From contig CAVQGX010000031.1 of the NCBI GenBank assembly GCA_963712115.1, forward strand, positions 160,001 through 224,000: 64,000 nucleotides of DNA, given 5' to 3'. Source of the stretch: an uncultured delta proteobacterium. GTDB lineage: Bacteria > Desulfobacterota > Syntrophobacteria > BM002. Position 1 is the stretch's first letter. Each line of letters begins with the position of its first letter. The notes below the pieces were generated by a model. The model ran no database searches, had not been told where the DNA came from, and saw only the letters and a program-made list of their open reading frames with translations. Below, piece after piece: positions 1-64,000 of this stretch. A program made the translations under genes and the position numbers.

Positions 1-453
1 CTGGCTAAAGATCACGGTGCTGTCGTGTGGGCGACGGCTAGTGGTCGCAACAAAAAATACGTCCAAGATCTAGGGGCATCTCAGGTAGTAGACTATACCC
101 AAGTAAACTTTGGCGACGCGGTCTTTTCAAAGTATCCTCATGGGGTTGATGTGGTTTTCGATTGCGTTGGAGGAGAAGTTCTTCAAAAGAGCGCCGAGAT
201 AGTCAAAGAAGGCGGGAGGCTCATAACAATTGTGGATGACCCCACGGGTTTGGCAAGAAACGATATACATAAGGAGTTTGTTTTCGTGGCCCCCAAAAGT
301 ACACAATTAACTGAGCTGGCCCGGATGGTAGAGCAAGGACGTCTTAAGACTCACCTCTCGCAGGTTTTTCCTTTCGGCCTGGAGAAAGCAAGAAAAGCCC
401 ATGAACTGAGCGAATCCATGCATACCCGAGGCAAAATGGTCCTTGTTATTTGA
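1..453 (+). CDS. NADP-dependent quinone oxidoreductase (MDR / Zn-ADH-like), C-terminal part; 5'-truncated by window edge
   Basis: Frame open from base 1; LGA..V.DY, GVDVVFDCVGG and C-terminal HTRGKMVL motifs typical of QOR-type MDR enzymes. Confidence 0.85.
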   Translation: MAKDHGAVVWATASGRNKKYVQDLGASQVVDYTQVNFGDAVFSKYPHGVDVVFDCVGGEVLQKSAEIVKEGGRLITIVDDPTGLARNDIHKEFVFVAPKSTQLTELARMVEQGRLKTHLSQVFPFGLEKARKAHELSESMHTRGKMVLVI

Positions 454-477
454 TCACCTAGGTAGTAGACACCGTTT

Positions 478-652
478 AGTCATATGCTCCGCGTCATTTG
501 GCTGCGCCGTCATTAGGGCTAGCGCCCGTCATTTATTGTCATTTGTAGTCATGTGCCTTCGGCGTCATGCATAGTCACTCATCGTTTAACGTCAATAAAT
601 GACAGTGAAGCGTAATGACCTGATGGTAAAATAGTCAAAGGCGTACATGACC
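478..652. repeat. GTCAT/ATGAC-rich imperfect inverted-repeat array (intergenic)
   Basis: Repeated GTCAT/GTCA words in the left part, ATGAC words in the right part; similar array at 56385-56590. Confidence 0.6.
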
Positions 653-663
653 AACGAGACAAT

Positions 664-1566
664 ATGTCAACCAACTTCGACCATATCCTTATAATCTCCG
701 ACATCGAGGGGAGTTCCGGGTGTTGGGACTACCGGGCCTCGAAATTTATGACTGATGAGTGGAGTCGTGCCTGTGTAGAAATGACCCTGGATGTTAACGC
801 TGTGGTCAGGGGACTATTTGATGCGGGAGTGAAACAGGTCACCGTAAAGGACTTCCACCGGACTGGCTACAATCTCCTTCCGGAAATGATCGATCCCATG
901 GCCCGGGTTGTCCTGGGTTACCAACAGGGTCCGGTGCCAGGCTTAGGAAATCCAGGCAAGGCCGAAGCTGTTATGTTCTTGGGGATGCATGCCGCTTCCG
1001 GCACCGAAGGATTCATGGCCCACACCCTTACCTCACGCATAATCTGGTTGGAGGTGAATAGAAAACCTTTAGCTGAAGTAGAGCTTTTTTCTGCATCCCT
1101 AGCCCCATATGGGATAAGGCCCATTTTCTTCTCGGGTTGTCCTACCGCCTGTGCGCAGGCGCAAGCGGCAATTACCAGGATAAACTCTTATCCTATTGAC
1201 AAGTCTGACGGACCCGCACTGTTTGATGTCCATTTGTGGAGATCGGGCCTGGTGAATGCTGCATTGGAATCCCTCAACAATCTAGACACTGATCCGTATG
1301 CGATGTCCGGCCCCTTTAGGGCAGAAGTAACAATGTGGGATGGTGAAAGCTCGGCTCGAAAACTTGCTCAAAGGTGGGGCTTTGCCCAGGAGGGTGGTCG
1401 AATCTTTATTGAGGCTGCAGACATCCATGAACTTTATAGAGACTTAATTAGACTTTGCTATCTAACTCCCTTGACCGAGAAGACGCTCCCCTTGGGGCTA
1501 TTTCTCTATAACTTGACCGGCCGGCTTGGGCTCGAATGGGTGCGGTGGCGCCGGCGGATCAAATAG
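664..1566 (+). CDS. M55 family metallopeptidase (D-aminopeptidase DppA-like)
   Basis: N-terminal ISDIEG (DxE), DFH, GMHA and AHT metal-ligand motifs. Confidence 0.8.
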   Translation: MSTNFDHILIISDIEGSSGCWDYRASKFMTDEWSRACVEMTLDVNAVVRGLFDAGVKQVTVKDFHRTGYNLLPEMIDPMARVVLGYQQGPVPGLGNPGKAEAVMFLGMHAASGTEGFMAHTLTSRIIWLEVNRKPLAEVELFSASLAPYGIRPIFFSGCPTACAQAQAAITRINSYPIDKSDGPALFDVHLWRSGLVNAALESLNNLDTDPYAMSGPFRAEVTMWDGESSARKLAQRWGFAQEGGRIFIEAADIHELYRDLIRLCYLTPLTEKTLPLGLFLYNLTGRLGLEWVRWRRRIK

Positions 1567-1583
1567 GAAAGAGAGCAAACATA

Positions 1584-2435
1584 ATGTTCACAGGTCATGA
1601 CGTTTCCGCCTTGGATAGGCCGGAGGTGTTGCAGTACTTATTTCACCCGAGGAAGGAGGACATTCAAGCCCCACCCCAGGGTGCCATTGATTTTTTCATA
1701 CCCGTGGAAGAAGGGGAAAAACTTGGTGCTCGTTTCTACCCTGCGGCACCCAAAGAACCCCACCTTCTCTTTTTTCACGGCAACGGTGAGATCGCAAGCG
1801 ACTACGACACCATCGGGCCGGCCTACAACCGCTACTCCATCAATTTTCTAGTGGTAGATTACCGCGGCTACGGACAGAGCACTGGATTACCCACCGCCAG
1901 CAACCTGATCTCCGATTCTCACACGATTTTCAGGGAAGTATCCACTTGGCTCAAGAAGCAAGATCGAACTGGACTCCTAATCATTATGGGTAGATCTTTG
2001 GGTAGTGTACCAGCTCTCGAGGTAGCATCTTCATACCAGGATGAAATTTCCGGGCTGATTTTAGACAGCGGTTTTGCCAGGACAGTACCGCTACTAGATC
2101 GTCTTGGGGTAGCAACCGAAACCCTTGGAATTTCGGAGGCAGACGGTTTTGCCAACTTTGGCAAAATAAGGGATATTGGTAAGCCCACTCTCATTATCCA
2201 CGGCCAGAACGATGACATTATTCCACCTAAGGAGGCTGATATTCTCCTGGCGAACTCAGGGACCATGAGAAAGCAGCTCATGCTCGCTGCTGGCTGCGGC
2301 CACAATGACATCCTGCAACGCTGCGGTGACCTGTATTTTCAGACAATTAGCCAATTTGTCGAGATGGCGAAAAGGATAAAAAGAAGGAATTCCATGCCAA
2401 GAGGCTTCGACAGAAGATATCCGCGACGACGCTAG
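1584..2435 (+). CDS. Alpha/beta fold hydrolase
   Basis: FHGNGE, DYRGYG, GRSLG nucleophile elbow, HGQND, GHND; ATG 1584 chosen to avoid overlap with upstream gene. Confidence 0.9.
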   Translation: MFTGHDVSALDRPEVLQYLFHPRKEDIQAPPQGAIDFFIPVEEGEKLGARFYPAAPKEPHLLFFHGNGEIASDYDTIGPAYNRYSINFLVVDYRGYGQSTGLPTASNLISDSHTIFREVSTWLKKQDRTGLLIIMGRSLGSVPALEVASSYQDEISGLILDSGFARTVPLLDRLGVATETLGISEADGFANFGKIRDIGKPTLIIHGQNDDIIPPKEADILLANSGTMRKQLMLAAGCGHNDILQRCGDLYFQTISQFVEMAKRIKRRNSMPRGFDRRYPRRR

Positions 2436-2468
2436 CTCTGAGGCATTAACCCGCCTAGATACTTCTAT

Positions 2469-3119
2469 AGCTCTCACAGAGACCACAGAGTACTCAGAGA
2501 ACTAAAACCAGTCAGAATGAGGGACAGCAGTGATTAGGTAGGGATCGCTCAAAAGCTCATTGGAGATCCCTTGAAGACTAGAATAAACAAGCCCATTCTC
2601 GTCCTCAAGGTATCTCCAATGGTACGATGCATTCGCATCAGCAGCCCCTGCTGCACAGGGGACTTTGAGCGATCCAGGCGCACACCATAATATTTTTTTG
2701 GGGAGCTCACCGAGGATTTTAGAGACCACAGGGGACGGTCGGAACTTTCCTGAAAGACTGGATTACTAGGATAATCATTGCCCCGAAGGTAACCGACTAG
2801 ATTATTACACTATTGATCTATCGCTTAGAGGGCTCAATGAAACTCTGAGGTCTCGTACATCAAGTCGGATGAAGGTCGAGTTACTCATAGAGAGAACGGA
2901 GCGCTTATAGGCAAAGTGGGGAGGGCTGGATGTCCGGAATGAGCTTGCTTGTTCTGGACATCAAGGTCTCCCCACGTGTCCCGACGCTGTAGCGTCGGGA
3001 CCGCCCGCTTTGCGGGTGCCGATAAACGATCCCAACACTTTCACCTGCACAGTTTTCTCTGCGTTCTCTGTGGGCTCTAGCGAGCCCTGAGCCTGCCGAA
3101 GGGGGAGCGGGCGAGAGCT
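2469..3119 (+). mobile_element. Structured inverted-repeat element copy 1 (two four-way-junction modules, GxxExxY gene remnant)
   Basis: Ends AGCTCTCACAGAG... and ...CTCTGTGGGCTCT-hairpin-GAGCGGGCGAGAGCT; modules 2542-2675 and 2898-3032; homologous to 14832-15818, 48592-49073, 55015-55302. Confidence 0.7.
2745..2784 (+). pseudogene. Remnant of the 3' end of a GxxExxY gene
   Basis: 32/40 nt match to 15441-15480 by eye; translates FLKDWITRII versus LLKDGITRII. Confidence 0.65.
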
Positions 3120-3127
3120 CAACAGCT

Positions 3128-6100
3128 TTACGCTGTAGCGCGTGAAGTGAGCTTAGCTTTCAGCTTCGCCACCAGATTATGCACATCTTCCAAAATCATG
3201 TAACCGCAAGGGATCAGCAGCAGGGTTATGAGGGTGGCAAAGAGTACGCCAAATCCGAGGCTCACTGCCATTGGGATAAGGAACTGAGCCTGCAGGCTAC
3301 GCTCCAATATCATTGGTGTCAGACCGGCAAAGGTGGTTAGGGATGTGAGAATAATGGCCCTAAACCTCAGGGCCCCTCCCTGGGTGATGGCCTCACGAGG
3401 ACTGACTCCCTGCTCCCGTATCCTGTTGGTGGCATGTACCAGCACCAAGGAGTCATTCACCACCACACCTGCCAGACCCACTATGCCGAATAGGCTTAAT
3501 AGGCTGAGGTTAAGTCCCATGATCAGGTGTCCTATAACAGCTCCCACCATGCCAAAGGGGATGGCAGACATCACCACAAAGGGTTGAGTAAATGACCTGA
3601 AGGGAATAGCCAGCAAAGCATATATGAGAAAGAGGGCTATGACAAAACCATTTACTACGTCTGACAGTGATTGCTTCTGTTCTTTTCCTTCACCCTCCAT
3701 TGCGTATCGCAGACCCGGGTAGTTGAGTTCCAGTTCTGGCAGGAAGCGCTTTTCCAAATCCGTGCGCAGTTCATTGGCATTGGTAACCGTCTCATCCACA
3801 TCGGCAGTCACAACGATTACCCGGCGACGTTGAGCCCGTTCTATTGCTGCATAGCCCTCCTCCATATTCACTTCAGCCACTTGGTTGAAGGGAACCTCGG
3901 AGCCGTCCGGTGCGCGGATACGCATGTCCTCTACGTGACCCAGTGATTTGCGTTCAGACTCAGGGTAGCGAACCATAACCTTAACCTCGTCCTGATCCCG
4001 CTGAAGACGCAAAGCTTCGGCGCCGTAGAATGCGTGCCGCACTTGCTGGGCTAGATCATCTAAGGTTAGTCCTAGACTGCGAGCCGCCGGTTTCAATTTG
4101 AGCTGCATCTCATCTTTGCCCGGCATGAAGCTGTCGCTAACATCAAACACGCCGGGATAGCCTTTAATTTCATTCTTCAACTCTTCCGCTGCGGCAATTA
4201 GCAAGTTGTGATCATCCAGAGAAAGATGGACCTCAATGGGATTGCCCGCGCTGAAAAGTACACTCTGAAAGGTAATGGACTCGGCATCGGGAATACTGCC
4301 TACCTTTTTACGCCATTGGTTGGCAAGTTGACTTGCAGTCACCTCCCTCTCTTCGCCTTCCAAGAGTTCCAGAGTTATCTGAGCCAAATGTCCACCAAAC
4401 TGGGGGCCTGATGCCATGGGGCCAGCCCCTCCTAAATGTTGACCTATTCGGGTGATTATACTTTTCAACATAGGGGGGCCATTACCCGATATTTCTCCCT
4501 CAGCTTCTGCCAGAGTTTCTTTTCCCGATTGCTCCAAATGGGCTGCAATCTCCAAAGTACGTTCAACCGGTGTGCCTGCGGGCATGGTCACTGTACAAAT
4601 GAGAAAGTCACTTTCAACCTTCGGAAACAAGGTGAATTTGATCCACCCCGCTTTCCACACTCCCACGGTTATCAATAATACCGCTATCCCTAGAGATACT
4701 GTGGCATAACGCCACTTTACACAAAAATCCACCGCCTTAGCATAGGGTCCTTTGATAAACCATTTCAGCCATCTAGAGGTGCGCTTTTCCTCCATGCTGC
4801 GCTTTGTTCGTTGTTTGGATCCAACCAAGTGGGCGGGAAGAACAAGTAAACACTCCACCAGAGAGCCCAGCAGCACCAGAATAACTACAATGGGTATGGT
4901 GCGCATGATTTTTCCCATAGTGCCGGTTCCCAGAAGCAGAGGCCAAAAGGCAGCCACTGTGGTCAGGACCGCAAAAACCACTGGACGACCCACCTCCAGA
5001 GTGCCTCGCACTGCTCCATCAAGAGACTCTAGCCCCTCTTCATGCCTGCGAAAAATATTCTCGCCCACCACTATGGCGTCATCCACCACAATGCCCAGAA
5101 CCATAATAAAGGCGAAAAGGGAAACCATATTGATAGAAACGTCAAATCTGGGAAGGAGCATCAACCCTGCCATAAAGGAAATAGGTATTCCCAGGGTCAC
5201 CCAGAAGGCTAGTCGCGCATTTAGAAATATCCCCAGAAGGATGCTCACCAGAACCAATCCCAGGGCCATGTTTTTGAGCAACAGACGGATACGGCTCTTT
5301 AATATTGATGATCTGTCGCGAAAATAGGAGATGTCTACGCCTTCGGGCAGACTCGGTCGGATCTTTTCTATGTAACCCTTGACTGTGCTTGCCACATGCA
5401 AGGCATTCTGATCGGCCACTCTGTATACTTCAATAATCCCCGCCGGCTTTCCTTGGAATCGGTTGAAAAGATCCACATCCTCGTAACCGTCTTTAAGATT
5501 TGCAATCTGCCCTAAAGTAACTTTGCTACCATCTGTCCTGGTAATTACCGCAATATCTCGGTAGTCTGCGGCATAGTAACGACGGCCCTTGGTCCTGACC
5601 AGTATTTCACCACCCTCAGTTTTGACGCTGCCTGCCGGCAGATCCAAGCTCGCTCGTCTTACCGCCTCAGCAATTTTGCCCAATGTAAGACCGTAACGAC
5701 GGAGGGTTTCCTCTGATATTTCGACATGAATTTCTCCCTGGCGCACACCCCCAAGCTCCGCCAGAGTAATGCCTTGCAGGTTAGTAATGTCGTCTTTTAT
5801 TCGTTCTGTCAGGTGCTTGATGGTGGACTCTGGTGCATCACCGTAAACGGCAACATTAAGAACCTGAACCCGCCTGGTCATTTCCCTAACGACTGGTTGT
5901 TCCGCCTCTTTAGGAAAGGTGGTAATGCGATCTACCTCTGCCTTCACCTCATCGAGCAGTTCCTGCAGATCCCAATCATTCATAACCTCGATGGTAATCG
6001 AGGCGACCCCCTCCCTGGCTACAGAATCTATGCGCTTGATACCGGCCAGACCAGCTATCTTTTCTTCGATTCTCCGGACAATGGCCTCTTCCACCTCGGC

Positions 6101-6271
6101 TGGCGAAGCACCGAGATACTCCATGGTGATTGAGATTCGGTCCAGAGATGTCTCGGGGAAGATCTCCAGCTTAGTGGTCAAGCCCGTAACCAACCCAGCT
6201 AGTAGAAGGAACAACATCAATAAATTGGCGGCAACGTGGTTATCAGCAAACCAGGCAATGATACTCCGCAT
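3128..6271 (-). CDS. RND efflux permease (AcrB/AcrD/AcrF family)
   Basis: 1047 aa; GIVVDDAIVVGEN, GVVVNDSLV and RFRAIILTSLTT motifs. Confidence 0.95.
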   Translation of the reverse strand: MRSIIAWFADNHVAANLLMLFLLLAGLVTGLTTKLEIFPETSLDRISITMEYLGASPAEVEEAIVRRIEEKIAGLAGIKRIDSVAREGVASITIEVMNDWDLQELLDEVKAEVDRITTFPKEAEQPVVREMTRRVQVLNVAVYGDAPESTIKHLTERIKDDITNLQGITLAELGGVRQGEIHVEISEETLRRYGLTLGKIAEAVRRASLDLPAGSVKTEGGEILVRTKGRRYYAADYRDIAVITRTDGSKVTLGQIANLKDGYEDVDLFNRFQGKPAGIIEVYRVADQNALHVASTVKGYIEKIRPSLPEGVDISYFRDRSSILKSRIRLLLKNMALGLVLVSILLGIFLNARLAFWVTLGIPISFMAGLMLLPRFDVSINMVSLFAFIMVLGIVVDDAIVVGENIFRRHEEGLESLDGAVRGTLEVGRPVVFAVLTTVAAFWPLLLGTGTMGKIMRTIPIVVILVLLGSLVECLLVLPAHLVGSKQRTKRSMEEKRTSRWLKWFIKGPYAKAVDFCVKWRYATVSLGIAVLLITVGVWKAGWIKFTLFPKVESDFLICTVTMPAGTPVERTLEIAAHLEQSGKETLAEAEGEISGNGPPMLKSIITRIGQHLGGAGPMASGPQFGGHLAQITLELLEGEEREVTASQLANQWRKKVGSIPDAESITFQSVLFSAGNPIEVHLSLDDHNLLIAAAEELKNEIKGYPGVFDVSDSFMPGKDEMQLKLKPAARSLGLTLDDLAQQVRHAFYGAEALRLQRDQDEVKVMVRYPESERKSLGHVEDMRIRAPDGSEVPFNQVAEVNMEEGYAAIERAQRRRVIVVTADVDETVTNANELRTDLEKRFLPELELNYPGLRYAMEGEGKEQKQSLSDVVNGFVIALFLIYALLAIPFRSFTQPFVVMSAIPFGMVGAVIGHLIMGLNLSLLSLFGIVGLAGVVVNDSLVLVHATNRIREQGVSPREAITQGGALRFRAIILTSLTTFAGLTPMILERSLQAQFLIPMAVSLGFGVLFATLITLLLIPCGYMILEDVHNLVAKLKAKLTSRATA

Positions 6272-6297
6272 AAGTCTTCGATCCTTATTATTAAAAG

Positions 6298-6520
6298 CAA
6301 GTAGTCAGTAGTCGGTAGCCAGTAGCCAGAGTGGCGCATAGGGCATGTAGCAAGGAGTCAGAGTCCAGAATTAAGGAGAAAAGCAATCACAATTTAGTTC
6401 CTCTCAACTGCTTGCTTCTTCGCCGCGTCTCCGTCTCGCCGATTCACCGCGTCGCCCTGCAGTTCCTAGTGCCTAGTTGCAACGGCTGCCCGCTGCTGCT
6501 GCTAGCTGACCTCTGAACCC
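6298..6520. repeat. Degenerate heptamer-repeat intergenic cassette within RND operon
   Basis: GTAGTCA/GTAGCCA runs; 35-nt block 6461-6495 identical to 28309-28343. Confidence 0.55.
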
Positions 6521-7735
6521 TCAGCGCTTATTGCTCACCACCGGTGGCTCTTTACCTGCCCCTTGTCCTTCAGCAACAATGCGTACGGTCATGCCATCGG
6601 TGACAGCCTTCAAGGGGGTGGTGACCAACTTTTCTTCATCCTCCAGGCCGCCGGTAATCACAACTTCATCGCCCTGAATTCTGCCTACCTCTACTTGGCG
6701 GAATTGAAGCCGACTGTCCTCCCCAATTACCCAGACGATATCTCCTTGGTGCAGTGCTGCTCGCGGTATGACCGCTCCGTTTGGTATCACTCGGCCTTCG
6801 ATTTTCACCTCCACAAAGAGGCCAAAAACGAGCGGCGGCTTTTTTGCGTAAGGCTGCTCAACTAGGACAACCACATTGATCATCCGAGTCCGCTCGTCCA
6901 ACTTGCCTTCGGTGCGTACCACTTTGCCGGTCCAGCTCAACTCACGGCCTGCAATGCTGGCCTTAATCAGTGCGGGAGAACCTCGTCCGTCTCTGGAGGT
7001 AAAACCTGGGACATCAAACCAGAAGAGAGCTTCTCCTTCCAGAGGAACAACAATTTCCGCAGCTTCGGTCGAGTAGAAACTCCCCAGACTCTGGCCTGGG
7101 GAAACATATTGACCTATGTCCACCCTTTCTTCTCCCACCCGCCCGTCAAAAGGTGCTTTGAGTTCTGTCCGCTCTAAATGAAGTAGGGCTTTGCGAAGAT
7201 CGGCCTCATTAGCTTCCAACTCAGCCTTCGCCGCTGCCAGCTGTGGTTCTTTGGCCACCAGTGGCGGCGGCTTGCTGTTATCATTGGAACCCCCTTCATA
7301 GAGCAAGCGCCACTCATCTCTTGCTGCGGCAGCCTCTTCCTCAGCCAGTTGAAGACGACTCTCCGCGTCTTTCACTTTGGCTCTAGCCAAGGTGGCGGCC
7401 AACTGGTAATCCTCTGGGTCGATTCGCAACAAAAGATCATCTTTTTTAAAGACGCCTCCGTTTACCAGTGAGGGGGATGCATACACCACCTTACCGTTCA
7501 CTTCGGGTACGAGATTGATTTCCCGCAAAGGCCTCACCGTCCCCTCACCCTGGATGTAAACCTTTTGGGGTCCAGTCTTAACTGCCATAGTTCGGACCAT
7601 AGGCACGGGGATGGGAGGTTTGCGCCTCTCCATTTCAGGCTTGCTCGCCGTCAGTGCCCAAAAGCCCAAAACACCCAAGGCTACAAAGGTTATGCTGATA
7701 ACAAGCTGAACAACTCTTTTTTTCCTATTACTCAT
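6521..7735 (-). CDS. RND efflux periplasmic adaptor (MFP)
   Basis: N-terminal TM anchor, lipoyl-like halves (PEVNGKV; LKAPFDGRV), helical hairpin; start at MSNRKK after GGGGA RBS. Confidence 0.93.
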   Translation of the reverse strand: MSNRKKRVVQLVISITFVALGVLGFWALTASKPEMERRKPPIPVPMVRTMAVKTGPQKVYIQGEGTVRPLREINLVPEVNGKVVYASPSLVNGGVFKKDDLLLRIDPEDYQLAATLARAKVKDAESRLQLAEEEAAAARDEWRLLYEGGSNDNSKPPPLVAKEPQLAAAKAELEANEADLRKALLHLERTELKAPFDGRVGEERVDIGQYVSPGQSLGSFYSTEAAEIVVPLEGEALFWFDVPGFTSRDGRGSPALIKASIAGRELSWTGKVVRTEGKLDERTRMINVVVLVEQPYAKKPPLVFGLFVEVKIEGRVIPNGAVIPRAALHQGDIVWVIGEDSRLQFRQVEVGRIQGDEVVITGGLEDEEKLVTTPLKAVTDGMTVRIVAEGQGAGKEPPVVSNKR

Positions 7736-7770
7736 GGTTATCAATTCCCCAGTTAGTTTGGTCAATTCTC

Positions 7771-8199
7771 ACCACGAAGATCACGAAGACAGAAGCCGTT
7801 ATAATACCATTCGTTTAATTCCATGTTTCATGTACTTCACATTAAAATTCATCAAAAGCCCGATTGATATACCAGACAACTTCATATATGTAAGTAACTG
7901 GGCTTGGTGAACTGGCAGAACTTTATCCACGCTCTTAAGTTCAACTATAATGGTTTTGTCTATAAACAAGTCGACACGATAACCGCAGTCGAGCTTTATA
8001 CCCTTGTATTCTACAGGCAAAGGGTGTTGTAGTTTGAACGGTATCCCCGCATTTGTCAGCTCATGAGCAAGGCACTGCTCATACGTGGATTCAAGTAATC
8101 CAGGGGCCAGATGCCTATGGACCTCTAGAGCACAGCCAATAACTTGGTTTGACAGTTTATCGAACTTCATTCTTCGTGCCCCTTCGTGTCCTTCGTGGT
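7771..8199 (-). mobile_element. GxxExxY element bounded by ACCACGAAG / CTTCGTGGT inverted repeat arrays, inserted in RND operon
   Basis: Left arm ACCACGAAGATCACGAAGACAGAAG (7771-7795), right arm CTTCGTGCCCCTTCGTGTCCTTCGTGGT (8172-8199); ORF-less relative at 58503-58579. Confidence 0.65.
7799..8170 (-). CDS. GxxExxY protein (PD-(D/E)XK nuclease superfamily)
   Basis: GLLESTY motif, RVDLFID..IIVELK, QLLTYMK..GLLMNF; ATGA overlap with upstream stop. Confidence 0.93.
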   Translation of the reverse strand: MKFDKLSNQVIGCALEVHRHLAPGLLESTYEQCLAHELTNAGIPFKLQHPLPVEYKGIKLDCGYRVDLFIDKTIIVELKSVDKVLPVHQAQLLTYMKLSGISIGLLMNFNVKYMKHGIKRMVL

Positions 8200-9636
8200 T
8201 TGATCTTTTTGCCCAAGCATAACCGGTCCTGGATCTCCCCAGCCTCCTCCAAGAGCCCGGTGGAGATTGACACGGTTGTTCAGAAGGGTGAAGTCCACCT
8301 GCAAGAGGTCACGTTCGGCCTCAAAGCGGGTTCTCTGTGTGTCCAGCACCGTGAGAAAATCAGTAAGACCCTTTTCGTATCGACTCTCAGCAAGCCTTTG
8401 CGCCTCCCTGGCCTCGTGCAGAAAAGTAACTACATATTCCCGACGTTTCAACTGTTCTTCCCGTGTCAAAAACGCTCCTTCCACTTCGGCAAAAGCGGTG
8501 AGCACTGTCTTGGCGTATTCGGCCACACCCTGTTGATATCTGGCCTCGGCCGCGCGTTGAGCAGCCTGCAATTTACCCGCGTCAAACAATGGCTGTGCAA
8601 TCCCGGCGGCAATACTCCACAACTCATTTTCGGGCTTGAAAAGCCGGTCTAGATCATCGCTGGTGTAACCGTAAGTGGAGGTCAAAACAATCCGGGGAAA
8701 GCGGCTGGCCTTGGCCGCGCCTACTAAGGCATTCAGCGCCACCAGTTGTTCCTCCGCCGCTCTGATGTCCGGCCGCCGAAGCAGCAGCTCGGAGGGAAGG
8801 CCTGGCGGGACTGGGTCTAACCGTTTGTAATAGTCTTCCGGTTGGAGCCTTGGAGGCCTAGTCTCTGGATAGCTTCCAAGAAGGACGGACAATGCCTGCT
8901 GCGTTGTACCCAAGTCCTGTCGCAGGGATGGCAGAGTTGCTTCAGCCCCGGCCAGAACCCTGCGAGCCTGTCTAACATCCAAGACCGAGGTCAGACCTCT
9001 TTTATATCTACTTTCCACCAGATTTAAGCTGCGACGAAAGGACTCGATGAGCTTTATGTCAATATCGATTGCCCGCTCAAACGTCTCCATTTGTAAATAT
9101 AGGGTGACAGTCTCCGCCACCACGGTCTGGGCCACGGTGCGGCGGTTCTCCTCTGCCTGCAGGAGATTGGCCCGCGCCGCCTCTTCTGCCCGGGCAAGAC
9201 GACCCCACAGGTCAATCTCGAAGGAAGCAGGCAAAGCCAAATCATATGTCGTACTTGTTCTATCGATGGAAACTGAATTCGGCTTGGGTATTTGCCGCCG
9301 CTCCACTCCAGCCTCAACGCCCACCTGGGGAAAACGCTCCGCTCGCGTCGAAACCAGTTGCGCTCGCACCTCCAGCACCGCCGCTGTAGCCCTCTTTATA
9401 TCCAGGTTGTTCTTCAGCACCTGTTCCACCAATTGGTTCAACTCGGGGTCATTGAACACACGCCACCATTGGTCGTCGGGCGCCGGCATGACTAGTTCGG
9501 TGGGAGTGTACTGGTAATCAGCAGGCACTTGGAAGCCAACGTCTGGTCGATGGTAGTCTGGACCCATTTTGAAGCAGCCACTTATAGTCAAAGAGATAGC
9601 TAGTACCGCACTTAAATATAGAAATAGTCTCTTCAC
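8167..9636 (-). CDS. Outer membrane efflux lipoprotein (NodT/OprM/TolC family)
   Basis: Lipobox ISGC, PDY.RP, WW..FNDP.L, GLPSELLLRRPDI, ALGGGW. Confidence 0.95.
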   Translation of the reverse strand: MKRLFLYLSAVLAISLTISGCFKMGPDYHRPDVGFQVPADYQYTPTELVMPAPDDQWWRVFNDPELNQLVEQVLKNNLDIKRATAAVLEVRAQLVSTRAERFPQVGVEAGVERRQIPKPNSVSIDRTSTTYDLALPASFEIDLWGRLARAEEAARANLLQAEENRRTVAQTVVAETVTLYLQMETFERAIDIDIKLIESFRRSLNLVESRYKRGLTSVLDVRQARRVLAGAEATLPSLRQDLGTTQQALSVLLGSYPETRPPRLQPEDYYKRLDPVPPGLPSELLLRRPDIRAAEEQLVALNALVGAAKASRFPRIVLTSTYGYTSDDLDRLFKPENELWSIAAGIAQPLFDAGKLQAAQRAAEARYQQGVAEYAKTVLTAFAEVEGAFLTREEQLKRREYVVTFLHEAREAQRLAESRYEKGLTDFLTVLDTQRTRFEAERDLLQVDFTLLNNRVNLHRALGGGWGDPGPVMLGQKDQTTKDTKGHEE

Positions 9637-10286
9637 CCCTGCTCCTCCATCTTCCCCACTCCCAAACCTCTCAGGGAGAACTGAGTGATCTGCTCCACCA
9701 AGCGAGCCCTAAAAGCGGTGTCATACTTTCGTCCAGTAAGACGACTGACCGCCACCCTGGCAAAATTGAAGTAAAGCACCATAGCGAAGATGCTGAAAAT
9801 GTTGAGTAACATCTGTTCTTCGCCCACCTTATCGGTGAGAACCGAATTTAACTGCTCTGATACCTCTTTAAAGAAAGGCTGAATCACCTGCTCGGCTACA
9901 TGCTCAAAAGCTTTGGTGGGTTGAGTCATTTCCCTGGTCATTAATTGACTGTGGCGAAGACGCTCATCATCTGACAGCGGCCCCTCCACAAAGGCCTGTG
10001 CTAAGGCCCGCACCACAGTGGCCTCAGACAGAGAGTCTTGGCTGGCCAGATACTTGCTGAAACTCTCCCGCAAGCGCATGGCCCGAGGTACCCAGCGAGA
10101 GCGAAAAACTTCAAGATAGAGGTTCTCTTTATTGCCAAAATGATAGTTCACTGCTGCCAGGTTGCATTCTGCCGCCGAGGTGATTTCGCGGACGCTCACA
10201 GCTCGATAACCCTTTTGGGCAAACAGGATCTCGGCTGTGTCCAGAATACGTTCTGTGGTAAGGTCTTCTCCGTTTTTTTGATTCAT
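9633..10286 (-). CDS. TetR/AcrR family transcriptional regulator (CecR-like)
   Basis: N-terminal HTH ILDTAEILFAQKGY..SVREI..VNYHFGNKENLY; first gene of efflux operon. Confidence 0.92.
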   Translation of the reverse strand: MNQKNGEDLTTERILDTAEILFAQKGYRAVSVREITSAAECNLAAVNYHFGNKENLYLEVFRSRWVPRAMRLRESFSKYLASQDSLSEATVVRALAQAFVEGPLSDDERLRHSQLMTREMTQPTKAFEHVAEQVIQPFFKEVSEQLNSVLTDKVGEEQMLLNIFSIFAMVLYFNFARVAVSRLTGRKYDTAFRARLVEQITQFSLRGLGVGKMEEQG

Positions 10287-10305
10287 CGGCTACCTCCGCT
10301 ATTCT

Positions 10306-10335
10306 TACAAACGTTTGTATCAAACGATCGTTTGA
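10306..10335. promoter_or_regulatory. Two adjacent perfect palindromes, probable TetR operator
   Basis: TACAAACGTTTGTA (10306-10319) and TCAAACGATCGTTTGA (10320-10335) just upstream of the tetR RBS. Confidence 0.7.
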
Positions 10336-10530
10336 ATGTCAAACATTTTTCTCTTTTCATAGAATCAAACTCTACTCAACCAGTTCTCATATTTTTCTGT
10401 AAAAACCTTATATGCCTAATAAAAAAGATGGGCAAGAGATTGACACATGCTTAAAGTTTCATAAAACAACGATTTGCAGAAGTAGTGTTTATTGGGGATT
10501 TAACACTGTAAGGTAAGCAGACAAGGCAGT

Positions 10531-10564
10531 AAGAAAAGAGCAGGGCCATTGCTGACCCTGCCCT
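10531..10564 (-). terminator. Intrinsic terminator after OmpA-family gene
   Basis: Minus strand GGGCAGGGTCA-GCAA-TGGCCCTGCTC followed by TTTTCTT. Confidence 0.65.
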
Positions 10565-10619
10565 TGCTTTCAGGTTGGACTATTGGCGTCAGGTACGTGA
10601 GACTCTGCTCAAAACCCGG

Positions 10620-11765
10620 TTACTCTATATTGCCTACCGTTAGCCGAACACGTCGATTCAATTGGCGTCCCTCTGCTGTGTCATTACTGGCCACAGGAAG
10701 GTCTTTGCCATACCACAGCGTCACCAGCCGTTTCTCAGCAATAGCGTTGATATTTGCCTCTCCTGCTGAGAAAATCTCTGTCTGCATCAAGAAATTCTTA
10801 ACGCTTTCAGCCCTTCGCCGTGACAAGTCTAAATTGTATTTCGGATCACCTGTGCTGTCAGAGAAACCTTCGATGACCACGTATGATTCAGGGTTTCCCT
10901 CCAAAAACTTTGCCAGTGCATCCAACTCGTCCTGATACTCGGAACGGATATCAGCCTTGTTAAAATCAAACAGGATGTTATCCAGTTCGACGCCCACCAC
11001 TTTACTAATAAGCTCGGTCTCAAAAATGGCCCTATCTCTGACCATATAGAGCGCTGCAATCGTATATTCCGGCCTGCTCAGCACTGCGTCAAAAGATGCG
11101 ACCCGTGAGCAGGTGTTCACCGAAGCGAGATCATTCACCAGTTTTTCGCTTTCTGGAGTCTGTGCCGAACTGATGATATAAAAGCAGACATCGTATTTGG
11201 AGGCTATCTCCCTCGCTGCCGGTACAGGCCATATCTTTGGCTGACTCAAGGTATATTGGCCGTCTGAAAAAATAAACACCGCCGTTGTACCAGATACCTT
11301 AGCAAGGATGGGATCAAGGTTCTTGATCGCATTTCCCAATGGTGACGGCTGATTCTTATAACTAATTGAAGGCTGATAAGCCGCCAGTTGGTCAAGTGCC
11401 TCAATAAATGGTTCCTTGTTAAAAGGCTGCATTTCGTAGAAGCTTTTCCACGGGGTGTATAAATACAAGCCGGCGTTCCAATCTAGGTCCGGAAGTCGGG
11501 CGACTCTCCCCTCGTAAATTTGCTTGGCAAGGTCAATCTTCTTCTGCCCGGTATATCCATACTGATCCTGCATGGAACCTGAGGCATCAAATAAAACGAT
11601 GAAGTTATCCGCTACCTTCACAACCTCCTCTACTACCCGAACCCGTTCCACAGGTATTTGTTTAACGATAACTTCTGCCGCTAAAACATTGGTCACAATC
11701 AGACCTGGCATGATCAATCCGAGAATCATCGCCAGCCCTACTAGTCTAATTTTGCTTGTCCTCAT
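10620..11765 (-). CDS. Secreted vWA-like + OmpA peptidoglycan-binding domain protein
   Basis: Signal peptide, DASGS MIDAS motif, FSDG, C-terminal FDFNKA..EGFSDSTG..NL.LS.RRA..NRRV; GGAGG RBS before MRTSK. Confidence 0.88.
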   Translation of the reverse strand: MRTSKIRLVGLAMILGLIMPGLIVTNVLAAEVIVKQIPVERVRVVEEVVKVADNFIVLFDASGSMQDQYGYTGQKKIDLAKQIYEGRVARLPDLDWNAGLYLYTPWKSFYEMQPFNKEPFIEALDQLAAYQPSISYKNQPSPLGNAIKNLDPILAKVSGTTAVFIFSDGQYTLSQPKIWPVPAAREIASKYDVCFYIISSAQTPESEKLVNDLASVNTCSRVASFDAVLSRPEYTIAALYMVRDRAIFETELISKVVGVELDNILFDFNKADIRSEYQDELDALAKFLEGNPESYVVIEGFSDSTGDPKYNLDLSRRRAESVKNFLMQTEIFSAGEANINAIAEKRLVTLWYGKDLPVASNDTAEGRQLNRRVRLTVGNIE

Positions 11766-12016
11766 GATTGTACCTCCGCATAATGCTGGTTCACTAAGTA
11801 AACAAATTAGGGATAACATAACAAGTCTACCCCTTCTCACTTTAAACACCCCAAATGACCTGCAATTGCTCCTCTCCACTTTTGCTTGTGGTTAACTGCA
11901 TATATTATTCGTTTGATCTTGCGAGAATGAATAGATCACTCCATCCTATTCATCTAAATGGTATGTCAAAGATATTGTTGAGTCTTTGGGGAAAGGTAAG
12001 TTTCAAAGATAAATTG

Positions 12017-14308
12017 TCAATAGGAGAAAAATCCAATCGTTAAATAAAAGCTTAATCGAAAAAAAGATCCAAGTGTAGATCTTGGTGGAGAATTTATATT
12101 AAAAAAGAACGGAGTATCTGTGTTGCTTTTAAAACCGCTTCCCTCTATTTTGATAGAAGGGTCCTTATTTTGAACAAAAATAGGGGCCGCCAAAAGAATG
12201 AACAAGGGAAGAATCCAGACTGCCTTCAAGGCGGCTCCCACCTCCTTCGAGGATCCCCTTCCAAAAAACCTCAAGAATGAACTCACGGCAACAAAGGCCA
12301 GAATCCAGCCGTAGTAAGAGGCCAATTTAGTATTCCTCTCTAGAGCAGGAAAGATGGAATTCTCTATTAGAGGATGAAGCAGTTGGGCAACTTTTCCCTC
12401 TAGCAGGGAATAGCTGAGCAGGTAAACCCCACTCAGTGATAAGGCAAGGACACCGTATACGGCTAAGCCGCGGAACCGATCTGACGATAGGGATGTTTCG
12501 CTTTTTAGCTGTGCAGTGGAGAATAAGGCGCAGATGAAGAATATGCACAGGTGACAAGCGAAGACGGCAGAAAGAATTCCGGGCTTGGTTTTAGAGAAAC
12601 ATAGGTAATCAAAAGTTACCGTAGAGATAACCAGTCCGGCTAAGAAGGCAGGGATAACAATGGAAGGAGAAAAGGCTGACTTCTGCCCTGTCAGGCCTGC
12701 GGGGACACTGTAACTCACATCGGCACTTTTGCCAGCGGCAATAGTGAGAGCCGCGAAAGCCCAGAAATAAAGCTTGGTAGCGGTAATACTGAAAGAAAGC
12801 TGGATTTCAACGAAGTGACCAACAAGACCAGCCAGAAGAATACAGAGAAGCAGACCGTTGGGATGCAAGGAACAAAATGGTTTTCTTGTCATTGCCAGGG
12901 AAAAGTAAAAAAGATACGAAAATAACCCAAAAATCAAACCAAGCCCTAACCCGAGAGCAAAGAAGGTGACATTTCCACTTGCAAGGTAAAGGATTAGCAC
13001 ACCCAAAATACCACCCAGAGACAAAAGCCCATAAAATGCTATGTCTTGCTTCGTCGAGCGGATAAATCCCAGTTGCCGCAGAACAAAGCGACTGAGTAAA
13101 AAGAAAAAGAAGACAAAAGCGGCCAATCCCAAAACGCCCTGCGTTGCCAACAGATCCAAGATCTCGTTGTGAGCGCGATCCACAATGGCCGTTGGTTTCT
13201 CGATATATTGCAGAATCGGCGGATTATGCCTTGGATAAACGAGGGATAAGGTTTCGGGACCGTATCCTGTCAAGAGTCTTATGGGGTCTGATGCTATCAA
13301 TCCGCACACGCCCTTCCATATAGTTGCTCTGACAAGTCCAGTGCCGGACTGGAAAGCGCTTTCTGGTCCGAACCATTGGCTCACTAGCGAAACCTCAGCA
13401 AACGGTTGATCGAGGAGATTCACAAGCAGGAGCAGGCCCAGAAAAACCCCGCCACCGACGAAAAATGCTGATACTATTCTTGCACGTCCACGCCGCAATA
13501 ACTCTAAGGCTGCGAATAAAACCAGTCCTACCATCAAGCCCACAATGGGACCGCGGCTTTGAGCAAAACCGATGGCCGTAAGATTCAGCACAAGAAAAAG
13601 TAGCATCAATCCAAAAAAGACTTGTTCGGTGCCGGTGTTCTTCAGAGAGATTCCTTGTCGGCGGTATTGCCGCAATCTTTTGAAAGATTCGCCAAAAAAA
13701 TAGAAGTGGAGAGGCGTGGTCATGATCAGAAAGGCGGAAAGAAAAATCGGGTTTCCAAGGGTGCTCCAAACCCTCCTGTCCGAGAAAGGTGCGATCCTAA
13801 CATGGGGGTCAATGCCTAACCGTTGCAGGATAGCCCATACGGCGACGGTGAAACTAGTCAACAACATTGTAAAGATGAGGCGGTCTATCTGTCTCCGGCT
13901 GTGAGTCGTGTTGAGAATGACAAAGAAGAAATAGAGGTAGCAAAGACTGGTGTAAGTTCCTTGGCGACGGAGGTACATCCCGAGAAAGGAGCCAGATGGA
14001 AAGACGCTGAAAACAGTCGAAATTATTAAAGCATACGCGATAATGAGCACTGGCACGGCCAGACCCGGATGCCACACACTGACATTTTTTGATTGTTCAT
14101 TCTTACTGCGTTTTTCTTCAACCAACACAAATATCAGGAAGGGCAGAGATAAGATCGCGATCGAGCGCAGCAACAGTACCTTGGCTTCTTCGAAGGGAAG
14201 GGCGCTGTAAGGGTTGGTAAATAAAGGCGCAATAACAAGTGCTGAAAGAACGAAAAACTCAAGAACGTTCTCTGCGAGTTGAAGCTTCCTGTCCGGCATA
14301 TTCCTCAA
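12017..14308 (-). CDS. O-antigen ligase family (Wzy_C) polytopic membrane protein, possibly 3'-truncated/chimeric
   Basis: STLGNP, SRG, R..IW, G.GPET, DRAHN motifs; many TM segments; abrupt AT-rich tail. Confidence 0.8.
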   Translation of the reverse strand: MRNMPDRKLQLAENVLEFFVLSALVIAPLFTNPYSALPFEEAKVLLLRSIAILSLPFLIFVLVEEKRSKNEQSKNVSVWHPGLAVPVLIIAYALIISTVFSVFPSGSFLGMYLRRQGTYTSLCYLYFFFVILNTTHSRRQIDRLIFTMLLTSFTVAVWAILQRLGIDPHVRIAPFSDRRVWSTLGNPIFLSAFLIMTTPLHFYFFGESFKRLRQYRRQGISLKNTGTEQVFFGLMLLFLVLNLTAIGFAQSRGPIVGLMVGLVLFAALELLRRGRARIVSAFFVGGGVFLGLLLLVNLLDQPFAEVSLVSQWFGPESAFQSGTGLVRATIWKGVCGLIASDPIRLLTGYGPETLSLVYPRHNPPILQYIEKPTAIVDRAHNEILDLLATQGVLGLAAFVFFFFLLSRFVLRQLGFIRSTKQDIAFYGLLSLGGILGVLILYLASGNVTFFALGLGLGLIFGLFSYLFYFSLAMTRKPFCSLHPNGLLLCILLAGLVGHFVEIQLSFSITATKLYFWAFAALTIAAGKSADVSYSVPAGLTGQKSAFSPSIVIPAFLAGLVISTVTFDYLCFSKTKPGILSAVFACHLCIFFICALFSTAQLKSETSLSSDRFRGLAVYGVLALSLSGVYLLSYSLLEGKVAQLLHPLIENSIFPALERNTKLASYYGWILAFVAVSSFLRFFGRGSSKEVGAALKAVWILPLFILLAAPIFVQNKDPSIKIEGSGFKSNTDTPFFFNINSPPRSTLGSFFRLSFYLTIGFFSY

Positions 14309-14620
14309 TCATCCTACAATACTTGGACTCTATTGGGTCTCATGCTAAGCTACTTTACTGGATGCTAAACATATTAGAATCTCAGTCTTCTAACGAGTAT
14401 GTGTGGCCGGAGAATCTGAGCATATGAAACACATTAAGAGGACAAATGTAAAGAATTATTGTGTTTTAATATAACGCGGCTTTACGCGGAGATAGTGCAT
14501 CGCAAGGGTACGTGTTCTCATCGCCGGATTGAATCGTATTGCTTTTACAACTGACTCCCTCCATCTTGATAAAAGGGTGCAGTTAGCCAAAAGGGTACTG
14601 ATGAGAGATGGCAAAGCAGG

Positions 14621-14803
14621 GTGAAGGCCAAAAAGAGTGGCAGGCTCAGGTGGAGGCCGTTTGCTGGTCAGGGGCGAATCTATGTCGGCACCCTGGAGGG
14701 AAAGCTCGTTTGCTTGAGACTAAAAACAGAACTGGACGAACAAGGAGCCACACAGGTTCTCAAGGAGTTTCTCGACCCTGAACCGGAACAGGAATCCGAA
14801 TAG
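14621..14803 (+). pseudogene. Possible C-terminal fragment of a PQQ-like beta-propeller protein
   Basis: GRIYVGTLEGKLVCL resembles one PQQ/BamB blade; no upstream continuation. Confidence 0.4.
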
Positions 14804-14831
14804 TTATTCAGACTCTTAGTTAAATGCATAT

Positions 14832-15818
14832 ATCTCTCACAGAGCTCACAGAGTTCTCAGAGTCCTGACGCACATCAAATAAAAAAATTTAAAGGAAACA
14901 TTGAAAGATCACTGATAGCTAAACGGGGATACCTTGAGGACCGGCACAAGCGAGCTTATACCCTCCCACAAGGTATCCCCGCATCTACCGATGCATTCGC
15001 ATCGGTAGGTCCTGCAGCGCATGAGACTTTCAGCGATCTTGGTGCACACTTCATTGGTTTTTTGGGAGCTCACGGAGGATTAAGAAGATCACAGGGGGCG
15101 CACATGGATTTAAACCAACTATCCTCACAAATCATCCAAGCTGCTACAGCAGTTCATAAAGAGCTTGGCCCTGGCCTGCTGGAATCTGTCTACCAAGCAT
15201 GCATTACGATTGAACTTGAAAAAATGGGGATAGAGTTCAAAGCTGAGGCTTCCCTGCCTATCTCTTACCGCGGCAAGAAATTAGATAAGCTGTTATTCCG
15301 CTTGGATCTACTGGTAGAAGACACGGTTATTGTGGAATTGAAATCAGTAGAAAAAGTGGAACCAGTGCATAAGAAACAGCTTCTCACCTATTTACGTCTG
15401 GCGCAGAAGCCACTTGGTCTGTTGATAAATTTCAACGAGTCTTTACTGAAGGACGGGATCACTAGAATAATCAACACCCCAGAGAGAAACGAATAAGAGT
15501 CGTCGGGTGCGACGTGATCACTCAGTGGACTCAAAAAAATTCTGGGAGCTCTTAATCCAACAAGACGAGTGAGAGGAGTAGAGATTCCTCAGGAAGGATC
15601 GCCTAGAGGCCAAGTGGGCAGCGCTTGGAGGACAGTAATAAGCTTGCTTATTCTGGCCACCAAGAGCTGTCCACTGTCACGATGCGTCAGCATCGGGGCC
15701 GTCCACTGTGCGGCAGTCTCTAGGCGATCCCGATACTTTGACCGACACATATTTCTCTGCGTTCTCTGTGAGCTCTAGCGAACCCTGAGCTTCGGCGAAG
15801 GGTGAGCGGGCGAGAGAT
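14832..15818 (+). mobile_element. Structured inverted-repeat element copy 2, full-length with GxxExxY nuclease gene
   Basis: Ends ATCTCTCACAGAGCTCACAGAG and CTCTGTGAGCTCT-hairpin-GAGCGGGCGAGAGAT; modules 14905-15040 and 15596-15730 flank the ORF. Confidence 0.75.
15104..15496 (+). CDS. GxxExxY protein (PD-(D/E)XK nuclease superfamily), 130 aa
   Basis: GLLESVY motif, RLDLLVEDTVIVELK, QLLTYLR..GLLINF; AGGGGG RBS before ATG 15104. Confidence 0.93.
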   Translation: MDLNQLSSQIIQAATAVHKELGPGLLESVYQACITIELEKMGIEFKAEASLPISYRGKKLDKLLFRLDLLVEDTVIVELKSVEKVEPVHKKQLLTYLRLAQKPLGLLINFNESLLKDGITRIINTPERNE

Positions 15819-15833
15819 CTATCAATTGAAATA

Positions 15834-16628
15834 TTACTTGTACTGGAACTCGGGTTTGCGCTTCTCTAAGAAGGCAGTAACCCCTTCCATGGCATCCGCT
15901 GTATCTGCTGCCAGGCCAAGCAAATTGGCTTCCTTACTCAACGCCTCTCTTTGAGACATCTCTAACCCTTGCAAGACTGCGTCTAAGCACAACCGCACCG
16001 CCTCCGACGATTTCTCTGCCAGCTTTTGCGCCAATTGCTCGGCAGTTTGCATTAGTTCAGACAGGGGTACCACAGCATTCACCAAACCAATTCTGTGTGC
16101 TTCGTGGGCATCAACCATCTCTCCTGTCAAGATCATCTCGAGAGCCTTTCTTTTGCCCACCTGGCGGGGCAAGCGCACAGTTCCGCCCCAACAGGGATTG
16201 AAGGCTAAGTTAATTTCCGGCTGGCCTATATGGGCGTTCTCAGCGGCAATTGCCATGTGGCAGGCCTGAATGATTTCCGAGCCTCCTCCCAGAGCATAGC
16301 CGTTAACCGCAGCAATAACAGGTTTTCCCAACCGCTCAATAGTGGTGGTCAGCCCTTGCCCTGGCAACGAGAATTCCTCTCTAGCGGCCATTGGTCCCTT
16401 GGTGAAACTAGCCTTGATCTCCTTTATATCTGCACCGGCAATGAAAGCCTTTTCTCCGCTTCCTGTGATAATTACCACCCTGACTGAGCCGTCGCTTTTT
16501 GCCTCCTTCAAAGCATGGCTCAATTCCTTGACAGTATCTGCATTAAGAGCATTCATTACCTTTGGTCGATTTATTGTGATTTTTGCGATCCCATCCGCCT
16601 TTTCATAAATGATATTAGCGTACTCCAT
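15834..16628 (-). CDS. Enoyl-CoA hydratase / crotonase family
   Basis: NRPKVMNALN, AFIAGADI, NGYALGGGSE, GQPEI, AFLEKRKPEF. Confidence 0.93.
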   Translation of the reverse strand: MEYANIIYEKADGIAKITINRPKVMNALNADTVKELSHALKEAKSDGSVRVVIITGSGEKAFIAGADIKEIKASFTKGPMAAREEFSLPGQGLTTTIERLGKPVIAAVNGYALGGGSEIIQACHMAIAAENAHIGQPEINLAFNPCWGGTVRLPRQVGKRKALEMILTGEMVDAHEAHRIGLVNAVVPLSELMQTAEQLAQKLAEKSSEAVRLCLDAVLQGLEMSQREALSKEANLLGLAADTADAMEGVTAFLEKRKPEFQYK

Positions 16629-16724
16629 ACTTACCTCCCCTTTCAGTTAGACCATTCAAACATATTAAGTCTAAGCTACTCAGTTTGCCCTTTCAATCCA
16701 TAGTAAGTAATTGTTACAGGTTTT

Positions 16725-16940
16725 GGTAGCCAGTAGTCGGTAAGATAGCATGGGGCATGGAGTAAGTAGTCAGAGGTCAGAAGTCAGAGGTCAGAAGTCG
16801 AAATTAAGAACCCAAAATCCGGTATCCCTGATCTTTTGTCCTCTGATCTCCGACCTCTGATTTCTCAGCGCCTTGGTGCCTAGTGCTTACTGCTTAGTGC
16901 CTAGTTGAAATTGGCTGCATACTGTTAGCTGTGAGCTAGC
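16725..16940. repeat. Heptamer-repeat inverted cassette (TCAGAGG/TCAGAAG, GCATGGG, GTGCCTA)
   Basis: GTCAGAGGTCAGAAGTCAGAGGTCAGAAG with complementary CTCTGATCTCCGACCTCTGA downstream. Confidence 0.6.
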
Positions 16941-17178
16941 ATTTATTTCCTCTTGCTCCTGACCCGATGCTATGTTATCCAATACCCACTACTATTATTG
17001 ACTGAAAAAGTTTCTTCTTTGGCCCATGCTATCTTCACCTTCTCTAGTCTGGCAAGATTAATTAAATTGCATCTACAAGTTAAATGGTGTTTACCCCAGA
17101 CCTTCTTAGCCACCTTGATTAAAGGAATGCATGGAACATCACAAAGCCCTTTAGCGACAAGTGACAATAGGAGGCAAA

Positions 17179-18189
17179 ATGGCTCTGAAAAACGATGAAA
17201 AGCTAAAAGAGGTCCTGGCGTCCATTGAAGGCCATGCTTCTTCCATTACCGCTTACGTGGATTCATTTAAGCAACGGATAGAAGACTTGGAGAAACTAAA
17301 GGCTGAAGCAGAGGAAAAGGTTGCCAAGGCCGAAGAAAGGGCTAGAAATGCAGAGGAGCAGCATGCAGAAACTCTAAAGAAACTGGGGCAAGTGGAGGCA
17401 AGGGAAAGCACTAATTATGCTCCTCTGATCAAGGAATTATTCAAAGAGCCCCAGCAGGAACTTCAAAAACAGTTGAAGAGCCAGAGCCTTTGGTTCGTGG
17501 GTGTAGCTCTGGCGGTTGCGGTTCTTTCAGTTATCGTTGGCGTATCGGTAATTTCCTTCTATTCAGTTAGAAATATTAGAAACACAACTACTAACATAAA
17601 CCCCATAGCACCGACTCAGATCGAAGCCACCCTTACCCAAGCCCTCGCCCATCTAGATACAAAGACCCAGAAGTCTATCGAGAGAATTTCCTCGGAGACG
17701 TCTAAGATTGCTGAAGATATTGCCTATATTACCCAAGAACGACGGCTGGTTGAGCAAATCGTATTGGAGATCGAAAAGTTTCAAAAAGAATTCGCCCCGT
17801 TGAGAAGCAGAAACGACGTCCGTCTTATGTATAAAATGCGATTGTCCCCACACCATCAGTCAAAGTACGTCTCGTTTTATGAGGCCTTAAAAGCGAGTAA
17901 CATAGCCGCTGATCTCATTCCCACAGATCTCAATGATTTTTACATCTGGGACAAGCAGATGTTACACATTTTTTCAAGACTTCTTCAGAAAGTTAACTCA
18001 GTCAAATATGAGTATGATCAGTTACCCAATGAGATTTTGAGGTTCAGCAATTATAAAGACCAGATTGACGCGACCAAATATGGAGTCTGGAGCATTGAAA
18101 TAGAGGATCCCTCACAACTGCTTGCCTACCTGGAAAAGCAAGTCGAACTCTATAAAAAACAAATCCTGCTCAACAACAGGGAATTGTGA
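17179..18189 (+). CDS. Hypothetical coiled-coil protein with one TM helix
   Basis: AGGAGG RBS before MALKN; E/K/A-rich heptads, hydrophobic segment WFVGVALAVAVLSVIVGVSVI. Confidence 0.7.
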   Translation: MALKNDEKLKEVLASIEGHASSITAYVDSFKQRIEDLEKLKAEAEEKVAKAEERARNAEEQHAETLKKLGQVEARESTNYAPLIKELFKEPQQELQKQLKSQSLWFVGVALAVAVLSVIVGVSVISFYSVRNIRNTTTNINPIAPTQIEATLTQALAHLDTKTQKSIERISSETSKIAEDIAYITQERRLVEQIVLEIEKFQKEFAPLRSRNDVRLMYKMRLSPHHQSKYVSFYEALKASNIAADLIPTDLNDFYIWDKQMLHIFSRLLQKVNSVKYEYDQLPNEILRFSNYKDQIDATKYGVWSIEIEDPSQLLAYLEKQVELYKKQILLNNREL

Positions 18190-18348
18190 TTTTGGCTAGC
18201 CCTCGGCTTGCAGCCACCTCAGATTACTGTCTGGAGAGCACGAAGATATCTTTAGATTAAACCCCGTGCTGCCAACTCTCAAGGAACCTGCCTTCTTTGG
18301 GCAAGTAAATGACACTGACCTGCCGAGACACGACTTTTTTGGGAAAAA

Positions 18349-18966
18349 GTGATCAGAAGACGCAAAAAATACAGACAGGCATACGGGGTGCGACTCCTAT
18401 TGTCGCAGCACCCCGAGATAAGGAAACTCAAGCGGTTTAACGCTCCCTCGGTTCACGGCAACAGGCTTTGGAAGTCAACCTGGGTATTGATGGATTACTT
18501 GCACCGTCGAGGTTTATCGGAGGGTGTGCGGGTTATGGAGATCGGTTGCGGCTGGGGATTGCTGGGCATATATTGCGCAAAAAAGTATGGTGCCAGAGTA
18601 ATTTCCGTTGACCTCGATACCGAGATTTTTCCATACCTAGAGTTGCACGCCAAGGTAAACGAGGTTGAGATTTCCACTTTGAAAAAGGACTTTGACGGCC
18701 TAAGAACCAAGCATCTAAAGGAAGTAGATCTTTTGATCGGTGCTGATGTTTGCTTCTGGCACACCCTGGCAAAACCACTAAAGAACCTTGTTCTTCGGGC
18801 TCTCCGGGCAGGCGTTCAACAGGTGCTCATATCTGATCCTGGACGGCCACCTTTCGAAGAGATAGGTGAGTACTTTGCTAGTAGAAAAGGAGGCGAGATT
18901 CTGGATTGGACGGCGCAGCGACCGCGACGGAGTGAGGGTAGAATACTCAAAATCAACAGAATGTAG
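18349..18966 (+). CDS. Class I SAM-dependent methyltransferase (protein-lysine MTase, family 16-like)
   Basis: G.RLW, MEIGCGWG motif I, LIGADVCF, ISDPGR. Confidence 0.85.
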   Translation: MIRRRKKYRQAYGVRLLLSQHPEIRKLKRFNAPSVHGNRLWKSTWVLMDYLHRRGLSEGVRVMEIGCGWGLLGIYCAKKYGARVISVDLDTEIFPYLELHAKVNEVEISTLKKDFDGLRTKHLKEVDLLIGADVCFWHTLAKPLKNLVLRALRAGVQQVLISDPGRPPFEEIGEYFASRKGGEILDWTAQRPRRSEGRILKINRM

Positions 18967-19072
18967 ATTCTAGATTGCAGATTTCAGATTGAGGAGCTGC
19001 ATGGTTCCGATTTGTCTCAATCCTATGTCTTAGATTTCCAGTCTAAAATCCGCAATCCGCAATCCGAAATTC
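18963..19072. repeat. GATTGCA/AATCCGC heptamer inverted repeat
   Basis: GATTCTAGATTGCAGATTTCAGATTG ... AATCCGCAATCCGCAATCCG. Confidence 0.55.
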
Positions 19073-19075
19073 CTA

Positions 19076-19786
19076 ATGGACCTATACTCCATAACAGATT
19101 CCTTTTTGGCAGAACTGCAGCTTTTGCGTTTCGGCCCTCCAGTCAGCCACGTTTACAATCCCCTTGAATATGCTCGAGCACCTTATGATCAATACTTGGA
19201 CCTTTATTCTAGACGCCCCATAGAGATACTCCTCCTCGGGATGAATCCCGGTCCGTGGGGAATGGCCCAGACCGGCGTCCCTTTCGGTGAGGTGGCAGCC
19301 GTCAGAGAGTGGCTGCGTATAGAGGCACCCGTGGGCTCTCCCGCTGAATTGCACCCCAAGCGGTCGGTAGAGGGTTTCGCCTGTCCAAAAAGTGAGGTTA
19401 GTGGCAGGAGATTGTGGGGGTGGGCTAAAAAGCGGTTCAGAACGCCGGAGGGATTTTTCGCTCGTTTCTTTGTAGTCAACTACTGCCCATTGCTTTTCAT
19501 TGAATCCAGTGGCCGCAACAGGACTCCAAATAACCTCCAAGCTGTTGAAAAGAAACCTTTGCTTGAAACATGTGACAGGATTCTTCGTCGTACCGTCCAG
19601 TGGCTTAAACCACGTTATGTCGTGGGAGTGGGACAATTTGCTGCAGAACGAGCCGAAATTGCCCTGGCAGGGCTTGAGTTAACCATAGGTCGTATCACCC
19701 ATCCAAGTCCTGCAAATCCCAAAGCGAATCGAGGCTGGGAGAATATAGTCACCAAAGAATTTAGAGATTTGGGGATAAAAGTCTAG
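19076..19786 (+). CDS. SMUG1-type (family 3) uracil-DNA glycosylase
   Basis: GMNPGPWGMAQTGVPFG, SEVSG.R.W, NYCPL, HPSP motifs. Confidence 0.92.
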   Translation: MDLYSITDSFLAELQLLRFGPPVSHVYNPLEYARAPYDQYLDLYSRRPIEILLLGMNPGPWGMAQTGVPFGEVAAVREWLRIEAPVGSPAELHPKRSVEGFACPKSEVSGRRLWGWAKKRFRTPEGFFARFFVVNYCPLLFIESSGRNRTPNNLQAVEKKPLLETCDRILRRTVQWLKPRYVVGVGQFAAERAEIALAGLELTIGRITHPSPANPKANRGWENIVTKEFRDLGIKV

Positions 19787-19973
19787 TTATTTTATGATTG
19801 TAGATTTAAGATTGCAGATATAGAGTTTCGGATTGCGTGAATTTCACAGTTTCGATGTTGCCTCAATCTGAAACCCGCAATTCGAAACTCGAAACCTTAG
19901 TCGTGGAAGAGACAGTTTCCTTGCTAGTAACCCGCAGGACGTCGTTTGAAACTTAAGCCATGAGGTAGTTATT

Positions 19974-20621
19974 ATGAGTCGTTACATTGACCTAACTCAC
20001 AGGATCGAGGAAGACATGGTCGTCTTTCCCGGGGATCCCCCACCTGAAATCAGGGAAGTCATGACTCTCGGACAAGACATTTACACAGTGCAGTCTATCC
20101 GCTTTAATAACCATATCGGCACTCACCTGGACGCGCCGTCACACTTCATTGAAGGTGGAATGACCGTTGACAAGATTCCACTGGAATCCCTCATTGGCAA
20201 GGCAGTCATTCTGGACTTCACTAACAAGGGGAAAAATGACCTTATCACCAAAGAGGACCTCCAAACCCACAATTATCGTATCCTTCCCGGCTCTCGAGTG
20301 CTCATAAAAACGGGCTGGGATCTCCGTTTCACCTCGGATGCTTTCTATGAGCATTTCCCTTGCCTAACCCAGGAGGCGGCTGAGTATCTGGTGCAACTAA
20401 AAATAAGATTGCTCGGCATGGACACACCCTCACCCAGCCCCATTGATGACCCCGGTCAGACTATTCACAAAACACTTCTTGGTGCCGGGATAGTTATTCT
20501 CGAATCCGTTAAGAATCTGACCTTAATCTACCGGAATCAATGCCAAATCATTGTCCTCCCTCCACTCATAAAAGACTTCAGTGGGGCACCTTGTCGTGTA
20601 GTCGCAGTGCTGGAAGAATAG
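19974..20621 (+). CDS. Cyclase family metal hydrolase (kynurenine formamidase-like)
   Basis: HIGTHLDAPSH motif, GMDTPS, GAPCRVVA. Confidence 0.9.
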   Translation: MSRYIDLTHRIEEDMVVFPGDPPPEIREVMTLGQDIYTVQSIRFNNHIGTHLDAPSHFIEGGMTVDKIPLESLIGKAVILDFTNKGKNDLITKEDLQTHNYRILPGSRVLIKTGWDLRFTSDAFYEHFPCLTQEAAEYLVQLKIRLLGMDTPSPSPIDDPGQTIHKTLLGAGIVILESVKNLTLIYRNQCQIIVLPPLIKDFSGAPCRVVAVLEE

Positions 20622-20643
20622 TTCGGGTATTCAAACACAGCTC

Positions 20644-20673
20644 TTGACATCCAACAGAATCCAGCTCTATGCT
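20644..20673 (+). promoter_or_regulatory. Candidate sigma70 promoter
   Basis: TTGACA-N18-TATGCT about 100 bp upstream of 20774. Confidence 0.4.
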
Positions 20674-20773
20674 GAGCACCGTGAAAAAGAGGATTCTACA
20701 GTATTTTTGCGCTCCGCAATTTGACAATATTCTTTAGTGGATAATTGGCTTTAGGTTGAGATGGAGGTGATAA

Positions 20774-22084
20774 ATGAAAAACCATATCTACATTGCCCTA
20801 TCTTGCGCCATCCTGATGTCATGCATAAGCTGCCAAGCCGCTGGCGAGAAAAGAGTTGTTCAAGAACCTACAATGAAAAGCGTCTTTTACCTGCCCGCTG
20901 AGGTAATCGAAGTTCAGCAAAATTCTGTGACTTTGAGAGTCGAGAAACCTCCCTTGCTTGAAGAAGAGGCTAAACTGGCACTGCAACTTGCTCAAGAGCT
21001 AATAGAAAAAACTTATCTCCTAGAAGGACAGAAAACCAGTGTAAACCAGTCGAGAGTTGAAGTTGTAAGGATCATAGGAAGCGATATATTGCTCCAGATT
21101 CTCGATAAGTCGCATAGTTTCAAACCTGCTGACCGGGTTCAAATCTTGCTTGCAAAGAAAATCATAGCCATTAAAGATTTCGAAGTAATAATGGGAACAA
21201 ATAAACAGGCTGCCAAGTATGTTCAGGAAGATGTGACTACGGCTCTGGTAAATTCAGGCCAATTCAACGTGGTGGAACGGTCAAAGTTGCAGTCTGTTTT
21301 GGACGAATTTAAATTGGCCCAAGCAGGGCTGATAGATCCTGCCGGCGCCAAACAGATCGGTAAACTCCTCGGTGCAGACCTCATACTGACGGGCACACTC
21401 GCAGCCACAGGAGATGAATGGAATGTTAACTTAAGAGTTATAAACACAGAAACCGGTCTGATTATCGCGGCCCTCAGCAAGAAAGGGCGTCTGCACGAGC
21501 TTAAACCTGAGGCTTTCAGGGAGATGAAAAACATTGATGGAAGTTTTGAAGACAAGACTTCGGATATGGCCGGATGGATCCTCGGTGAATTCAAAAAAGG
21601 TAGAACCGGTGTAGGAGGCTATCAAACAGTTTACGTCGACGAGACTCAGGGTGCAGCTGGCACACAAAAATCTCTGGCCCTGGATTTCAACTTGGGTACC
21701 AAGAGAGTTGAGAAGTTCAAGAACCTGCCAATTCACGCCAGTATAACTAATCGACTCAAGCGTGATCTTGCCAACTATTCGGGGATAAAGTTCTATATGA
21801 AGGCCGATAGAGACCTTACGGTCTGGTTTCAAGTCGCCGACAGCCAAGAAGGCTCCGAGTTTGAGGAGAATTGGTTTCGCAGTATATCAGTGACAAAAGA
21901 CTGGAAAGAAACGCGCATCCCTTTTAATTCACTGTCAATTCAAAAAAAACGCGCTCAGGGGCAAGGCACAAATCAAATCCTTCAACTCAATTATATTGAA
22001 AGAATCAATTGGCTAGTCCATGAGGGTAGTTTTGGGCGTGGCGAAGAGGCCAAAATCTGGCTTGACGAGGTTACTTTCTATTAA
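20774..22084 (+). CDS. Lipoprotein with CsgG/FlgO-like domain and C-terminal CBM11/CIA30-like domain
   Basis: Lipobox-like LMSC/ISC; FNVVERSKL..VL.E..A..IGKLLGAD; C-terminal YSGIKFYMK..DWKE.RIPF..IWLDEV.FY. Confidence 0.75.
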   Translation: MKNHIYIALSCAILMSCISCQAAGEKRVVQEPTMKSVFYLPAEVIEVQQNSVTLRVEKPPLLEEEAKLALQLAQELIEKTYLLEGQKTSVNQSRVEVVRIIGSDILLQILDKSHSFKPADRVQILLAKKIIAIKDFEVIMGTNKQAAKYVQEDVTTALVNSGQFNVVERSKLQSVLDEFKLAQAGLIDPAGAKQIGKLLGADLILTGTLAATGDEWNVNLRVINTETGLIIAALSKKGRLHELKPEAFREMKNIDGSFEDKTSDMAGWILGEFKKGRTGVGGYQTVYVDETQGAAGTQKSLALDFNLGTKRVEKFKNLPIHASITNRLKRDLANYSGIKFYMKADRDLTVWFQVADSQEGSEFEENWFRSISVTKDWKETRIPFNSLSIQKKRAQGQGTNQILQLNYIERINWLVHEGSFGRGEEAKIWLDEVTFY

Positions 22085-22130
22085 ATCCCAGCTCTTCCCA
22101 AGTGGTTCAAAAAGCCAAAGGATCAATCAC

Positions 22131-23039
22131 ATGCAAGAAGACATGAGAGACATCCCTTACCTGAATGAAGAAGATGTATTAAGACTGAATTTTATTAGGG
22201 ATCCTGGTGCTTATATCTACCGCAGGCATTACCGGCAAGGACTACGCTCCCACATCCTGGAAGTGCTGAGCCATGAGGATGTGGAAAACGAGAAAAATGG
22301 GGTGATCATCGACGGTGCCAAGTGGTACCCCAGGGCAGAGCCTCTGAAGATGCTGAGGATATTCCGAACGAGATTCCAGGACTTGCAGGAGGCTAAAGAG
22401 GAAGTTGAAAGAGTAAAGATGATTGAGTCCTACCTGGGCCCGGACAATTTTGCCAAATCCGACGAATTTCTGGTGGACTATGAACTGAATGGAAAACGGG
22501 AAATCCTCTTGTGCGGCCTACAAGAGTATATAAAGGGCGCCATATTGGACCCCTGGGACCGGCTGGACGACAGCCATTTGATTTCTATCCTCCGGCGTAT
22601 CAGTTTTGAAACATTTGAGGATGCAGAGGAAATTGGCGATCAGTGGACAAGTGAAGTCCGGGTCAAGGCAAAGGAGTTTATTACAAAAATTAAGAAAATG
22701 ATCTCGGAGGCAAATCATGTCCCGGACCTCGCCGGCATAGGCAATCTGCTGCTTACTAGGGAGGGAGACATTAAGCTTGTGGATATCAACAACATATCCC
22801 ATGTGTCCTTTGATCCACAGGTCAGAATAGATGACAGGGGTTATCCGGTCTGCGACAAATCCATCGAATCTTTATCACTCCTTGAACAAGGATTGCTCAA
22901 GAAACCCCTGCCGGAAGATGATGTCATTTATAAAGCATACCTTGAACCTGGCAGGATGGAAGAAGTTAAAGCCATAGAGAAAGAATTCCTCCTTGCCATG
23001 GAAGAAGAGACCGCTGATGTTGAAATTTCCCCATCCTAG
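22131..23039 (+). CDS. Hypothetical protein, possible kinase-like fold
   Basis: Long ORF; HVPDLAGIGNLLL...IKLVDINN resembles catalytic loop/DFG region. Confidence 0.6.
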   Translation: MQEDMRDIPYLNEEDVLRLNFIRDPGAYIYRRHYRQGLRSHILEVLSHEDVENEKNGVIIDGAKWYPRAEPLKMLRIFRTRFQDLQEAKEEVERVKMIESYLGPDNFAKSDEFLVDYELNGKREILLCGLQEYIKGAILDPWDRLDDSHLISILRRISFETFEDAEEIGDQWTSEVRVKAKEFITKIKKMISEANHVPDLAGIGNLLLTREGDIKLVDINNISHVSFDPQVRIDDRGYPVCDKSIESLSLLEQGLLKKPLPEDDVIYKAYLEPGRMEEVKAIEKEFLLAMEEETADVEISPS

Positions 23040-23052
23040 CCCCCGAAAATAA

Positions 23053-23910
23053 ATGCTTACAACAGTTCCCGCTGCAAAATCTCCCCCAACCATACCGCCG
23101 GTTCAGTCGGCGGATTACCAAAGTGCAAAGAGCACAAAGATCCGCCTGAATTGGAGTCTGACTGTTCTGGCTTTAGCAATCATCCTGTGGTGCATGGGCT
23201 GCGGAGGTGCCACTTACCTGTCACCCGAGCCAAGGCCCGTTGCTCAGAAGGAAACACTTGCCCAGCTGGGTTATTCTGTTCAGGTGGGAGCATTTGCCAA
23301 TCTGGACAATGCTGTCCGACTCAGTGAGGCATTAGAGCGCTATGGCCTGGACGCCTACTATTTTGTCCACGAAACAGGGCTCTACAGAGTTCGTTTCGGT
23401 GATTTTCCCACCAAAGAGGCTGCCCGCAGGAAGGCAGAGTATGTTCGTGCTGCAGGAATAATAGAAGAATATTGGATAGTTAGCCCCGCGGACTATGCAG
23501 TGCGAAAACAGAGAAAATACGGCGGCAGAATCGATCTCAGAAATGAGATCGTCGGAACCGCAAAGAGATTCATCGGGACTCCTTACAGATGGGGGGGAAC
23601 CTCACCCGACGAAGGGTTCGATTGCAGCGGTTTGACCATGGTAGTTTATCAACTGAATGGATTGAAGTTGCCTCGCTCATCGCGACAACAATATGGGGCA
23701 GGAATTCCAATCGGCCGAAATGAACTATTGCAGGGTGACTTGGTCTTTTTTGCCACTTCCGGCGGCAGAAGAATTTCTCATGTGGGCATCTATGTTGGCA
23801 AAGGGAGATTCATTCACGCCCCGGGGAGGGGCAAGAAAATCCGAACTAGTCTGCTCACAAGAAGATATTACAAAACTCGGTACATGGGAGCTAGGAGTTA
23901 TTTGAGGTGA
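23053..23910 (+). CDS. SPOR domain + NlpC/P60 peptidoglycan endopeptidase
   Basis: YSVQVGAF (SPOR); GTPYRWGG..GFDCSG, SHVGIY, FIHA. Confidence 0.92.
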   Translation: MLTTVPAAKSPPTIPPVQSADYQSAKSTKIRLNWSLTVLALAIILWCMGCGGATYLSPEPRPVAQKETLAQLGYSVQVGAFANLDNAVRLSEALERYGLDAYYFVHETGLYRVRFGDFPTKEAARRKAEYVRAAGIIEEYWIVSPADYAVRKQRKYGGRIDLRNEIVGTAKRFIGTPYRWGGTSPDEGFDCSGLTMVVYQLNGLKLPRSSRQQYGAGIPIGRNELLQGDLVFFATSGGRRISHVGIYVGKGRFIHAPGRGKKIRTSLLTRRYYKTRYMGARSYLR

Positions 23911-24036
23911 AATGGTCTTGCTGAGCTCACTGGATACCGGATCTCTCCTTCGGCTCGTCCGGTATGACGATTGGCTATATTTGTGCGCTCTCTCAACAGA
24001 CTGCTCATGGCTTCAGTCATAGCCTGGCGTTAAATA

Positions 24037-24870
24037 ATGCCTCTTATGCGACCTCTATCTGACCATATTTATTTTGCCCAGGATGAAGGCCGTCCACTAG
24101 TGATGGCTCATCGAGGCGGTGGCGGTCTTTGGCCGGAAAATACCCTTTACGCATTTGAACGTGCGGCAGAGATGGGGGCAGATGTAATAGAGACAGAGAT
24201 TCATTCCACCTCAGATAACAACCTGGTTTTCATTCATGATGAAACCGTTGATAGAACTACCAACGGCACAGGCAAGGTTAACTCACTTACTCTTAAGGAA
24301 TTAAAAGAATTTGATGCGGGCCATAACTGGACAGCAGACGGGGGGCGGACTTTTCCTTTTCGGGGGAAGGGGATCACCGTGCCCACCTTAGAAGAGGTTT
24401 TCACTGCCCTTCCGAACATACGAATAAATATAGATATGAAACAGATTAATCCCCCTTTGGCCGCAAAGCTCTGCGAGATGGTCCATTCCTTCAATATGGC
24501 GAAGAAAGTAATGGTCGCTTCCTTTAGCACCAGAGCTCTACACGATTTTAGGCGAATTTGCTCCGAGGTCGCCACCTCCGCCAGCAGACGAGAGGTGACT
24601 CTGTTTTTCTTTATGAACCTGATCTTCCTTGGAGCGGCTTATGGACCACCCTGTCATGCCCTCCAAATCCCTGAATACAGCAGCGGACTGCATGTGCTCA
24701 CCAAAAGATTTCTGCAAACAGCACACAGTAGCAACCTTAAGGTTCATGTTTGGACCGTCAACCAGGTGGAAGATATGAAACGATTGCTCGAACTGGGCGT
24801 GGATGGCATTATCACAGACTATCCCGACCAGTTAATTTCTTTGCTGATTGACATGAAGGGCAGGCCTTAA
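24037..24870 (+). CDS. Glycerophosphodiester phosphodiesterase
   Basis: AHRGG, PENT, HD.TVDRTT, WTVN, GVDGIITDYP. Confidence 0.93.
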   Translation: MPLMRPLSDHIYFAQDEGRPLVMAHRGGGGLWPENTLYAFERAAEMGADVIETEIHSTSDNNLVFIHDETVDRTTNGTGKVNSLTLKELKEFDAGHNWTADGGRTFPFRGKGITVPTLEEVFTALPNIRINIDMKQINPPLAAKLCEMVHSFNMAKKVMVASFSTRALHDFRRICSEVATSASRREVTLFFFMNLIFLGAAYGPPCHALQIPEYSSGLHVLTKRFLQTAHSSNLKVHVWTVNQVEDMKRLLELGVDGIITDYPDQLISLLIDMKGRP

Positions 24871-24886
24871 ATTAGAATGGACCTCC

Positions 24887-25078
24887 TCACTCTTCCACTT
24901 CTTCCTCTATCGCCTTCTGCTCCTCAGCCTTTTCTTGCTCGGCTCGTTCTTTTTCGGCTTTTTTTCTTATCGCTTCCTCTTTCTTAGCCTGCTCCTTCAT
25001 CACTTTTGCCCAGTATTGCTCCCTCTCCTTCCTCTTCTCTTTCCGTTTCTCTTTGCCGCTTCTGGGGTTCTTCGCCAT
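24887..25078 (-). CDS. Small charged hypothetical protein
   Basis: GAGGT RBS; K/E/R-rich 63 aa ORF. Confidence 0.5.
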   Translation of the reverse strand: MAKNPRSGKEKRKEKRKEREQYWAKVMKEQAKKEEAIRKKAEKERAEQEKAEEQKAIEEEVEE

Positions 25079-25144
25079 CGATCACCTCTCTTTCTCCAAC
25101 TGCAGTCGACCTAGCTCATGAATTCAGCTGCCAAAAATTTACAG

Positions 25145-25480
25145 TCAGTCCTTTAGCCACGGCTTTGCTAATTCAGACAGGAGGACACTAAGCACACAAC
25201 CGCTCACAAAGAACCAGACAGAGGCATGGACAGACAACATTCCTTGAACAAATTCCTTTAATCCCAACAGCCCCCCTTCTCTTGTGGCAGCCCATTGAAC
25301 CAATCCCACCGGCACAAACTGGGCAAAAGGCGCTCCCTGCCATTCTCCAGTCTGGAACCACTTCCAATATTGAATCAGAAAAATAAGAATCGCCATAAAT
25401 GTCCCAGCCCCGGCTGGGAATAAGGTGACAAACTTGAACTGCTTGGCCACACCCTCTTGGTTGGTCTCTTTTCTCGCCAT
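25145..25480 (-). CDS. Small membrane hypothetical protein
   Basis: GAGGT RBS; two hydrophobic segments. Confidence 0.55.
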   Translation of the reverse strand: MARKETNQEGVAKQFKFVTLFPAGAGTFMAILIFLIQYWKWFQTGEWQGAPFAQFVPVGLVQWAATREGGLLGLKEFVQGMLSVHASVWFFVSGCVLSVLLSELAKPWLKD

Positions 25481-25761
25481 TCAAATCACCTCATTTAGCC
25501 CGGATGGTAAACTGTGGATCTAACCAGCCTAAAATTTTAACAGAGCTGACATTACCACGAAACACCTTCCATATTAAATGATTTAAGCCAACATAGGAAA
25601 TCCGGCAACGCTAAACCTATGGCAATCTTGTCTTATTAGCATGAATCTTGCTTCCACTATGAAGCAACATCCAGATTGGAAATAGCTGTTCAGGTTGCAC
25701 TGGAGTGACTTTCCAGCCGATATCAATGAAGTTGAATCAGTTATAAATAAGAGAGGACTTT

Positions 25762-26394
25762 ATGTGGTGCAATGACGCTACAATCTTGGCCGAGATGAAG
25801 ATATTGATCGTTGACGATATTCCCGAAAATATAAGTGCATTGGCCATAGCCCTTGAGTCTGAAGGTTTCGACATAAAAACGGCAGCAGGTGGCGAACAAG
25901 CCTTGCAAATCGTTCACCATGATTCTCCCGACCTGATCTTACTTGATATCAATATGAATGGAATGAACGGTTTCGACACATGCCTTGCCCTCAAGAAAAG
26001 TGATGCTACCAAAGATATCCCGGTTATCTTCCTGACTGTAAGCAAGGAAACTGAAGCCGTAGTTAAGGCTTTTGCCTGTGGGGGAGTGGATTATATTGCC
26101 AAACCTTTTCGCCAAGAGGAAGTTTGTGCTAGAGTTCGCACCCATCTTTACCTTCGCGCCTTGGTTAAAGAGAAAGAGAAATTGATTGGCGAACTTAAGG
26201 AAGCTTTGGCAAAGGTGAAAACCCTGAGCGGCCTCCTACCCATATGCTCTTCATGCAAAAAGATACGCGACGATAAAGGGTACTGGAATCAAATCGAAAC
26301 ATACATTCGGGAACGCTCCGAAGCTGATTTCACCCATGGCATTTGCCCTAAATGCGCAAAGATGCTTTATCCTGGACTACTCAAGGACAAATAG
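25762..26394 (+). CDS. Response regulator with C-terminal Cys-motif tail
   Basis: REC motifs IVDD, LLDINM, FLT, KPF; tail PICSSCKKIRDD.GYW..THGICPKC. Confidence 0.9.
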   Translation: MWCNDATILAEMKILIVDDIPENISALAIALESEGFDIKTAAGGEQALQIVHHDSPDLILLDINMNGMNGFDTCLALKKSDATKDIPVIFLTVSKETEAVVKAFACGGVDYIAKPFRQEEVCARVRTHLYLRALVKEKEKLIGELKEALAKVKTLSGLLPICSSCKKIRDDKGYWNQIETYIRERSEADFTHGICPKCAKMLYPGLLKDK

Positions 26395-26472
26395 TTTATT
26401 ATTCCAAGACTATCTACCGCCCATTGGCGAATACCAGACAAGTAATTCTGCACCTGACAAAAATAACCTACC

Positions 26473-26916
26473 ATGGATTCCCTTCCAGAGCCTTTTTGGA
26501 AAACCAAATCTCTTGCTGAAATGGCGCCGGACGAGTGGGAATTGTTGTGCGACGGATGCGCCCGATGCTGTTTACACAAAGTTGAGTACAAGGATACGGG
26601 TGAGGTCTTCTACACCAACGTGGCATGTCGCCTCTTGGATACCTATCACTGTCGCTGCACTGCCTATGAAGAGCGGTTAAATCTGGTCCCCACTTGCCTG
26701 GTCATGACACCCGCCAAGGCGGCCGAATTAGAGTGGTTACCTCGAACCTGCGGTTACCGCCGCCTAGCTCTGGGAATGGATCTCGACTGGTGGCATCCCC
26801 TAGTGTCAGGCAACCCCAATACCGTCCACCAAGCCTCTATTTCAGTGCGGGGAATAGTTGTACCTGAAGAAATTGTGCCCCCTGATCAGCTGGAAGACCA
26901 TATCATAGAATTTTAA
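26473..26916 (+). CDS. YcgN family cysteine-cluster protein (UPF0260)
   Basis: FW..K.L.EM...EWE.LCDGC.RCCLHK, WLP.TC.Y, WWHPLVSG. Confidence 0.9.
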   Translation: MDSLPEPFWKTKSLAEMAPDEWELLCDGCARCCLHKVEYKDTGEVFYTNVACRLLDTYHCRCTAYEERLNLVPTCLVMTPAKAAELEWLPRTCGYRRLALGMDLDWWHPLVSGNPNTVHQASISVRGIVVPEEIVPPDQLEDHIIEF

Positions 26917-26955
26917 CAAAAGTGGAACGCAGAAAGGGGGACGTTCTTGTTAGAG

Positions 26956-28065
26956 CTAGGCGGAGAAACCTTCCAATTCCTCTGCTGATAGGCGTCTCCC
27001 AGCGGGAAGTTTTGGTAGGACTGCGGTCTTGGGCGGAGCTTTTCCTTCTCTCATCTCCCGCAGAACTTCCGGCAAATCAAAGAGTGACCTTCCTTCTCTC
27101 ACCAGAGTAAAAGCCGGTACCTGTGAGGTCTTAACAAACTCCAAGGCTTTTCGCACTGTCTCTGGGGTGTGGTGAAAGGAGGCATATATGCGAATCTCAT
27201 CGTAATGGAGGCGGGTGGTATCAACCCGCAGCTCTGTTCCACGAGGGCAGCCGCCAAAGAGGTTCACCCTGCCACCCGGCCGCACCAACTCCACCGCATG
27301 ATTCCAGGTTTCGGGCTTTCCTACGGCTTCAATTACGCAGTCAAATCCAAGTTTGTAGGGGGTGAAATCATGACGCAAGCGCTCAACCAACTGGAGCGAG
27401 AGCCTTTCTGCAACGATATTGGTCACGCCGAGTTCAGCAGCCACGGCGAGGCGATCTGACTGGTCATCAACGGTGGTGACTTCCGCGCCGGCCAGAACTG
27501 AAAGCCGTGCAAGCATCAAGCCCAAGGGGCCCGCACCTATTACCAGCACTTTTTCACCTGACTTTATATCTACATCCTCCACACCCTTGACTGCGCAGGC
27601 CAATGGTTCGACCAGTGCGGCTTTAGCCGCCGGAAGATCAGGGGGAAGGGGAAGGCAGTTCTCCTCCACAATCCTCGCCGGAATCCTGACATATTCAGCG
27701 TAGGCGCCATTGGCAAAGAGGAGATCACTGCATAGATTTGGCTTGCCCAACCCACAGAAATAGCAATCCCGGCAAGGGGCTGAATTGGCGGCGACTATCC
27801 TGGTCCCGGTTGGAAAACGTCCGTTCTCGCTAACCACGACTTTACCCGCAAACTCGTGGCCGAAAACTGATGGAGGTTGGATCATGCGTTCATGATAGCC
27901 CCGGAGAAAAACTTTCAAATCAGTACCACAGGTCAAGGCCGCCTCTACCCGCACTAGCAGTTCCCCCGGCTGCAACTTGGGCACAGGTATCTTTTCCAAC
28001 CTGGCGTCTTCCTTGCCGTGAAGAACGCAGGCCAACATTTTCTCCGGCACGGTTTCAGTCATCAT
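26956..28065 (-). CDS. Zinc-binding alcohol dehydrogenase family protein
   Basis: CGTD, GHE, C..C..C..G...C structural Zn, GAGPLG. Confidence 0.92.
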   Translation of the reverse strand: MMTETVPEKMLACVLHGKEDARLEKIPVPKLQPGELLVRVEAALTCGTDLKVFLRGYHERMIQPPSVFGHEFAGKVVVSENGRFPTGTRIVAANSAPCRDCYFCGLGKPNLCSDLLFANGAYAEYVRIPARIVEENCLPLPPDLPAAKAALVEPLACAVKGVEDVDIKSGEKVLVIGAGPLGLMLARLSVLAGAEVTTVDDQSDRLAVAAELGVTNIVAERLSLQLVERLRHDFTPYKLGFDCVIEAVGKPETWNHAVELVRPGGRVNLFGGCPRGTELRVDTTRLHYDEIRIYASFHHTPETVRKALEFVKTSQVPAFTLVREGRSLFDLPEVLREMREGKAPPKTAVLPKLPAGRRLSAEELEGFSA

Positions 28066-28084
28066 CAGCGACTGCCTTTGTAAT

Positions 28085-28393
28085 TCGATGTGGGATGTGT
28101 GATGTGCGATAGAAGAGTTTTTCTAACATTTCATATCCCAGATCTCATATCTCACATCGACTATATTCCAACATTCCTCTCTCTTGCCTCTAACCTCTAT
28201 CCTCCAACTTCTTCTCTCCCTGCTGTCCTCTTCCCTCCGCCCTCTGGTTTTTTTCTCCTTCTCGCCGTCTCTCCCTGTCCCCGCGTTGTCCTGGAGTGCC
28301 TAGTGCTTAGTTCCTAGTGCCTAGTTGCAACGGCTGCCCGCTGTCTGCTGCAAGCTGCCTGCTGGCTTTTCCCTATGCTCTATGCTCCACGCC
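28085..28393. repeat. Composite heptamer-repeat cassette (GATGTGN/CATATC hairpin plus pyrimidine-rich repeats)
   Basis: GATGTGGGATGTGTGATGTGCGATA ... TATCCCAGATCTCATATCTCACATC, homologous to 57428-57505; contains 35-nt block shared with 6461-6495. Confidence 0.6.
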
Positions 28394-29473
28394 CTATGCT
28401 TTCCCTGGATTGGGGGCCACGGCGACTTTCAATGAACCACCTTCAGGGCGTCTTGCCAGGGCGAGGGCCCTATTGATTTCGTTCAAAGGAAACACGTGAG
28501 TAACAAACTCTCCCCAAGGAAAGCGATTGTCAAGTAGAATTTCTTTTGTTAAAGAGTTCAGCTCGATGGAGGATGAATAACTGCCGACAATCTGCTTTTC
28601 AGCCATGCCAATTTGCCCTGCATCGATCTTGAGTTCTTGTCCCATGCGGGTATGGGCAAAAAGGATCATTGTCCCACCCGGCCTCAGAGCCAGAAGGCTA
28701 CCATTTATTGCTTCCTCAGATTCGGTCGCAGCAATGACAGCATCATGACCTAAGGGTGCAGCAACCTCCTGAAGCCTGCCAGCAAGGTCCTCATTAGGGT
28801 GAAAAACCGCTTTTGCCCCAAAACTGAGAGATTTTTCCTGTCGCTCCGGCAGCGGCTCCACCGCAAAAACCTCCCAGCCATCCCTGCTCGTCAAAGCTGT
28901 GAGCATAAGTCCGACAGGGCCTTGCCCCAGAATAACCAAAGTACCTTTGCATTCAGGAAGGGCGCTCACACATTTTAGACAAGTATTGAGAGGTTCCATT
29001 AAAATGGCGATCTTAACCGGTAGCAATTCCGGAATCTCCACCACTCCGCCACCGCTAACAATCCAGGGAGCAACAGCGACGTATTCAGCCCACCCACCTC
29101 CAGCAGGTGAAAACCCGGCACTCGTGCCCGTTTTTTTGTAACCTGGACACTGGCTGTATCGACCAAGTTCACATAGTCGACAGTTCCTACACGGCACATG
29201 ATGATAGACGGCCACTCGCTTGCCGAGGAACTCTTTTGCGCCTTGTCCCGCTGCCACCACCTTGCCGGCCATTTCATGTCCAAGTATTACAGGCGGCTTT
29301 GTCAGCCCCATGTCTACTTTTTTGATGTCAGTGGGGCACAGTCCGCAAGCCTCAACCCGAACTAGAAGCTCACCCTCGCTGATTTCAGGTACCGGTACGG
29401 TTTCGACCTCTACCCTGGGCTCTCCCCGCCATACACAGGCGGTCATTTCAGCAGGAACATGTGGTTGTTTCAT
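28394..29473 (-). CDS. Zinc-binding alcohol dehydrogenase family protein
   Basis: CPTD, GHE, C..C..C..G...C, GQGPVG. Confidence 0.92.
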   Translation of the reverse strand: MKQPHVPAEMTACVWRGEPRVEVETVPVPEISEGELLVRVEACGLCPTDIKKVDMGLTKPPVILGHEMAGKVVAAGQGAKEFLGKRVAVYHHVPCRNCRLCELGRYSQCPGYKKTGTSAGFSPAGGGWAEYVAVAPWIVSGGGVVEIPELLPVKIAILMEPLNTCLKCVSALPECKGTLVILGQGPVGLMLTALTSRDGWEVFAVEPLPERQEKSLSFGAKAVFHPNEDLAGRLQEVAAPLGHDAVIAATESEEAINGSLLALRPGGTMILFAHTRMGQELKIDAGQIGMAEKQIVGSYSSSIELNSLTKEILLDNRFPWGEFVTHVFPLNEINRALALARRPEGGSLKVAVAPNPGKA

Positions 29474-29481
29474 TTATTTCC

Positions 29482-30294
29482 TCAACCAAAAGCTACATCC
29501 AATATCATCATCACAGTAAATCCCATCATCAGGCCCATGGTGGCCAGATCGGCATTACCTCCTCGCTGTGACTCAGGTATCACCTCCTCCACCACTACAA
29601 ATATCATGGCACCTGCGGCAAAGGCCAAAGCATAAGGCAGGATCGGCTGGAAAACTAAAACTGCTGCTGCCCCGACAACCCCGGCAACAGGCTCCACCAC
29701 AGCGGAGAGCTGCCCGTACCAGAAACTCTTGAGCCTGGATACACCTTCCCGCCGGAGAGGCAGGGCCACTGCCATCCCCTCCGGAAAGTTCTGAATACCA
29801 ATACCAACTGCCAAAGCAATGGCAGCGGGGAGCGTGGCAGCGGGCAGACCCGCAGCAACAGCTCCAAAGGCAACGCCCACTGCCAGGCCTTCCGGAATAT
29901 TGTGCAAGGTGATGGCGAGAACGAGCAAGGTTGTTCGCCGCCAGGTTGTTGACACCCCCTCAGCCTCATCCATGGGAGCATAGAGGTGGAGATGTGGCAG
30001 TATCTTGTCAACAACCCTCAAACACGCTCCACCCAAGAGAAAGCCCACAGCAGCAGGAAGCCAGGCGGGCACTCCCTGCTGTTCCGCCATTTCGAGAGCC
30101 GGGGCTAGGAGAGACCAGTAACTGGCAGCAATCATTACCCCGCCGGCGAAACCAAGCATGGGGTCGAGCAACTTCTTACTTACACTCCTGGTGAAAAAAA
30201 CCCCTGAAGCTCCAAGAGCTGTTAAAAACCAGGTAAAACAAGTAGCAATCAGAGCCTGAAGCACAGGATGCAGATTCTGGAAATATTCAATCAT
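29482..30294 (-). CDS. ZIP family metal transporter (GufA/ZupT-like)
   Basis: LHNIPEG and QNFPEG motifs, multiple TM segments. Confidence 0.93.
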
Positions 30295-30326
30295 TACTGG
30301 CGTCCCCCGATATCCGCCATGCTATT

Positions 30327-31034
30327 TTATTCATGCCACGCATCTTCATTGTCAAAATTACGAAAGTGAGTGTCTTCATCCCGGGCGAACATCTTAATCC
30401 ACCCATCTACACGCTCCTTTCCATAAGCTTCATGCCATGCTGCTACGATGGTTTCAACCGGTATATCACTATAAGTCCCATGATATTTAACGTATTCCAT
30501 GTACTTTTTGTTTTGCTGGTTGTATGGGTGAAATAGGGAGTCCTCACGACCATTGAATTCCAGCGGCTCCACCTGGTGCTTTTCGCAGAGCTCCCGGTTG
30601 AAGGCAGGAGTTGCCTTCACCCACTTCCCTTCTAAGTGAAACTCCACAAATCCATGGTAGACGAAGACATTACTCCCCAGAAAATCGATGAGTTGCTTGG
30701 TGGCCAGATGATTCTTGACGGTGGCGAAGCCCACTCTCGACGGGATGCTGCAGGCCCGTCCTAGAGCGCAGAGCAATGACACCTTGGGTACACAGAAACT
30801 TCGCCCCCTTTGAAGAACTAGGCTTGCTCGATAGTGCTCCGGGCGGTGGAAGGGAGTATAGGGGTCGTAACGAATCCCGTCGCGCACAGCCAGATAGAGC
30901 TTTACCGCTCGTTCCACTTGATCACTACTGGTTCCCACCACTTCCATGGCGTAATTCCGGATCTTTGGATGGGTGCTATCCACAATTTCGGTTGGAGCCA
31001 AGTAAAGAGGATTGTGGTGGTCCATTATGCCCAT
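30327..31034 (-). CDS. Transglutaminase-like family protein
   Basis: VRDGIRYDPY, FCVPK catalytic Cys, YHG, WVKATPAFN. Confidence 0.88.
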   Translation of the reverse strand: MGIMDHHNPLYLAPTEIVDSTHPKIRNYAMEVVGTSSDQVERAVKLYLAVRDGIRYDPYTPFHRPEHYRASLVLQRGRSFCVPKVSLLCALGRACSIPSRVGFATVKNHLATKQLIDFLGSNVFVYHGFVEFHLEGKWVKATPAFNRELCEKHQVEPLEFNGREDSLFHPYNQQNKKYMEYVKYHGTYSDIPVETIVAAWHEAYGKERVDGWIKMFARDEDTHFRNFDNEDAWHE

Positions 31035-31315
31035 GCTCTGTTTTCAAGTTTCAATGCCGCATATCCTAATGGATAACTACGTTGAATTCCAGCTTCTCTC
31101 AGAAGTCAGAAGTCAGTGGGATCTATTCATTTGCAAATCCGAAATCATGAAAGTGCATAGTGTCTAGTAGAACTGACCTCCGACTTCTGACCTCTGTCAC
31201 TGTCTGCATTTCTTACCCTATCGCTCTATGATGCCGTTAGGCGCCTCGGGACACCTGCGGCCGGTTGCACGCCCATCTTCGCGGTCTCGCGACAGCAATG
31301 CATGAAACATCCGGG

Positions 31316-32401
31316 CTAGCCGATAAGGTTCCTTTTCAAGATGACCAGGAAATCCTGGATGTTCGTCACAATCGAGGTGACACCCAAGGTTCCCCTGTCT
31401 CTGAGTTTGTTAACAGCAAACTCTGAGATATCCACAGCGTAGACATACACGGGCCTCACCCGCCCCTCTAACACCTGGTACGACGGCGTCATGTTGCCGG
31501 CGGCGATTGTGTGTAGCTGAGTAGCCAGTCCTATGAGCGTTGTAGCCTTTCGGGTATGAGCTCTCATGGCATCCTGGGCTTTACAGGCGTCCACGATTAC
31601 CCCAGGCAGAGGACCATCATCTCTTATCGAGCCCGCCAGGACCATTGGAACGTTCATCTCCAAACAACCGTGAATGACTCCATTATCAATTTTTTCCCCC
31701 TCCACCAAAGCCTCTATGGAACCGGCGGCTCGCGCCATGTTCATTATATCCAGGTGGTGGTAATGACCGTGTAACAGAGGACTCTGTGTGTATATATCCT
31801 GTCCAAGGGCAGTTCTGAATATGGCAGCTTCCAGATCGTGCGCAGCGAGGGCATTTCCAGCCAAAAGTGCGTGGACATATCCGCTTCGAATGAGAGCTAC
31901 CATGGAATCTCGGGCATCCGAATCAAAAGCTACCGCCGGGCCAAGTACCCAAACAACATATCCCTGCTCTTTTTCATGCCTGAGAAGATCATAGAGCTTA
32001 TCGTAATCTTGCGAATATGAGGTCTCCCTGGATCTCCCCAAGCGAAAAGCAAATTTATCGCCCATTTCACTTTCTTCAACAAAGCCGGTGGTGTGCACAT
32101 AGATTCCCTCTTCCCCGCTCTCCCCCCGACCGACAATAACTTTTTCCCCTTTCCGCAACCTTCGTTGCTCCACCACCTCAAGCCCTTTCTCCCTCAATAC
32201 AACCGCGCAGTCCATCCGGCTCTCTTCTGCAAGAATCCACTCCCCGTCTATCTTGAAATATTCAGGGAAGATAGTGGTTGCGTGAAAAGCAGCCGGGGCC
32301 ACCCCTTCTTGCAGCACCTCCTCGATTCTCACATTCGGCGAGGAGAGGAAGGACTCTCGCTTAAAATCAGGTGGGTAATATTCAGGCAATTTGAAAGTCA
32401 T
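31316..32401 (-). CDS. TIGR00300 / LOR-SDH-related protein (ornithine cyclodeaminase-like)
   Basis: SRMDC, LAGNALAAHD.E, LAGSIRDDGPLP, KLRDRG; GGAGG RBS before MTFKL. Confidence 0.8.
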   Translation of the reverse strand: MTFKLPEYYPPDFKRESFLSSPNVRIEEVLQEGVAPAAFHATTIFPEYFKIDGEWILAEESRMDCAVVLREKGLEVVEQRRLRKGEKVIVGRGESGEEGIYVHTTGFVEESEMGDKFAFRLGRSRETSYSQDYDKLYDLLRHEKEQGYVVWVLGPAVAFDSDARDSMVALIRSGYVHALLAGNALAAHDLEAAIFRTALGQDIYTQSPLLHGHYHHLDIMNMARAAGSIEALVEGEKIDNGVIHGCLEMNVPMVLAGSIRDDGPLPGVIVDACKAQDAMRAHTRKATTLIGLATQLHTIAAGNMTPSYQVLEGRVRPVYVYAVDISEFAVNKLRDRGTLGVTSIVTNIQDFLVILKRNLIG

Positions 32402-32647
32402 GGGTAATCCTCCCTCTTGCAAAGTATTGTGGTGCCCTCGGTCTGTTGCCGGTCGTCCGTTCTGGAAGTTGACATTATACAACTGTGACAACTGATTAGT
32501 CACTTCTGAGTTGCACAGGAGTTTCGCCAAAAATATTCTAGGACACGGGAAAGCTACTCCACAACGAGCATCGGAGCAACCGGTGCGAAGCCTCCACTGC
32601 TTGCAAAGACCACCATGTGCATCGGCACGAGGAAGGGGGAAATCGGG

Positions 32648-33655
32648 TTAAATGATTTCAATGGATTCGGGTGGGCAGGTAAGCCAGATATTTGAGCCCA
32701 TACCTAAAGACATGGCTGCGAAGTCTTCCTTTGAAATGAGAACGCAAAGCGGCAGCCCTACGTCAACCAGGGCCCGCACCTTGTTTTTCTCATCGGTCAA
32801 CTGTACCAAACGACCTTTGAAGGAGTTCGCCGGAGGTGCGTCATCAGCGGTTCTACTGACCTGAATTGCATTAGGGTTTATGGCGATGCGAACCGGTCCC
32901 ATCTTTCCCTTGGTGATACCCAGCTTCAACTTGTTCTGCACTAGGCAATAGGGATCACCGTTTTCGCCGGGCCTGATGTGCCCAGTGAATATGTTCTCGT
33001 AGGTGGATTGGGCCAACCTACCCTCGAAAAGAAAGACGATCTCATCCGCAAGCCTTGCCGCCTGGTTCATGTCATGGGTGGTGAAAATAACTGATATTCC
33101 CTTGTCCTGGTTAATCTCCTGGACAATCCTTTCTATGGCGATCTGGTTTTCCACATCCACACTGGCAGTCGGCTCGTCAAAGAGGATCACCTCTGGCGAG
33201 CAGGCGAGAGCTCTGGCGATTGCAATCCTCTGCGTCTCTCCACCCGAAAGGTTGTGAGCCCGAGCGTACTTAAATTCCCGCATGCCGACCAGATCCAGCA
33301 ATTCGTCGATCACTTCCTCTTGTCTCTGCTTCGGGACTTTACGGATAACTAGTGGAAATTCCAGATTCTTCTCAACTGTAACGGTAAACATGATGGGATG
33401 CTGTTGCACTATGACGACCCTGCGGCGCAGATCCCGCAGTCTATTGTTCTCGTGGTCAACCTTTTTACCTTGAAACCATACCTCCCCGGAGGTTGGTCGC
33501 GAAAGAAAGGCAAATATCTCGAGAAGCGTGGTCTTTCCGGCACCGTTGGGCCCCAAGAGTCCAACGATTCGACCCGCTTCAACCGCAAGATGGGGCAGAT
33601 CAAGGACTGCCCGTTTACCGTATATCTTTTTCAGATTACTCAACTCGTATAACAT
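32648..33655 (-). CDS. tupC: Tungstate ABC transporter ATPase with TOBE domain
   Basis: GPNGAGKT, LSGGE, DEPT; downstream of tupAB. Confidence 0.88.
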   Translation of the reverse strand: MLYELSNLKKIYGKRAVLDLPHLAVEAGRIVGLLGPNGAGKTTLLEIFAFLSRPTSGEVWFQGKKVDHENNRLRDLRRRVVIVQQHPIMFTVTVEKNLEFPLVIRKVPKQRQEEVIDELLDLVGMREFKYARAHNLSGGETQRIAIARALACSPEVILFDEPTASVDVENQIAIERIVQEINQDKGISVIFTTHDMNQAARLADEIVFLFEGRLAQSTYENIFTGHIRPGENGDPYCLVQNKLKLGITKGKMGPVRIAINPNAIQVSRTADDAPPANSFKGRLVQLTDEKNKVRALVDVGLPLCVLISKEDFAAMSLGMGSNIWLTCPPESIEII

Positions 33656-33830
33656 GACATTTTGTTTATTTGTAGTTCCTACGGTTTTTGCTTGGACAAT
33701 TTTCTATTAGCCTTTCATACTATGGCTTCCCTGAGACAGGGGGAGCTGCGAGGCAAAGTGCATCTGAGCCACCGGTGTTTTGCTCCGGAAGAACCCTCTT
33801 TTATCAAGAATCAGCTTTGCATTCTCGTTT

Positions 33831-34526
33831 TCATACCCGGGCTCTCCCCTGGACATAGTTGAAAAAAATGTTCAGCCCGAAACTTACTGTGAGGAGGACA
33901 ATCCCCAAGGCCACACTAAGGACAAACTCACCTTTGTCATACTCCAGAGCCATTGCTGTGGTCATATTGCGGGTAAAGCCTTTAGCATTTCCGCCTAACA
34001 TCATACTGATACCAACCTCAGCAATGACCCTGCCAAAGGCGGCGATAACCGCAGCTACGATGGCGAAGCGCGCTTCTCTGATAATAACCCAGGCTGTCTG
34101 CAGAGCGTTCGCCCCCAAAGTCATGGCTGTTTTCCGGTAGCGCTCGTCGATTCTGCTGATGGCCGAGATAGTGAACACGGTTATGATTGGGATAATGAGG
34201 ATCACTTGACCGATAATCATGGCTTTCTGGGTATAGAGCAAATCGAGTACCCCCAGAATTCCCCGCCGTGAAATGAAGGCGTAGACAAAAAGCCCTACCA
34301 CCACCGTGGGCAGAGCCAGCAGTGTATTGAGAATGGTGATGAGCATACGCTTTCCTGGGAATTCCCGGAAAGCTATGAGGAATCCCGCCGGAACCCCGAC
34401 CAGGCTGGCAATGATCGTTGAGGTGGAACTTACCTTGAGCGAGACGGAAACGATTTCCACCAGCTCCGGATCAATAGACCATAGAAGCAATAGTGCGGAA
34501 AAGAAGCTGTCGAAAAGAAATTCCAT
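33831..34526 (-). CDS. tupB: Tungstate ABC transporter permease
   Basis: LPTVVVGL, FGRVIAEVG.SMMLGGN..G.TR..TTA. Confidence 0.92.
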   Translation of the reverse strand: MEFLFDSFFSALLLLWSIDPELVEIVSVSLKVSSTSTIIASLVGVPAGFLIAFREFPGKRMLITILNTLLALPTVVVGLFVYAFISRRGILGVLDLLYTQKAMIIGQVILIIPIITVFTISAISRIDERYRKTAMTLGANALQTAWVIIREARFAIVAAVIAAFGRVIAEVGISMMLGGNAKGFTRNMTTAMALEYDKGEFVLSVALGIVLLTVSFGLNIFFNYVQGRARV

Positions 34527-34574
34527 GCTTTACCTTAGTTTTCTGCTGAGAAAATGACCCATACTTTACGACAG

Positions 34575-35477
34575 TCACTTTGCATCCGGAATGGCATCGG
34601 GGTAAAAAGCCTGCTGTCCCTGAATCTTGTAGCGGGCAATCATAGCCTGTACCTTGGGCGATACGAGCCATTTGGCAAAGTGATCGGCCAAGTCAAACTT
34701 GACGTGTGGGTACTTCTTCGGATTAATGGGGATGATTCCGTAAGGGTTGAAAAGAAGTGGATCGCCCTCACAGAGGATGTCCAGTTCCACTGCCGGCTGC
34801 TTACCGTACTTGTACTCCAGGTACGTACCTCGATCCGCCAGGGTGTAAGCTCGCTTTTCGTCAGCAAAGGTCAGGGTTTTTCCCATTCCTTGACCGATGG
34901 AAAGATACCACTCCCCGAGTCCACCAGGGTACATAAAGGTCAAGCCCTTCTTCTGCCCCTTGACTACGATCTCGGTCCTTTGGGTTTGCAACGGCAAGCC
35001 CGTGGCCTTCCAGAGTGCCTGCTCCTTGGTGTGCGTTCCGCTGTCATCACCCCGTGAAACGAAACTGGCCTTGGCCTCGGCGATTTTCTTCAGGGCTTCG
35101 GAACCATGCTTCATACCTTTGATACCCGCGGGATCAGCAGCAGGTCCCAAAATGATGAAGTCGTTATGCATGACTGCCAGACGATAGGCGCCGTACCCGT
35201 CGGCCACGAATTGCTCCTCTCTTGCCTTGGCGTGAACGAAGATGATATCTACATTTCCGTCCATGCCGTCCCGGATGGCCGCACCCGTTCCTTTGGCGAA
35301 GACCTTAATTTTTATGCCGGTATCCTTTTCGAACTCAGGCAGCAGCACATCCAGAAGGCCGGAGTTCTCCGTGCTGGTGGTGGTGGACATCTTGATCACC
35401 TTTTCAGCGGCAGTTACAGGACGCAAAGCAAGCATCACAAAAACCAGAGCAATGATCAACAACCAACTTCTCTTCAT
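34575..35477 (-). CDS. tupA: Tungstate ABC transporter substrate-binding protein
   Basis: Signal peptide; TTTS..NSGLL, SRGDDSGTH, GQGMG. Confidence 0.93.
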   Translation of the reverse strand: MKRSWLLIIALVFVMLALRPVTAAEKVIKMSTTTSTENSGLLDVLLPEFEKDTGIKIKVFAKGTGAAIRDGMDGNVDIIFVHAKAREEQFVADGYGAYRLAVMHNDFIILGPAADPAGIKGMKHGSEALKKIAEAKASFVSRGDDSGTHTKEQALWKATGLPLQTQRTEIVVKGQKKGLTFMYPGGLGEWYLSIGQGMGKTLTFADEKRAYTLADRGTYLEYKYGKQPAVELDILCEGDPLLFNPYGIIPINPKKYPHVKFDLADHFAKWLVSPKVQAMIARYKIQGQQAFYPDAIPDAK

Positions 35478-35492
35478 CGTTTCACCTCCATT

Positions 35493-36398
35493 TTACCCTC
35501 GAAAAACAACCTGTCCTGACAAAGTCAGATCGTACCCAGAAAACTTGTCGCTCAAACGGAGAAACTCCTCATCTCTAAGCAGGGCCAGGAGCATCTGCAC
35601 GCCGCGGCTGAAGAAGACATCTTTGCGCATGATGAAATCGTACCGTTCCCAGCGCACCTCCACCTGATCCAAACCCAGCATTTCTGCGACAGCAGCGATT
35701 GCCAACCCCGCATCGGCCCTTTCCGCCAATACCTCCAGGGCCACATCGAGGTGACGGGCGAATTCTGTCTCGTACCCTGGAATCTGATCACCACTGACAC
35801 CCTGCCTCTCCAGTTCCTGGTCAAAAAGCAGTCGGGTTCCGGTGCCTTTCTTGCGGTTGGCGATCCGCAGCCGACCGCTGGTGAGATCAGCCAGCTCCTT
35901 GATCCCTTTTGGGTTACCGCGAGGCACCACTACCGCCTGCAATCTCTTACAAAAGTTAACCAACACCACGTCATTGCCTAATTCCTCTTCCACGTAGGCG
36001 AAGTTGTAATCGTCTCCATCCGACTCCAGTAGGTGACAAGAGCAGATGTGACAGAGATTCTCCTTTAGGGCCCGAATGCCTCCCATGCTCCCTAAGTTGC
36101 TGAACAAAGGAAGAGGAAGGGGATACCGTCGAGCAAACACTTCCAGAAGCTGGTCTAGTAATAAATCGTTACTCCCGGTTATTATAAGTAAGTTTTTGTA
36201 AGTATCTGTAGTCTTCCCAGCAGGAGGATAGTTCTCGGTATGCTGCTCCAGCCACCGGTCTACCAGGTGGCGCTGAAAAAGCCATTTGCCCGTAACCTTG
36301 GTGGCGGGCAACCCCTTGGCCGTAATCAGGTTGTATATCTTTTTTTCATTTATTCCAATATATTGAGAAACTTCCTTGGTGTTCATTAAAGACGACAT
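35493..36398 (-). CDS. Excisionase-like HTH + molybdate/tungstate-binding (PBP) regulator, TaoR-like
   Basis: N-terminal MNTKEV..Y...LPATKVTGKWLF; GSND, NRKKGTGTR, ERYD; directly upstream of tupA. Confidence 0.85.
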   Translation of the reverse strand: MSSLMNTKEVSQYIGINEKKIYNLITAKGLPATKVTGKWLFQRHLVDRWLEQHTENYPPAGKTTDTYKNLLIITGSNDLLLDQLLEVFARRYPLPLPLFSNLGSMGGIRALKENLCHICSCHLLESDGDDYNFAYVEEELGNDVVLVNFCKRLQAVVVPRGNPKGIKELADLTSGRLRIANRKKGTGTRLLFDQELERQGVSGDQIPGYETEFARHLDVALEVLAERADAGLAIAAVAEMLGLDQVEVRWERYDFIMRKDVFFSRGVQMLLALLRDEEFLRLSDKFSGYDLTLSGQVVFRG

Positions 36399-36763
36399 GA
36401 TTTAATCCTTCAGGTAAAAATAAAGGGAAAAAAGATTGGATTGAGTGATCATTTTTTGCTTATGACTTTATTACCACAAGCGAATAATCATGTCAAAACA
36501 AGAAACGAAAAATAACAGATTATAACTTTATTTTCTTCTCTTGATACGTTTTTAGTGAGATTTTTCTAGGAACTGGCTGTAACCCCACGGCCCAGCAGGC
36601 CGCCGAAAAATCACCGAAACCGTCATTCTGAGGAGTCCTTCGCTCTGACCCCCGAAGCAGTCGAAAACCCCTAAGTCGGCAAAGGCTCTTTTAAGGGACT
36701 CTTGACAAACATTCCGAAGTCGGTTCTGATCATATTTATTATCCGATAGACAAGGAGACGGCT

Positions 36764-39133
36764 ATGAGCACAGGCACGGAGCGTTCACCATCGTCAGGAG
36801 TTGGTATCTCCAAGGCCACAATCCGTGAGGACATTCTCCAGAGTTTCCCAGGGCTCTTCGGGACCAAGAAGATAAACGGCCGAGAAGTCAATGTGGAACA
36901 GGAGATTGCCGCACTTGCCCAAGAGTTGCATCCCAAGATCGCCGCGGTCCTCACCGCGCGTCGGGCCTTACTGCGGTCTTCCGCGCCGGTCCGCGAAAAA
37001 TATGGTTGGCCGAAGTGGGACGACACCTTTGAGGATCCCGTAACCGAGCAGTTCTGGACATATCGCCAGATTATCCAGGGCTTGATTGATAACTTTCTCG
37101 GTAAGGACAGCGACTGGAGCTGGCGGCTAAACGACGAAGTGGACATCCCCAAGGACGCCCACCCTTTGACCAACCCCGGCTTGGAGCTCACCGGGCCGTG
37201 GCATCCGCTGGACATGGCCTTCAAGGCCTTGGACAGCCCGGCCCCCATGAACATGCCGGACTTTGAAGACGCCGCGCCGCCCCATTTCCGTCCCCATGGC
37301 ACGCCCGAGAATGAGCCGTTAGGGATTTTCGCGGCCGTGGAAAACGCCAAAGAGATTTTCGAAGGCACCTGGGATAACCGCGCCTATGAGGTGGTGAAGA
37401 AAGGCGGAACGCGGGAGTACAGGATCAAGGCATCCCCGGCGCAGTGGCCGACTCGGTTTGCTCGGCCTCCGAGCATCCACGTGCGATATGATCACATCAC
37501 GGTCGAAGGCCAACCGGTGCACGGGATTATTCCCATCACCCTTCTCTGGGCGCTCAACAATTACGAATCCCTCACACGGGCCGGCACCGGCCTATATTAT
37601 TACATCCCGAAGATTCAGACCCCTCAGGAAGCTCTCATTGTGGAGAAGCTCCTGGCACGGGTGGAAGGCTTGATCGGCGTCCAACCCGGCACCATCAAGA
37701 TCAAAGTCCTCTATGAGGAGGGGAATGCGGGCCGGTTCTTGCCTGTGATCGCCTGGGTCCTGCGACGGAGACTCCTTGGGACCAACGTCGGCCGCTGGGA
37801 CTACCTCGCCAGCATCATTGAGATGTGGAAGGACGACCCGCAGGGCGTGTTTCCCGATCCACAGTCCATCGGCATGGCCACCCCGAACATGATTGCTTAT
37901 CAGCGGTATAATGCGCTGATGATGCTCATGGCCGGCATGAAGAATGGCGTGCTCAGCCAGGGGGCTCCCATTGGCGGGATGGCGGCGGTAATGATCTACC
38001 AACCGGCTGATCCCTACGGCCGCTCCCAGTATAACCCGGTGGCCCTGCGTGGAATGGTAATCGACAAGGTGCGAGAGCGGTTGCTGGGTCTTATCTTTGT
38101 GCCCGAGGAGTCGCTACCCGCAGGTGGACAGCCTACCCTGGAAGACATCCTTGCCGGAGGGGTGAAAGGACGACTCTATGATGCCTATCGGCAAAGCTGG
38201 GTTGCCAGCCCCGAACCGGCCTATGTGGCCGCCGGCAATGAACCTTTGCGGGCTCCCGTGACGCAGCTCCAGGCAATCCTCGATGCGGAGCGAGAGGATG
38301 TGGAGGTGAAAGGCAAACCTGTGCCGACGGTCGCCAGTGGTCTCTCGGAGGCGGAGCGGCAGCTGCTGCAATCCCGCGGCTTGTTGAACCCGCAGGGCAA
38401 GATCACCCCCTGGGTCGTCACCAAGGACATGTTCAGTAGGCCGGAGAAACTCTTCACCCAAGAACTTTGGGACAGCATCTACTCCGTGCCCAAGGGTGAG
38501 ATCACCATTGAGCACATCCAGCATGCCTTCTACATGGCGGCCAACTACGGCTTCCAGATTCTCAACGGTAATTTCGCGGCCGCCATCGACGACTACGAGC
38601 TTTCACTGCGTTTCATGAATGATCTCGCCACCTACCGGATCGATGTGTCCTGGCTGTGGACTCTTCTCCATCACCAAGCCGTCATCACCAAGGACGGCTA
38701 CCTCAAAGGGCCGGCGCTCACCGAGGATGGACTCAATCCGGCTGAAAACGTTTTCGAGGTCAAGGCCGGGACCCGCCTCACCAAGGAGCTGTTCCAGAGG
38801 TTGTGGGACTACCACAATGAATGGACGTCGGCGTTCTTCGCCGAGCTGGACCGCCTCGGCAATCCAGGCCGCTTTGACCGCGCCAAGGCGCCTGTCATTA
38901 TGGAGCTCCTGAAGCGCCAGCTACTTTCGCCGAGCTACATCCAGCACAGCGCCCGGGTGCTCTTCGTTTTGGCGCCGGCGAACGAACAGGAGCGCGAGCA
39001 GCTCCTCGAGGCGATTTTCACCCTCTCCCGCGAGGAAGTCGTCAAGCGCGCCCAAGCAGCCGCGCTGAACAAGTCCGCCTTGGATGCCCACGATTATATC
39101 CATGACATCTTTCCGGGAATCGAAGGAGAATAG
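36764..39133 (+). CDS. Divergent malate synthase family protein
   Basis: DFEDA, YYYIPKIQ, GRWDY, GGMAA, DKVRE, WVA, MNDLAT motifs; AAGGAG RBS. Confidence 0.8.
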   Translation: MSTGTERSPSSGVGISKATIREDILQSFPGLFGTKKINGREVNVEQEIAALAQELHPKIAAVLTARRALLRSSAPVREKYGWPKWDDTFEDPVTEQFWTYRQIIQGLIDNFLGKDSDWSWRLNDEVDIPKDAHPLTNPGLELTGPWHPLDMAFKALDSPAPMNMPDFEDAAPPHFRPHGTPENEPLGIFAAVENAKEIFEGTWDNRAYEVVKKGGTREYRIKASPAQWPTRFARPPSIHVRYDHITVEGQPVHGIIPITLLWALNNYESLTRAGTGLYYYIPKIQTPQEALIVEKLLARVEGLIGVQPGTIKIKVLYEEGNAGRFLPVIAWVLRRRLLGTNVGRWDYLASIIEMWKDDPQGVFPDPQSIGMATPNMIAYQRYNALMMLMAGMKNGVLSQGAPIGGMAAVMIYQPADPYGRSQYNPVALRGMVIDKVRERLLGLIFVPEESLPAGGQPTLEDILAGGVKGRLYDAYRQSWVASPEPAYVAAGNEPLRAPVTQLQAILDAEREDVEVKGKPVPTVASGLSEAERQLLQSRGLLNPQGKITPWVVTKDMFSRPEKLFTQELWDSIYSVPKGEITIEHIQHAFYMAANYGFQILNGNFAAAIDDYELSLRFMNDLATYRIDVSWLWTLLHHQAVITKDGYLKGPALTEDGLNPAENVFEVKAGTRLTKELFQRLWDYHNEWTSAFFAELDRLGNPGRFDRAKAPVIMELLKRQLLSPSYIQHSARVLFVLAPANEQEREQLLEAIFTLSREEVVKRAQAAALNKSALDAHDYIHDIFPGIEGE

Positions 39134-39636
39134 CCATCGAGGTTGAGACAAGATTCGGAAGAAAATCTTAACCTACACTCTAACGTTCTAGAGGTCTCAC
39201 CTACATACAGTGTTCATCACACTGGAGTTGGATATAAGTCTTTCTGCTACCGATTTGGTTTTATGGAAGTCTGCGAAAACTCGCCATACACATATCATAT
39301 ATTGAATCTTTAAAAATTTTCCATCTTGTCAAGATAACTGAAATTGCGAATCATACTTACGAGTGCCAAATATCCAATTATGAGATCCTGCCCAAGTTAT
39401 TGGATACCCAAAACCGAACGCCACATTAGCCAAATTTTATTGTGGACCAACTTGCCAGATAGTAGTAAGATTTTTCCACATTTATAACCATAAATGCCAA
39501 ATATTTTAATTCCGAAGATTAGGCTGAATTAAGTTAATTTGTTAAAATAATTAAAAAATCGCAATAAAAACTCTTTTGGCATGCTTTTTTCATCCAAATG
39601 TAATACACCAAACGTGATTTAAACCGTAAGATACCT

Positions 39637-40134
39637 ATGAAAAAAGATGTAGTTTACTCGATGAGAATGAATAGTAGGGTCCGTGAGGCCCTCAGGAAGG
39701 CGGCAACTAGAGAACGTCGCACCGTTGCCTCCCTATTGGATAAGATTGTTACGGATTACTTGGCAAAGGAAGGCTTTCTTGCCGGTCCTGAGTTTGGTGC
39801 TGAACGGCGAAGGTTTCCCAGAAAGAAAATCACTTTGCCAGCCAAGACTCATCTTGAGACAAAAACTGAAGAAACCTTTCCAGGCGTGGTGCTTGATATC
39901 TCGATGGGAGGAGTCTTAGTAACTTATCCTAAAGGATCCGAAATTAGGTTTTCATCCATGGGGCAACTGCCTAATTTTGAGCTTTGCTTTACTCTTCCCA
40001 GCGAGAAAGAAGAATTATGCTTCGACTGTGAAGCTCGGCATATGCGCGACACTGGAGACGAGATCCAAGTCGGTGCGACCTTTAGCAATCCCAAGGGGAA
40101 CTATCTGCAGAAGTTAAATAGCTATCTCATGTAG
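39637..40134 (+). CDS. Ribbon-helix-helix + PilZ domain protein
   Basis: N-terminal YSMRM..RVREALRKAA..ERRTVASLL..IV..YL; RRRFPR and DISMGG c-di-GMP motifs. Confidence 0.8.
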   Translation: MKKDVVYSMRMNSRVREALRKAATRERRTVASLLDKIVTDYLAKEGFLAGPEFGAERRRFPRKKITLPAKTHLETKTEETFPGVVLDISMGGVLVTYPKGSEIRFSSMGQLPNFELCFTLPSEKEELCFDCEARHMRDTGDEIQVGATFSNPKGNYLQKLNSYLM

Positions 40135-40378
40135 AGAAGTACACGATCGGAAAGAGGAGGAAACAGCATTGCGCATAAGACATTTCATGATCTATGGTTG
40201 CTTGTAATGTTTTTTTTTCGTCTTTGCGTATTACAAATGATGCTTTAAGAAACTCATAGTCGCTTGTCATGGATAAACTCTTAAAAGACAAACCAAGTTC
40301 CAAAACCTTACTCCTTAAGAATGAGTTTAGTGATGGAGGGAACTCCTCATGGAACCATTCAAAGAAGGGAGGGTTATT

Positions 40379-42013
40379 ATGAATCGCCTAAAACCGATAC
40401 TCACAGTTTTACTGGTCTTTTGGATATGTAGTGGACTGCTGGTATCTGCAGTCCATGCAAAAGATCAGGGGTCCTCAAGGATGATTATTGTCTTTCAAGA
40501 AAAAGTTCCTTGGGAAGAGGCTAGAGAGTACGTCCAAAGCTGGAATGACTATGGAGTCTCGGTCGTTACAGAACTTCCATTTATTAATGCCATGGTTTTG
40601 AGCGTACCAACAGGGATTTCTTCTTCTGAACTGGCGGCCGACCCTCGAGTAACAAGTGTTGAGAGCAATCAGAAGGTGGGGATTCAGGCGGTCAGCGCAA
40701 CAGCGGATGGTGGGGCCGCGGATGGTGGAGCCGCGGATGGTGGAGCCGCAGATGGTGGTGCCGCAGACGGTGGTGCCGCGGATGGTGGAGCCGCGGATGG
40801 TGGAGCCGCAGATGGTGGTGCAGCAGACGGAGGTGCCCAAGATTCAATACCTTTTTGGAGTTTTATACAGCCTGTGTCCAAACCGCCGGAGGACAATCGT
40901 CCGTGGGGCATCCTTAGTCTTTATGAGCAGCTTAGAGACCCTGAGCTACTAACGGACACGTTCGAGCCAGTGGACACGCCGTGGGTGATTCGGCTGGCCT
41001 TGAGAAGAATGGCCAGAAATAAGATACGGGTGGCAATTCTCGATACTGGAGTGGATTATGCCCATCCAAGCCTTGCTGGTAAAGTGAAAGGCGGTTTTGA
41101 TGTTTTCACCATGAGCGCAGAATTGCCTGAGGATGATAATGGCCATGGTACGCACATAGCAGGAACTCTCTGCGCTCGTCTGGATGATGATCCATTTGGC
41201 CTAGCGCCCCCAATTGAAATTTATTCGGTTAAAATTCTCGACAAATATGCCAGCGGGGACCTGGTTAACATCATTCTAGGACTAAGGTGGGTAATTGCAA
41301 ATGATATAGATGTCGTCAACATGAGCATCGGCTACCGAGAAGACAGTCAGGCCATGAGATTGGCAATTAGAAAAGCCTACGAGGCTGGCGTGATCATGGT
41401 GGCAGCCGTTGGAAACCATTCCACCTGGGATGCGCCTTCTCCTGGAGCTGCAGCGGATGGTGGAGCAGCAGATGGTGGAGCCGCAGACGGTGGTGCTGCG
41501 GATGGTGGTGCTGCGGATGGTGGTGCAGCGGATGGTGGAGCCGCAGATGGTGGTGCAGCAGACGGAGGTGCTGCGGATGGTGGTGCAGCGGATGGCCTGG
41601 CCTGGTATTCAGTAATGTATCCAGCTCGCTACCCGGAAGTCATCGGAGTGGGTGCCAGCACTCCCTACGGAGAGATAGCCGGTTTTTGTAATTCCGGACA
41701 AGAACTGGAAATAACCGCACCTGGAACTAACATTGTTTCCACCAATGTATGGAAGTGGGGCGGTTTTGGCGTTTGCAGTGGTACCAGTATGGCTACTCCT
41801 CACGTAGCCGGCGCAGTTGCCATGATGCTGGCCTTAGACCCGGATCTTAGCTCAACAGAAATAAGCACGATTCTGAAGGAGTCAGCAATAGAGCTAACAT
41901 ACTCTCCGGGTATAGGTGACCTTAATCTCACTGGGGCCCTTGAGATGGTCTACATCAGAGCCCTCAAAAAGGCTTGGAGGACCAGATGGCTAGGACGACG
42001 ACAATACCGCTGA
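40379..42013 (+). CDS. Secreted S8 subtilase with two (AADGG)n tracts
   Basis: Signal peptide, I9-like prodomain, triad ILDTG / GHGTH / GTSMATPH, oxyanion AAVGN; GGGAGG RBS before MNRLK. Confidence 0.92.
   Translation: MNRLKPILTVLLVFWICSGLLVSAVHAKDQGSSRMIIVFQEKVPWEEAREYVQSWNDYGVSVVTELPFINAMVLSVPTGISSSELAADPRVTSVESNQKVGIQAVSATADGGAADGGAADGGAADGGAADGGAADGGAADGGAADGGAADGGAQDSIPFWSFIQPVSKPPEDNRPWGILSLYEQLRDPELLTDTFEPVDTPWVIRLALRRMARNKIRVAILDTGVDYAHPSLAGKVKGGFDVFTMSAELPEDDNGHGTHIAGTLCARLDDDPFGLAPPIEIYSVKILDKYASGDLVNIILGLRWVIANDIDVVNMSIGYREDSQAMRLAIRKAYEAGVIMVAAVGNHSTWDAPSPGAAADGGAADGGAADGGAADGGAADGGAADGGAADGGAADGGAADGGAADGLAWYSVMYPARYPEVIGVGASTPYGEIAGFCNSGQELEITAPGTNIVSTNVWKWGGFGVCSGTSMATPHVAGAVAMMLALDPDLSSTEISTILKESAIELTYSPGIGDLNLTGALEMVYIRALKKAWRTRWLGRRQYR
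40700..40834 (+). repeat. 15-bp coding tandem repeat, TADGG + 8x AADGG
   Basis: Nine units GCN GCN GAY GGN GGN (first unit ACA); variation almost only at third codon positions. Confidence 0.97.
41450..41596 (+). repeat. 15-bp coding tandem repeat, 9x AADGG + AADG
   Basis: Same unit as 40700-40834, synonymous variation only. Confidence 0.97.
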
Positions 42014-42098
42014 TAATGACTGTCTTGCAGTTTATGAATCTCCTAGTAGTTCTCCAAATCGTGAACTGTTCTGATGCATTTCGAGAAAGGGGGACCTC

Positions 42099-44060
42099 AT
42101 GAAAGGCAAAAGTAATAGCCTTCCACCTAAAGGAGGCATTAGAACCCGGCTCCACAGTAAGTTCATGGTCGGTATCGTTATACTCCTTTGCTTGTTGATG
42201 TCAGCCACCATCCTAGTGGTCGAGCATCGAATGCGGGAATCCATCCTGGACGAATTTCTCAAACGCGGCCGTTCTGTTGCCAAGAACTTGGCGGCTATGA
42301 ATACGAACTACGTGACCACCTACAATTATGTAAACGTCGAACAAAGTGTGGAAAAGATAACGGAGGAGAACGGCCTAGCATACGCAATGGTCTTGCTTTT
42401 TGACGGCGAAGTGGCAGCATATAGTGGACTCAACGACATAAAGCAGGAGGTCTTGAGCGGTGAAATATATCAACGCGCCCTTCAAGCCGGCGACGTACTG
42501 GTTCAATATGGAAAGTTTGGCGCGGCAGAGGATGAATTCTGCGACATTGCCGTACCCATATTACTCAAAGATCAGAAGTGGGCTACGGTGCGGGTTGGTT
42601 TTTCGCTCAAGAATATGCAGGCGGCCATACTACAAACCCGAAAGACTTTGTTCCTTTTAGGGTTGGTCGGGCTTATTGCTGGTTGCTTGGGCTCACTTTT
42701 GCTAGCGCGTCGCGTCACAAGACCAATTGGCGGTTTGGTCGATAGTGTCGAAGCGATTTCAAATGGCGAGTACGAACGAGAAATAATGGTCAGTACTAAT
42801 GATGAAATAGGCTACCTAGGTAAACGCTTCACTGCGATGCAGGAGACTTTGAGAGATCACATCAAACTGCTGATTGATACTAACATGGAGTTGACTCAGA
42901 GTAATCAGCGTCTTCAGGGTCTATTTCAAGTCAGTCAGGCCATGAACTCACTGCAAAACCAGGAAAAGCTCTATGATTTGATTCTGGAAGCCGCCCTGAC
43001 AGCAACCGATGCTCAAGGGGGTTCGCTCATTTTACTCGACCAGGATCATCGCGCCCGAATCGTAGCTATCGCGGGGAGCAAAGACGAGGAAATTGGCTCA
43101 TTAAGCAGTAATGAAGAGAGCAAGTTTGACGAGGGATCTATCTCTAGGTACAAGTCTTTTCTGACCAATCCAGGCATTCGGCCATTGCTATTGCAGTTCG
43201 AGCATTTTGAGAAAGATATGCCCTTTTTAACTATGAGGCTCGACTCCAATCCAGAATTTGAATTGCTTTCTATACCGCTGCAGCAGGCAGAGACCTTGCT
43301 AGGGTTCATTAATCTTACGAGAAAAAGCAAGAAGGGTGAGATAAACTCTGCTGAAATGCAGACTCTTTCCATCCTTAGCAGTCACGCCACTGCATCTTTG
43401 GAGAACAAGGACCTCTTTCAGAAGCTAGAAGACGCCTACCTAAGCTCTATTAAATCACTCGCTAAGACTCTCGAGTTTAAAGACGAGTACACGCATGGCC
43501 ACGCTGAGCGTGTCGCCGAGATGTGCGTGAAAATCGGAAAGAGGATGAATATGGATGAAAAATCTTTAAAGGTGCTCTACAATGCAGCCTTACTACATGA
43601 CATTGGCAAAATTGGCGTTATGGAAAGCATTCTGCATAAAAATTCCTCTCTTGAAACAAAAGAATGGTCGGACATTAAAAAGCATCCGGTCATAGGGGAA
43701 GAGATTCTCAAACCTATTATTACATTGCGAGACGAATGCAAAATCGTAAGACATCACCACGAGAGGGAAGATGGCAAAGGATATCCTGATGGTATTTACG
43801 GAAACCGGCTTTCTTTGTCAGAGAAGATAATCATCGCTGCTGACTCGTACGATGCAATGAATTCAAAACGAGCTTATCGTGCACCTTTGGATCCAGCAAC
43901 CATAAAAAATGAATTGGTAACAAATAAGGGCAGTCAGTTTGATCCGGAAGTGGTGGATGTGCTATTGGAAGTCTTGGATGAGGAAGGAACTTCCGGATTT
44001 AGAACTAGCTCATCGCACAAAGTTATCCCCTTTCATCCAACTACTCACGATGTTTGCTAA
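42099..44060 (+). CDS. Membrane sensor: periplasmic domain-HAMP-GAF-HD-GYP phosphodiesterase
   Basis: Two TM helices, VTRPI..DEIGYL (HAMP), GAF-like region, YTHGHAERV, LHDIGK, HHEREDGKGYP. Confidence 0.92.
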   Translation: MKGKSNSLPPKGGIRTRLHSKFMVGIVILLCLLMSATILVVEHRMRESILDEFLKRGRSVAKNLAAMNTNYVTTYNYVNVEQSVEKITEENGLAYAMVLLFDGEVAAYSGLNDIKQEVLSGEIYQRALQAGDVLVQYGKFGAAEDEFCDIAVPILLKDQKWATVRVGFSLKNMQAAILQTRKTLFLLGLVGLIAGCLGSLLLARRVTRPIGGLVDSVEAISNGEYEREIMVSTNDEIGYLGKRFTAMQETLRDHIKLLIDTNMELTQSNQRLQGLFQVSQAMNSLQNQEKLYDLILEAALTATDAQGGSLILLDQDHRARIVAIAGSKDEEIGSLSSNEESKFDEGSISRYKSFLTNPGIRPLLLQFEHFEKDMPFLTMRLDSNPEFELLSIPLQQAETLLGFINLTRKSKKGEINSAEMQTLSILSSHATASLENKDLFQKLEDAYLSSIKSLAKTLEFKDEYTHGHAERVAEMCVKIGKRMNMDEKSLKVLYNAALLHDIGKIGVMESILHKNSSLETKEWSDIKKHPVIGEEILKPIITLRDECKIVRHHHEREDGKGYPDGIYGNRLSLSEKIIIAADSYDAMNSKRAYRAPLDPATIKNELVTNKGSQFDPEVVDVLLEVLDEEGTSGFRTSSSHKVIPFHPTTHDVC

Positions 44061-44088
44061 GTGATGAGTTTATAAAAAAGGAGAGGCA

Positions 44089-45711
44089 ATGCTGGGATTT
44101 TACGGTCTAAGCTATCGTCGCATAAGGGCCCTGGGTATTATTGCGATGTTACTGCTTGTGGGTCTCTCACCTATTAGTGGTCGTGCAGACAACAAACAAT
44201 ACGGAGGAGAATACCGAATTCCACTGGCGAGTGAACCAGATTCCCTCGATCCTGCATTTATCACCAGCATTTATGCTGTAAATGTGGCAATGAACTTATT
44301 CGATGGTCTAGTGGAATTTGACAAAGATGTAAACGTAGTTCCTGCGATTGCCCGAGTATGGAAGATTTCCAGGGACCACCGCACCTACACGTTTTTTCTT
44401 CACAAGGGGGTGACATTTCACAATGGGCGTGAGGTTACGGCCGAGGACTTTGTGTTTTCATTCAGACGCATTCTCAGCCCGAAAACGGAATCACCAGTAG
44501 CATCGCTTTTCTTAAACATCCAGGGTGCGAAGGCATTTCACGAAGGTAAGAGTGCACGTATAGATGGTCTGCGTGCTCTTGACCCATATACTCTCAAGAT
44601 ACAACTGGAACAGCCCTTCGCGCCTTTTCTCTCCATTCTGGCTATGGCCAACGCGAAAGTAGTCCCCAAAGAAGAGATAGGGCCGCTTTTTGGCAAACGA
44701 CCAATTGGCACGGGTCCCTTTATTTTTAGCAACTGGCAATCGGGTGGAGAAATTCTCCTTACGGCAAATGAGAGATATTACGCGGGACGTCCTTTTTTGG
44801 ATACTCTTCGCTTCCGTGTCTATCCCAATATCGAGTGGGAAAAGATTTTTGATGACTTCGAAAATGGCTTGCTCGATCAAGCCATCATTCCTAGCAAGAA
44901 ATATGATCTTATCATGTCAGATTCTCGGTATCTTGAACGCTACAGATTGATCAGCAAACCTACACTGAATTTGGTCTATATTGGCATGAATGTAAATATG
45001 ACTCCATTCAACGATTACCGTGTACGGCAGGCATTCTCGCATGCAGTGAACACTGAGGCAATCGTCAGAGACATCACCAAAAGGGGCAGCATCCCTGCAA
45101 AAGGCATTCTCCCTCCTGGTATAGCAGGTTTTGATCCTCACTTTGAAGGATATAAATACGACCCACAAAAAGCAATGAAACTGCTCGAGGAAGCGGGCTA
45201 TCCACAAGGTCGCGGCATCCCGCCAATTCAGATCTGGACTGTATCTAAAGCTGAAAGTGTGCAGCAGGAGTTGAGTGAATACCAGCGTTACCTGGCCGAG
45301 ATTGGCATTGAGCTGATACCCAAGACAGCCGAAAACTGGAGTGAGTTTATAAAGTTCATCGATGAAAAGAAGGCACCCATGTACTATGCCGCTTGGTATG
45401 CAGACTATCCTGATCCTGACAATTTTCTCTACGTCCTCTGCCACTCTCAGAGTAAAACTAATCGCATGGGCTATCACAACCAGAAGGTTGATGAATTATT
45501 GGAGGAAGCGAGGCGAGAAACTGACTACCTGAAAAGGGTAGATCTATATCGCGAGGTCCAAAAGATAGTCATGCGAGAGGCTCCAATCATCTGTCAGCAT
45601 GTAAACGGCTTCAATTACCTTTTTCAGCCCTGGGTGAAAGGAGTACAGGTTAGCTATCTTGGAGCCGCTTACGTTGCATTCAAAAGCGTCTGGCTTGAGA
45701 AATCCCAATAG
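44089..45711 (+). CDS. Family 5 (OppA/DppA-like) substrate-binding protein, no cognate ABC genes adjacent
   Basis: Signal peptide; SLDPA, F.L.KGVTFHNG..VTAED, PIGTGPF, VRQA, W.ADYPDP. Confidence 0.92.
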   Translation: MLGFYGLSYRRIRALGIIAMLLLVGLSPISGRADNKQYGGEYRIPLASEPDSLDPAFITSIYAVNVAMNLFDGLVEFDKDVNVVPAIARVWKISRDHRTYTFFLHKGVTFHNGREVTAEDFVFSFRRILSPKTESPVASLFLNIQGAKAFHEGKSARIDGLRALDPYTLKIQLEQPFAPFLSILAMANAKVVPKEEIGPLFGKRPIGTGPFIFSNWQSGGEILLTANERYYAGRPFLDTLRFRVYPNIEWEKIFDDFENGLLDQAIIPSKKYDLIMSDSRYLERYRLISKPTLNLVYIGMNVNMTPFNDYRVRQAFSHAVNTEAIVRDITKRGSIPAKGILPPGIAGFDPHFEGYKYDPQKAMKLLEEAGYPQGRGIPPIQIWTVSKAESVQQELSEYQRYLAEIGIELIPKTAENWSEFIKFIDEKKAPMYYAAWYADYPDPDNFLYVLCHSQSKTNRMGYHNQKVDELLEEARRETDYLKRVDLYREVQKIVMREAPIICQHVNGFNYLFQPWVKGVQVSYLGAAYVAFKSVWLEKSQ

Positions 45712-45967
45712 TTAAATAAGAAAGCCTGGATAGCAAACAGTTAAAGCAAATAATCACATCGTATGTCACTCATGGAGACTGAAGATTTTATAGTTCTGCT
45801 ATAGATGTTAACTTTAACCTAGCGAGAAAAACTTTCGTTACTATTCTCATATCTTCAATGTCAGCCCCTTCTATCCAGCAACATAAAATTGTCGGACTCG
45901 AAGCTCAGGTCTTGATCATTAGAGAAATGATCTCCATGCTCCATGCCCCATGCTCTATGCTCTATGC

Positions 45968-46600
45968 CTATTGCACTCGAAAGGGAGCGCCTTCAGGTCC
46001 AAGCTTGATCCCTTCAATCAGTATATTGACTTCAACCTCATCCCCTACGGCGCCACCGCCTTTTTCACCAAGGCCGTAGTCGATCCCGTAGTCGCTCCGT
46101 TTAATCAAGGTTGTGGCCTCGAAACCACTTCGATAGCCACCCCATGGGTCAGGACCGAAGCCGAGGATCTTGAATGGCAGCTTCACTGAACGTGTTACCC
46201 CGTGTATGGTCATTTCACCTGACATGACCCCTTCGTTCTCGCCCGCAACTTCCACCGAGGTGCTCACAAAGCGCATGATCGCGTATTTCTCCACGTGAAA
46301 AAAATCCTTGGAGAGCAAATGAGCGTCTCGTTTTTCATGGTTGGTGTCTACGCTATATACATTGATTGTGGCATCCACTCGAGACGCTTCTAGATTGCCT
46401 CTATCAAGCCAGATGGTTCCGGTTACGTCAGAAAAAGTCCCCGACACTTTAGAGAACAGGTGACGAATCTTAAAATTGGCCATGCTGTGAACCTTGTCAA
46501 TCATATAAGTCTCCATTTCTGCCCGGACTGATAGAGGCAGAAGGAGTCCAATAACTCCGGCTATCAACACCGCAGTGAATATAATTCTACGGTAGTTCAT
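45968..46600 (-). CDS. YceI family periplasmic protein
   Basis: ID..HS...F.IRH, SVDTNHEKRDAHL.S.DFF, R.DYG; GGAGG RBS before MNYRR. Confidence 0.93.
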   Translation of the reverse strand: MNYRRIIFTAVLIAGVIGLLLPLSVRAEMETYMIDKVHSMANFKIRHLFSKVSGTFSDVTGTIWLDRGNLEASRVDATINVYSVDTNHEKRDAHLLSKDFFHVEKYAIMRFVSTSVEVAGENEGVMSGEMTIHGVTRSVKLPFKILGFGPDPWGGYRSGFEATTLIKRSDYGIDYGLGEKGGGAVGDEVEVNILIEGIKLGPEGAPFRVQ

Positions 46601-46614
46601 GATTAAACCTCCCA

Positions 46615-46712
46615 TTGCGATTTTCGATTTCGGATTGCGGATTGCGGATTGAAAAATAATAAGACGGAAATCCAATTAGAATTCCGCAATCCGCATTCAC
46701 AAATCCGCAATC
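46615..46712. repeat. GATTGCG/CGCAATC heptamer inverted repeat
   Basis: CGGATTGCGGATTGCGGATTG ... TCCGCAATCCGCATTC..AATCCGCAATCG. Confidence 0.65.
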
Positions 46713-46713
46713 G

Positions 46714-47421
46714 TCAATATGGAATCGTATCACCAGTTACAGAGATGAACTCTCCTGTGTTTGAAAGAGAAATCATTTCTATTATCTGAAAAATCTTCCC
46801 CGCAGATTCTGCGACTGTCATTGGAGCAGCTGGACCACCCATGTCTGTTCTGACCCAACCAGGATGTAGGCTCACAACAGCAACACCATCCCTCTTGTAT
46901 TCAATTGCTTGATTTCTGGTCAGCATATTCAAGGCAGCTTTTGATACTCGGTAAGGAGTCGCTCCGCCGCCAGTCAGTTGGATCGAACCCATCTGGGAAC
47001 TTATGTTTATGATCTTCTTCTCCTTTCCCTTTTGGAGCAAGGGATAGAGGATCTTGGAAGTCATAAGGGGACCGCCGACGTTGACCTCCAAACTCTGGGC
47101 CAAGTCTTCCCAGTTTAGCTCGTTGACCTGAGCAGGTTCGTTTATGTTAACTCCCGCGCTGTTCACCAAGATATTCAGATGGCCGAATTGATTATCGATG
47201 AACTGACGAAGATGCTTCAGGTCATCTTCAATGGTCACGTCCACCTTGACAGGGAATATGTTCCCATGCTTCTCAGCCTCAGTCAGTAGCTTTGTCAATC
47301 TGGTCTCATCCCGGTAACCTGCCACCACCTTGCAGCCATGCTGCACCATCTCTAATGTGAGACCAAGACCAATTCCCCGATTTGCACCACTGACAAATGC
47401 GACTCTTTCTTCATCTTTCAT
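46714..47421 (-). CDS. SDR family oxidoreductase (C-factor-like)
   Basis: SGANRGIG, YRVSK, HPGWVRTDMGG. Confidence 0.92.
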   Translation of the reverse strand: MKDEERVAFVSGANRGIGLGLTLEMVQHGCKVVAGYRDETRLTKLLTEAEKHGNIFPVKVDVTIEDDLKHLRQFIDNQFGHLNILVNSAGVNINEPAQVNELNWEDLAQSLEVNVGGPLMTSKILYPLLQKGKEKKIINISSQMGSIQLTGGGATPYRVSKAALNMLTRNQAIEYKRDGVAVVSLHPGWVRTDMGGPAAPMTVAESAGKIFQIIEMISLSNTGEFISVTGDTIPY

Positions 47422-47572
47422 CTTTTTTCCTTCACCCAAGCCTCAATCTTTTCAGGAATGACGCGTAATCGTTATCAATATAGGAACGACTTTTATCAAA
47501 TACAAGACCAACCACTAGCTCCCCAATTTTCCTAGAAACATCTGACTAACAGATGACAACCTTGAGCGCGAC

Positions 47573-48628
47573 ATGTATTATTCTTTGGCTTTCTTTGCCT
47601 GGCTTTCAGAACTTGTATCCACCAAGCGTGTCGGCTTACTTGGTCTGACTCTTTCAATCTCTAAGGTGAACACTTTGCGAAAGACCTCATTATATGCACT
47701 CATGGCTATTCACGTCGGCCTGGCCTCAGGTACTTATGTTTTTGCTAAGGCTGCCGCGGTTGGATTTCCTGATGCTGAAACCTTGACCCTCGCCCGGGCA
47801 TTGGGGGCTGCCCTAATCCTCCTGTTGCTTACTGGCTGGGTCATCCCCAAACCGCGGTTCGATCTCAAGCAATGGCTCCGGATATTAGTGTTTGGGATCC
47901 TTCTTGTGCCAATAAACCAGTACTTGTTCCTCCGAGGCCTCCGGCTCACAGTACCTAGCCATCCCGCCCTTTTTTATGCCTTGACCCCCTTGGGCGTGCT
48001 CATTCTTACCAGTGGACTGAGTCGAAGAATGCCATTAAAAAGAAAAATCCTGGGGGTACTTCTGGCGCTGGTTGGGGTCTACATCATTCTCCGACCCTGG
48101 GAAGGAGGCGAGGCCATTAAGGAGCTGCGCACAGGCGATTTATGGGTTTTGGCCGCCATGCTTGCCTGGGTGCTTTACACCGTCTTGGCTGGTCGCACTT
48201 GCCAGAACCATGATCCACGAGTTGTAACTGCATGGAGTCTCATATTGGGGGCGGTGGCCATGACCCCCATTGGGGGGTATTCCCTGCTGACTACGGATTA
48301 CGGGGGAATCCCACCTGCCGCTTGGGCTGGACTGGCCTATATGATCGTCCTGACCAGCGTAACAATGTTACTGGTTTGGAACGTGCTGCTCCGCTATCTG
48401 GGGCCGGTAGAGGTGGCAATCTGTACCAACGCCCAGCCACCAACTACAGCCGCACTCTCAGCTCTGATGGCTGCTGTTGGGTTGCTCTCCAGTGAACAGG
48501 ACCTGGGCCTGCTCTTCTGGCTCGGCATGATAACCATCCTCACCGGTGTTGTTCTGGTCCAGTTCAACAATGATTCGCCAGAGAACAGAATATCTCTCAC
48601 AGAGAGCACAGAGATCTCAGAGAGCTAA
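47573..48628 (+). CDS. DMT/EamA family transporter (true start probably near 47666)
   Basis: About ten hydrophobic segments, two EamA-like halves; last residues encoded by the left end of element copy 3. Confidence 0.85.
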   Translation: MYYSLAFFAWLSELVSTKRVGLLGLTLSISKVNTLRKTSLYALMAIHVGLASGTYVFAKAAAVGFPDAETLTLARALGAALILLLLTGWVIPKPRFDLKQWLRILVFGILLVPINQYLFLRGLRLTVPSHPALFYALTPLGVLILTSGLSRRMPLKRKILGVLLALVGVYIILRPWEGGEAIKELRTGDLWVLAAMLAWVLYTVLAGRTCQNHDPRVVTAWSLILGAVAMTPIGGYSLLTTDYGGIPPAAWAGLAYMIVLTSVTMLLVWNVLLRYLGPVEVAICTNAQPPTTAALSALMAAVGLLSSEQDLGLLFWLGMITILTGVVLVQFNNDSPENRISLTESTEISES

Positions 48629-49073
48629 AACCAGTCAGAATTATGAGCAGCAAAGATTAGGTAGGGATCGCTCAGAAGCTCATTGGAGATACCTTGAAGA
48701 CTAGAACAAACAAGCTCATTCTCGTCCTCAAGGTATCTCCAATGGTCCGATGCATTCGCATCGGCAGCCCCTGCTGCACAGGGACTTTGAGCGATCCTGG
48801 TATGTCCTCTATTGGTTTTTTGGAGCTCACTGAGGACGGCCGAGACCACAGGTAGAAGACAGGCCGTTGCCGCAAGATCCAAAAGAAGATAATCAATATC
48901 CAATTTATTCTGGCCATCAAGAGCTGCCCTCTGTCCAGATGCGCCAGCATCGGGGCCGCCCGCCCTGCGGGAGCTTCTAGGCGATCCCCGACACTCCCAT
49001 TAGCAGTTCATCTTTGTGCCCTCTGCGTTCTCTAGCGATCCTGAGCCCAAGCGAAGGGGAGCGGGCGAGAGAT
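48592..49073 (+). mobile_element. Structured inverted-repeat element copy 3 (module A plus 3' half of module B, no ORF)
   Basis: 48592-48850 closely matches 2469-2732; 48905-48988 matches 15648-15731; same terminal sequences. Confidence 0.72.
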
Positions 49074-49224
49074 TGAGTGGTTTTTCGTATTGACAATTCC
49101 TACATCGATTCTAATTTTACTTGAATACTTAGGGTTTCCCGATTTTAATTAATAATTGATAACTACAAGCGATCTGAATTGTTGGTCGACTTTGACAATG
49201 ACAATTCAGGGGGGAGGTTTTGAT

Positions 49225-50505
49225 ATGGATAGGCAGCAGCAAGTAGAAGCACTTGCAACTTCTTGGAAAACTGACCGACGGTGGCAAGGAATCCAAAGGA
49301 CCTATTCGCCTGAAGATGTGATCAGGCTCCGCAGTTCAGTTCAAATAGAATACACCCTTGCCCGGTTGGGGGCTGAGAGGCTCTGGCATCTGATGCATAC
49401 AGAACCTTTCGTCCGCGCCTTGGGAGCACTGACTGGCAATCAAGCGGTGCAGCAGGTTTTGGCTGGGTTGAAGGCAATTTACCTAAGTGGCTGGCAAGTT
49501 GCCGCTGACGCCAATACTGCCGGTCAAACTTATCCGGACCAGAGTCTATACCCGGCCGACAGTGTCCCAACAGTGGTCAGAAAGGTAAACAATGCCTTGC
49601 TCAGGGCTGATCAGCTGCAACATCTACACAGCAAAGGGGATATCTATTGGTTTGCCCCTATTGTCGCAGATATTGAGGCTGGTTTTGGCGGGCCGCTCAA
49701 TACTTTTGAAATAACCAAGGCCTGCATCGACGCCGGTGCGGCAGCCGTTCACCTGGAAGATCAGATATCCTCTTTGAAGAAATGCGGTCACATGGGCGGC
49801 AAGGTTCTGGCCCCAGCCTCGGAGTATCTGCGGAAGTTCGTGGCTGCCCGGCTCGCCGCCGACGTGCTTGGCGTGCCCACGGTGCTGGTAGCGAGGACAG
49901 ATGCCAACGGAGCCCGACTGACCCGAACCGACATCGACCCCCTTGACCATCCATTTTTAACTGGAAAGAGAACGGTAGAGGGTTACTTCGAGGTGAGGGG
50001 TGGGCTGGGACTCGCTATTGCCAGGGCTCTGGCCTATGCGCCCTATGCCGATGTCATCTGGTGTGAGACCTCCACTCCGGATCTGGGAGAAGCGCGGGAA
50101 TTTGCCCAGGCTATTCACGAAAAGTTTCCCAATAAGCTACTCGCCTACAACTGCTCACCATCTTTTAACTGGAGAAGGCACCTGGATGAGGCCACAATAA
50201 GTGGATTCCAAGAAGAACTGGGCGGTATGGGATACAAGTTTCAATTTGTCACCCTGGCAGGTTTCCACGCCCTGAATGCCTCCATGTTTGAGTTGGCTCA
50301 CGGTTACAAGGACGAGGGAATGGCTGCCTATTCCCGCCTGCAGGAACACGAATTCGAGATGGAGCGCGAAAGGGGTTACAGCGCGGTCAAACACCAAAGC
50401 TTTGTGGGTGCTGGGTATTATGATGAGGTTCAAAATGTGATTACTGGGGGCGAGACCTCCACCGCAGCCCTAACAGGCTCCACTGAAGAAGACCAGTTTG
50501 AGTAA
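49225..50505 (+). CDS. aceA: Isocitrate lyase
   Basis: [40 protein letters not shown]; GGAGG RBS. Confidence 0.97.
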
Positions 50506-50514
50506 ACTACTAGG

Positions 50515-50684
50515 CAATTTTCGATTTCGGATTGCGGATTGCGGATTGCGGATTTGAGAGGGCATAGGGCATGGAGCATGGGGCATAGGGTTCAAAAACT
50601 TAGAGATCCAAAAATCCCCTGTCGTCTGACTTCTGACCTCCGATTTCTTTGTATTTTGGTGCCTAGTGTTTAGTGCCTAGTGTG
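50515..50684. repeat. Composite heptamer-repeat cassette between convergent aceA and aceK
   Basis: GATTGCG, GCATGGN/GCATAGG, TCTGACT and GTGCCTA blocks; 22-nt block 50619-50640 identical to 62101-62122. Confidence 0.6.
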
Positions 50685-52409
50685 CCATAACCGCTTGTTT
50701 TGCTCGTATGGAAAAATGTCCATTATTGTTCGTGCTTTGATTCGGGCCTGAATCTGATGCCAGAAATCCACCCCAAATAAATCTGAATGCTCCTGCCAGA
50801 ATAGATCCTTCAAATCTCCCTTTAGTCCCAAAAAATAACTGAACTCCTCGGGGAAAATGTCATTCTCACCAACATTAAACCACGGCTCGTCAGATAATTC
50901 GTCCTCGTAGCTTCTCGAGGGGGGCATAACCCGGAAAGTGCAATCAGACAAGAAAGAAAGTTCGTCGTAATCGTAGAATACCACCCTGTCGTGGCGAGTA
51001 ACCCCGAAATTTTTCAGGAGCATGTCACCCGGAAAGATATTTGTGGCCGCCAGGTCTTTGATCGCTTGACCGTAATCTATAATGGCTGCCCGGGCTTTGA
51101 CCTCATCAACCTCGCTCAGGTATACGTTTAGAGGAGTCACTCGCCTCTCTACATAGGCATGCTTGATAATCACGTGATCATCATTTACCTCCACGCTTCC
51201 TCCAGCCACACGTTGGAGTTGTTCTAATAGATCTTCTGAAAATCGGCTGCGGTCAAACTTCAGATGTTCAAATTCTTGCGCATCCACCAGGCGGCCGGCA
51301 CGGTCATGTTTGAACACCAGATAATACTTGGCCATCACCTCTTCCCGAGTTGTGTGCTTGTTGGGTGGGAAGCGGTCTTTAATCACCTTAAAAACCACAT
51401 CGTAATCTGGCATGGTGAATACCTCCATTACCATGCCTCTTTCGCCCTCTGCTATTTCGAACTTCTCTTTGGAAGAGTCAAGATGTTGCAGCAAATCGCA
51501 GTATAATTCGGACTTGCCATGTTTGTTGTACCCTATAGAGATGTAGAGCTCTGCAACTCGTTTTCGAGGCATAATAGACTTGAGGAAACTGACTAACTCT
51601 GCAGGTCTTCTGATATTGACCTGAAAATAGGATCGAGTAAAACTGAACAAAATGCTGACTTCGTTTTCGTCCAAGAGCACGGCATCAACTAGCATGCCTG
51701 CAGGAGTGTTGAGCAAAGCGAGCACAAGGGGAAAATCATGTGAAGCGGTGAAAAATCTGCCAACCAGGTAAGCTCCTTTACCTCGAAAAAGAACGGAGGA
51801 TAGCATATCGATTTTTTGGATAGAGCTGGAACTTCCAGCCTTGCTGAGGTGATCTTCTATTTTGGCGGCCACCAACTGGGCATCACGTCTGAGGTCTTCA
51901 TAAGCCACAGCAAAATTGTAATCCCTGAGTATAGTCTCGATCAAAGCAGCAGTTGTCTGCGGACTGGTGTAAGAGCGATAAACTGGTTGACTGATCTGGA
52001 CAGGTTGGGTTCTGGAACAGGTGTCGACGAATTCAATCTGAGGATTGACGCCAACCGTGGCAAAGACTCTTCTGGTGATAGAATTGAAGAAAGTCTCTGC
52101 AAGTTCCCAAAGATCCACTTTGGCGACCAGTTCAGCATAGACAACTTTCGCTCTCATCCATAGCTCAGGGTCATTGACTCTTCCGCCAAGCAGTCGTTTG
52201 ATCTCAACAACAGTTTCATCCACCACTTTTTTATACAGGTCCAGCCGCTCTCCTGCATCAGCTTGGATGCCGGGCCAGTCCCTGTTTTCAAAGCGCGCCT
52301 TGGCCCTCTGAGTAATCGCAGCATATTGCCCTTGGTATGAATCAAAAGCTTGGCGGATGGCTTTGGCAGCCAGCTCGGACAGGTTGTTAGTGGCTAAATC
52401 ATTCGTCAT
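50670..52409 (-). CDS. aceK: Isocitrate dehydrogenase kinase/phosphatase
   Basis: AETFFNS, FSFTRSYF, KHDRAGR, NIFPGDMLLKNFGVTRH.RVVFYDYDE. Confidence 0.96.
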   Translation of the reverse strand: MTNDLATNNLSELAAKAIRQAFDSYQGQYAAITQRAKARFENRDWPGIQADAGERLDLYKKVVDETVVEIKRLLGGRVNDPELWMRAKVVYAELVAKVDLWELAETFFNSITRRVFATVGVNPQIEFVDTCSRTQPVQISQPVYRSYTSPQTTAALIETILRDYNFAVAYEDLRRDAQLVAAKIEDHLSKAGSSSSIQKIDMLSSVLFRGKGAYLVGRFFTASHDFPLVLALLNTPAGMLVDAVLLDENEVSILFSFTRSYFQVNIRRPAELVSFLKSIMPRKRVAELYISIGYNKHGKSELYCDLLQHLDSSKEKFEIAEGERGMVMEVFTMPDYDVVFKVIKDRFPPNKHTTREEVMAKYYLVFKHDRAGRLVDAQEFEHLKFDRSRFSEDLLEQLQRVAGGSVEVNDDHVIIKHAYVERRVTPLNVYLSEVDEVKARAAIIDYGQAIKDLAATNIFPGDMLLKNFGVTRHDRVVFYDYDELSFLSDCTFRVMPPSRSYEDELSDEPWFNVGENDIFPEEFSYFLGLKGDLKDLFWQEHSDLFGVDFWHQIQARIKARTIMDIFPYEQNKRLWHTRH

Positions 52410-52528
52410 AGAGCCTAAACCTTATAAGCACTTCAGAATGAGGTTCTAGATTGCAAATAACGCCTATTTATTTAGCTCCGCATGATAACTATATGTCCCC
52501 TCTCCCCTCAAGACAGTGTATCGAAATT

Positions 52529-52577
52529 CGTCATCCCGGCCAAGTCCGGCGGCGGCGGACTCGTCCGGAATGACGGC
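52529..52577. repeat. REP-like palindrome CGTCATCCCGG...CCGGAATGACG
   Basis: Direct inspection; related partial copies near 23937-23969 and 36621-36630. Confidence 0.5.
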
Positions 52578-52594
52578 TTTGGGGGCAGAGAAAT

Positions 52595-52630
52595 AAAAAA
52601 GCCGCACTTAGGCAGTTTCCCACGTGCGGC
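52595..52630 (-). terminator. Intrinsic terminator after CsgG-like gene
   Basis: Minus strand GCCGCAC...GTGCGGC followed by TTTTTT. Confidence 0.65.
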
Positions 52631-52660
52631 ACCTTCTTATTTGTGTTTTGTTGAAATTAA

Positions 52661-53329
52661 TCAGTTCAGTTCGATGTAGATCCTTGACATTACATCATCA
52701 ATAGCCATGCGCATGGACTCAGTAGCCTTCTTTTCGTCGTAGCTTTCCCCACCACCGAAGCCCAAAACGCTAACAGCTCTGCTTCTCAACGCGCCGGAGC
52801 CGGTATCAGCAAAAACAATCTCGCCAGTCTGCACGTTCACCGCCCGTAAGTCCACGGTTGCCCTGTAGTGATGCTTTCCCACAGAGAAGTAACCAGCGCC
52901 GTGGGCACCTGATTTTGCCACGCCAAACTCGGTTACCGCTCCGGTAACGATATATTTGGCCCCCACAAGTTTGCCGATCTGGACTGCGGTAGACATGTCA
53001 ACAGCGCCACTCATCTGCAGTTTCTGCTCTTTCATTATGGCATTGAGCCTATCGCGCTCGTAGACCTTGTACTTTTTGGTTTTTACCAGCGCGGTGATGA
53101 GCATGTCGGAGGCCCCCTGCCCGACCCGCCAGTCGTGGCCAGGAACCTTGGTTTCGAAGTCCATAACCACAATTGGTATTTTCTTCCCAGTGTAATTGTA
53201 AGCGGGCAAAGTCCTGGGAGTGGCTTCTTCATCTTCTTTAGTCTCTTTGCCCGAACCGGCACAGCCCAAAACAAAGAAAAAAGCTACAATGAGTCCTACC
53301 AGCAAAAAGGTTCTTCTTCTCTTCAACAT
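52661..53329 (-). CDS. CsgG/HfaB family lipoprotein
   Basis: Lipobox VLGC; DMLITALV...Y.VYER..L..IMKEQ, IGKLVGA.YIVTGAVTEFG. Confidence 0.88.
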   Translation of the reverse strand: MLKRRRTFLLVGLIVAFFFVLGCAGSGKETKEDEEATPRTLPAYNYTGKKIPIVVMDFETKVPGHDWRVGQGASDMLITALVKTKKYKVYERDRLNAIMKEQKLQMSGAVDMSTAVQIGKLVGAKYIVTGAVTEFGVAKSGAHGAGYFSVGKHHYRATVDLRAVNVQTGEIVFADTGSGALRSRAVSVLGFGGGESYDEKKATESMRMAIDDVMSRIYIELN

Positions 53330-53406
53330 AGGCCCTCTCCTTGTTGAGTTGAACTAAGATAAGAAAACAAGAATACTTTTAAGAACTGAATGTAAAGTGC
53401 TGTCAA

Positions 53407-53423
53407 AGCACTTTTAGTGCCAA
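53407..53423 (-). promoter_or_regulatory. Candidate sigma54 promoter
   Basis: Minus strand TTGGCACTAAAAGTGCT, GG-N10-GC spacing, about 80 bp upstream of 53329. Confidence 0.5.
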
Positions 53424-53463
53424 CCTTAACACATCATGCTCCTAGGGGTCAAAAGCTAAAAGT

Positions 53464-54990
53464 CTATAAGCCTATGATTCTATAGATGCTGGACATATCC
53501 AGGTGATTGCGGAGGTGGGTGGCCAGTTTGTTGTATTGCTCTTCCTTCCAGTGGTGGAAAGATCTGAGTCTCTCTTTGGTGGGAACCAGATCATCACCCC
53601 TTAGAAACCGACTAATGAGGCGATGCCTCAAGCCATCGTTATCAAACAAGCCGTGCACATAAGTTCCCCATACGCGACCATCCTCTGAGACCAGGCCGTC
53701 TTGAACCCTTACCGGTCTGGAGTTACGTTCTGAAATCTCAAGGAGTGCGGTGGCGGATCCCAGAGTTCTGCTCCGCCCCATGTGTATCTCATAACCTCGT
53801 ATCTCCTCGTCTGGACCGGCCAGCTCTTGCCAAAGTACCCTAGCCTTAACCTGGGTAGTCACCTTGTCTCCCAGGAGTTCTGTCTCCATTTCCAGCAAGC
53901 CCAAGCCGGCAACCTCTTGCAGGTCGCTTTCCACGCCCATGGGATCCAACACCTTTTGGCCCAGCATTTGATACCCCCCACAGATGCCCACAACTGTGCC
54001 GCCCCGGGCATAAAATGCAATGATAGCCTCAGCGAGACCCTGGTTCTGCAAATAGCGCAGATCGTTTAGAGTATTTTTGCTGCCGGGCAAAATAACCAGG
54101 TCCATCTCAAATACTTGCTCAGGAGCAATGAAGTAGGTCAAGTTAACAGATGGTTCCTGCTCCAGGCTGTCAAAGTCCGTGTAGTTGGAAATGTGGGGCA
54201 GTCGAATAACACCAATTCGTACCTGCCCCTCTGGTCTTTTTTTTGCCTCCCGAATCTTCAGATCCAGGGCGACGCTGTCTTCCTCCGGGATGTGAATATC
54301 ATTAAAGTAGTGCACCAAACCCAAAACCGGTCTTTCGGTACGAGCCTCTATAAATTCCAGCCCTGAGCGCAGCAGGGAGGGATCGCCTCGAAACTTGTTT
54401 ATGATGAAACCCTTTATCAGTTCACGCTCTGGGGGAGTGAAAAGCTCCATATGTCCAACTATACTTGCAAAAACTCCTCCTCGATCTATGTCTGCCACCA
54501 AAATTACTGGGGCTGACACCCGCTCAGCCATAGAGAGGTTGACCAGATCCTTGTCTCTGAGGTTTATCTCGGCAGCACTGCCTGCTCCCTCCATTACCAG
54601 GACCTCGTATTTACTCTCCAACCGGCCATAGCTTTCCATGACCTGCGCCACCAGATCAGGTTTCTTTCTGTAATACTCCTCAGCGGTGAAATTACCCAGG
54701 ACCTTACCCTGCAGTATGACCTGGGAGCCTACGTTGGAGGTGGGCTTTAACAGGATCGGATTCATATCAATATGGGGCTCAATTCCTGCGGCCTCTGCTT
54801 GTACTACTTGAGCCCGGCCCATTTCACCACCTTCCGGGGTGATGAAAGAGTTTAGTGCCATGTTCTGAGCCTTAAACGGAGCCACCCTGTAGCCGTCTTG
54901 TTTTAGAATGCGGCAGAGCCCAGCCACCAGGATTGACTTGCCCACATCCGACCCGGTTCCCAGTATCATCAGGTTTTTTGCTCTAGGCAT
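53464..54990 (-). CDS. cobQ: Cobyric acid synthase
   Basis: GTGSDVGKS, PFKAQNMALNS, EGAGS.AEINL, ISNYTDF, GICGGYQMLG, GTYVHG. Confidence 0.97.
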   Translation of the reverse strand: MPRAKNLMILGTGSDVGKSILVAGLCRILKQDGYRVAPFKAQNMALNSFITPEGGEMGRAQVVQAEAAGIEPHIDMNPILLKPTSNVGSQVILQGKVLGNFTAEEYYRKKPDLVAQVMESYGRLESKYEVLVMEGAGSAAEINLRDKDLVNLSMAERVSAPVILVADIDRGGVFASIVGHMELFTPPERELIKGFIINKFRGDPSLLRSGLEFIEARTERPVLGLVHYFNDIHIPEEDSVALDLKIREAKKRPEGQVRIGVIRLPHISNYTDFDSLEQEPSVNLTYFIAPEQVFEMDLVILPGSKNTLNDLRYLQNQGLAEAIIAFYARGGTVVGICGGYQMLGQKVLDPMGVESDLQEVAGLGLLEMETELLGDKVTTQVKARVLWQELAGPDEEIRGYEIHMGRSRTLGSATALLEISERNSRPVRVQDGLVSEDGRVWGTYVHGLFDNDGLRHRLISRFLRGDDLVPTKERLRSFHHWKEEQYNKLATHLRNHLDMSSIYRIIGL

Positions 54991-55014
54991 GATCTTTGTT
55001 CTCCAGACTTTTCA

Positions 55015-55302
55015 ATCTCTCACAGAGCTCACAGAGAACTCAGAGAGCTCTTGAATATTAAAGCAGTGAGGTTGATTTGGTCCAGGAGAAGATCGCTTAA
55101 AGGCTAAATGGAGAGAGCCTGAAGCCAGGAACAAGCTTGCTTATTCCTGGCTTTCTGGGCCTCTCCATTTGTCCCGATAGCCATATGGGGACGCCCTGCT
55201 TTGCAGGGCTTTTTAAGCGATCCGGCTACATCCCCTAGTATCTTTTTCTCTGAGCCCTCTGAGGACTCGAGCGAGCCCGCAGAGCGGGTGAGCGGGCGAG
55301 AG
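55015..55302 (+). mobile_element. Structured inverted-repeat element copy 4 (minimal, single four-way-junction module)
   Basis: Same terminal sequences; module 55091-55222 with all four stems intact despite divergent sequence. Confidence 0.7.
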
Positions 55303-55305
55303 CCT

Positions 55306-56382
55306 CTAAAGTGCGGTCAAAAGCACATATGCTATGCCTACAATGACAATGCTGATCACTCTCAGCGTTTGCCCCAAAGCAATGAGCAGAATGCCGAGTT
55401 TGGGTCTGAATATCCCCATGTAATAGGGAAGCTGATGTCTCAGTGCTCTCACCGGTGTTGCTACCACATTTCCCAAGATCAAGGCGATAACCGTCTCCCT
55501 AATTGATAAAGTACCCGCATCCAGAAGAGCCCCTGCTGCTGCGAAACCGGAAGTGAACTCTGCTACCAAGCTGAAAATTACCACGCTCATTGCCTCCAGC
55601 GGTACCACAGCGGAGGTAATACCCCCTGCAAGCTTCAAGCGCAACCAGGTAAAAAAGCCTAACTGGCTGACTATCATAACCACCACGTAGACCGGAATTA
55701 CCAGCAGCATAATCCTTTGCAATCTTTTGAGGAACTTTTGCCAGGTGTCCTGCAAAATAGTCTTCCAAGATTGTCCTTCTCTCTTTTCTGCAGCCATTTC
55801 CAGGGGACGGGGCGAGAGTGTCAACCTCGAGTAAATCACCAGACCCGCCGTGCGTAACAAGGCGGCAACCAGGGTCAGAAGGAGGTACAGAAGCCCGGCC
55901 AAACCTGCCAGGGGAAGGATGATAAAAAACGTTGTAGGTAGATGAAGAAAATAGGCCGGCAAGCCGTTCAGCAGGCTGGTCAGAATCACTTCCTTTCTAC
56001 CAAGCTTGCCTTCCTCGTGGAAGGTAACCAACATGGCCTGAGCAGCTGTCCCGGAAACGAAGGCGGTGGTAAAAGAAGCTCCAGAGGAATCCGAAAGGTG
56101 GCCCCAGCGCATTAGCGGCCGGACAAGGGTTGAAAGGCGACCGGTCCAACCTGAGGCTTCAATAATTTGTCCGGCAAAAAGCCCTAAAGAAATTAGGAGA
56201 GTCATTCGTAGAAGCGGCTTGCCCAACCGTTTCCACAGAAAGGAGGGATCGCCAAAGGACGAAGATATGGCCGGATTGGCAAAAAAGAAAACCAGAAATG
56301 CCAGGAGCAAAAGAGCGGCAAGGATAACGTACAACAGCCAGGGTGAAGTCCTCTTCTTTGCTTTCGAATTGCCACTTTTCAT
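55306..56382 (-). CDS. Polytopic membrane protein with nucleoside-recognition (Gate) domain
   Basis: Hydrophobic; RPLMRWGHL, TTAFVSG, ALRHQLP.Y.GIF; lies in cobalamin cluster. Confidence 0.7.
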   Translation of the reverse strand: MKSGNSKAKKRTSPWLLYVILAALLLLAFLVFFFANPAISSSFGDPSFLWKRLGKPLLRMTLLISLGLFAGQIIEASGWTGRLSTLVRPLMRWGHLSDSSGASFTTAFVSGTAAQAMLVTFHEEGKLGRKEVILTSLLNGLPAYFLHLPTTFFIILPLAGLAGLLYLLLTLVAALLRTAGLVIYSRLTLSPRPLEMAAEKREGQSWKTILQDTWQKFLKRLQRIMLLVIPVYVVVMIVSQLGFFTWLRLKLAGGITSAVVPLEAMSVVIFSLVAEFTSGFAAAGALLDAGTLSIRETVIALILGNVVATPVRALRHQLPYYMGIFRPKLGILLIALGQTLRVISIVIVGIAYVLLTAL

Positions 56383-56384
56383 TC

Positions 56385-56590
56385 GTCATTTCTTCGAGAT
56401 CGCTGCGCTCGGCTTTCATTCATAGTCATTTGGCCACGGAAAGTGGCCGTCACTACGCTACGCTGTCAATATGCCTTCAGCGTCATTTATGGTCATTAGG
56501 TCAATCTACGCTGTCATTCATAGTTAACTGTCATTGTAGAGTCGAAACAACTTAATGACGGCGAAGCCAAGTGGCGCGAAGCAAATGACC
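56385..56590. repeat. GTCAT/ATGAC-rich imperfect inverted-repeat array
   Basis: Multiple GTCATT/GTCA words then AATGAC words; similar to 478-652. Confidence 0.6.
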
Positions 56591-56630
56591 CAACAGTGCC
56601 TAGTTGAAATGGCTGCCAGTTGCCGGCTGC

Positions 56631-57365
56631 CTAATGACCTTTCTTCTCTTTCTTTACTATCATCAGCGAAAGATAAGGAACCTTCTTGCCCCGGAGTTCC
56701 TCCGGATTCTTGCAGATTACCTGATCCTCCATGCCGCATCGAGAAACGAGCGTGGCCCGCCCCTTCATTCCCAACTCCTCCAGTGTGTCCAGTATTTTGT
56801 CGAAATGCCTATAGACCTTTAGCATTATTACGCAGTCTACCTTGTTGATCACCTCCTTGAGTTGCTCGCCTCCCTTTGAGCCTGAGATTACACAGAAGGT
56901 CTGCTCCTGGGCGGCCATTATTTCTTGAGCAGCTGCAGTAGCAGCTTGATAGGAGGTAACACCAGGGATCACACACACGGGCACTTCCGGGGCCATCTCC
57001 TGGATGGTTTCCATGATGTATCCAAAGGTTGAGTAAGTGAGGGGATCACCAATGGTGATGAATGCCACGTCCTTTCCCTGTTGGACGAAAGCCAGAATCC
57101 GACGGGCGTTTTCCTCCCAAGCTTTATCCAAGATCTCCTGGTCGCGAGTCATTGGGAAACTGAGTCTTACGACCTCTGCACCGTTCAGCATGTGGGATTT
57201 GGCATTCTCTAGTGCCAGAGAGTATTCGTTCTTACTCGAGGACGCAGCAAAAATTACCTTCACCTGGTTAAGCACTTTCACCGCTTTAAGGGTGATAAGT
57301 TCCGGATCACCAGGTCCAACACCTACTCCGTATAAAGTTCCAGGCTTCATAGTTTTTCCCCTCAT
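56631..57365 (-). CDS. cbiL: Precorrin-2 / cobalt-factor II C20-methyltransferase
   Basis: LYGVGVGPGDPELITLKA, FPMTRD, GDPLTYSTF, PYLSL. Confidence 0.92.
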   Translation of the reverse strand: MRGKTMKPGTLYGVGVGPGDPELITLKAVKVLNQVKVIFAASSSKNEYSLALENAKSHMLNGAEVVRLSFPMTRDQEILDKAWEENARRILAFVQQGKDVAFITIGDPLTYSTFGYIMETIQEMAPEVPVCVIPGVTSYQAATAAAQEIMAAQEQTFCVISGSKGGEQLKEVINKVDCVIMLKVYRHFDKILDTLEELGMKGRATLVSRCGMEDQVICKNPEELRGKKVPYLSLMIVKKEKKGH

Positions 57366-57427
57366 CGTTAGCTTTAAATCTGGGGCAATAATTACTCTTC
57401 TAATCCCCTAAGGACGCGAATAAAGTA

Positions 57428-57505
57428 GATATGCGATGTGTGATGTGAGATTTGCGATAAAGACATCTTCTAACATCCCATATCGCACATCTCATATCCC
57501 ACATC
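57428..57505. repeat. GATGTGN/CATATC heptamer hairpin
   Basis: Homologous to 28088-28158. Confidence 0.6.
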
Positions 57506-57556
57506 CCTTAAGCCTTCGCTGGGAAAGCCCTTGACGCAGTTGACCTGCTCACTGCT

Positions 57557-58456
57557 TTACTTCGCCAGTTCTGGGTGGAGATAGGCGGCGAGTTTCTCCA
57601 CAGCTTCAACTGATCTGGGCCCTGGTCGAGAGAAAACATACTCGTCAACGAAAAATACCCGCCCTTGTTGAACAGCCTTGAGGACCTGAAAATTGGGCCG
57701 GGATTCAGGACTGCCGGGGTTACGGTTCATTGGTCCCTCCTGGACCACGTAGACATCCGGGTCGTAGTCTATAAGTGTTTCGATATTGATCCGCACAAGC
57801 TTTTTCTCATTGGGCAAGCAGTTAAGACCGCCTGCTTTCAAAATCACATCGTTGATAATAGATCCCTGTCCTGCCCCCAAAAGGTTTGGATAGCGCACCT
57901 CGAAAAACACTTTGGGCCGATCTTTGCTCTTGGCCAGCCTCAAATCGATTTGCCGTAGGCGACTGCTTTGTCCGTTAACTAACCCTTGCGCATTCGCCTC
58001 TTCGCCGGTGAGAATTCCCAACCTGTCAATCACCGAAAAAAGTTCTGCGAAATTCCTCGGCTGGAAAACAGCCACAGTGAAACCTTTCTGTTGTATCTGT
58101 CTGATCACCTCATGCCCATGTTTCCTTCCTACAGCATGAATAATCAGATCGGGCTGCAATCCCAGCACCAGTTCCATGTTTGGCCTAAGGTGTGTTCCTA
58201 CGCTAGGTTTGTCCAAAATGGAGGGCGGGAATCTGTCCGCCCTGGTCCTGGCTACCAATTTGTCACCTGCGCCGATGGCAAAGAGAATTTCACTGTATGC
58301 CCCGTAAAGGGAAATGATTCTTTGTGCCGGCTCCTTTAGGGCAATTACCTGCCCTAGGTCATCCGTCACCCGCACCTCCGCCTCAGTCATCTTCGGTAGA
58401 AACATGAAAGTCAAGGTCAGTATCAAAGCCATTATGTGTCGACCAAAATGTGACAT
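57557..58456 (-). CDS. Cobalamin/Fe-siderophore ABC substrate-binding protein (BtuF-like)
   Basis: VTDDLG..I....PAQRIISL, PDLII, SRPGPR. Confidence 0.9.
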   Translation of the reverse strand: MSHFGRHIMALILTLTFMFLPKMTEAEVRVTDDLGQVIALKEPAQRIISLYGAYSEILFAIGAGDKLVARTRADRFPPSILDKPSVGTHLRPNMELVLGLQPDLIIHAVGRKHGHEVIRQIQQKGFTVAVFQPRNFAELFSVIDRLGILTGEEANAQGLVNGQSSRLRQIDLRLAKSKDRPKVFFEVRYPNLLGAGQGSIINDVILKAGGLNCLPNEKKLVRINIETLIDYDPDVYVVQEGPMNRNPGSPESRPNFQVLKAVQQGRVFFVDEYVFSRPGPRSVEAVEKLAAYLHPELAK

Positions 58457-58502
58457 CTTACTCCGCCGCCAAATCCTCAGTATATTCGTCCTTCGGCCTT
58501 AA

Positions 58503-58579
58503 ACCACAAAGATCACAAAGCACACAAAGAAATAATATTTATCTTAATACATCTTCGTGCCCTTCGTGTCCTTCGTGGT
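58503..58579 (-). repeat. ORF-less (empty) version of the ACCACGAAG-type GxxExxY element
   Basis: ACCACAAAGATCACAAAGCACACAAAG ... CTTCGTGCCCTTCGTGTCCTTCGTGGT; right arm nearly identical to 8172-8199. Confidence 0.7.
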
Positions 58580-59375
58580 GAAAACCTGCCTGCTGCCCGC
58601 TGACTTTGCCCGGCACAAACATAGCCTGCGGTGCCCCGGTGTCGGGGTGTTCTATGATCTTCACCTCGGTTTGGTAAATGTTGGAAAGATTATCCGCGGT
58701 AAATGTCTCCAAGGTTGGACCATCAAGGCAAATTTGTCCGTCTTTTAAGAAAATCAACCTCTGGCAGTAGAGGGCAGCCAAATTCAGGTCGTGCATGGCA
58801 CAGATAAACGTACCATGTTGTTGATTCATTTCCAAAAAAAGATCAAACATCTGGACTTTATGGGCCACGTCAAGGTTGGCTGTGGCTTCATCCAGCAGCA
58901 TGATTGTTGCTTCTTGGGCCAAAGCCCTAGCAATAATCACCCGCTGGGCTTCTCCGCCGGAGACCTCGTTAATTCGCCGTTGTGCCAGATCCAGAGTGTC
59001 GGTGAGCCGCATAGCCTCAATGGCCTTGCTCAGATCATCTTCGCTGTTGGTGCCGAAGTCCCGTTGGTAGGGGTAGCGGCCCATAAGCACCACTTCGATG
59101 CATTTGAAAGGGAAGGAGATTTCCAGACGCTGAGGCACAGAAGCTTCAACCCGGGCCAATTCCCTGGTTGAATATGCAGCAAGATCACGTCCGGATACAA
59201 CAACCTTGCCAGCATGTAAGGGTACGACTCTGCTTAGACAATGGAGCAAAGTAGTCTTGCCGCTTCCATTAGGACCCAGCAAGCCGATGAGTTCACCCTC
59301 AGCAACATGAAAATCCAATCCGTGGAGCACTACAGTCTCACCATACTTTGCGGTTAAACTCTCCACCCTAATCAA
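58539..59375 (-). CDS. Cobalamin/Fe-siderophore ABC ATP-binding protein
   Basis: GPNGSGKT, VSGGE, LLDEAT, HDLNLA. Confidence 0.93.
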   Translation of the reverse strand: MIRVESLTAKYGETVVLHGLDFHVAEGELIGLLGPNGSGKTTLLHCLSRVVPLHAGKVVVSGRDLAAYSTRELARVEASVPQRLEISFPFKCIEVVLMGRYPYQRDFGTNSEDDLSKAIEAMRLTDTLDLAQRRINEVSGGEAQRVIIARALAQEATIMLLDEATANLDVAHKVQMFDLFLEMNQQHGTFICAMHDLNLAALYCQRLIFLKDGQICLDGPTLETFTADNLSNIYQTEVKIIEHPDTGAPQAMFVPGKVSGQQAGFHHEGHEGHEDVLR

Positions 59376-60525
59376 GGATCACCCCTCCCTTCCTTCGCTT
59401 GAGAAGAAGGCAAAAGAAAGGTCCCCCAACCAGAGCGGTAACCACGCCAACCGGTAGCTCCTCACCACCAGGTAAAAGGGTACGTGCAACCACGTCAGAC
59501 CAGAGCAAGGCCAGGCCACCAAGAAGAGCGCTAAGAATCATAAGCCGCTGGTGCGTAGCTCCCAGGCACATTCGAACCAGATGTGGAATTACTAAACCCA
59601 CGAAACCAATTACTCCAGAAACTGATACAGCTGCAGCTGTTAGTAGGCTTCCCCCTATTAAAAGACGGCTCCGCACCTTTTCTACTTCCACTCCTAATTG
59701 ACGGGCCTGTACTTCACCTAAAGTCAAAATGTCTAATTCCCTAGATCGCCTCAGCACCAGATACAAACCCAGGAGCATGTAAGGGAGGGAGAAGCCGACA
59801 TGGATCCAGCCTCTGCCCTGAAAACTGCCCATTACCCAAAAAACGATGGCTGAAACCGCCTCCTCGTCCAGTGCTTTGACCAAAGCAATGAGGGCTGAAA
59901 GAAATGTGGCCACCACAATTCCGGCCAACACCAGAGTGTCTCTCCTGACTCTTCCCTGAACCCGGCCGAGCATCAATACCAAGGTCAGGGCACCTAAGGC
60001 TCCCAGGAGAGCCAGCAGCGGAATGGTGCCAAGGCCGAGATAGGAAGTCCCACCTAAACCAAAGGCGAGAGCAAGGGCGGCTCCAAAAGCGGCTCCACTT
60101 GCTACCCCTATTGTAAAGGGATCGGCCAAAGGATTTCGCAAAACGCCCTGGAAAACAGAACCTGCTACGCCCAGTGCAGAGCCAACCAAAAATGATAACA
60201 ACACCCGACTTAAACGAATGTCGAAAACAACCAACAGGGGCGTGCGTTCAACCGTATCAGGCTGTAACAGTCCCAAGCCCTCACCAATGGCCTCGATCAC
60301 CGTCTTCCAAGGGAAATGCAACCGGCCAACCCCTGTGGCAGCTACAATCGACAGTAAAGACACCAAGGTCAAGGCCAAGAGCCCAAGTGCAAAGACCTTC
60401 CTGGATGCAGCCAGCTGACTGCGCAGCTCTCCTAATTTTGACGAGTTTTGATCCGATTTAGGCAAGAACTTATTCCATTTATTAAGCTTTGCAGATCGCT
60501 GGCCGATTCTCATGCTTCGTCTCAA
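59368..60525 (-). CDS. FecCD/BtuC family ABC permease (start may be 60513)
   Basis: RNPLADP, GFVGLVIPH, ELPVGVVTALVGGPFF. Confidence 0.93.
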   Translation of the reverse strand: MRRSMRIGQRSAKLNKWNKFLPKSDQNSSKLGELRSQLAASRKVFALGLLALTLVSLLSIVAATGVGRLHFPWKTVIEAIGEGLGLLQPDTVERTPLLVVFDIRLSRVLLSFLVGSALGVAGSVFQGVLRNPLADPFTIGVASGAAFGAALALAFGLGGTSYLGLGTIPLLALLGALGALTLVLMLGRVQGRVRRDTLVLAGIVVATFLSALIALVKALDEEAVSAIVFWVMGSFQGRGWIHVGFSLPYMLLGLYLVLRRSRELDILTLGEVQARQLGVEVEKVRSRLLIGGSLLTAAAVSVSGVIGFVGLVIPHLVRMCLGATHQRLMILSALLGGLALLWSDVVARTLLPGGEELPVGVVTALVGGPFFCLLLKRRKGGVILD

Positions 60526-60599
60526 GGACCTCTTTGGGCGGGGATCCGCCCCTACTCTTCTTCCTGGCCCCTGACCTCTAACCCCTGACTCCTAAATTT

Positions 60600-61487
60600 C
60601 TACTGAAAATGACTGAACGCCGTCTTCAAATGATCCAGCCAAATATCAACAAACTCCTGATACTCAGCCAATCCTTTGAGCACCGGCTCGCATTTTATTC
60701 CTTCCTTTTCCAGGATTGATTTCCAGGAGTTTTCCTCCGGTCCCACCATGTCGTTTCTGGCATGATCCCCGGCCACAGACATTAATGGCATCAAGTAGGC
60801 CTTCTTGAGACCTCCTTTCTTGAGATCCTTTATGACGTCGTCTATCTCGGGCCAGCCCGCCACCGTGCCCACAAATATATTGGGGTCCAATTTATGCAGA
60901 TGATAGTTTAGAGCGGCATAGTAGACATCGGCAGGATGGTGGGTACCATGGCCCATAAAAACCACTGCATCGTTCTTCTTTCGCTCAGGAGGAATGATCT
61001 TGATCATAGCCTCTGCTACCCGCTGCAGGTCCTCACTGGTGGCCAGCAAAGGATAACCAACCGAGACTGTCTCTATTCCTTTGCTCATACCTTCAAATCT
61101 GCGGACGTTTTGCACCAGGCCGTGGAACTCCTCCCCTGGGATCACGTGCAGTGCTTGCACCGCCACATGAGTGAATTTCTCCCCCATCATTCTGGCCAGA
61201 GCCTCCGCGGGTGTGACCAAATGCTTTCCCTCTTTAGCCATTTTGGCGATTATTATGCGGGAGGTGTAGGCCCACTCGACCTCCACTCCGGGAAATGCCT
61301 TCTTTACGGAGCGATCGATGTTCTCAAAAGAGACCTGAGCTTCGGGAACGGTGCTCCCGAAAGCCACCAAAAGAATTCCTTTTTTCATTGGCCCTTTCTC
61401 ACCGTGAGCGTAAATGGGGGATCTGGGCAAAACCAATGAAACCAGGACAAGCGGGACAATGGCTTTCATGATGATGTAAATCCTCAT
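60600..61487 (-). CDS. cbiK: Sirohydrochlorin cobaltochelatase with signal peptide (periplasmic CbiK type)
   Basis: ILLVAFGS, HVIPGEEF, FMGHGTHH, VAGDHARNDM; hydrophobic N-terminus. Confidence 0.93.
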   Translation of the reverse strand: MRIYIIMKAIVPLVLVSLVLPRSPIYAHGEKGPMKKGILLVAFGSTVPEAQVSFENIDRSVKKAFPGVEVEWAYTSRIIIAKMAKEGKHLVTPAEALARMMGEKFTHVAVQALHVIPGEEFHGLVQNVRRFEGMSKGIETVSVGYPLLATSEDLQRVAEAMIKIIPPERKKNDAVVFMGHGTHHPADVYYAALNYHLHKLDPNIFVGTVAGWPEIDDVIKDLKKGGLKKAYLMPLMSVAGDHARNDMVGPEENSWKSILEKEGIKCEPVLKGLAEYQEFVDIWLDHLKTAFSHFQ

Positions 61488-61594
61488 GTCTTTCTCCTTT
61501 GCTGTCGTTCAAGGAAGCCACATCAAAACCCATGTCAAAAAGGATTTGTCCCGCCGCTACTGCCCCGGCTCCGCCCTTGGATGAATTGAACACC

Positions 61595-61632
61595 AAAAAA
61601 AAACCTTGAGCCCTGTGAAGGACTCAAGGTTT
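61595..61632 (-). terminator. Intrinsic terminator, riboswitch expression platform
   Basis: Minus strand AAACCTTGAGTCC-loop-GGGCTCAAGG followed by a T run, between riboswitch and cbiK. Confidence 0.8.
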
Positions 61633-61717
61633 GCACCCAGTTTTCTTTGACCTCGAGTGGAGTCGGTATCCGCGTACCGCAAACCGGTAATTTTGCCATC
61701 ATCACCGATTGAGTAAG

Positions 61718-61975
61718 AACGGCAGGTCTTCTGGCTCTCCCGATCTCCGGCTCGCCTTCCCACCCCGCTTGGTCCCGAGTTATTTAGAGGGACTTACGAG
61801 ACAGTGACTTTAACCCCGGGCAGGTCTCTGTATGGGGATCTTCCAAGCCTGCTTCCCATCCCGGGGTATACCGAAAAATGACACCCCACCTGCGGTGAGG
61901 TCAGGATTACAGCGGCGGGACCGCTCCCGATTCGCACGGGATTCCCTTTTAACCCTTTCGGTACCGTCCTTTATT
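61718..61975 (-). promoter_or_regulatory. Cobalamin riboswitch
   Basis: Minus strand GGT..AAAAGGGAATCCCGTGCGAATCGGGAGCGGTCCCGCCGCTGT, GTCACTG, GGGAAGG, GAGCCAGAAGACCTGCC; upstream of cbiK operon. Confidence 0.93.
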
Positions 61976-61983
61976 AGCTGGAT

Positions 61984-62013
61984 ATCATACCAGCGGTCAC
62001 AAAAATCAGTCAA
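61984..62013 (-). promoter_or_regulatory. Candidate sigma70 promoter for the riboswitch leader
   Basis: TTGACT-N18-TATGAT with TGn extension, immediately 5' of the riboswitch. Confidence 0.55.
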
Positions 62014-62029
62014 GCATTCATTTGTCGCT

Positions 62030-62125
62030 GAGCATGGAGCATGGGGCATGGAGCTAGATGATTTCGGATTGCGGATTGTGAAATTTTTGCCAGCCGCCTT
62101 CTGTCGTCTGACTTCTGACCTCTAA
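62030..62125. repeat. Composite heptamer-repeat cassette
   Basis: GCATGGA/GCATGGG, GATTGCG and TCTGACT blocks as at 50515-50640 but in different order. Confidence 0.55.
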
Positions 62126-62224
62126 TCGCCTCTGTATCCGACCCTGGGGCCTTGTAGCGGTGCTTGGATGACCTTGTTGGTTGTTGAACCCCAGTAGAAT
62201 ATTACGATTTAGGGTCTCAGTATT

Positions 62225-62977
62225 TCATTTTGAGAGTCCCGCTGGGCGGATTTCAAAATCGCAGATAAGGGGGACATGATCGGAAAGTTTCACCTGTGGT
62301 ATGAAAAAATCGGTTATCTCAATGCAAGGACTATGAAAAATATAATCCAGTTGCCTTCTCGGCGACCGACTGGGGTGAGAGGGTTGCCCTTCACCGTTTG
62401 CACTTCTTAGACCCGTAGCGGCGAGAAACAATTGCAATTCCTGATCACCCCAGAAAACATTGAAGTCGCCGGCAACTATAACCGGTTTTTCTAAATCTTT
62501 GACCATTCGATGAAGTTCTTGAAGCTGGTGATGGCGATGGCGAAATTTCAAAGAAAGGTGTACAAGAAAAATGTTGAAATCCTGCAACTCTAACTCGATT
62601 ACCAGACGTTTTATGCCCTCATTGAAGTAATGAAACCTGTGGGAGATAATCTTCTGGCTGGTTAATATGGCATTACCCTGCTTGTTCACCACCGGCACTT
62701 TTTGCGCCAAGGAATCGCTGGGATACTTTGACTGGTAGACATGATACTGCTTTATTTCACTTGCGATGGCTTCTGCCTGGTTGTGCTTTTCCGCCCGGTA
62801 AGACCCACTGTCCACCTCAAGCAGGCCGATGATATCTGGATTGACCTCTCTTACGAAATCAATAATCTGACTTAGATTTCCGTTGGTGCGCTTGAAATAG
62901 CCACTGTAAGGAACCGGTAAGTGAAAACGCTTGCCTATTCCTGCACCGTAGCGGATATTGTACAAAAGAAATCGCAT
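62225..62977 (-). CDS. Endonuclease/exonuclease/phosphatase family protein
   Basis: YNI, L.EVD, GNAIL, VAGDFN, LDYIF, SDH.P. Confidence 0.92.
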   Translation of the reverse strand: MRFLLYNIRYGAGIGKRFHLPVPYSGYFKRTNGNLSQIIDFVREVNPDIIGLLEVDSGSYRAEKHNQAEAIASEIKQYHVYQSKYPSDSLAQKVPVVNKQGNAILTSQKIISHRFHYFNEGIKRLVIELELQDFNIFLVHLSLKFRHRHHQLQELHRMVKDLEKPVIVAGDFNVFWGDQELQLFLAATGLRSANGEGQPSHPSRSPRRQLDYIFHSPCIEITDFFIPQVKLSDHVPLICDFEIRPAGLSK

Positions 62978-63262
62978 GTTACCTCAGTTCTAGACCTTGT
63001 CTCTGCTGGCTGATGTCAATCTTGGAATTAAACATAGACATACAACCTGCGCCAGTCAACTGCAAAAATAAAATAAAAATTAAGATTAACTCAAGAATAG
63101 AAAAAAGGCCACCTTGGTGCAAGGTAGATTAGAGCAACTTTCGTGCCTTTCTGCGCAACTTTTTTCAAACCTTCACCGTCCTCCGCTACTAAATAGACCG
63201 AATAGCCAGGGAAACTAAACCAGCAGCACAGCAGGTGGGTTTTGCAAGTACTGGCGGACTTC

Positions 63263-64000
63263 CTACTTTCCCAGAATCTTTTCAAGACCCTTGCCGAACT
63301 CCTTGATCACATCTTCCGCGACCTTCCCGCCTTCCTTAGCCCCCTTTTTCCCCGCCTCAGACACTCCCTTGACGGGGCGGATTCGAATCTTGGGATCTTC
63401 TAGAGCGCCCTCTAGAGTTACATGCACCCTGGTCAACTCTGTCCCGGCTTTACCAACTATTGGGAATATACCGAGAACCTTGTCCAGAGTGCCAAAAATG
63501 CCTATGTCTGCATTCATGTTCAGCTGCTTCTTCACCAGATCTATATCGCCATTGGCATCCAGTTCTAGGGCGGGGCTTTCCATAGCGAGTTTGCTTATGT
63601 TCATCTTGCCACTTTGCAGGAGTGTTTTTGCCTTTATGGATTTGTACGGGACTCCCTCAGTGGCTAAATCCTTCATCGTCTTACCTGAGAGGATGTTACT
63701 TACACTGAGAAAGTTGAGTAGTTCAAAAAAAGCTTTGCCGGCCTGGCCGAGCTTGTATATGCGCCCGGGGCCCAACTCTGCCTCCACGTTCCCTCGCAAG
63801 CTCCTCAGTATGGTAAGGGTGCTTCCAGTAGTGCCTTGCAGCTGACCCTTCAGGTTGAGAGGCCCATTTACTGAAGGCTTGTTTGTGCCTAGGAGTGGCG
63901 CCATCGACTCCAATGGAACTGCTTCAATGGTTGGCTGCAGTGCAAATGGAATCTCCTGGAGGCTACGTAGATCCGCAGAGCCCTGGGATTGGATGCGCCC
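63263..64000 (-). CDS. AsmA-like C-terminal region protein; 5'-truncated by window edge
   Basis: Frame open to base 64000; L..L.G......G.I, G.IDL, GALEDPKI patterns. Confidence 0.75.
   Translation of the reverse strand, partial: GRIQSQGSADLRSLQEIPFALQPTIEAVPLESMAPLLGTNKPSVNGPLNLKGQLQGTTGSTLTILRSLRGNVEAELGPGRIYKLGQAGKAFFELLNFLSVSNILSGKTMKDLATEGVPYKSIKAKTLLQSGKMNISKLAMESPALELDANGDIDLVKKQLNMNADIGIFGTLDKVLGIFPIVGKAGTELTRVHVTLEGALEDPKIRIRPVKGVSEAGKKGAKEGGKVAEDVIKEFGKGLEKILGK

What the first reader, a model, noticed from the sequence alone, without database searches (positions are those of the whole stretch)
14832..15818. GxxExxY nuclease gene embedded in a highly structured, inverted-repeat-bounded element: candidate undescribed nuclease + structured nucleic acid mobile system
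Seen: a 130-aa GxxExxY ORF (15104-15496) lies between two related four-way-junction modules (14905-15040, 15596-15730). The whole is enclosed by inverted ends (ATCTCTCACAGAGCTCACAGAG on the left; its complement on the right, interrupted by a CCCTGAGC..GAAGGG hairpin). Three ORF-less relatives with the same ends occur at 2469-3119, 48592-49073 and 55015-55302, giving a size series of 987, 651, 482 and 288 bp. No transposase, recombinase or target-site duplication is visible. Known: GxxExxY proteins (TIGR04256) are PD-(D/E)XK-fold proteins without a defined function, and that fold includes junction-resolving and other structure-specific nucleases. Inference: an autonomous/non-autonomous element family mobilised by this small nuclease, with the modules acting as its ssDNA substrate or as an RNA partner/guide.
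Basis: partly seen in the sequence, partly recalled or inferred. Interest (0 to 1): 0.88.

Follow-up and report, generated by a model that had tools for sequence, protein, structure and literature searches.

The report
Nuclease gene inside nested hairpin repeats
A small, intact nuclease gene sits inside a nested set of inverted repeats, and the same kind of repeat flanks this gene family across many bacterial phyla, which suggests a little-described selfish gene-plus-hairpin element.

Summary
Window 14832-15818 is one of about 17 copies in this genome of a modular repeat. Its parts are a left arm of three 9-nt CRCNRAG units, 0-2 copies of a ~134-nt four-helix module, an optional GxxExxY (PF13366) gene with inner arms, a complementary right arm and a GAGCGGGCGAGAG tail.

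The module is a real structure: 36 of 53 pairs show compensatory change. It is confined to one bacterial family and absent from 80 GxxExxY loci in other phyla, so it is not the nuclease's general partner.

The general partner is the arm:
- 64 of 76 GxxExxY loci carry CRCNRAG repeats, against 17 of 140 control windows.
- In 201 genomes of the phylum, 48 of 67 with the gene have at least 5 triple-unit arms, against 10 of 134 without it.

Orthologous sites show arms without the gene, one clean empty site, and cargo turnover between fixed arms. Three ORF-less copies share one deletion. The ORF is under purifying selection (dN/dS about 0.1).

Best reading (about 0.5): a selfish, IVS-like hairpin cassette whose nuclease promotes copying between arm pairs. 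Cleavage, transcription and mobility are untested.

The parts
14832..14862 (+). Outer left arm: ATCTCTC followed by three 9-nt units (CTCACAGAG CTCACAGAG TTCTCAGAG)
   Evidence: inverted pair I3: 22 nt, 86% complementary to 15755-15776. The same end is found at 18 places in the genome.
14905..15040 (+). Module A: closing stem GATCxC...GCGATC plus three hairpins (four-way junction). Its fourth hairpin is degenerate.
   Evidence: Covariance model R1 hit at G000:C31:174906-175039, 99.2 bits. Structure and covariation.
15060..15098 (+). Inner left arm next to the start codon (GAGCTCACGGAG ... ATCACAGGGGG)
   Evidence: D1, I9. Conserved in ORF-bearing and ORF-deleted copies (columns 18-60).
15104..15496 (+). 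GxxExxY / PD-(D/E)XK nuclease gene, 130 aa, intact
   Evidence: PF13366 E 1.2e-41 and TIGR04256 E 4e-43. E27, D68, K80 and Q92 are invariant and E78 and Y96 nearly so in 69 sequences. dN/dS is 0.08-0.10 against two other element-borne copies.
15519..15556 (+). Inner right arm / small hairpin (ATCACTCAGTGGACTC ... TTCTGGGAGCTCT)
   Evidence: I7, D7. Conserved in five copies (columns 480-515).
15596..15730 (+). Module B: a complete four-way junction module
   Evidence: R1 hit at G000:C31:175596-175730, 105.5 bits. The 13-bp closing stem is perfect (I8).
15755..15776 (+). Outer right arm (CTCTGCGTT CTCTGTGAG CTCT), the complement of the left arm
   Evidence: I3, I5.
15777..15818 (+). Right-end tail: short hairpin (CCCTGAGC..GAAGGG, about 15783-15802), then GAGCGGGCGAGAG and the terminal AT that pairs with the ATCTCTC start
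   Evidence: GAGCGGGCGAGAG with up to 1 mismatch at 19 places in the genome. Present in the 68-bp ends-only copy.
2469..3119 (+). E2: the same ends and two modules. The ORF is deleted but its last ~60 nt and both inner arms are kept.
48592..49073 (+). E3: the same ends, one full module and one 5'-truncated module, no ORF
   Evidence: second module matches model positions 49-133 only.
55015..55302 (+). E4: the same ends and a single module
   Evidence: At the orthologous site one relative has ends only and another has the module without its long hairpin.
7773..8197 (-). Second GxxExxY cassette in the window (gene 7799-8170). It has plain arms of CACGAAG units, no module, and sits between two efflux genes on the same strand.
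   Evidence: Relatives have the arms at this site without the gene.

Best explanation
The feature is a nested hairpin cassette, a kind of selfish element built as arms plus cargo.

Shown:
- The outer arms are inverted arrays of 8-9-nt CRCNRAG units.
- The cargo here is two copies of a lineage-specific structured 134-nt module and an inner, arm-flanked GxxExxY PD-(D/E)XK nuclease gene. The gene is intact and under purifying selection.
- Such arms flank GxxExxY genes in many phyla.
- Gene-less arm pairs are numerous almost only in genomes that carry the gene.
- At orthologous sites the arms stay while the cargo changes: nothing, small hairpins, a module, the gene, or at one site a four-helix-bundle gene in other arms.
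- One site is cleanly empty in a relative.
- A deletion derivative of the composite element lies at three loci.

Inferred mechanism: the nuclease recognises or cuts the arms as a hairpin or cruciform, or at the repeated units. The break is repaired from a filled copy, with the arms serving as homology, so the gene and other cargo are copied into other arm pairs. This resembles homing. Arms-only and module-only copies would be non-autonomous relatives. In transcripts the arms should form a long stem like that of 23S rRNA intervening sequences, which RNase III removes. That would limit harm to host operons. The modules are a second, non-coding cargo of unknown role, not the nuclease's universal partner.
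For: Family anatomy.

Module structure: 86.4% of cells paired, 36 of 53 pairs with compensatory change, 0 of 500 shuffles as high, and slid controls at 34-48% paired.

Arms and gene, locus level:
- 51 of 76 usable loci (of 80 fetched) have a flanking inverted repeat above the 99th percentile of 145 shifted controls.
- The arm period is 8 nt in 29 and 9 nt in 13 of those 51.
- 64 of 76 loci have at least 4 CRCNRAG hits in their flanks, against 17 of 140 controls.

Arms and gene, genome level (201 genomes at least 90% complete):
- At least 5 triple-unit arms in 48 of 67 PF13366+ genomes against 10 of 134 PF13366- genomes (odds ratio 31).
- Collapsed to bacterial families: 26 of 39 against 2 of 44.
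- 43 of 67 still pass after subtracting two arms per gene. In total there are 2742 arms for 159 genes.
- The link holds within PF05635+ and PF05635- genomes, while PF05635 adds nothing once PF13366 is given.
- The pattern read backwards gives about 0 hits per genome.

Arms precede the gene:
- At the efflux site, three relatives have the arms plus small inner hairpins and no gene.
- At site C31:229316, one relative is cleanly empty (5 nt between the flanks), two have arms only, and two genomes have arms plus gene.
- The two G000 cassettes are 95% identical, with homology ending at the outer ends of the arms.

Cargo turnover in the CACAGAG family:
- E4 site: ends only, module without its long hairpin, or full module.
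- E1 site: a relative has a one-module form.
- C31:144956 site: a relative has the ends with a ~90-nt spacer.

Other points: three ORF-less copies share the same deletion end points. Catalytic residues are conserved. dN/dS is 0.08-0.10. As a known analogue, the Coxiella 23S IVS has a 28-bp terminal stem, tandem heptamers before its small ORF, and is excised by RNase III (PMC4990558, passages read).
Against: - No cleavage, binding, transcription or movement was observed. The RNA-run attempt gave nothing usable for the element.
- Copies of the CACAGAG family are old (70-86% identical; dS about 1.2-1.4 between ORF copies), so there is no sign of recent bursts.
- 10 of 134 genomes without the gene still have many arms, and 19 of 67 with the gene have fewer than 5. 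A closed relative (G018) has 14 arms and no gene.
- 11 of the 51 loci have the opposite topology, with the pyrimidine-rich arm upstream. The simple cassette model does not explain this.
- In module stems, G:T cells (47) do not outnumber A:C cells (67), so there is no strand signal for an RNA.
- Intergenic regions of this genus hold many other tandem-unit hairpins, so part of the turnover may be general instability of such regions.
- Genomes in the co-occurrence test are related, and the motif was derived from GxxExxY flanks.
Confidence: 0.5

Rival explanations
1. Host-side partnership. The arms and modules are host-useful or tolerated structural repeats, for example RNA processing or stability sites or terminator-like hairpins, comparable to REP/BIME elements. 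GxxExxY is then a domesticated or housekeeping structure-specific nuclease that processes or maintains such hairpins. Its genes sit in arms because the arms control their expression.
For: Arms and the gene co-occur at genome level, which this model also predicts. The upstream arm ends a median of 14 nt from the start codon and is purine-rich in 34 of 51 loci, which fits translational or processing control. Copies are old and the protein is under purifying selection. Arms persist in some genomes without the gene.
Against: One site is cleanly empty and genes are present or absent inside conserved operons. Near-identical paralogous cassettes lie at two loci. The gene is patchy within one genus, with 0-7 copies per genome. 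A deletion derivative spread to three loci. Close homologues sit mostly on contigs of about 1 kb, as repeats do. All of this looks selfish rather than housekeeping.
Confidence: 0.2
2. The four-way-junction modules are the specific ssDNA substrate or RNA partner of this clade of GxxExxY nuclease, and the whole 987-bp unit is a transposon-like element moved by module recognition.
For: 2 of 5 GxxExxY genes in the genome lie next to modules. The module-ORF-module composite is conserved at 73% identity in another species, on a contig whose flanks do not match those of E1. The deleted two-module form lies at three loci. The module has strong covariation and a junction-like fold.
Against: The module is in 0 of 80 GxxExxY loci from other taxa, apart from one 28-bit hit, and in 0 of 19 genomes from other families of the class. 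Most modules in this genome are far from any GxxExxY gene. Nine of the 28 aligned copies sit in other kinds of arms and one is inverted relative to the ends. The three other GxxExxY genes have no module. One-module, no-module and partly deleted forms share the same ends at orthologous sites.
Confidence: 0.12
3. Passive association. Tandem-unit inverted repeats arise and turn over by replication slippage and template switching in intergenic DNA. Small genes such as GxxExxY and four-helix-bundle genes simply survive or are exchanged there by ordinary recombination. The nuclease's real function lies elsewhere, for example in defence or repair.
For: The genome is full of other tandem 7-9-nt arrays arranged as hairpins. 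The same intergenic site holds a GxxExxY cassette in one species and a four-helix-bundle cassette in another. The symmetric G:T versus A:C counts in module stems fit DNA-level palindrome maintenance.
Against: The CRCNRAG unit shape is shared by GxxExxY flanks from many phyla. It is tied to PF13366 and not to PF05635, which chance slippage would not produce. Arms are near zero in most genomes without the gene (median 0 against 18).
Confidence: 0.1

Closest known systems
23S rRNA intervening sequences (IVS) carrying an S23p / four-helix-bundle ORF (PF05635), e.g. Coxiella, Leptospira
   Same: Both have a small ORF enclosed by terminal inverted repeats that form a long stem, with tandem short repeats directly before the ORF. 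In both, ORFs decay or are lost, and a mobile origin has been suspected but never shown (PMC4990558, passages read). In this genome PF05635 genes are also flanked by tandem-unit inverted repeats. One occupies, in a relative, the very site that holds a GxxExxY cassette here.
   Different: This element is not in rRNA (no rRNA family matched anywhere in the window; E1 lies between protein genes). The ORF is a PD-(D/E)XK nuclease, not a four-helix bundle. The units are 8-9-nt CRCNRAG rather than heptamers. The element is nested with structured modules. RNase III excision was not tested.
REP / BIME repeats with their RAYT genes (recalled, not from a call)
   Same: A single-gene family is flanked by inverted copies of a short repeat that is also dispersed in many gene-less copies. 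The elements have a mosaic, modular build in intergenic regions, and the repeat co-occurs with the gene at genome level.
   Different: RAYTs are Y1 (IS200/IS605-like) transposases, whereas this gene is a PD-(D/E)XK nuclease. The arms are tandem arrays of 8-9-nt units rather than a single REP palindrome.
MITEs and their autonomous DNA transposons
   Same: Both have terminal inverted repeats, internally deleted non-autonomous derivatives that spread, a size series, and presence or absence among relatives.
   Different: There is no transposase family in the element and no consistent target-site duplication. At orthologous sites the ends stay while the interior changes, which is not how cut-and-paste elements behave.
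Homing endonuclease genes, including PD-(D/E)XK-type ones (recalled)
   Same: A small nuclease gene is present or absent at the same site in relatives, including one clean empty site. Near-identical copies lie at sites that share flanking homology.
   Different: It is not in a self-splicing intron or intein. The presumed target is a dispersed repeat (arm pairs) rather than a single conserved gene. No cleavage has been shown.
TIGR04256 / PF13366 GxxExxY proteins
   Same: The ORF is a full-length member with the family's invariant residues.
   Different: The family has no assigned function (PF13366 is listed as 'Unknown' in PMC3424549, table row read). My searches for the terms 'GxxExxY', 'PDDEXK_3' and 'PF13366' found no paper describing its flanking repeats.

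Membership tests
PF13366 PDDEXK_3 / TIGR04256 GxxExxY | Profile score above the curated cut-off over the full length | tested here: met
   142.2 bits against a cut-off of 22, profile positions 2-117 of 117. 146.5 bits against a cut-off of 35.
PF13366 PDDEXK_3 / TIGR04256 GxxExxY | GxxExxY motif and PD-(D/E)XK catalytic residues (D ... ExK) | tested here: met
   G24, E27, Y30, D68, K80 and Q92 are invariant and E78 and Y96 at least 90% conserved in 69 sequences. All are present in this ORF.
23S rRNA intervening sequence (IVS) | Inserted in a 23S rRNA helix | tested here: not met
   The only Rfam hit in the window is a cobalamin riboswitch. E1 lies between a small ORF and an enoyl-CoA hydratase gene.
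23S rRNA intervening sequence (IVS) | Terminal inverted repeats forming a long stem around a small ORF, with tandem short repeats before the ORF | tested here: met
   The comparison is with PMC4990558.
23S rRNA intervening sequence (IVS) | ORF of the S23p / PF05635 family | tested here: not met
   The ORF is PF13366.
23S rRNA intervening sequence (IVS) | Excision from the transcript by RNase III | not testable with these tools
   The public RNA runs laid on the region did not cover the element.
REP/RAYT (REPtron) | Y1 transposase-like gene flanked by REPs | tested here: not met
   Pfam finds only PDDEXK_3 in the ORF.
REP/RAYT (REPtron) | Gene flanked by inverted copies of a repeat that is dispersed in many gene-less copies and co-occurs with the gene | tested here: met
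MITE / IS-type DNA transposon | Terminal inverted repeats | tested here: met
   ATCTCTC...GAGAGAT plus the arms.
MITE / IS-type DNA transposon | Target-site duplication of fixed length | tested here: not met
   Read by eye, the flanks of 15 copies show no consistent direct repeat.
MITE / IS-type DNA transposon | A transposase encoded by the autonomous member | tested here: not met
   PF13366 is the only ORF family found. I did not run ISfinder-type libraries.
Any Rfam family (modules, ends) | Match at or above the gathering score | tested here: not met
   None at gathering score. The best sub-threshold hits are miRNA-precursor hairpins at 29 bits or less against cut-offs of 58 or more.
Homing endonuclease gene | Presence or absence at one site, with an intact empty allele in relatives | tested here: met
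   At site C31:229316, relative G002 has 5 nt between the flanks. G010 and G007 have arms only. G000 and G012 have arms plus gene. This was shown for the plain cassette, not for E1.
Homing endonuclease gene | The nuclease cuts the empty allele | not testable with these tools
   This needs a biochemical test.

The most novel reading that the evidence does not exclude
GxxExxY nucleases and their tandem CRCNRAG-unit hairpin arms form a previously unrecognised class of mobile element found in many phyla. In it a PD-(D/E)XK nuclease targets dispersed hairpin or cruciform repeats. Cargo (the gene itself, structured modules, other small genes) is copied between arm pairs by break repair. The class would be a sister to the 23S rRNA IVS elements, and it would explain part of the short tandem-repeat hairpins that fill the intergenic DNA of many bacteria.
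Probability: 0.3. Interest if true: 0.85.

Novelty: new variant of a known kind. Interest (0 to 1): 0.7.

Why it matters
GxxExxY / PF13366 is a very large protein family with no known function. One search returned 8000 scored relatives, which was the cap. Tying the family to a specific, recognisable repeat (CRCNRAG tandem-unit inverted arms) gives it a testable substrate. Showing that arms pre-exist while cargo moves gives it a testable mechanism. The same work would bear on the old open question of where rRNA intervening sequences and their small ORFs come from. It would also help explain why some bacterial genomes hold hundreds of short tandem-repeat hairpins. For annotation, it accounts for spurious N- and C-terminal extensions and for assembly breaks around these genes.

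Tried and rejected
- Rfam: nothing at gathering score for the window, and only chance-level miRNA-like hairpins at E-value threshold for the element.
- Public RNA runs: 4 metatranscriptome runs were laid. Their contigs come from relatives and cover only the flanking genes and loose copies of the left end. The interior of the element has no cover, so nothing can be said about expression.
- Promoter and terminator scan of 14600-16000: 1 site of each kind, no more than in shuffles.
- PDB by sequence: no relative of the single protein except a chance hit at E 0.52, and none of the 69-sequence profile.
- Strand of the module: G:T versus A:C counts (47 against 67) give no RNA-strand signal. Both strands of E4 fold far better than shuffles (z -6.6 and -9.9), as any inverted repeat would.
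- Permutation control pairing upstream flanks with other loci's downstream flanks: rejected as too lenient, because different loci share unit types. The shifted-position control was used instead.
- Target-site duplication: none consistent.
- Unit length as a marker of cargo family (7-mers for four-helix-bundle genes, 8-9-mers for GxxExxY): not clean in this genome by eye, so dropped.
- Literature: the terms GxxExxY, PDDEXK_3, PF13366, PF05635/S23/TIGR02436 and STRR/heptameric repeats found no description of the arms around GxxExxY genes. Subscription journals and supplements were not seen.
Full report

Yes.
- The ORF 15104-15496 (+) encodes 130 aa. It matches PF13366 PDDEXK_3 end to end (E 1.2e-41) and TIGR04256 GxxExxY (E 4e-43).
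- The left-end 22-mer occurs at 2469, 14832, 48592 and 55015, all on +, with up to 3 mismatches. None was expected in 100 shuffles.
- The sequences at the four places show the ends and modules as described.
- Rfam has no family for any part.

**2. The family in the whole genome**

BLAST and motif scans of the 4.9-Mb assembly find about 17 copies with these ends. Sizes run from a 68-bp copy that is ends only (C47:5338-5405) to E1 at 987 bp.

The build, in order, is:
- a left arm: ATCTCTC plus three 9-nt units, CTCACAGAG CTCACAGAG NNCTCAGAG;
- 0, 1 or 2 modules;
- optionally an inner pair of arms around the GxxExxY ORF;
- a complementary right arm;
- a short hairpin and GAGCGGGCGAGAG.

A second ORF-bearing copy lies at C31:144956-145696, outside the window. 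It is 76% identical to E1 over 578 nt. A third lies in another species (G009) at 73% identity, on a contig whose flanks do not match those of E1.

Three two-module copies without the ORF (E2, C1:18625-19267, C31:345548-346176) keep both inner arms and the last ~60 nt of the ORF. In the alignment they share the same ~333-nt gap. This points to one deletion derivative that later came to lie at three loci.

**3. The module**

I aligned 28 near-full-length copies. A hand-drawn structure has a 13-bp closing stem and three hairpins, 53 pairs in all.
- 86.4% of cells are paired.
- 36 pairs have compensatory changes.
- None of 500 shuffles reaches any of the five measures.
- Sliding the partners drops pairing to 34-48%.

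So the four-way junction is real. The conserved letters sit mostly in short palindromic stem segments (GATCGC/GCGATC, AAGC/GCTT, CCGAT/ATCGG, CCGC/GCGG), and the variable stem positions covary.

G:T cells (47) do not outnumber A:C cells (67) on the module strand. I therefore cannot say that it works as RNA. A structure kept at the DNA level, or on both strands, fits as well.

A covariance model finds the module:
- in 16 of 17 other genomes of the genus;
- in 2 of 4 other genera of the same bacterial family;
- in 0 of 19 genomes of five other families of the class;
- in 0 of 80 GxxExxY loci from other taxa, apart from one 28-bit hit.

In this genome it has about 30 copies: 28 near-full-length by nhmmer, and 44 model matches that include opposite-strand echoes. 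Eight copies lie in a 20-kb stretch of contig 14 between ordinary genes, inside arms of other unit types.

The module is therefore a lineage-specific, non-coding cargo and not the nuclease's general partner.

**4. What does go with the nuclease: the arms**

The three other GxxExxY genes of this genome have no module. They are tightly flanked by inverted arrays of 9-nt units, CACGAAG-type for two and CGCAGAG-type for one.

I fetched 80 GxxExxY loci from named public genomes of many phyla: cyanobacteria, Bacteroidota, Acidobacteriota, Planctomycetota, Verrucomicrobiota, Chloroflexota and others. Of these, 76 had enough flank and a normal ORF length.
- In 51 of 76 the best inverted match between the 110 nt before the start and the 110 nt after the stop exceeds the 99th percentile of 145 shifted-position controls.
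- The arms have a period of 8 nt (29 loci) or 9 nt (13 loci).
- The unit sequence differs between lineages but keeps the shape C-R-C-N-R-A-G. At least 4 hits occur in 64 of 76 loci, against 17 of 140 control windows.
- 34 loci have the purine-rich arm upstream, 11 have the reverse and 6 are mixed. The reverse topology is unexplained.

At genome level I scanned 201 genomes of the phylum, all at least 90% complete, for three CRCNRAG units in tandem, for PF13366 and for PF05635.
- At least 5 arms occur in 48 of 67 genomes with PF13366, against 10 of 134 without it (odds ratio 31).
- With one point per bacterial family the figures are 26 of 39 against 2 of 44.
- After taking off two arms per gene, 43 of 67 still pass. 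Overall there are 2742 arms for 159 genes.
- The link holds within PF05635+ genomes (40 of 55 against 8 of 60) and within PF05635- genomes (8 of 12 against 2 of 74).
- PF05635 adds nothing once PF13366 is given (40 of 55 against 8 of 12, p 0.73).
- The pattern read backwards gives about zero hits per genome.

Caveats: the genomes are related, the motif was derived from GxxExxY flanks, and there are exceptions in both directions.

Within this genome a looser scan finds 39 arm pairs in hairpin order, with a median spacer of 110 nt. Only 10 pairs are in the opposite order, and those are far apart. Of the 39, 4 hold a GxxExxY gene, 10 hold modules, 24 have spacers of 22-183 nt, and one pair 2.1 kb apart is probably unrelated.

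**5. Comparison of orthologous sites**

*Efflux operon, window 7799-8170.* The CACGAAG arms are present at the same site in three relatives (G011, G004, G010), where they enclose only small inner hairpins. They are partly present in four more relatives. The gene is there only in this genome and in G006.

*Site C31:229316.* G002 has 5 nt between the flanks, a clean empty site. G010 and G007 have the arms with 52- and 93-nt spacers. This genome and G012 have arms plus gene.

The two cassettes of this genome are 95% identical, and the similarity stops at the outer ends of the arms. At the efflux site the right arm of this genome resembles the arm of the paralogous cassette more than the resident arm of relatives. 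I read this by eye, and it fits import by recombination within or just outside the arms.

*CACAGAG family:*
- At the E4 site one relative has ends only, one has the module without its long hairpin, and three have unrelated heptamer hairpins.
- At the E1 site G010 has the same ends with one module, and G002 and G016 have heptamer hairpins.
- At the site of the second ORF-bearing copy G010 has the ends with a ~90-nt spacer.
- At the site of the C46 cassette G007 carries a four-helix-bundle gene in different arms.

So arms are older than their cargo, cargo turns over, and the same intergenic sites are used again and again. I found no clean empty site for E1 itself.

**6. The protein**

In 69 sequences H18, G24, L25, E27, Y30, D68, K80, Q92 and N109 are invariant, and E78, H89 and Y96 are nearly so. 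These are the GxxExxY helix, the D...ExK core and a Q...Y motif. I recall the Q...Y motif as typical of RecB-like nucleases, but that is not from a call.

dN/dS among E1, the second copy and the G009 copy is 0.08-0.10, with dS of 1.2-1.4. The gene is functional and the copies are old.

No solved structure is related by sequence.

**7. Mechanism**

The best-supported reading is a selfish arms-plus-cargo cassette.

Shown: the specific gene-arm link, arms preceding the gene, a clean empty site, near-identical cassettes bounded by arms, spread of a deletion derivative, and an intact, constrained nuclease.

Inferred: the nuclease cuts the arms (as hairpin, cruciform or repeated sites), and repair from a filled copy spreads the cargo. 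Also inferred: in RNA the arms form a stem that RNase III removes, as shown for the Coxiella 23S IVS. That IVS has a 28-bp terminal stem and three tandem heptamers before its small ORF (PMC4990558, passages read).

I put this reading at about 0.5. The rivals are:
- a host-side partnership of a domesticated nuclease with useful repeats (0.2);
- passive association (0.1).

**8. Known or new?**

The protein is an ordinary member of a known family without a function (PMC3424549 lists PF13366 as 'Unknown', table row read). The element works most like an rRNA IVS and like a REP/RAYT pair, but it fails defining features of both: it is not in rRNA, its ORF is not S23p, and it has no Y1 transposase.

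My literature searches found no description of the arms around GxxExxY genes. The only other mention I read was a GxxExxY domain noted next to a reverse transcriptase (PMC8934634, one passage). Subscription journals and supplements were not seen. I file it as a new variant of a known kind.

**9. What stays open**

Whether the element is transcribed; which strand or molecule the module works in; what the nuclease cuts; how arms reach new sites; and why a fifth of loci have the reverse arm order.

Noticed in passing
window 61704-61983 (-): Cobalamin riboswitch, 68.5 bits against a gathering score of 31.5. It is the only Rfam match in the window.
   Followed up: no
window 8167-9636 (-) and 7799-8170 (-): The reading frame of the outer-membrane efflux gene runs on through the upstream arm of the GxxExxY cassette (tail ...KDQTTKDTKGHEE) and overlaps the cassette's start codon. 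Arms can therefore add spurious or real C-terminal tails to host genes.
   Followed up: partly
whole genome G000; e.g. G000:C14:62000-83000: The genome is full of short tandem arrays. At a low TRF threshold there are 2573 arrays of period 7, 501 of period 8 and 633 of period 9, with recurrent units such as ACTAGGC (146 arrays), ACCTCTG (126) and AAATCCG (109). Many form hairpin-type inverted pairs in intergenic DNA. I made no shuffled control for these counts.
   Followed up: partly
G000: 14 PF05635 matches, e.g. C46:138682-138999, C18:8263-8577, C59:7316-7630: Genes for four-helix-bundle (23S rRNA IVS protein family) proteins are also flanked by inverted arrays of tandem 7-9-nt units. They share a conserved GAAAGGGGCAC stretch before the start codon. 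Three of the matches carry in-frame stops.
   Followed up: partly
L178 (G007:C192), orthologous to G000:C46:9376-9809: Where G000 has a GxxExxY cassette, the relative G007 has a four-helix-bundle gene cassette in different arms, and G012 and G016 have heptamer hairpins. The two small-gene families are alternative occupants of one site.
   Followed up: partly
G013:C1 (closed genome of the genus), e.g. 556471-556698, 1035618-1035845, 1267447-1267710: At least seven pairs of CACAGAG/CACGGAG arms lie about 180-215 nt apart. This is a uniform MITE-like family in a genome that has only a fragment of a GxxExxY gene.
   Followed up: no
G175 (8-Mb genome of the phylum): This genome has 608 triple-unit CRCNRAG arms but only 4 PF13366 matches. 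Many are pairs about 30 nt apart, that is minimal hairpins.
   Followed up: no
proteins P0001-P0120: Homologues at 71-92% identity to the E1 protein sit mostly on contigs of about 0.5-3 kb, as expected if these cassettes break metagenome assemblies. Some are annotated with longer N-termini (up to 195 aa), probably read through the arms.
   Followed up: no
L140 (G010:C7), orthologous to window 55015-55302: The module copy at this site lacks exactly its long hairpin (P2) while the closing stem and the two short hairpins remain. This looks like precise loss of a hairpin.
   Followed up: no
window 15783-15818 and the right ends of other copies: GAGCGGGCGAGAG is itself part of a 9-nt tandem unit family (TRF consensus ACGGGCGAG in 23 arrays, ACGAGCGAG in 8). 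In several species the terminal GCGAGAGA lies 4-10 nt before the start codon of the downstream gene, so it may act as part of a ribosome-binding site.
   Followed up: no

Follow-up and report, generated by a model that had tools for sequence, protein, structure and literature searches.

A four-way-junction module forms the tip of a miniature foldback element with nuclease-carrying relatives in uncultured Desulfobacterota

Within a 64,000-nucleotide stretch of DNA from an uncultured delta proteobacterium (hereafter the window), the conserved four-way-junction module at 55091-55222 is not free-standing but is the tip of a larger foldback of ~290 nt, a point missed by the preliminary description of this DNA, and this foldback is the gene-less miniature of an element that, at full length, has one nuclease gene flanked by two modules. 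The anatomy is nested, with inverted termini outermost, followed by inverted arrays of 7-9-nt units, a linker stem, and the four-helix tip (Table 1). Gene-bearing and internally deleted forms of the element both exist, the module folds equally well on both strands, and its pairing is kept by two-sided changes. We infer that the fold matters as DNA. The explanation we prefer, in which we place as much confidence as doubt, is that a gene-less miniature of the GxxExxY cassette family has the module as its conserved, asymmetric tip and that the module acts in cis as folded DNA; the nuclease-carrying full-length relatives hint at how such junction-shaped repeats spread.

Table 1. Coordinates of the foldback at 55015-55304, its parts, and related elements in the window
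Feature	Position	Strand	Description
Whole foldback	55015-55304	+	Inverted arrays of a 9-nt unit plus short inverted termini
Left terminus and left arm	55015..55050	+	Terminus ATCTCTC...; three tandem 9-12-nt units with CACAGAG
Left linker	55051..55090	+	Imperfect pairing with the right linker; outward extension of P1
Module	55091..55222	+	P1 55091-55103/55210-55222; P2 55106-55170; P3 55171-55192; P4 55193-55209
Right linker	55223..55245	+	Terminal T-run, pairs with the A-rich left linker
Right arm	55246..55268	+	Inverted arm units, CTCTGAG type; aligns with other copies
Small terminal hairpin and right terminus	55269..55304	+	Final ...GGGCGAGAG at 55294-55302
Gene-less pair	2469..3119	+	Left arm, module A 2542-2675, 222-nt spacer, module B 2898-3032, right arm
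Full-length relative	14832..15818	+	987 nt; left arm, module A (14906-15039), GxxExxY gene, module B (15596-15730), right arm, terminus
GxxExxY / PDDEXK_3 nuclease gene	15062..15496	+	Longest ORF; likely ATG start 15104
Gene-less pair, second module truncated	48592..49073	+	Module A 48665-48797; half module B 48888-48987

The four-helix order P1-P2-P3-P4 with almost no linker, first proposed by eye, was borne out by folding of the 132-nt module, in which a closing stem (P1) surrounds three hairpins (P2, P3, and P4) and the sole linker is 2 nt between P1 and P2. With RNA parameters, the minimum free energy (MFE) of the plus strand was -79.6 kcal/mol, far better than that of 200 dinucleotide shuffles (-40.75 +/- 4.01; z -9.69; 0 of 200 as good), and that of the minus strand was -76.3 (z -9.83). 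DNA parameters gave -44.9 (z -9.80) and -43.5 (z -10.06) for the two strands, and the other five copies in the window had z values of -5.68 to -10.26 when folded the same way. Summed over 28 copies in the genome, the MFE was -2048 on the plus strand versus -2089 on the minus strand. The P2 cap in several copies is a C(UUG)G-type tetraloop. An Rfam 15 search of the whole window returned a cobalamin riboswitch only, and the module matched no family; in permissive mode over the module, the best score was 23.1 bits against a gathering threshold of 70. A tRNA-like element was considered and dropped, ARAGORN finding 0 genes in the window.

Folded with its surroundings (55010-55310), using either RNA or DNA parameters, the module sits at the tip of one long rod. 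The left arm is built of direct repeats of one family, D1 (55019-55030, 55028-55039, and 55039-55050), and forms inverted repeats (I1/I4/I5) against 55246-55268, while the left linker is homologous to that of other solo copies. The right terminus adjoins the stop codon (55306-55308) of a minus-strand gene at 55306..56382. The termini (ATCTCTC.../...GAGAGAT) together with the inverted arms constitute terminal inverted repeats of the kind that define a miniature inverted-repeat transposable element (MITE). Left-end and right-end motifs are paired in 13 complete elements in the genome, all of the CACAGAG type, and 12 of these hold one or two modules; solo elements measure 237-302 nt, pairs 479-644 nt, and those with a gene 742 and 984 nt. 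Of 33 module copies, 22 have a short-unit array no more than 130 nt away, versus 83 of 3000 random stretches. The module occurs with three or more types of arm and is therefore not bound to one particular set of ends.

The preliminary description had counted six full copies and one half copy in the window, and had argued from differing P2 base sequences that the helices are held by compensatory changes. All of this stood: the P2 base sequences quoted for the copies at 2542, 2898, 14906, and 15596 were found, and a covariance model built from the six copies recovered exactly those six on the plus strand at 112-135 bits (115.9 bits for the copy at 55091-55222), together with a weak seventh match at 48834-48987 (32.4 bits), which nhmmer placed at 48888-48987, model positions 35-134 only, and which is the half copy. 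The genome holds ~28 full and 5 partial copies, with module lengths of 128-138 nt and a mean column identity of 68%. In a structure-blind MAFFT alignment of the 28 own-genome copies, 88.0% of 1057 cells pair, versus 76.9% after shuffling, and two-sided changes occur at 28 of 38 pairs; two-sided cells numbered 135, against 41.9 in shuffles and 24-35 with the partner slid by 1-3 columns, and none of 500 shuffles matched any observed pairing measure. Among 67 copies from 14 related genomes, an alignment fitted to the model and therefore leaning toward structure, 91.9% of cells pair, with two-sided changes at 43 of 50 pairs and 440 two-sided cells versus 120 shuffled and at most 79 slid. Compensation thus exceeds chance in both sets. 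The further suggestion that structure rather than sequence is under selection needs qualifying: although pairing is kept by compensation, blocks of sequence are conserved too, with at least 90% invariance in P3 (CGAT/ATCG), at the P2 tip, and at the base of P1 (GGATCGC/GCGATCC). The GATCGC ends had raised the suspicion of a HIP1-type cyanobacterial origin, which we rejected, GCGATCGC occurring 29 times in 4.9 Mb versus ~75 expected.

The full-length relative at 14832-15818, whose two modules are in direct orientation, encodes a product that matches Pfam PF13366 (1.7e-41) and NCBIfam TIGR04256 (5.7e-43); an alignment of 71 family members shows little or no variation at D82, E92, and K94, the residues of its D...ExK motif. 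An alignment-based AlphaFold2 model, used because a single-sequence model gave a pLDDT of only 40.6, reached a pLDDT of 92.2. VIA-align placed 3ijm first (Z 8.3) and the Holliday-junction resolvase-type protein Hjc (1gef) at rank 16 (Z 6.4), and the predicted structure is thus that of a generic restriction-endonuclease-like fold; Foldseek with the model returned no match at E <=0.001, and the best hit of a sequence search of the PDB had an E of only 0.64. The PF13366 family comprises 20,191 representative clusters at E <=0.001. GxxExxY proteins are listed as of unknown function in an earlier report (PMC3424549).

Gene-less copies share arms and termini with gene-bearing ones in an alignment of solo, A, and B units, and some still hold pieces of the gene region. 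The spacer of the pair at 2469-3119 keeps the 5' edge and the last ~50 nt of the nuclease gene region: by blastn, its positions 20-62 and 70-102 match positions 19-61 and 402-434 of the full-length spacer, and by tblastn it matches the last 18 nuclease codons (E 0.004). Of five gene-less pairs, two keep part of the 3' region of the gene and one more the 5' edge only. Five GxxExxY genes in the genome lie between inverted short-unit arrays, that of 14832-15818 and four others, and three of the five have no module; these plain minimal cassettes are at C46:9416, at C31:229316, and at 7799-8170 of the window. Of the 29 PF13366 loci retrieved from the genus, 7 include a module within the retrieved sequence and 22 do not. 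In six of the seven, the module directly adjoins the gene. One PF13366 locus in another species has the A-gene-B layout, and the A-gene-B element of genome G009 is orthologous to an A-gene element at C31:145025 of the present genome. Because most GxxExxY genes have no module and most modules have no nearby gene, the pairing may reflect the history of one sublineage rather than a functional dependence. Our search of the literature, which covered sources other than subscription journals, returned, among the papers listed, no description of GxxExxY cassettes in short-unit arrays.

A fold this stable, with such strong covariation, is also what would be expected if the module worked as RNA, whether as a structured element in the cassette transcript or in host transcripts or as a small non-coding RNA, and this we consider possible though rather doubtful. 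In the cassette it would serve as a stabiliser, a processing site, or punctuation 5' and 3' of the nuclease gene, comparable to the stems of 23S rRNA intervening sequences, and the solo copies would be stabilisers or terminators in host transcripts; if so, a selfish cassette would be the carrier of a new class of structured RNA. Such a role would suit the tetraloops on P2, and it would suit the gene-flanking modules, which are direct rather than inverted, as fits a part in the transcript of the element itself; A precedes the gene and B follows it, and five of the six gene-adjacent modules in the genus are co-oriented with the gene. However, both strands fold equally well, and G-T pairs, which the preliminary description had noted on the plus strand, are not in excess there (37 G-T vs 45 A-C in this genome, p 0.44; 99 vs 92 in relatives, p 0.66). 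B-type modules of this genome do favor G-T over A-C (9:3), but A-type modules are biased the opposite way (8:21), and neither bias repeats in relatives, where copies sorted by an automatic flank rule gave 6:7 (A-like, 3 copies) and 26:19 (B-like, 14 copies); the copies are also kin.

Genomic placement bears on the same question. All ~33 copies are intergenic, mostly just past gene 3' ends (13 in convergent, 17 in tandem, and 3 in divergent contexts), as an RNA role would have it, but in tandem contexts the module has the orientation of the host gene at six loci and the opposite one at eight. Module orientation agrees with local GC skew at ~14 loci and disagrees at ~12, the skews being weak. 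Promoter and terminator scans found nothing above shuffled expectation except the P4 hairpin of the 55091 copy, which with its T-run fits the terminator pattern on the plus strand; however, the host genes there are on the opposite strand, and this terminator-like P4 is therefore absent from their transcript. In four metatranscriptome runs, contigs over 54400-55900 cover the flanking genes, leave the module nearly uncovered, and break at the repeated arms. One 95-nt RNA-library contig of depth 2 spans 55181-55275 and would be compatible with transcription, but assembled contigs reveal neither transcript ends nor strand and cannot prove absence, the libraries may contain DNA, and coverage of the module weighs neither way. 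The preliminary description had offered a choice between a non-coding RNA and a Holliday-junction mimic in single-stranded DNA. Several results, namely the strand symmetry, the lack of overall G-T/A-C asymmetry, the orientations, the lack of an Rfam match, and the exact loss of P2 described below, lead us to lean toward DNA over RNA.

The module family was found only in one family of uncultured Desulfobacterota-labelled metagenome-assembled genomes (MAGs) of sediment bacteria. A lineage scan found it in 16 of 17 genomes of the genus, in 2 of the 4 genomes that represent other genera of the family, and in 0 of 39 genomes from other families of the class. A pattern scan of named genomes yielded at least 10 real matches; 70 of the 80 matches examined were chance occurrences in other phyla, and the real ones among the 80 were all in MAGs labelled Desulfobacteraceae, Syntrophobacterales, or Desulfobacterota. 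Turnover is evident at the cobQ site, where among 12 genomes with both anchors two have full elements, one has an element without exactly P2, two have arms only, and seven have other (heptamer) array hairpins. Two metatranscriptome contigs from one run join 55044 to 55273 and represent an arms-only allele. Element flanks are A+T-rich. At neither orthologous site examined did we find a clean empty site or a target-site duplication, an array hairpin being always present; that no duplication is seen follows from neither site being empty in any relative, and since every examined site is occupied, movement is deduced from differing site states rather than seen.

The loss of P2 in that sister genome, cut exactly at the hairpin base, is the classic outcome of hairpin-mediated slippage in DNA, and template-switch correction can yield compensatory changes in DNA palindromes without selection. 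The module could be functionless, i.e., selfish or neutral palindromic DNA whose helices are kept by intrastrand template switching and recent copying. The symmetry of the two strands, the truncated and half copies, and a copy number that differs among genomes of one genus, from no match to about 40, would all fit. Yet the four-helix layout, helix lengths, junction, and several sequence blocks persist across copies with a mean column identity of 68% and across three genera, and template switching perfects single hairpins, which leaves three ordered hairpins with a closing stem unexplained. We regard a functionless module as improbable.

Modules that flank a gene in direct orientation, with structure conserved more than sequence, also recall the cassette recombination sites of integrons (attC), which are read by a site-specific recombinase, and on contig C14 modules recur every 0.7-1.2 kb between small accessory genes, some of them toxin-antitoxin pairs, much as such sites would. 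However, orientation on C14 is mixed (8 plus, 3 minus), the genes between modules are ordinary or unrelated, no recombinase was found among 22 products scanned, the module ends (GGATCGC/GCGATCC) are unlike an attC-type core, and most copies are single and dispersed. We already disfavor this explanation and give it hardly any weight.

Under the preferred explanation, a cis-acting folded DNA, the fold would arise by extrusion or in strands left single during replication or repair, and the folded module would be a cis signal for recognition, by the element's nuclease in trans or by a host factor, followed by propagation or retention of the copy. Only lineages keeping all four helices would multiply, which would explain the compensatory changes. 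The interaction of nuclease with module and the mode of movement are steps that we infer. A more specific form, in which the GxxExxY nuclease encoded by the element acts on the four-way junction as its folded-DNA substrate and the element spreads without a transposase, integrase, or Rep, is in our view unlikely. Spread would then proceed through structure-specific recognition or cutting of the branched hairpin and subsequent host repair or hairpin-primed copying, and one nuclease-substrate logic would account for GxxExxY cassettes and junction-shaped intergenic repeats alike. To our knowledge, small structured intergenic repeats are common in bacteria, and the copying agent of most is not known; the junction-shaped repeat described here is tied by sequence to gene-bearing relatives with a single gene of a very large family. 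Tests of the nuclease against the module could thus both assign a function to GxxExxY proteins and reveal what mobilises a class of repeats.

Several known systems offer partial parallels. A literature search on four-way junctions and miniature inverted repeats in bacteria, which covered sources other than subscription journals, found nothing, and one pairing repetitive extragenic palindromic (REP) sequences with four-way junctions had as its only match a paper on an RNA derived from E. coli REP. MITEs such as Correia, bcr1, and Nezha are short non-autonomous copies of autonomous insertion sequences. As with MITEs, gene-less copies outnumber the few gene-bearing ones with the same ends, and internal-deletion derivatives are visible. 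Unlike in MITEs, however, the gene-bearing form encodes no known transposase, only a protein with a predicted PD-(D/E)XK fold, the ends are short-unit arrays, and conservation falls on a branched fold in the interior instead of on the inverted termini. Even among the GxxExxY cassettes of this genome, one sublineage stands apart from the plain ones in having the four-way-junction module at its tip and on both sides of the gene. Integron attC sites, the subterminal hairpins of IS200/IS605, and the T-shaped terminal repeats of parvoviruses are cis elements read as folded single-stranded DNA. The modules resemble attC sites and IS608 ends in being folded elements in direct orientation on either side of a cargo, with structure conserved above sequence, and parvoviral repeats in being branched palindromes; they differ from all three in being internal to the element ends rather than terminal and in having no associated gene for an integrase, a Y1 transposase, or Rep. 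Some 23S rRNA intervening sequences carry small ORFs and are similar in having a small ORF inside a long inverted-repeat stem, tolerable within transcripts, but the copies described here are intergenic, with none in rRNA genes, and we know of no counterpart of the branched module in those sequences.

The dispersed palindromic repeats of Proteobacteria known as REP, BIME, and REPIN, which are thought to act as folded single strands, are served by RAYT (Y1) transposases. The present repeats are likewise intergenic, mostly after gene ends, and occur as mosaics of repeat types whose copy number varies between relatives. Unlike the 20-40-nt hairpin of REP/REPIN, the unit is a four-helix junction inside a foldback, and unlike in RAYT systems, the gene is that of a PD-(D/E)XK nuclease located inside the repeat. 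A link to Y1/RAYT proteins was considered and rejected: none of the four PF01797 matches in the genome is on a contig with a full module, and two of these four Y1-transposase genes belong to ordinary IS200-like units with end hairpins confined to those units.

The stretch 55091-55222 folds as the preliminary description had claimed, a closing stem, P1, enclosing the hairpins P2, P3 and P4, and the junction is indeed almost linker-free, with just 2 nt of the module unpaired. As + strand RNA its minimum free energy is -79.6 kcal/mol (z = -9.69), as compared to -40.75 +/- 4.01 kcal/mol for 200 dinucleotide shuffles, none of which folded as well; z was similar for − strand RNA (-76.3 kcal/mol, z = -9.83), + strand DNA (-44.9 kcal/mol, z = -9.80) and − strand DNA (-43.5 kcal/mol, z = -10.06). 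A covariance model (R1) built from the six window copies starting at 2542, 2898, 14906, 15596, 48665 and 55091 recovered exactly these six, all on the + strand at 112-135 bits, together with a weak seventh match at 48834-48987; the latter covers only model positions 35-134 by nhmmer and is therefore the half copy that had been reported. Weaker minus-strand matches at module sites are palindrome echoes. By collation of model and nhmmer searches, at least 28 copies in the source genome (a 4.9-Mb assembly of 70 contigs, 94% complete with 6% contamination, in which the window is C31:160001-224000) are full-length and about 5 more are partial or weak, a count that rests on 150 of 380 candidates scored and may miss a few.

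Features of the solo element and of the gene-bearing element in the window
Feature	Position	Strand	Basis or location
P1 closing stem, 13 bp	55091-55103 with 55210-55222	+	fold
P2 long hairpin	55106-55170	+	fold
P3 short hairpin	55171-55192	+	fold
P4 short hairpin	55193-55209	+	fold
Left terminus, ATCTCTC	starts 55015	+	precedes left arm
Left arm, three tandem 9-12-nt units containing CACAGAG	55019-55050	+	repeats, ~40 nt left of module
Right arm, inverted unit copies, then small hairpin	55246-55268 (inverted copies)	+	~25 nt right of module
Right terminus, ends GGGCGAGAG	55302	+	abuts stop codon of upstream minus-strand gene
Gene-bearing element, 987 nt	14832-15818	+	left arm, module A, gene, module B, right arm, terminus
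GxxExxY nuclease ORF	15062..15496, probable ATG 15104	+	between modules 14906-15039 and 15596-15730

Selection had been proposed to act on structure rather than on sequence. From a structure-blind MAFFT alignment of the 28 own-genome copies, RNAalifold predicted the same four helices, with two-sided changes in 28 of 38 pairs; 88.0% of cells paired, as compared to 76.9% when shuffled, and 135 held two-sided changes (41.9 shuffled, 24-35 slid), values reached by none of 500 shuffles. Among 67 copies from 14 related genomes, whose alignment was fitted to the model and therefore leans toward the structure, 91.9% of cells paired, 43 of 50 pairs had two-sided changes, and such cells numbered 440 (120 shuffled, at most 79 slid), again reached by none of 500 shuffles. 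Compensatory change in the stems thus exceeds both controls in both sets, and the proposal is supported in so far as the fold is kept through such change; some blocks, however, are constrained in sequence too, the P1 base (GGATCGC/GCGATCC), the P2 tip and the P3 core (CGAT/ATCG) being at least 90% invariant in the 28 copies. That a fold with these changes is maintained without function seems to us improbable.

The module is no unit by itself and is part of a larger element, flanked by arms, i.e., inverted arrays of short units. When 55010-55310 is folded, either as RNA or as DNA, it forms a single long rod that carries the junction at the tip. All 33 genome copies are flanked by the CACAGAG pattern or by arrays of other short units, the alternatives being of CCGCAGAC, CACGAAG or ACAGGAT types and found chiefly on contig C14. 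When a short-unit array was strictly required to have one 5-mer three times, spaced 7-11 nt apart, 22 of the 33 copies had such an array within 130 nt, as compared to 83 of 3000 random stretches. One or two modules are present in 12 of the genome's 13 complete CACAGAG-type elements, and the remaining one consists of arms only (69 nt). In the subfamily with CCGCAGAC arms, four C14 modules are followed, at a distance of ~60-70 nt, by a conserved ATTGACA and then a CGCAGAC unit (C14:62779-62860, 74774-74850, 77413-77480 and 82428-82500); because TTGACA is the -35 promoter consensus, this may be an outward-facing promoter. A truncated copy (C20:239777-239895) has the 5' side of P1 and half of P2 adjoining the right arm and terminus; a weak Y1-transposase-like match lies ~1.3 kb away, with no sign of connection.

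The gene of the gene-bearing element encodes a nuclease of the GxxExxY family, matching Pfam PDDEXK_3 (PF13366; 1.7e-41) and NCBIfam TIGR04256 'GxxExxY protein' (5.7e-43). Modules A and B are both oriented as the gene, and each can be aligned, with its flanks, to the solo unit 55015-55304. In a second gene-bearing copy (C31:145025), module A and the gene are present but B is missing; the orthologue of this copy in the related genome G009 has all three. Five A/B pairs carry no gene (window 2542/2898, window 48665/48888, C31:345620/345962, and those on contigs C1 and C9). Two of them have a spacer that matches the end portion of the gene region, and in one of the two it also matches the 5' edge and retains the last 18 codons (E = 0.004); the spacer of a third matches the 5' edge only. 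By these remnants, the gene-less pairs are internal-deletion derivatives of gene-bearing elements. Module and gene are not always associated. Arm arrays without modules directly enclose the remaining three GxxExxY genes in the genome, and genus-wide a module was found within the retrieved locus at 7 of 29 GxxExxY gene loci, beside the gene at 6 of the 7 and co-oriented with it at 5 of those 6. Where the source genome has the solo copy C31:357166, the orthologous site of genome G004 is occupied by a gene-bearing element with one module after the gene, different arms and a different GxxExxY subfamily. The second GxxExxY gene of the window (7799-8170, − strand, flanks ~7760-8230; TIGR04256, 8.7e-45) is immediately enclosed by inverted CACGAAG-type arrays and lacks a junction module; it lies in the region of an efflux-pump operon, and C31:229316 has a cassette nearly identical to it.

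The site upstream of cobQ, which holds 55091-55222, had both anchors in 12 of 16 related loci and is polymorphic in orthologous-site comparison. The full element is present in the source genome (G000) and G003; G010 (locus L058) has the element without exactly P2, excised at the hairpin base; G007 and G011 have arms and terminus only; and G002, G005, G006, G009, G012, G014 and G016 have unrelated hairpins of heptamer-like arrays. The arms-only state was also found in nature, two contigs of one metatranscriptome run joining 55044 to 55273. The same kind of turnover was seen at the EamA/isocitrate-lyase spacer. Neither spacer was empty in any relative compared, so that no target duplication was recognized. 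One array element after another seems to have used these spacers, which look like places where many array families land or replace each other. With P1, P3 and P4 intact, the G010 copy is a natural three-way-junction derivative. In 10-12 sister genomes, almost every spacer orthologous to 54991-55305 and 48629-49155 (L051-L066, L221-L234) has, immediately past the end of the gene, a differing 7-9-nt-array hairpin in the same position.

Exact hairpin loss is an outcome of hairpin formation in replicating DNA (palindrome instability), which may be how G010 came to lack exactly P2. A strand-specific RNA is expected to show more G-U pairs than A-C mismatches on one strand. No such excess was observed in the source genome (37 vs. 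45, p = 0.44) or in relatives (99 vs. 92, p = 0.66), and the folding energies of all 28 copies added up to -2048 (+) vs. -2089 (−) kcal/mol. In the source genome, A-type modules had a G-T to A-C ratio of 8:21 (7 copies) and folded better on the − strand by 8-17 kcal/mol, and B-type modules had a ratio of 9:3 (5 copies) and folded better on the + strand by 8-19 kcal/mol; this bias was not repeated in relatives, in which an automatic flank rule was used. The module matched no Rfam family, ARAGORN found nothing, and promoter-like sites were no more frequent than expected by chance. Gene-flanking modules are direct repeats co-oriented with the gene, which speaks against a purely DNA view and would also fit a role as RNA in the cassette's own transcript; overall, we consider an RNA role rather unlikely. 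The reading we prefer, and to which we give about even credence, is that the module acts as folded DNA and is the structured core, working in cis, of a miniature foldback element that descends from GxxExxY cassettes. The folded module would be recognized, with the nuclease as its candidate reader, when element copies are made, moved or retained, and the compensatory changes would then reflect selection among element lineages. If this bolder role of the nuclease were true, the element would reveal what the nuclease family acts on, a very large one of unknown function with 20,191 representative clusters at E ≤ 0.001. That the modules constitute a recombination-site system we find scarcely credible.

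Positions D82, E92 and K94 of the nuclease's D...ExK motif are invariant or nearly so in 71 aligned members, and an alignment-based AlphaFold2 model was confident (pLDDT 92.2). Foldseek returned no match to this model at E ≤ 0.001; with VIA-align the best match was 3ijm (Z = 8.3), and archaeal Hjc ranked 16 (Z = 6.4). The predicted structure thus resembles generic restriction-endonuclease-like folds only, and argues neither for nor against an enzyme specific to junctions. Many close relatives among protein representatives (P0001, P0003-P0007 and others) are ~270-295 aa long with two matched stretches, and seem to consist of two GxxExxY domains fused in tandem.

In its way of working the element comes closest to REP/BIME/REPIN repeats and MITEs. 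Unlike the former, it has no linked RAYT, and its unit is not a short hairpin; the Y1 transposase genes of the genome lie on other contigs, two of them being ordinary IS200-like units with private hairpins. With MITEs it shares terminal inverted repeats; no target duplication was seen at the sites compared, all of them occupied, and the partner gene encodes a PD-(D/E)XK-fold protein and no transposase of a known kind. We rate it as a structured mobile intergenic repeat, a variant new within that kind; such an element was not described in the open-access text searched.

R1 matches, under stricter filters and with 55 candidates scored per genome, were found in 16 of 17 genomes of the same genus, in 2 of 4 from other genera of the family, and in 0 of 39 from other families of the class. 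A pattern scan of named-species genomes gave at least 117 stretches, and R1 confirmed 10 of the 80 loci examined, all in six MAGs labelled Desulfobacteraceae, Syntrophobacterales or Desulfobacterota. Of the remaining 70, which did not reach E 1e-6, three came from similarly labelled MAGs, and 67, from other phyla, look like chance matches. Sequencing runs that shared half or more of the words sampled from the locus were estuary and marine-sediment metagenomes, and the four RNA runs compared shared under half. All 33 genome copies are intergenic, between convergent (13), tandem (17) or divergent (3) genes when ORFs were called crudely with a minimum of 100 aa; by hand tally, the module had the same orientation as same-direction neighbours at 6 loci and the opposite at 8. 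Eleven of the ~33 modules lie, in mixed orientation and embedded in mosaics of several array types, at ~30-87 kb of C14, an accessory region rich in toxin-antitoxin pairs (PIN/VapB, PIN/MazE-type) and in PilZ, DUF4143 ATPase and DEAD helicase genes. In the window, a cobalamin riboswitch (RF00174, 68.5 bits; 61704-61983, − strand) lies upstream of a cobalamin-related cluster that includes the genes flanking 55091-55222.
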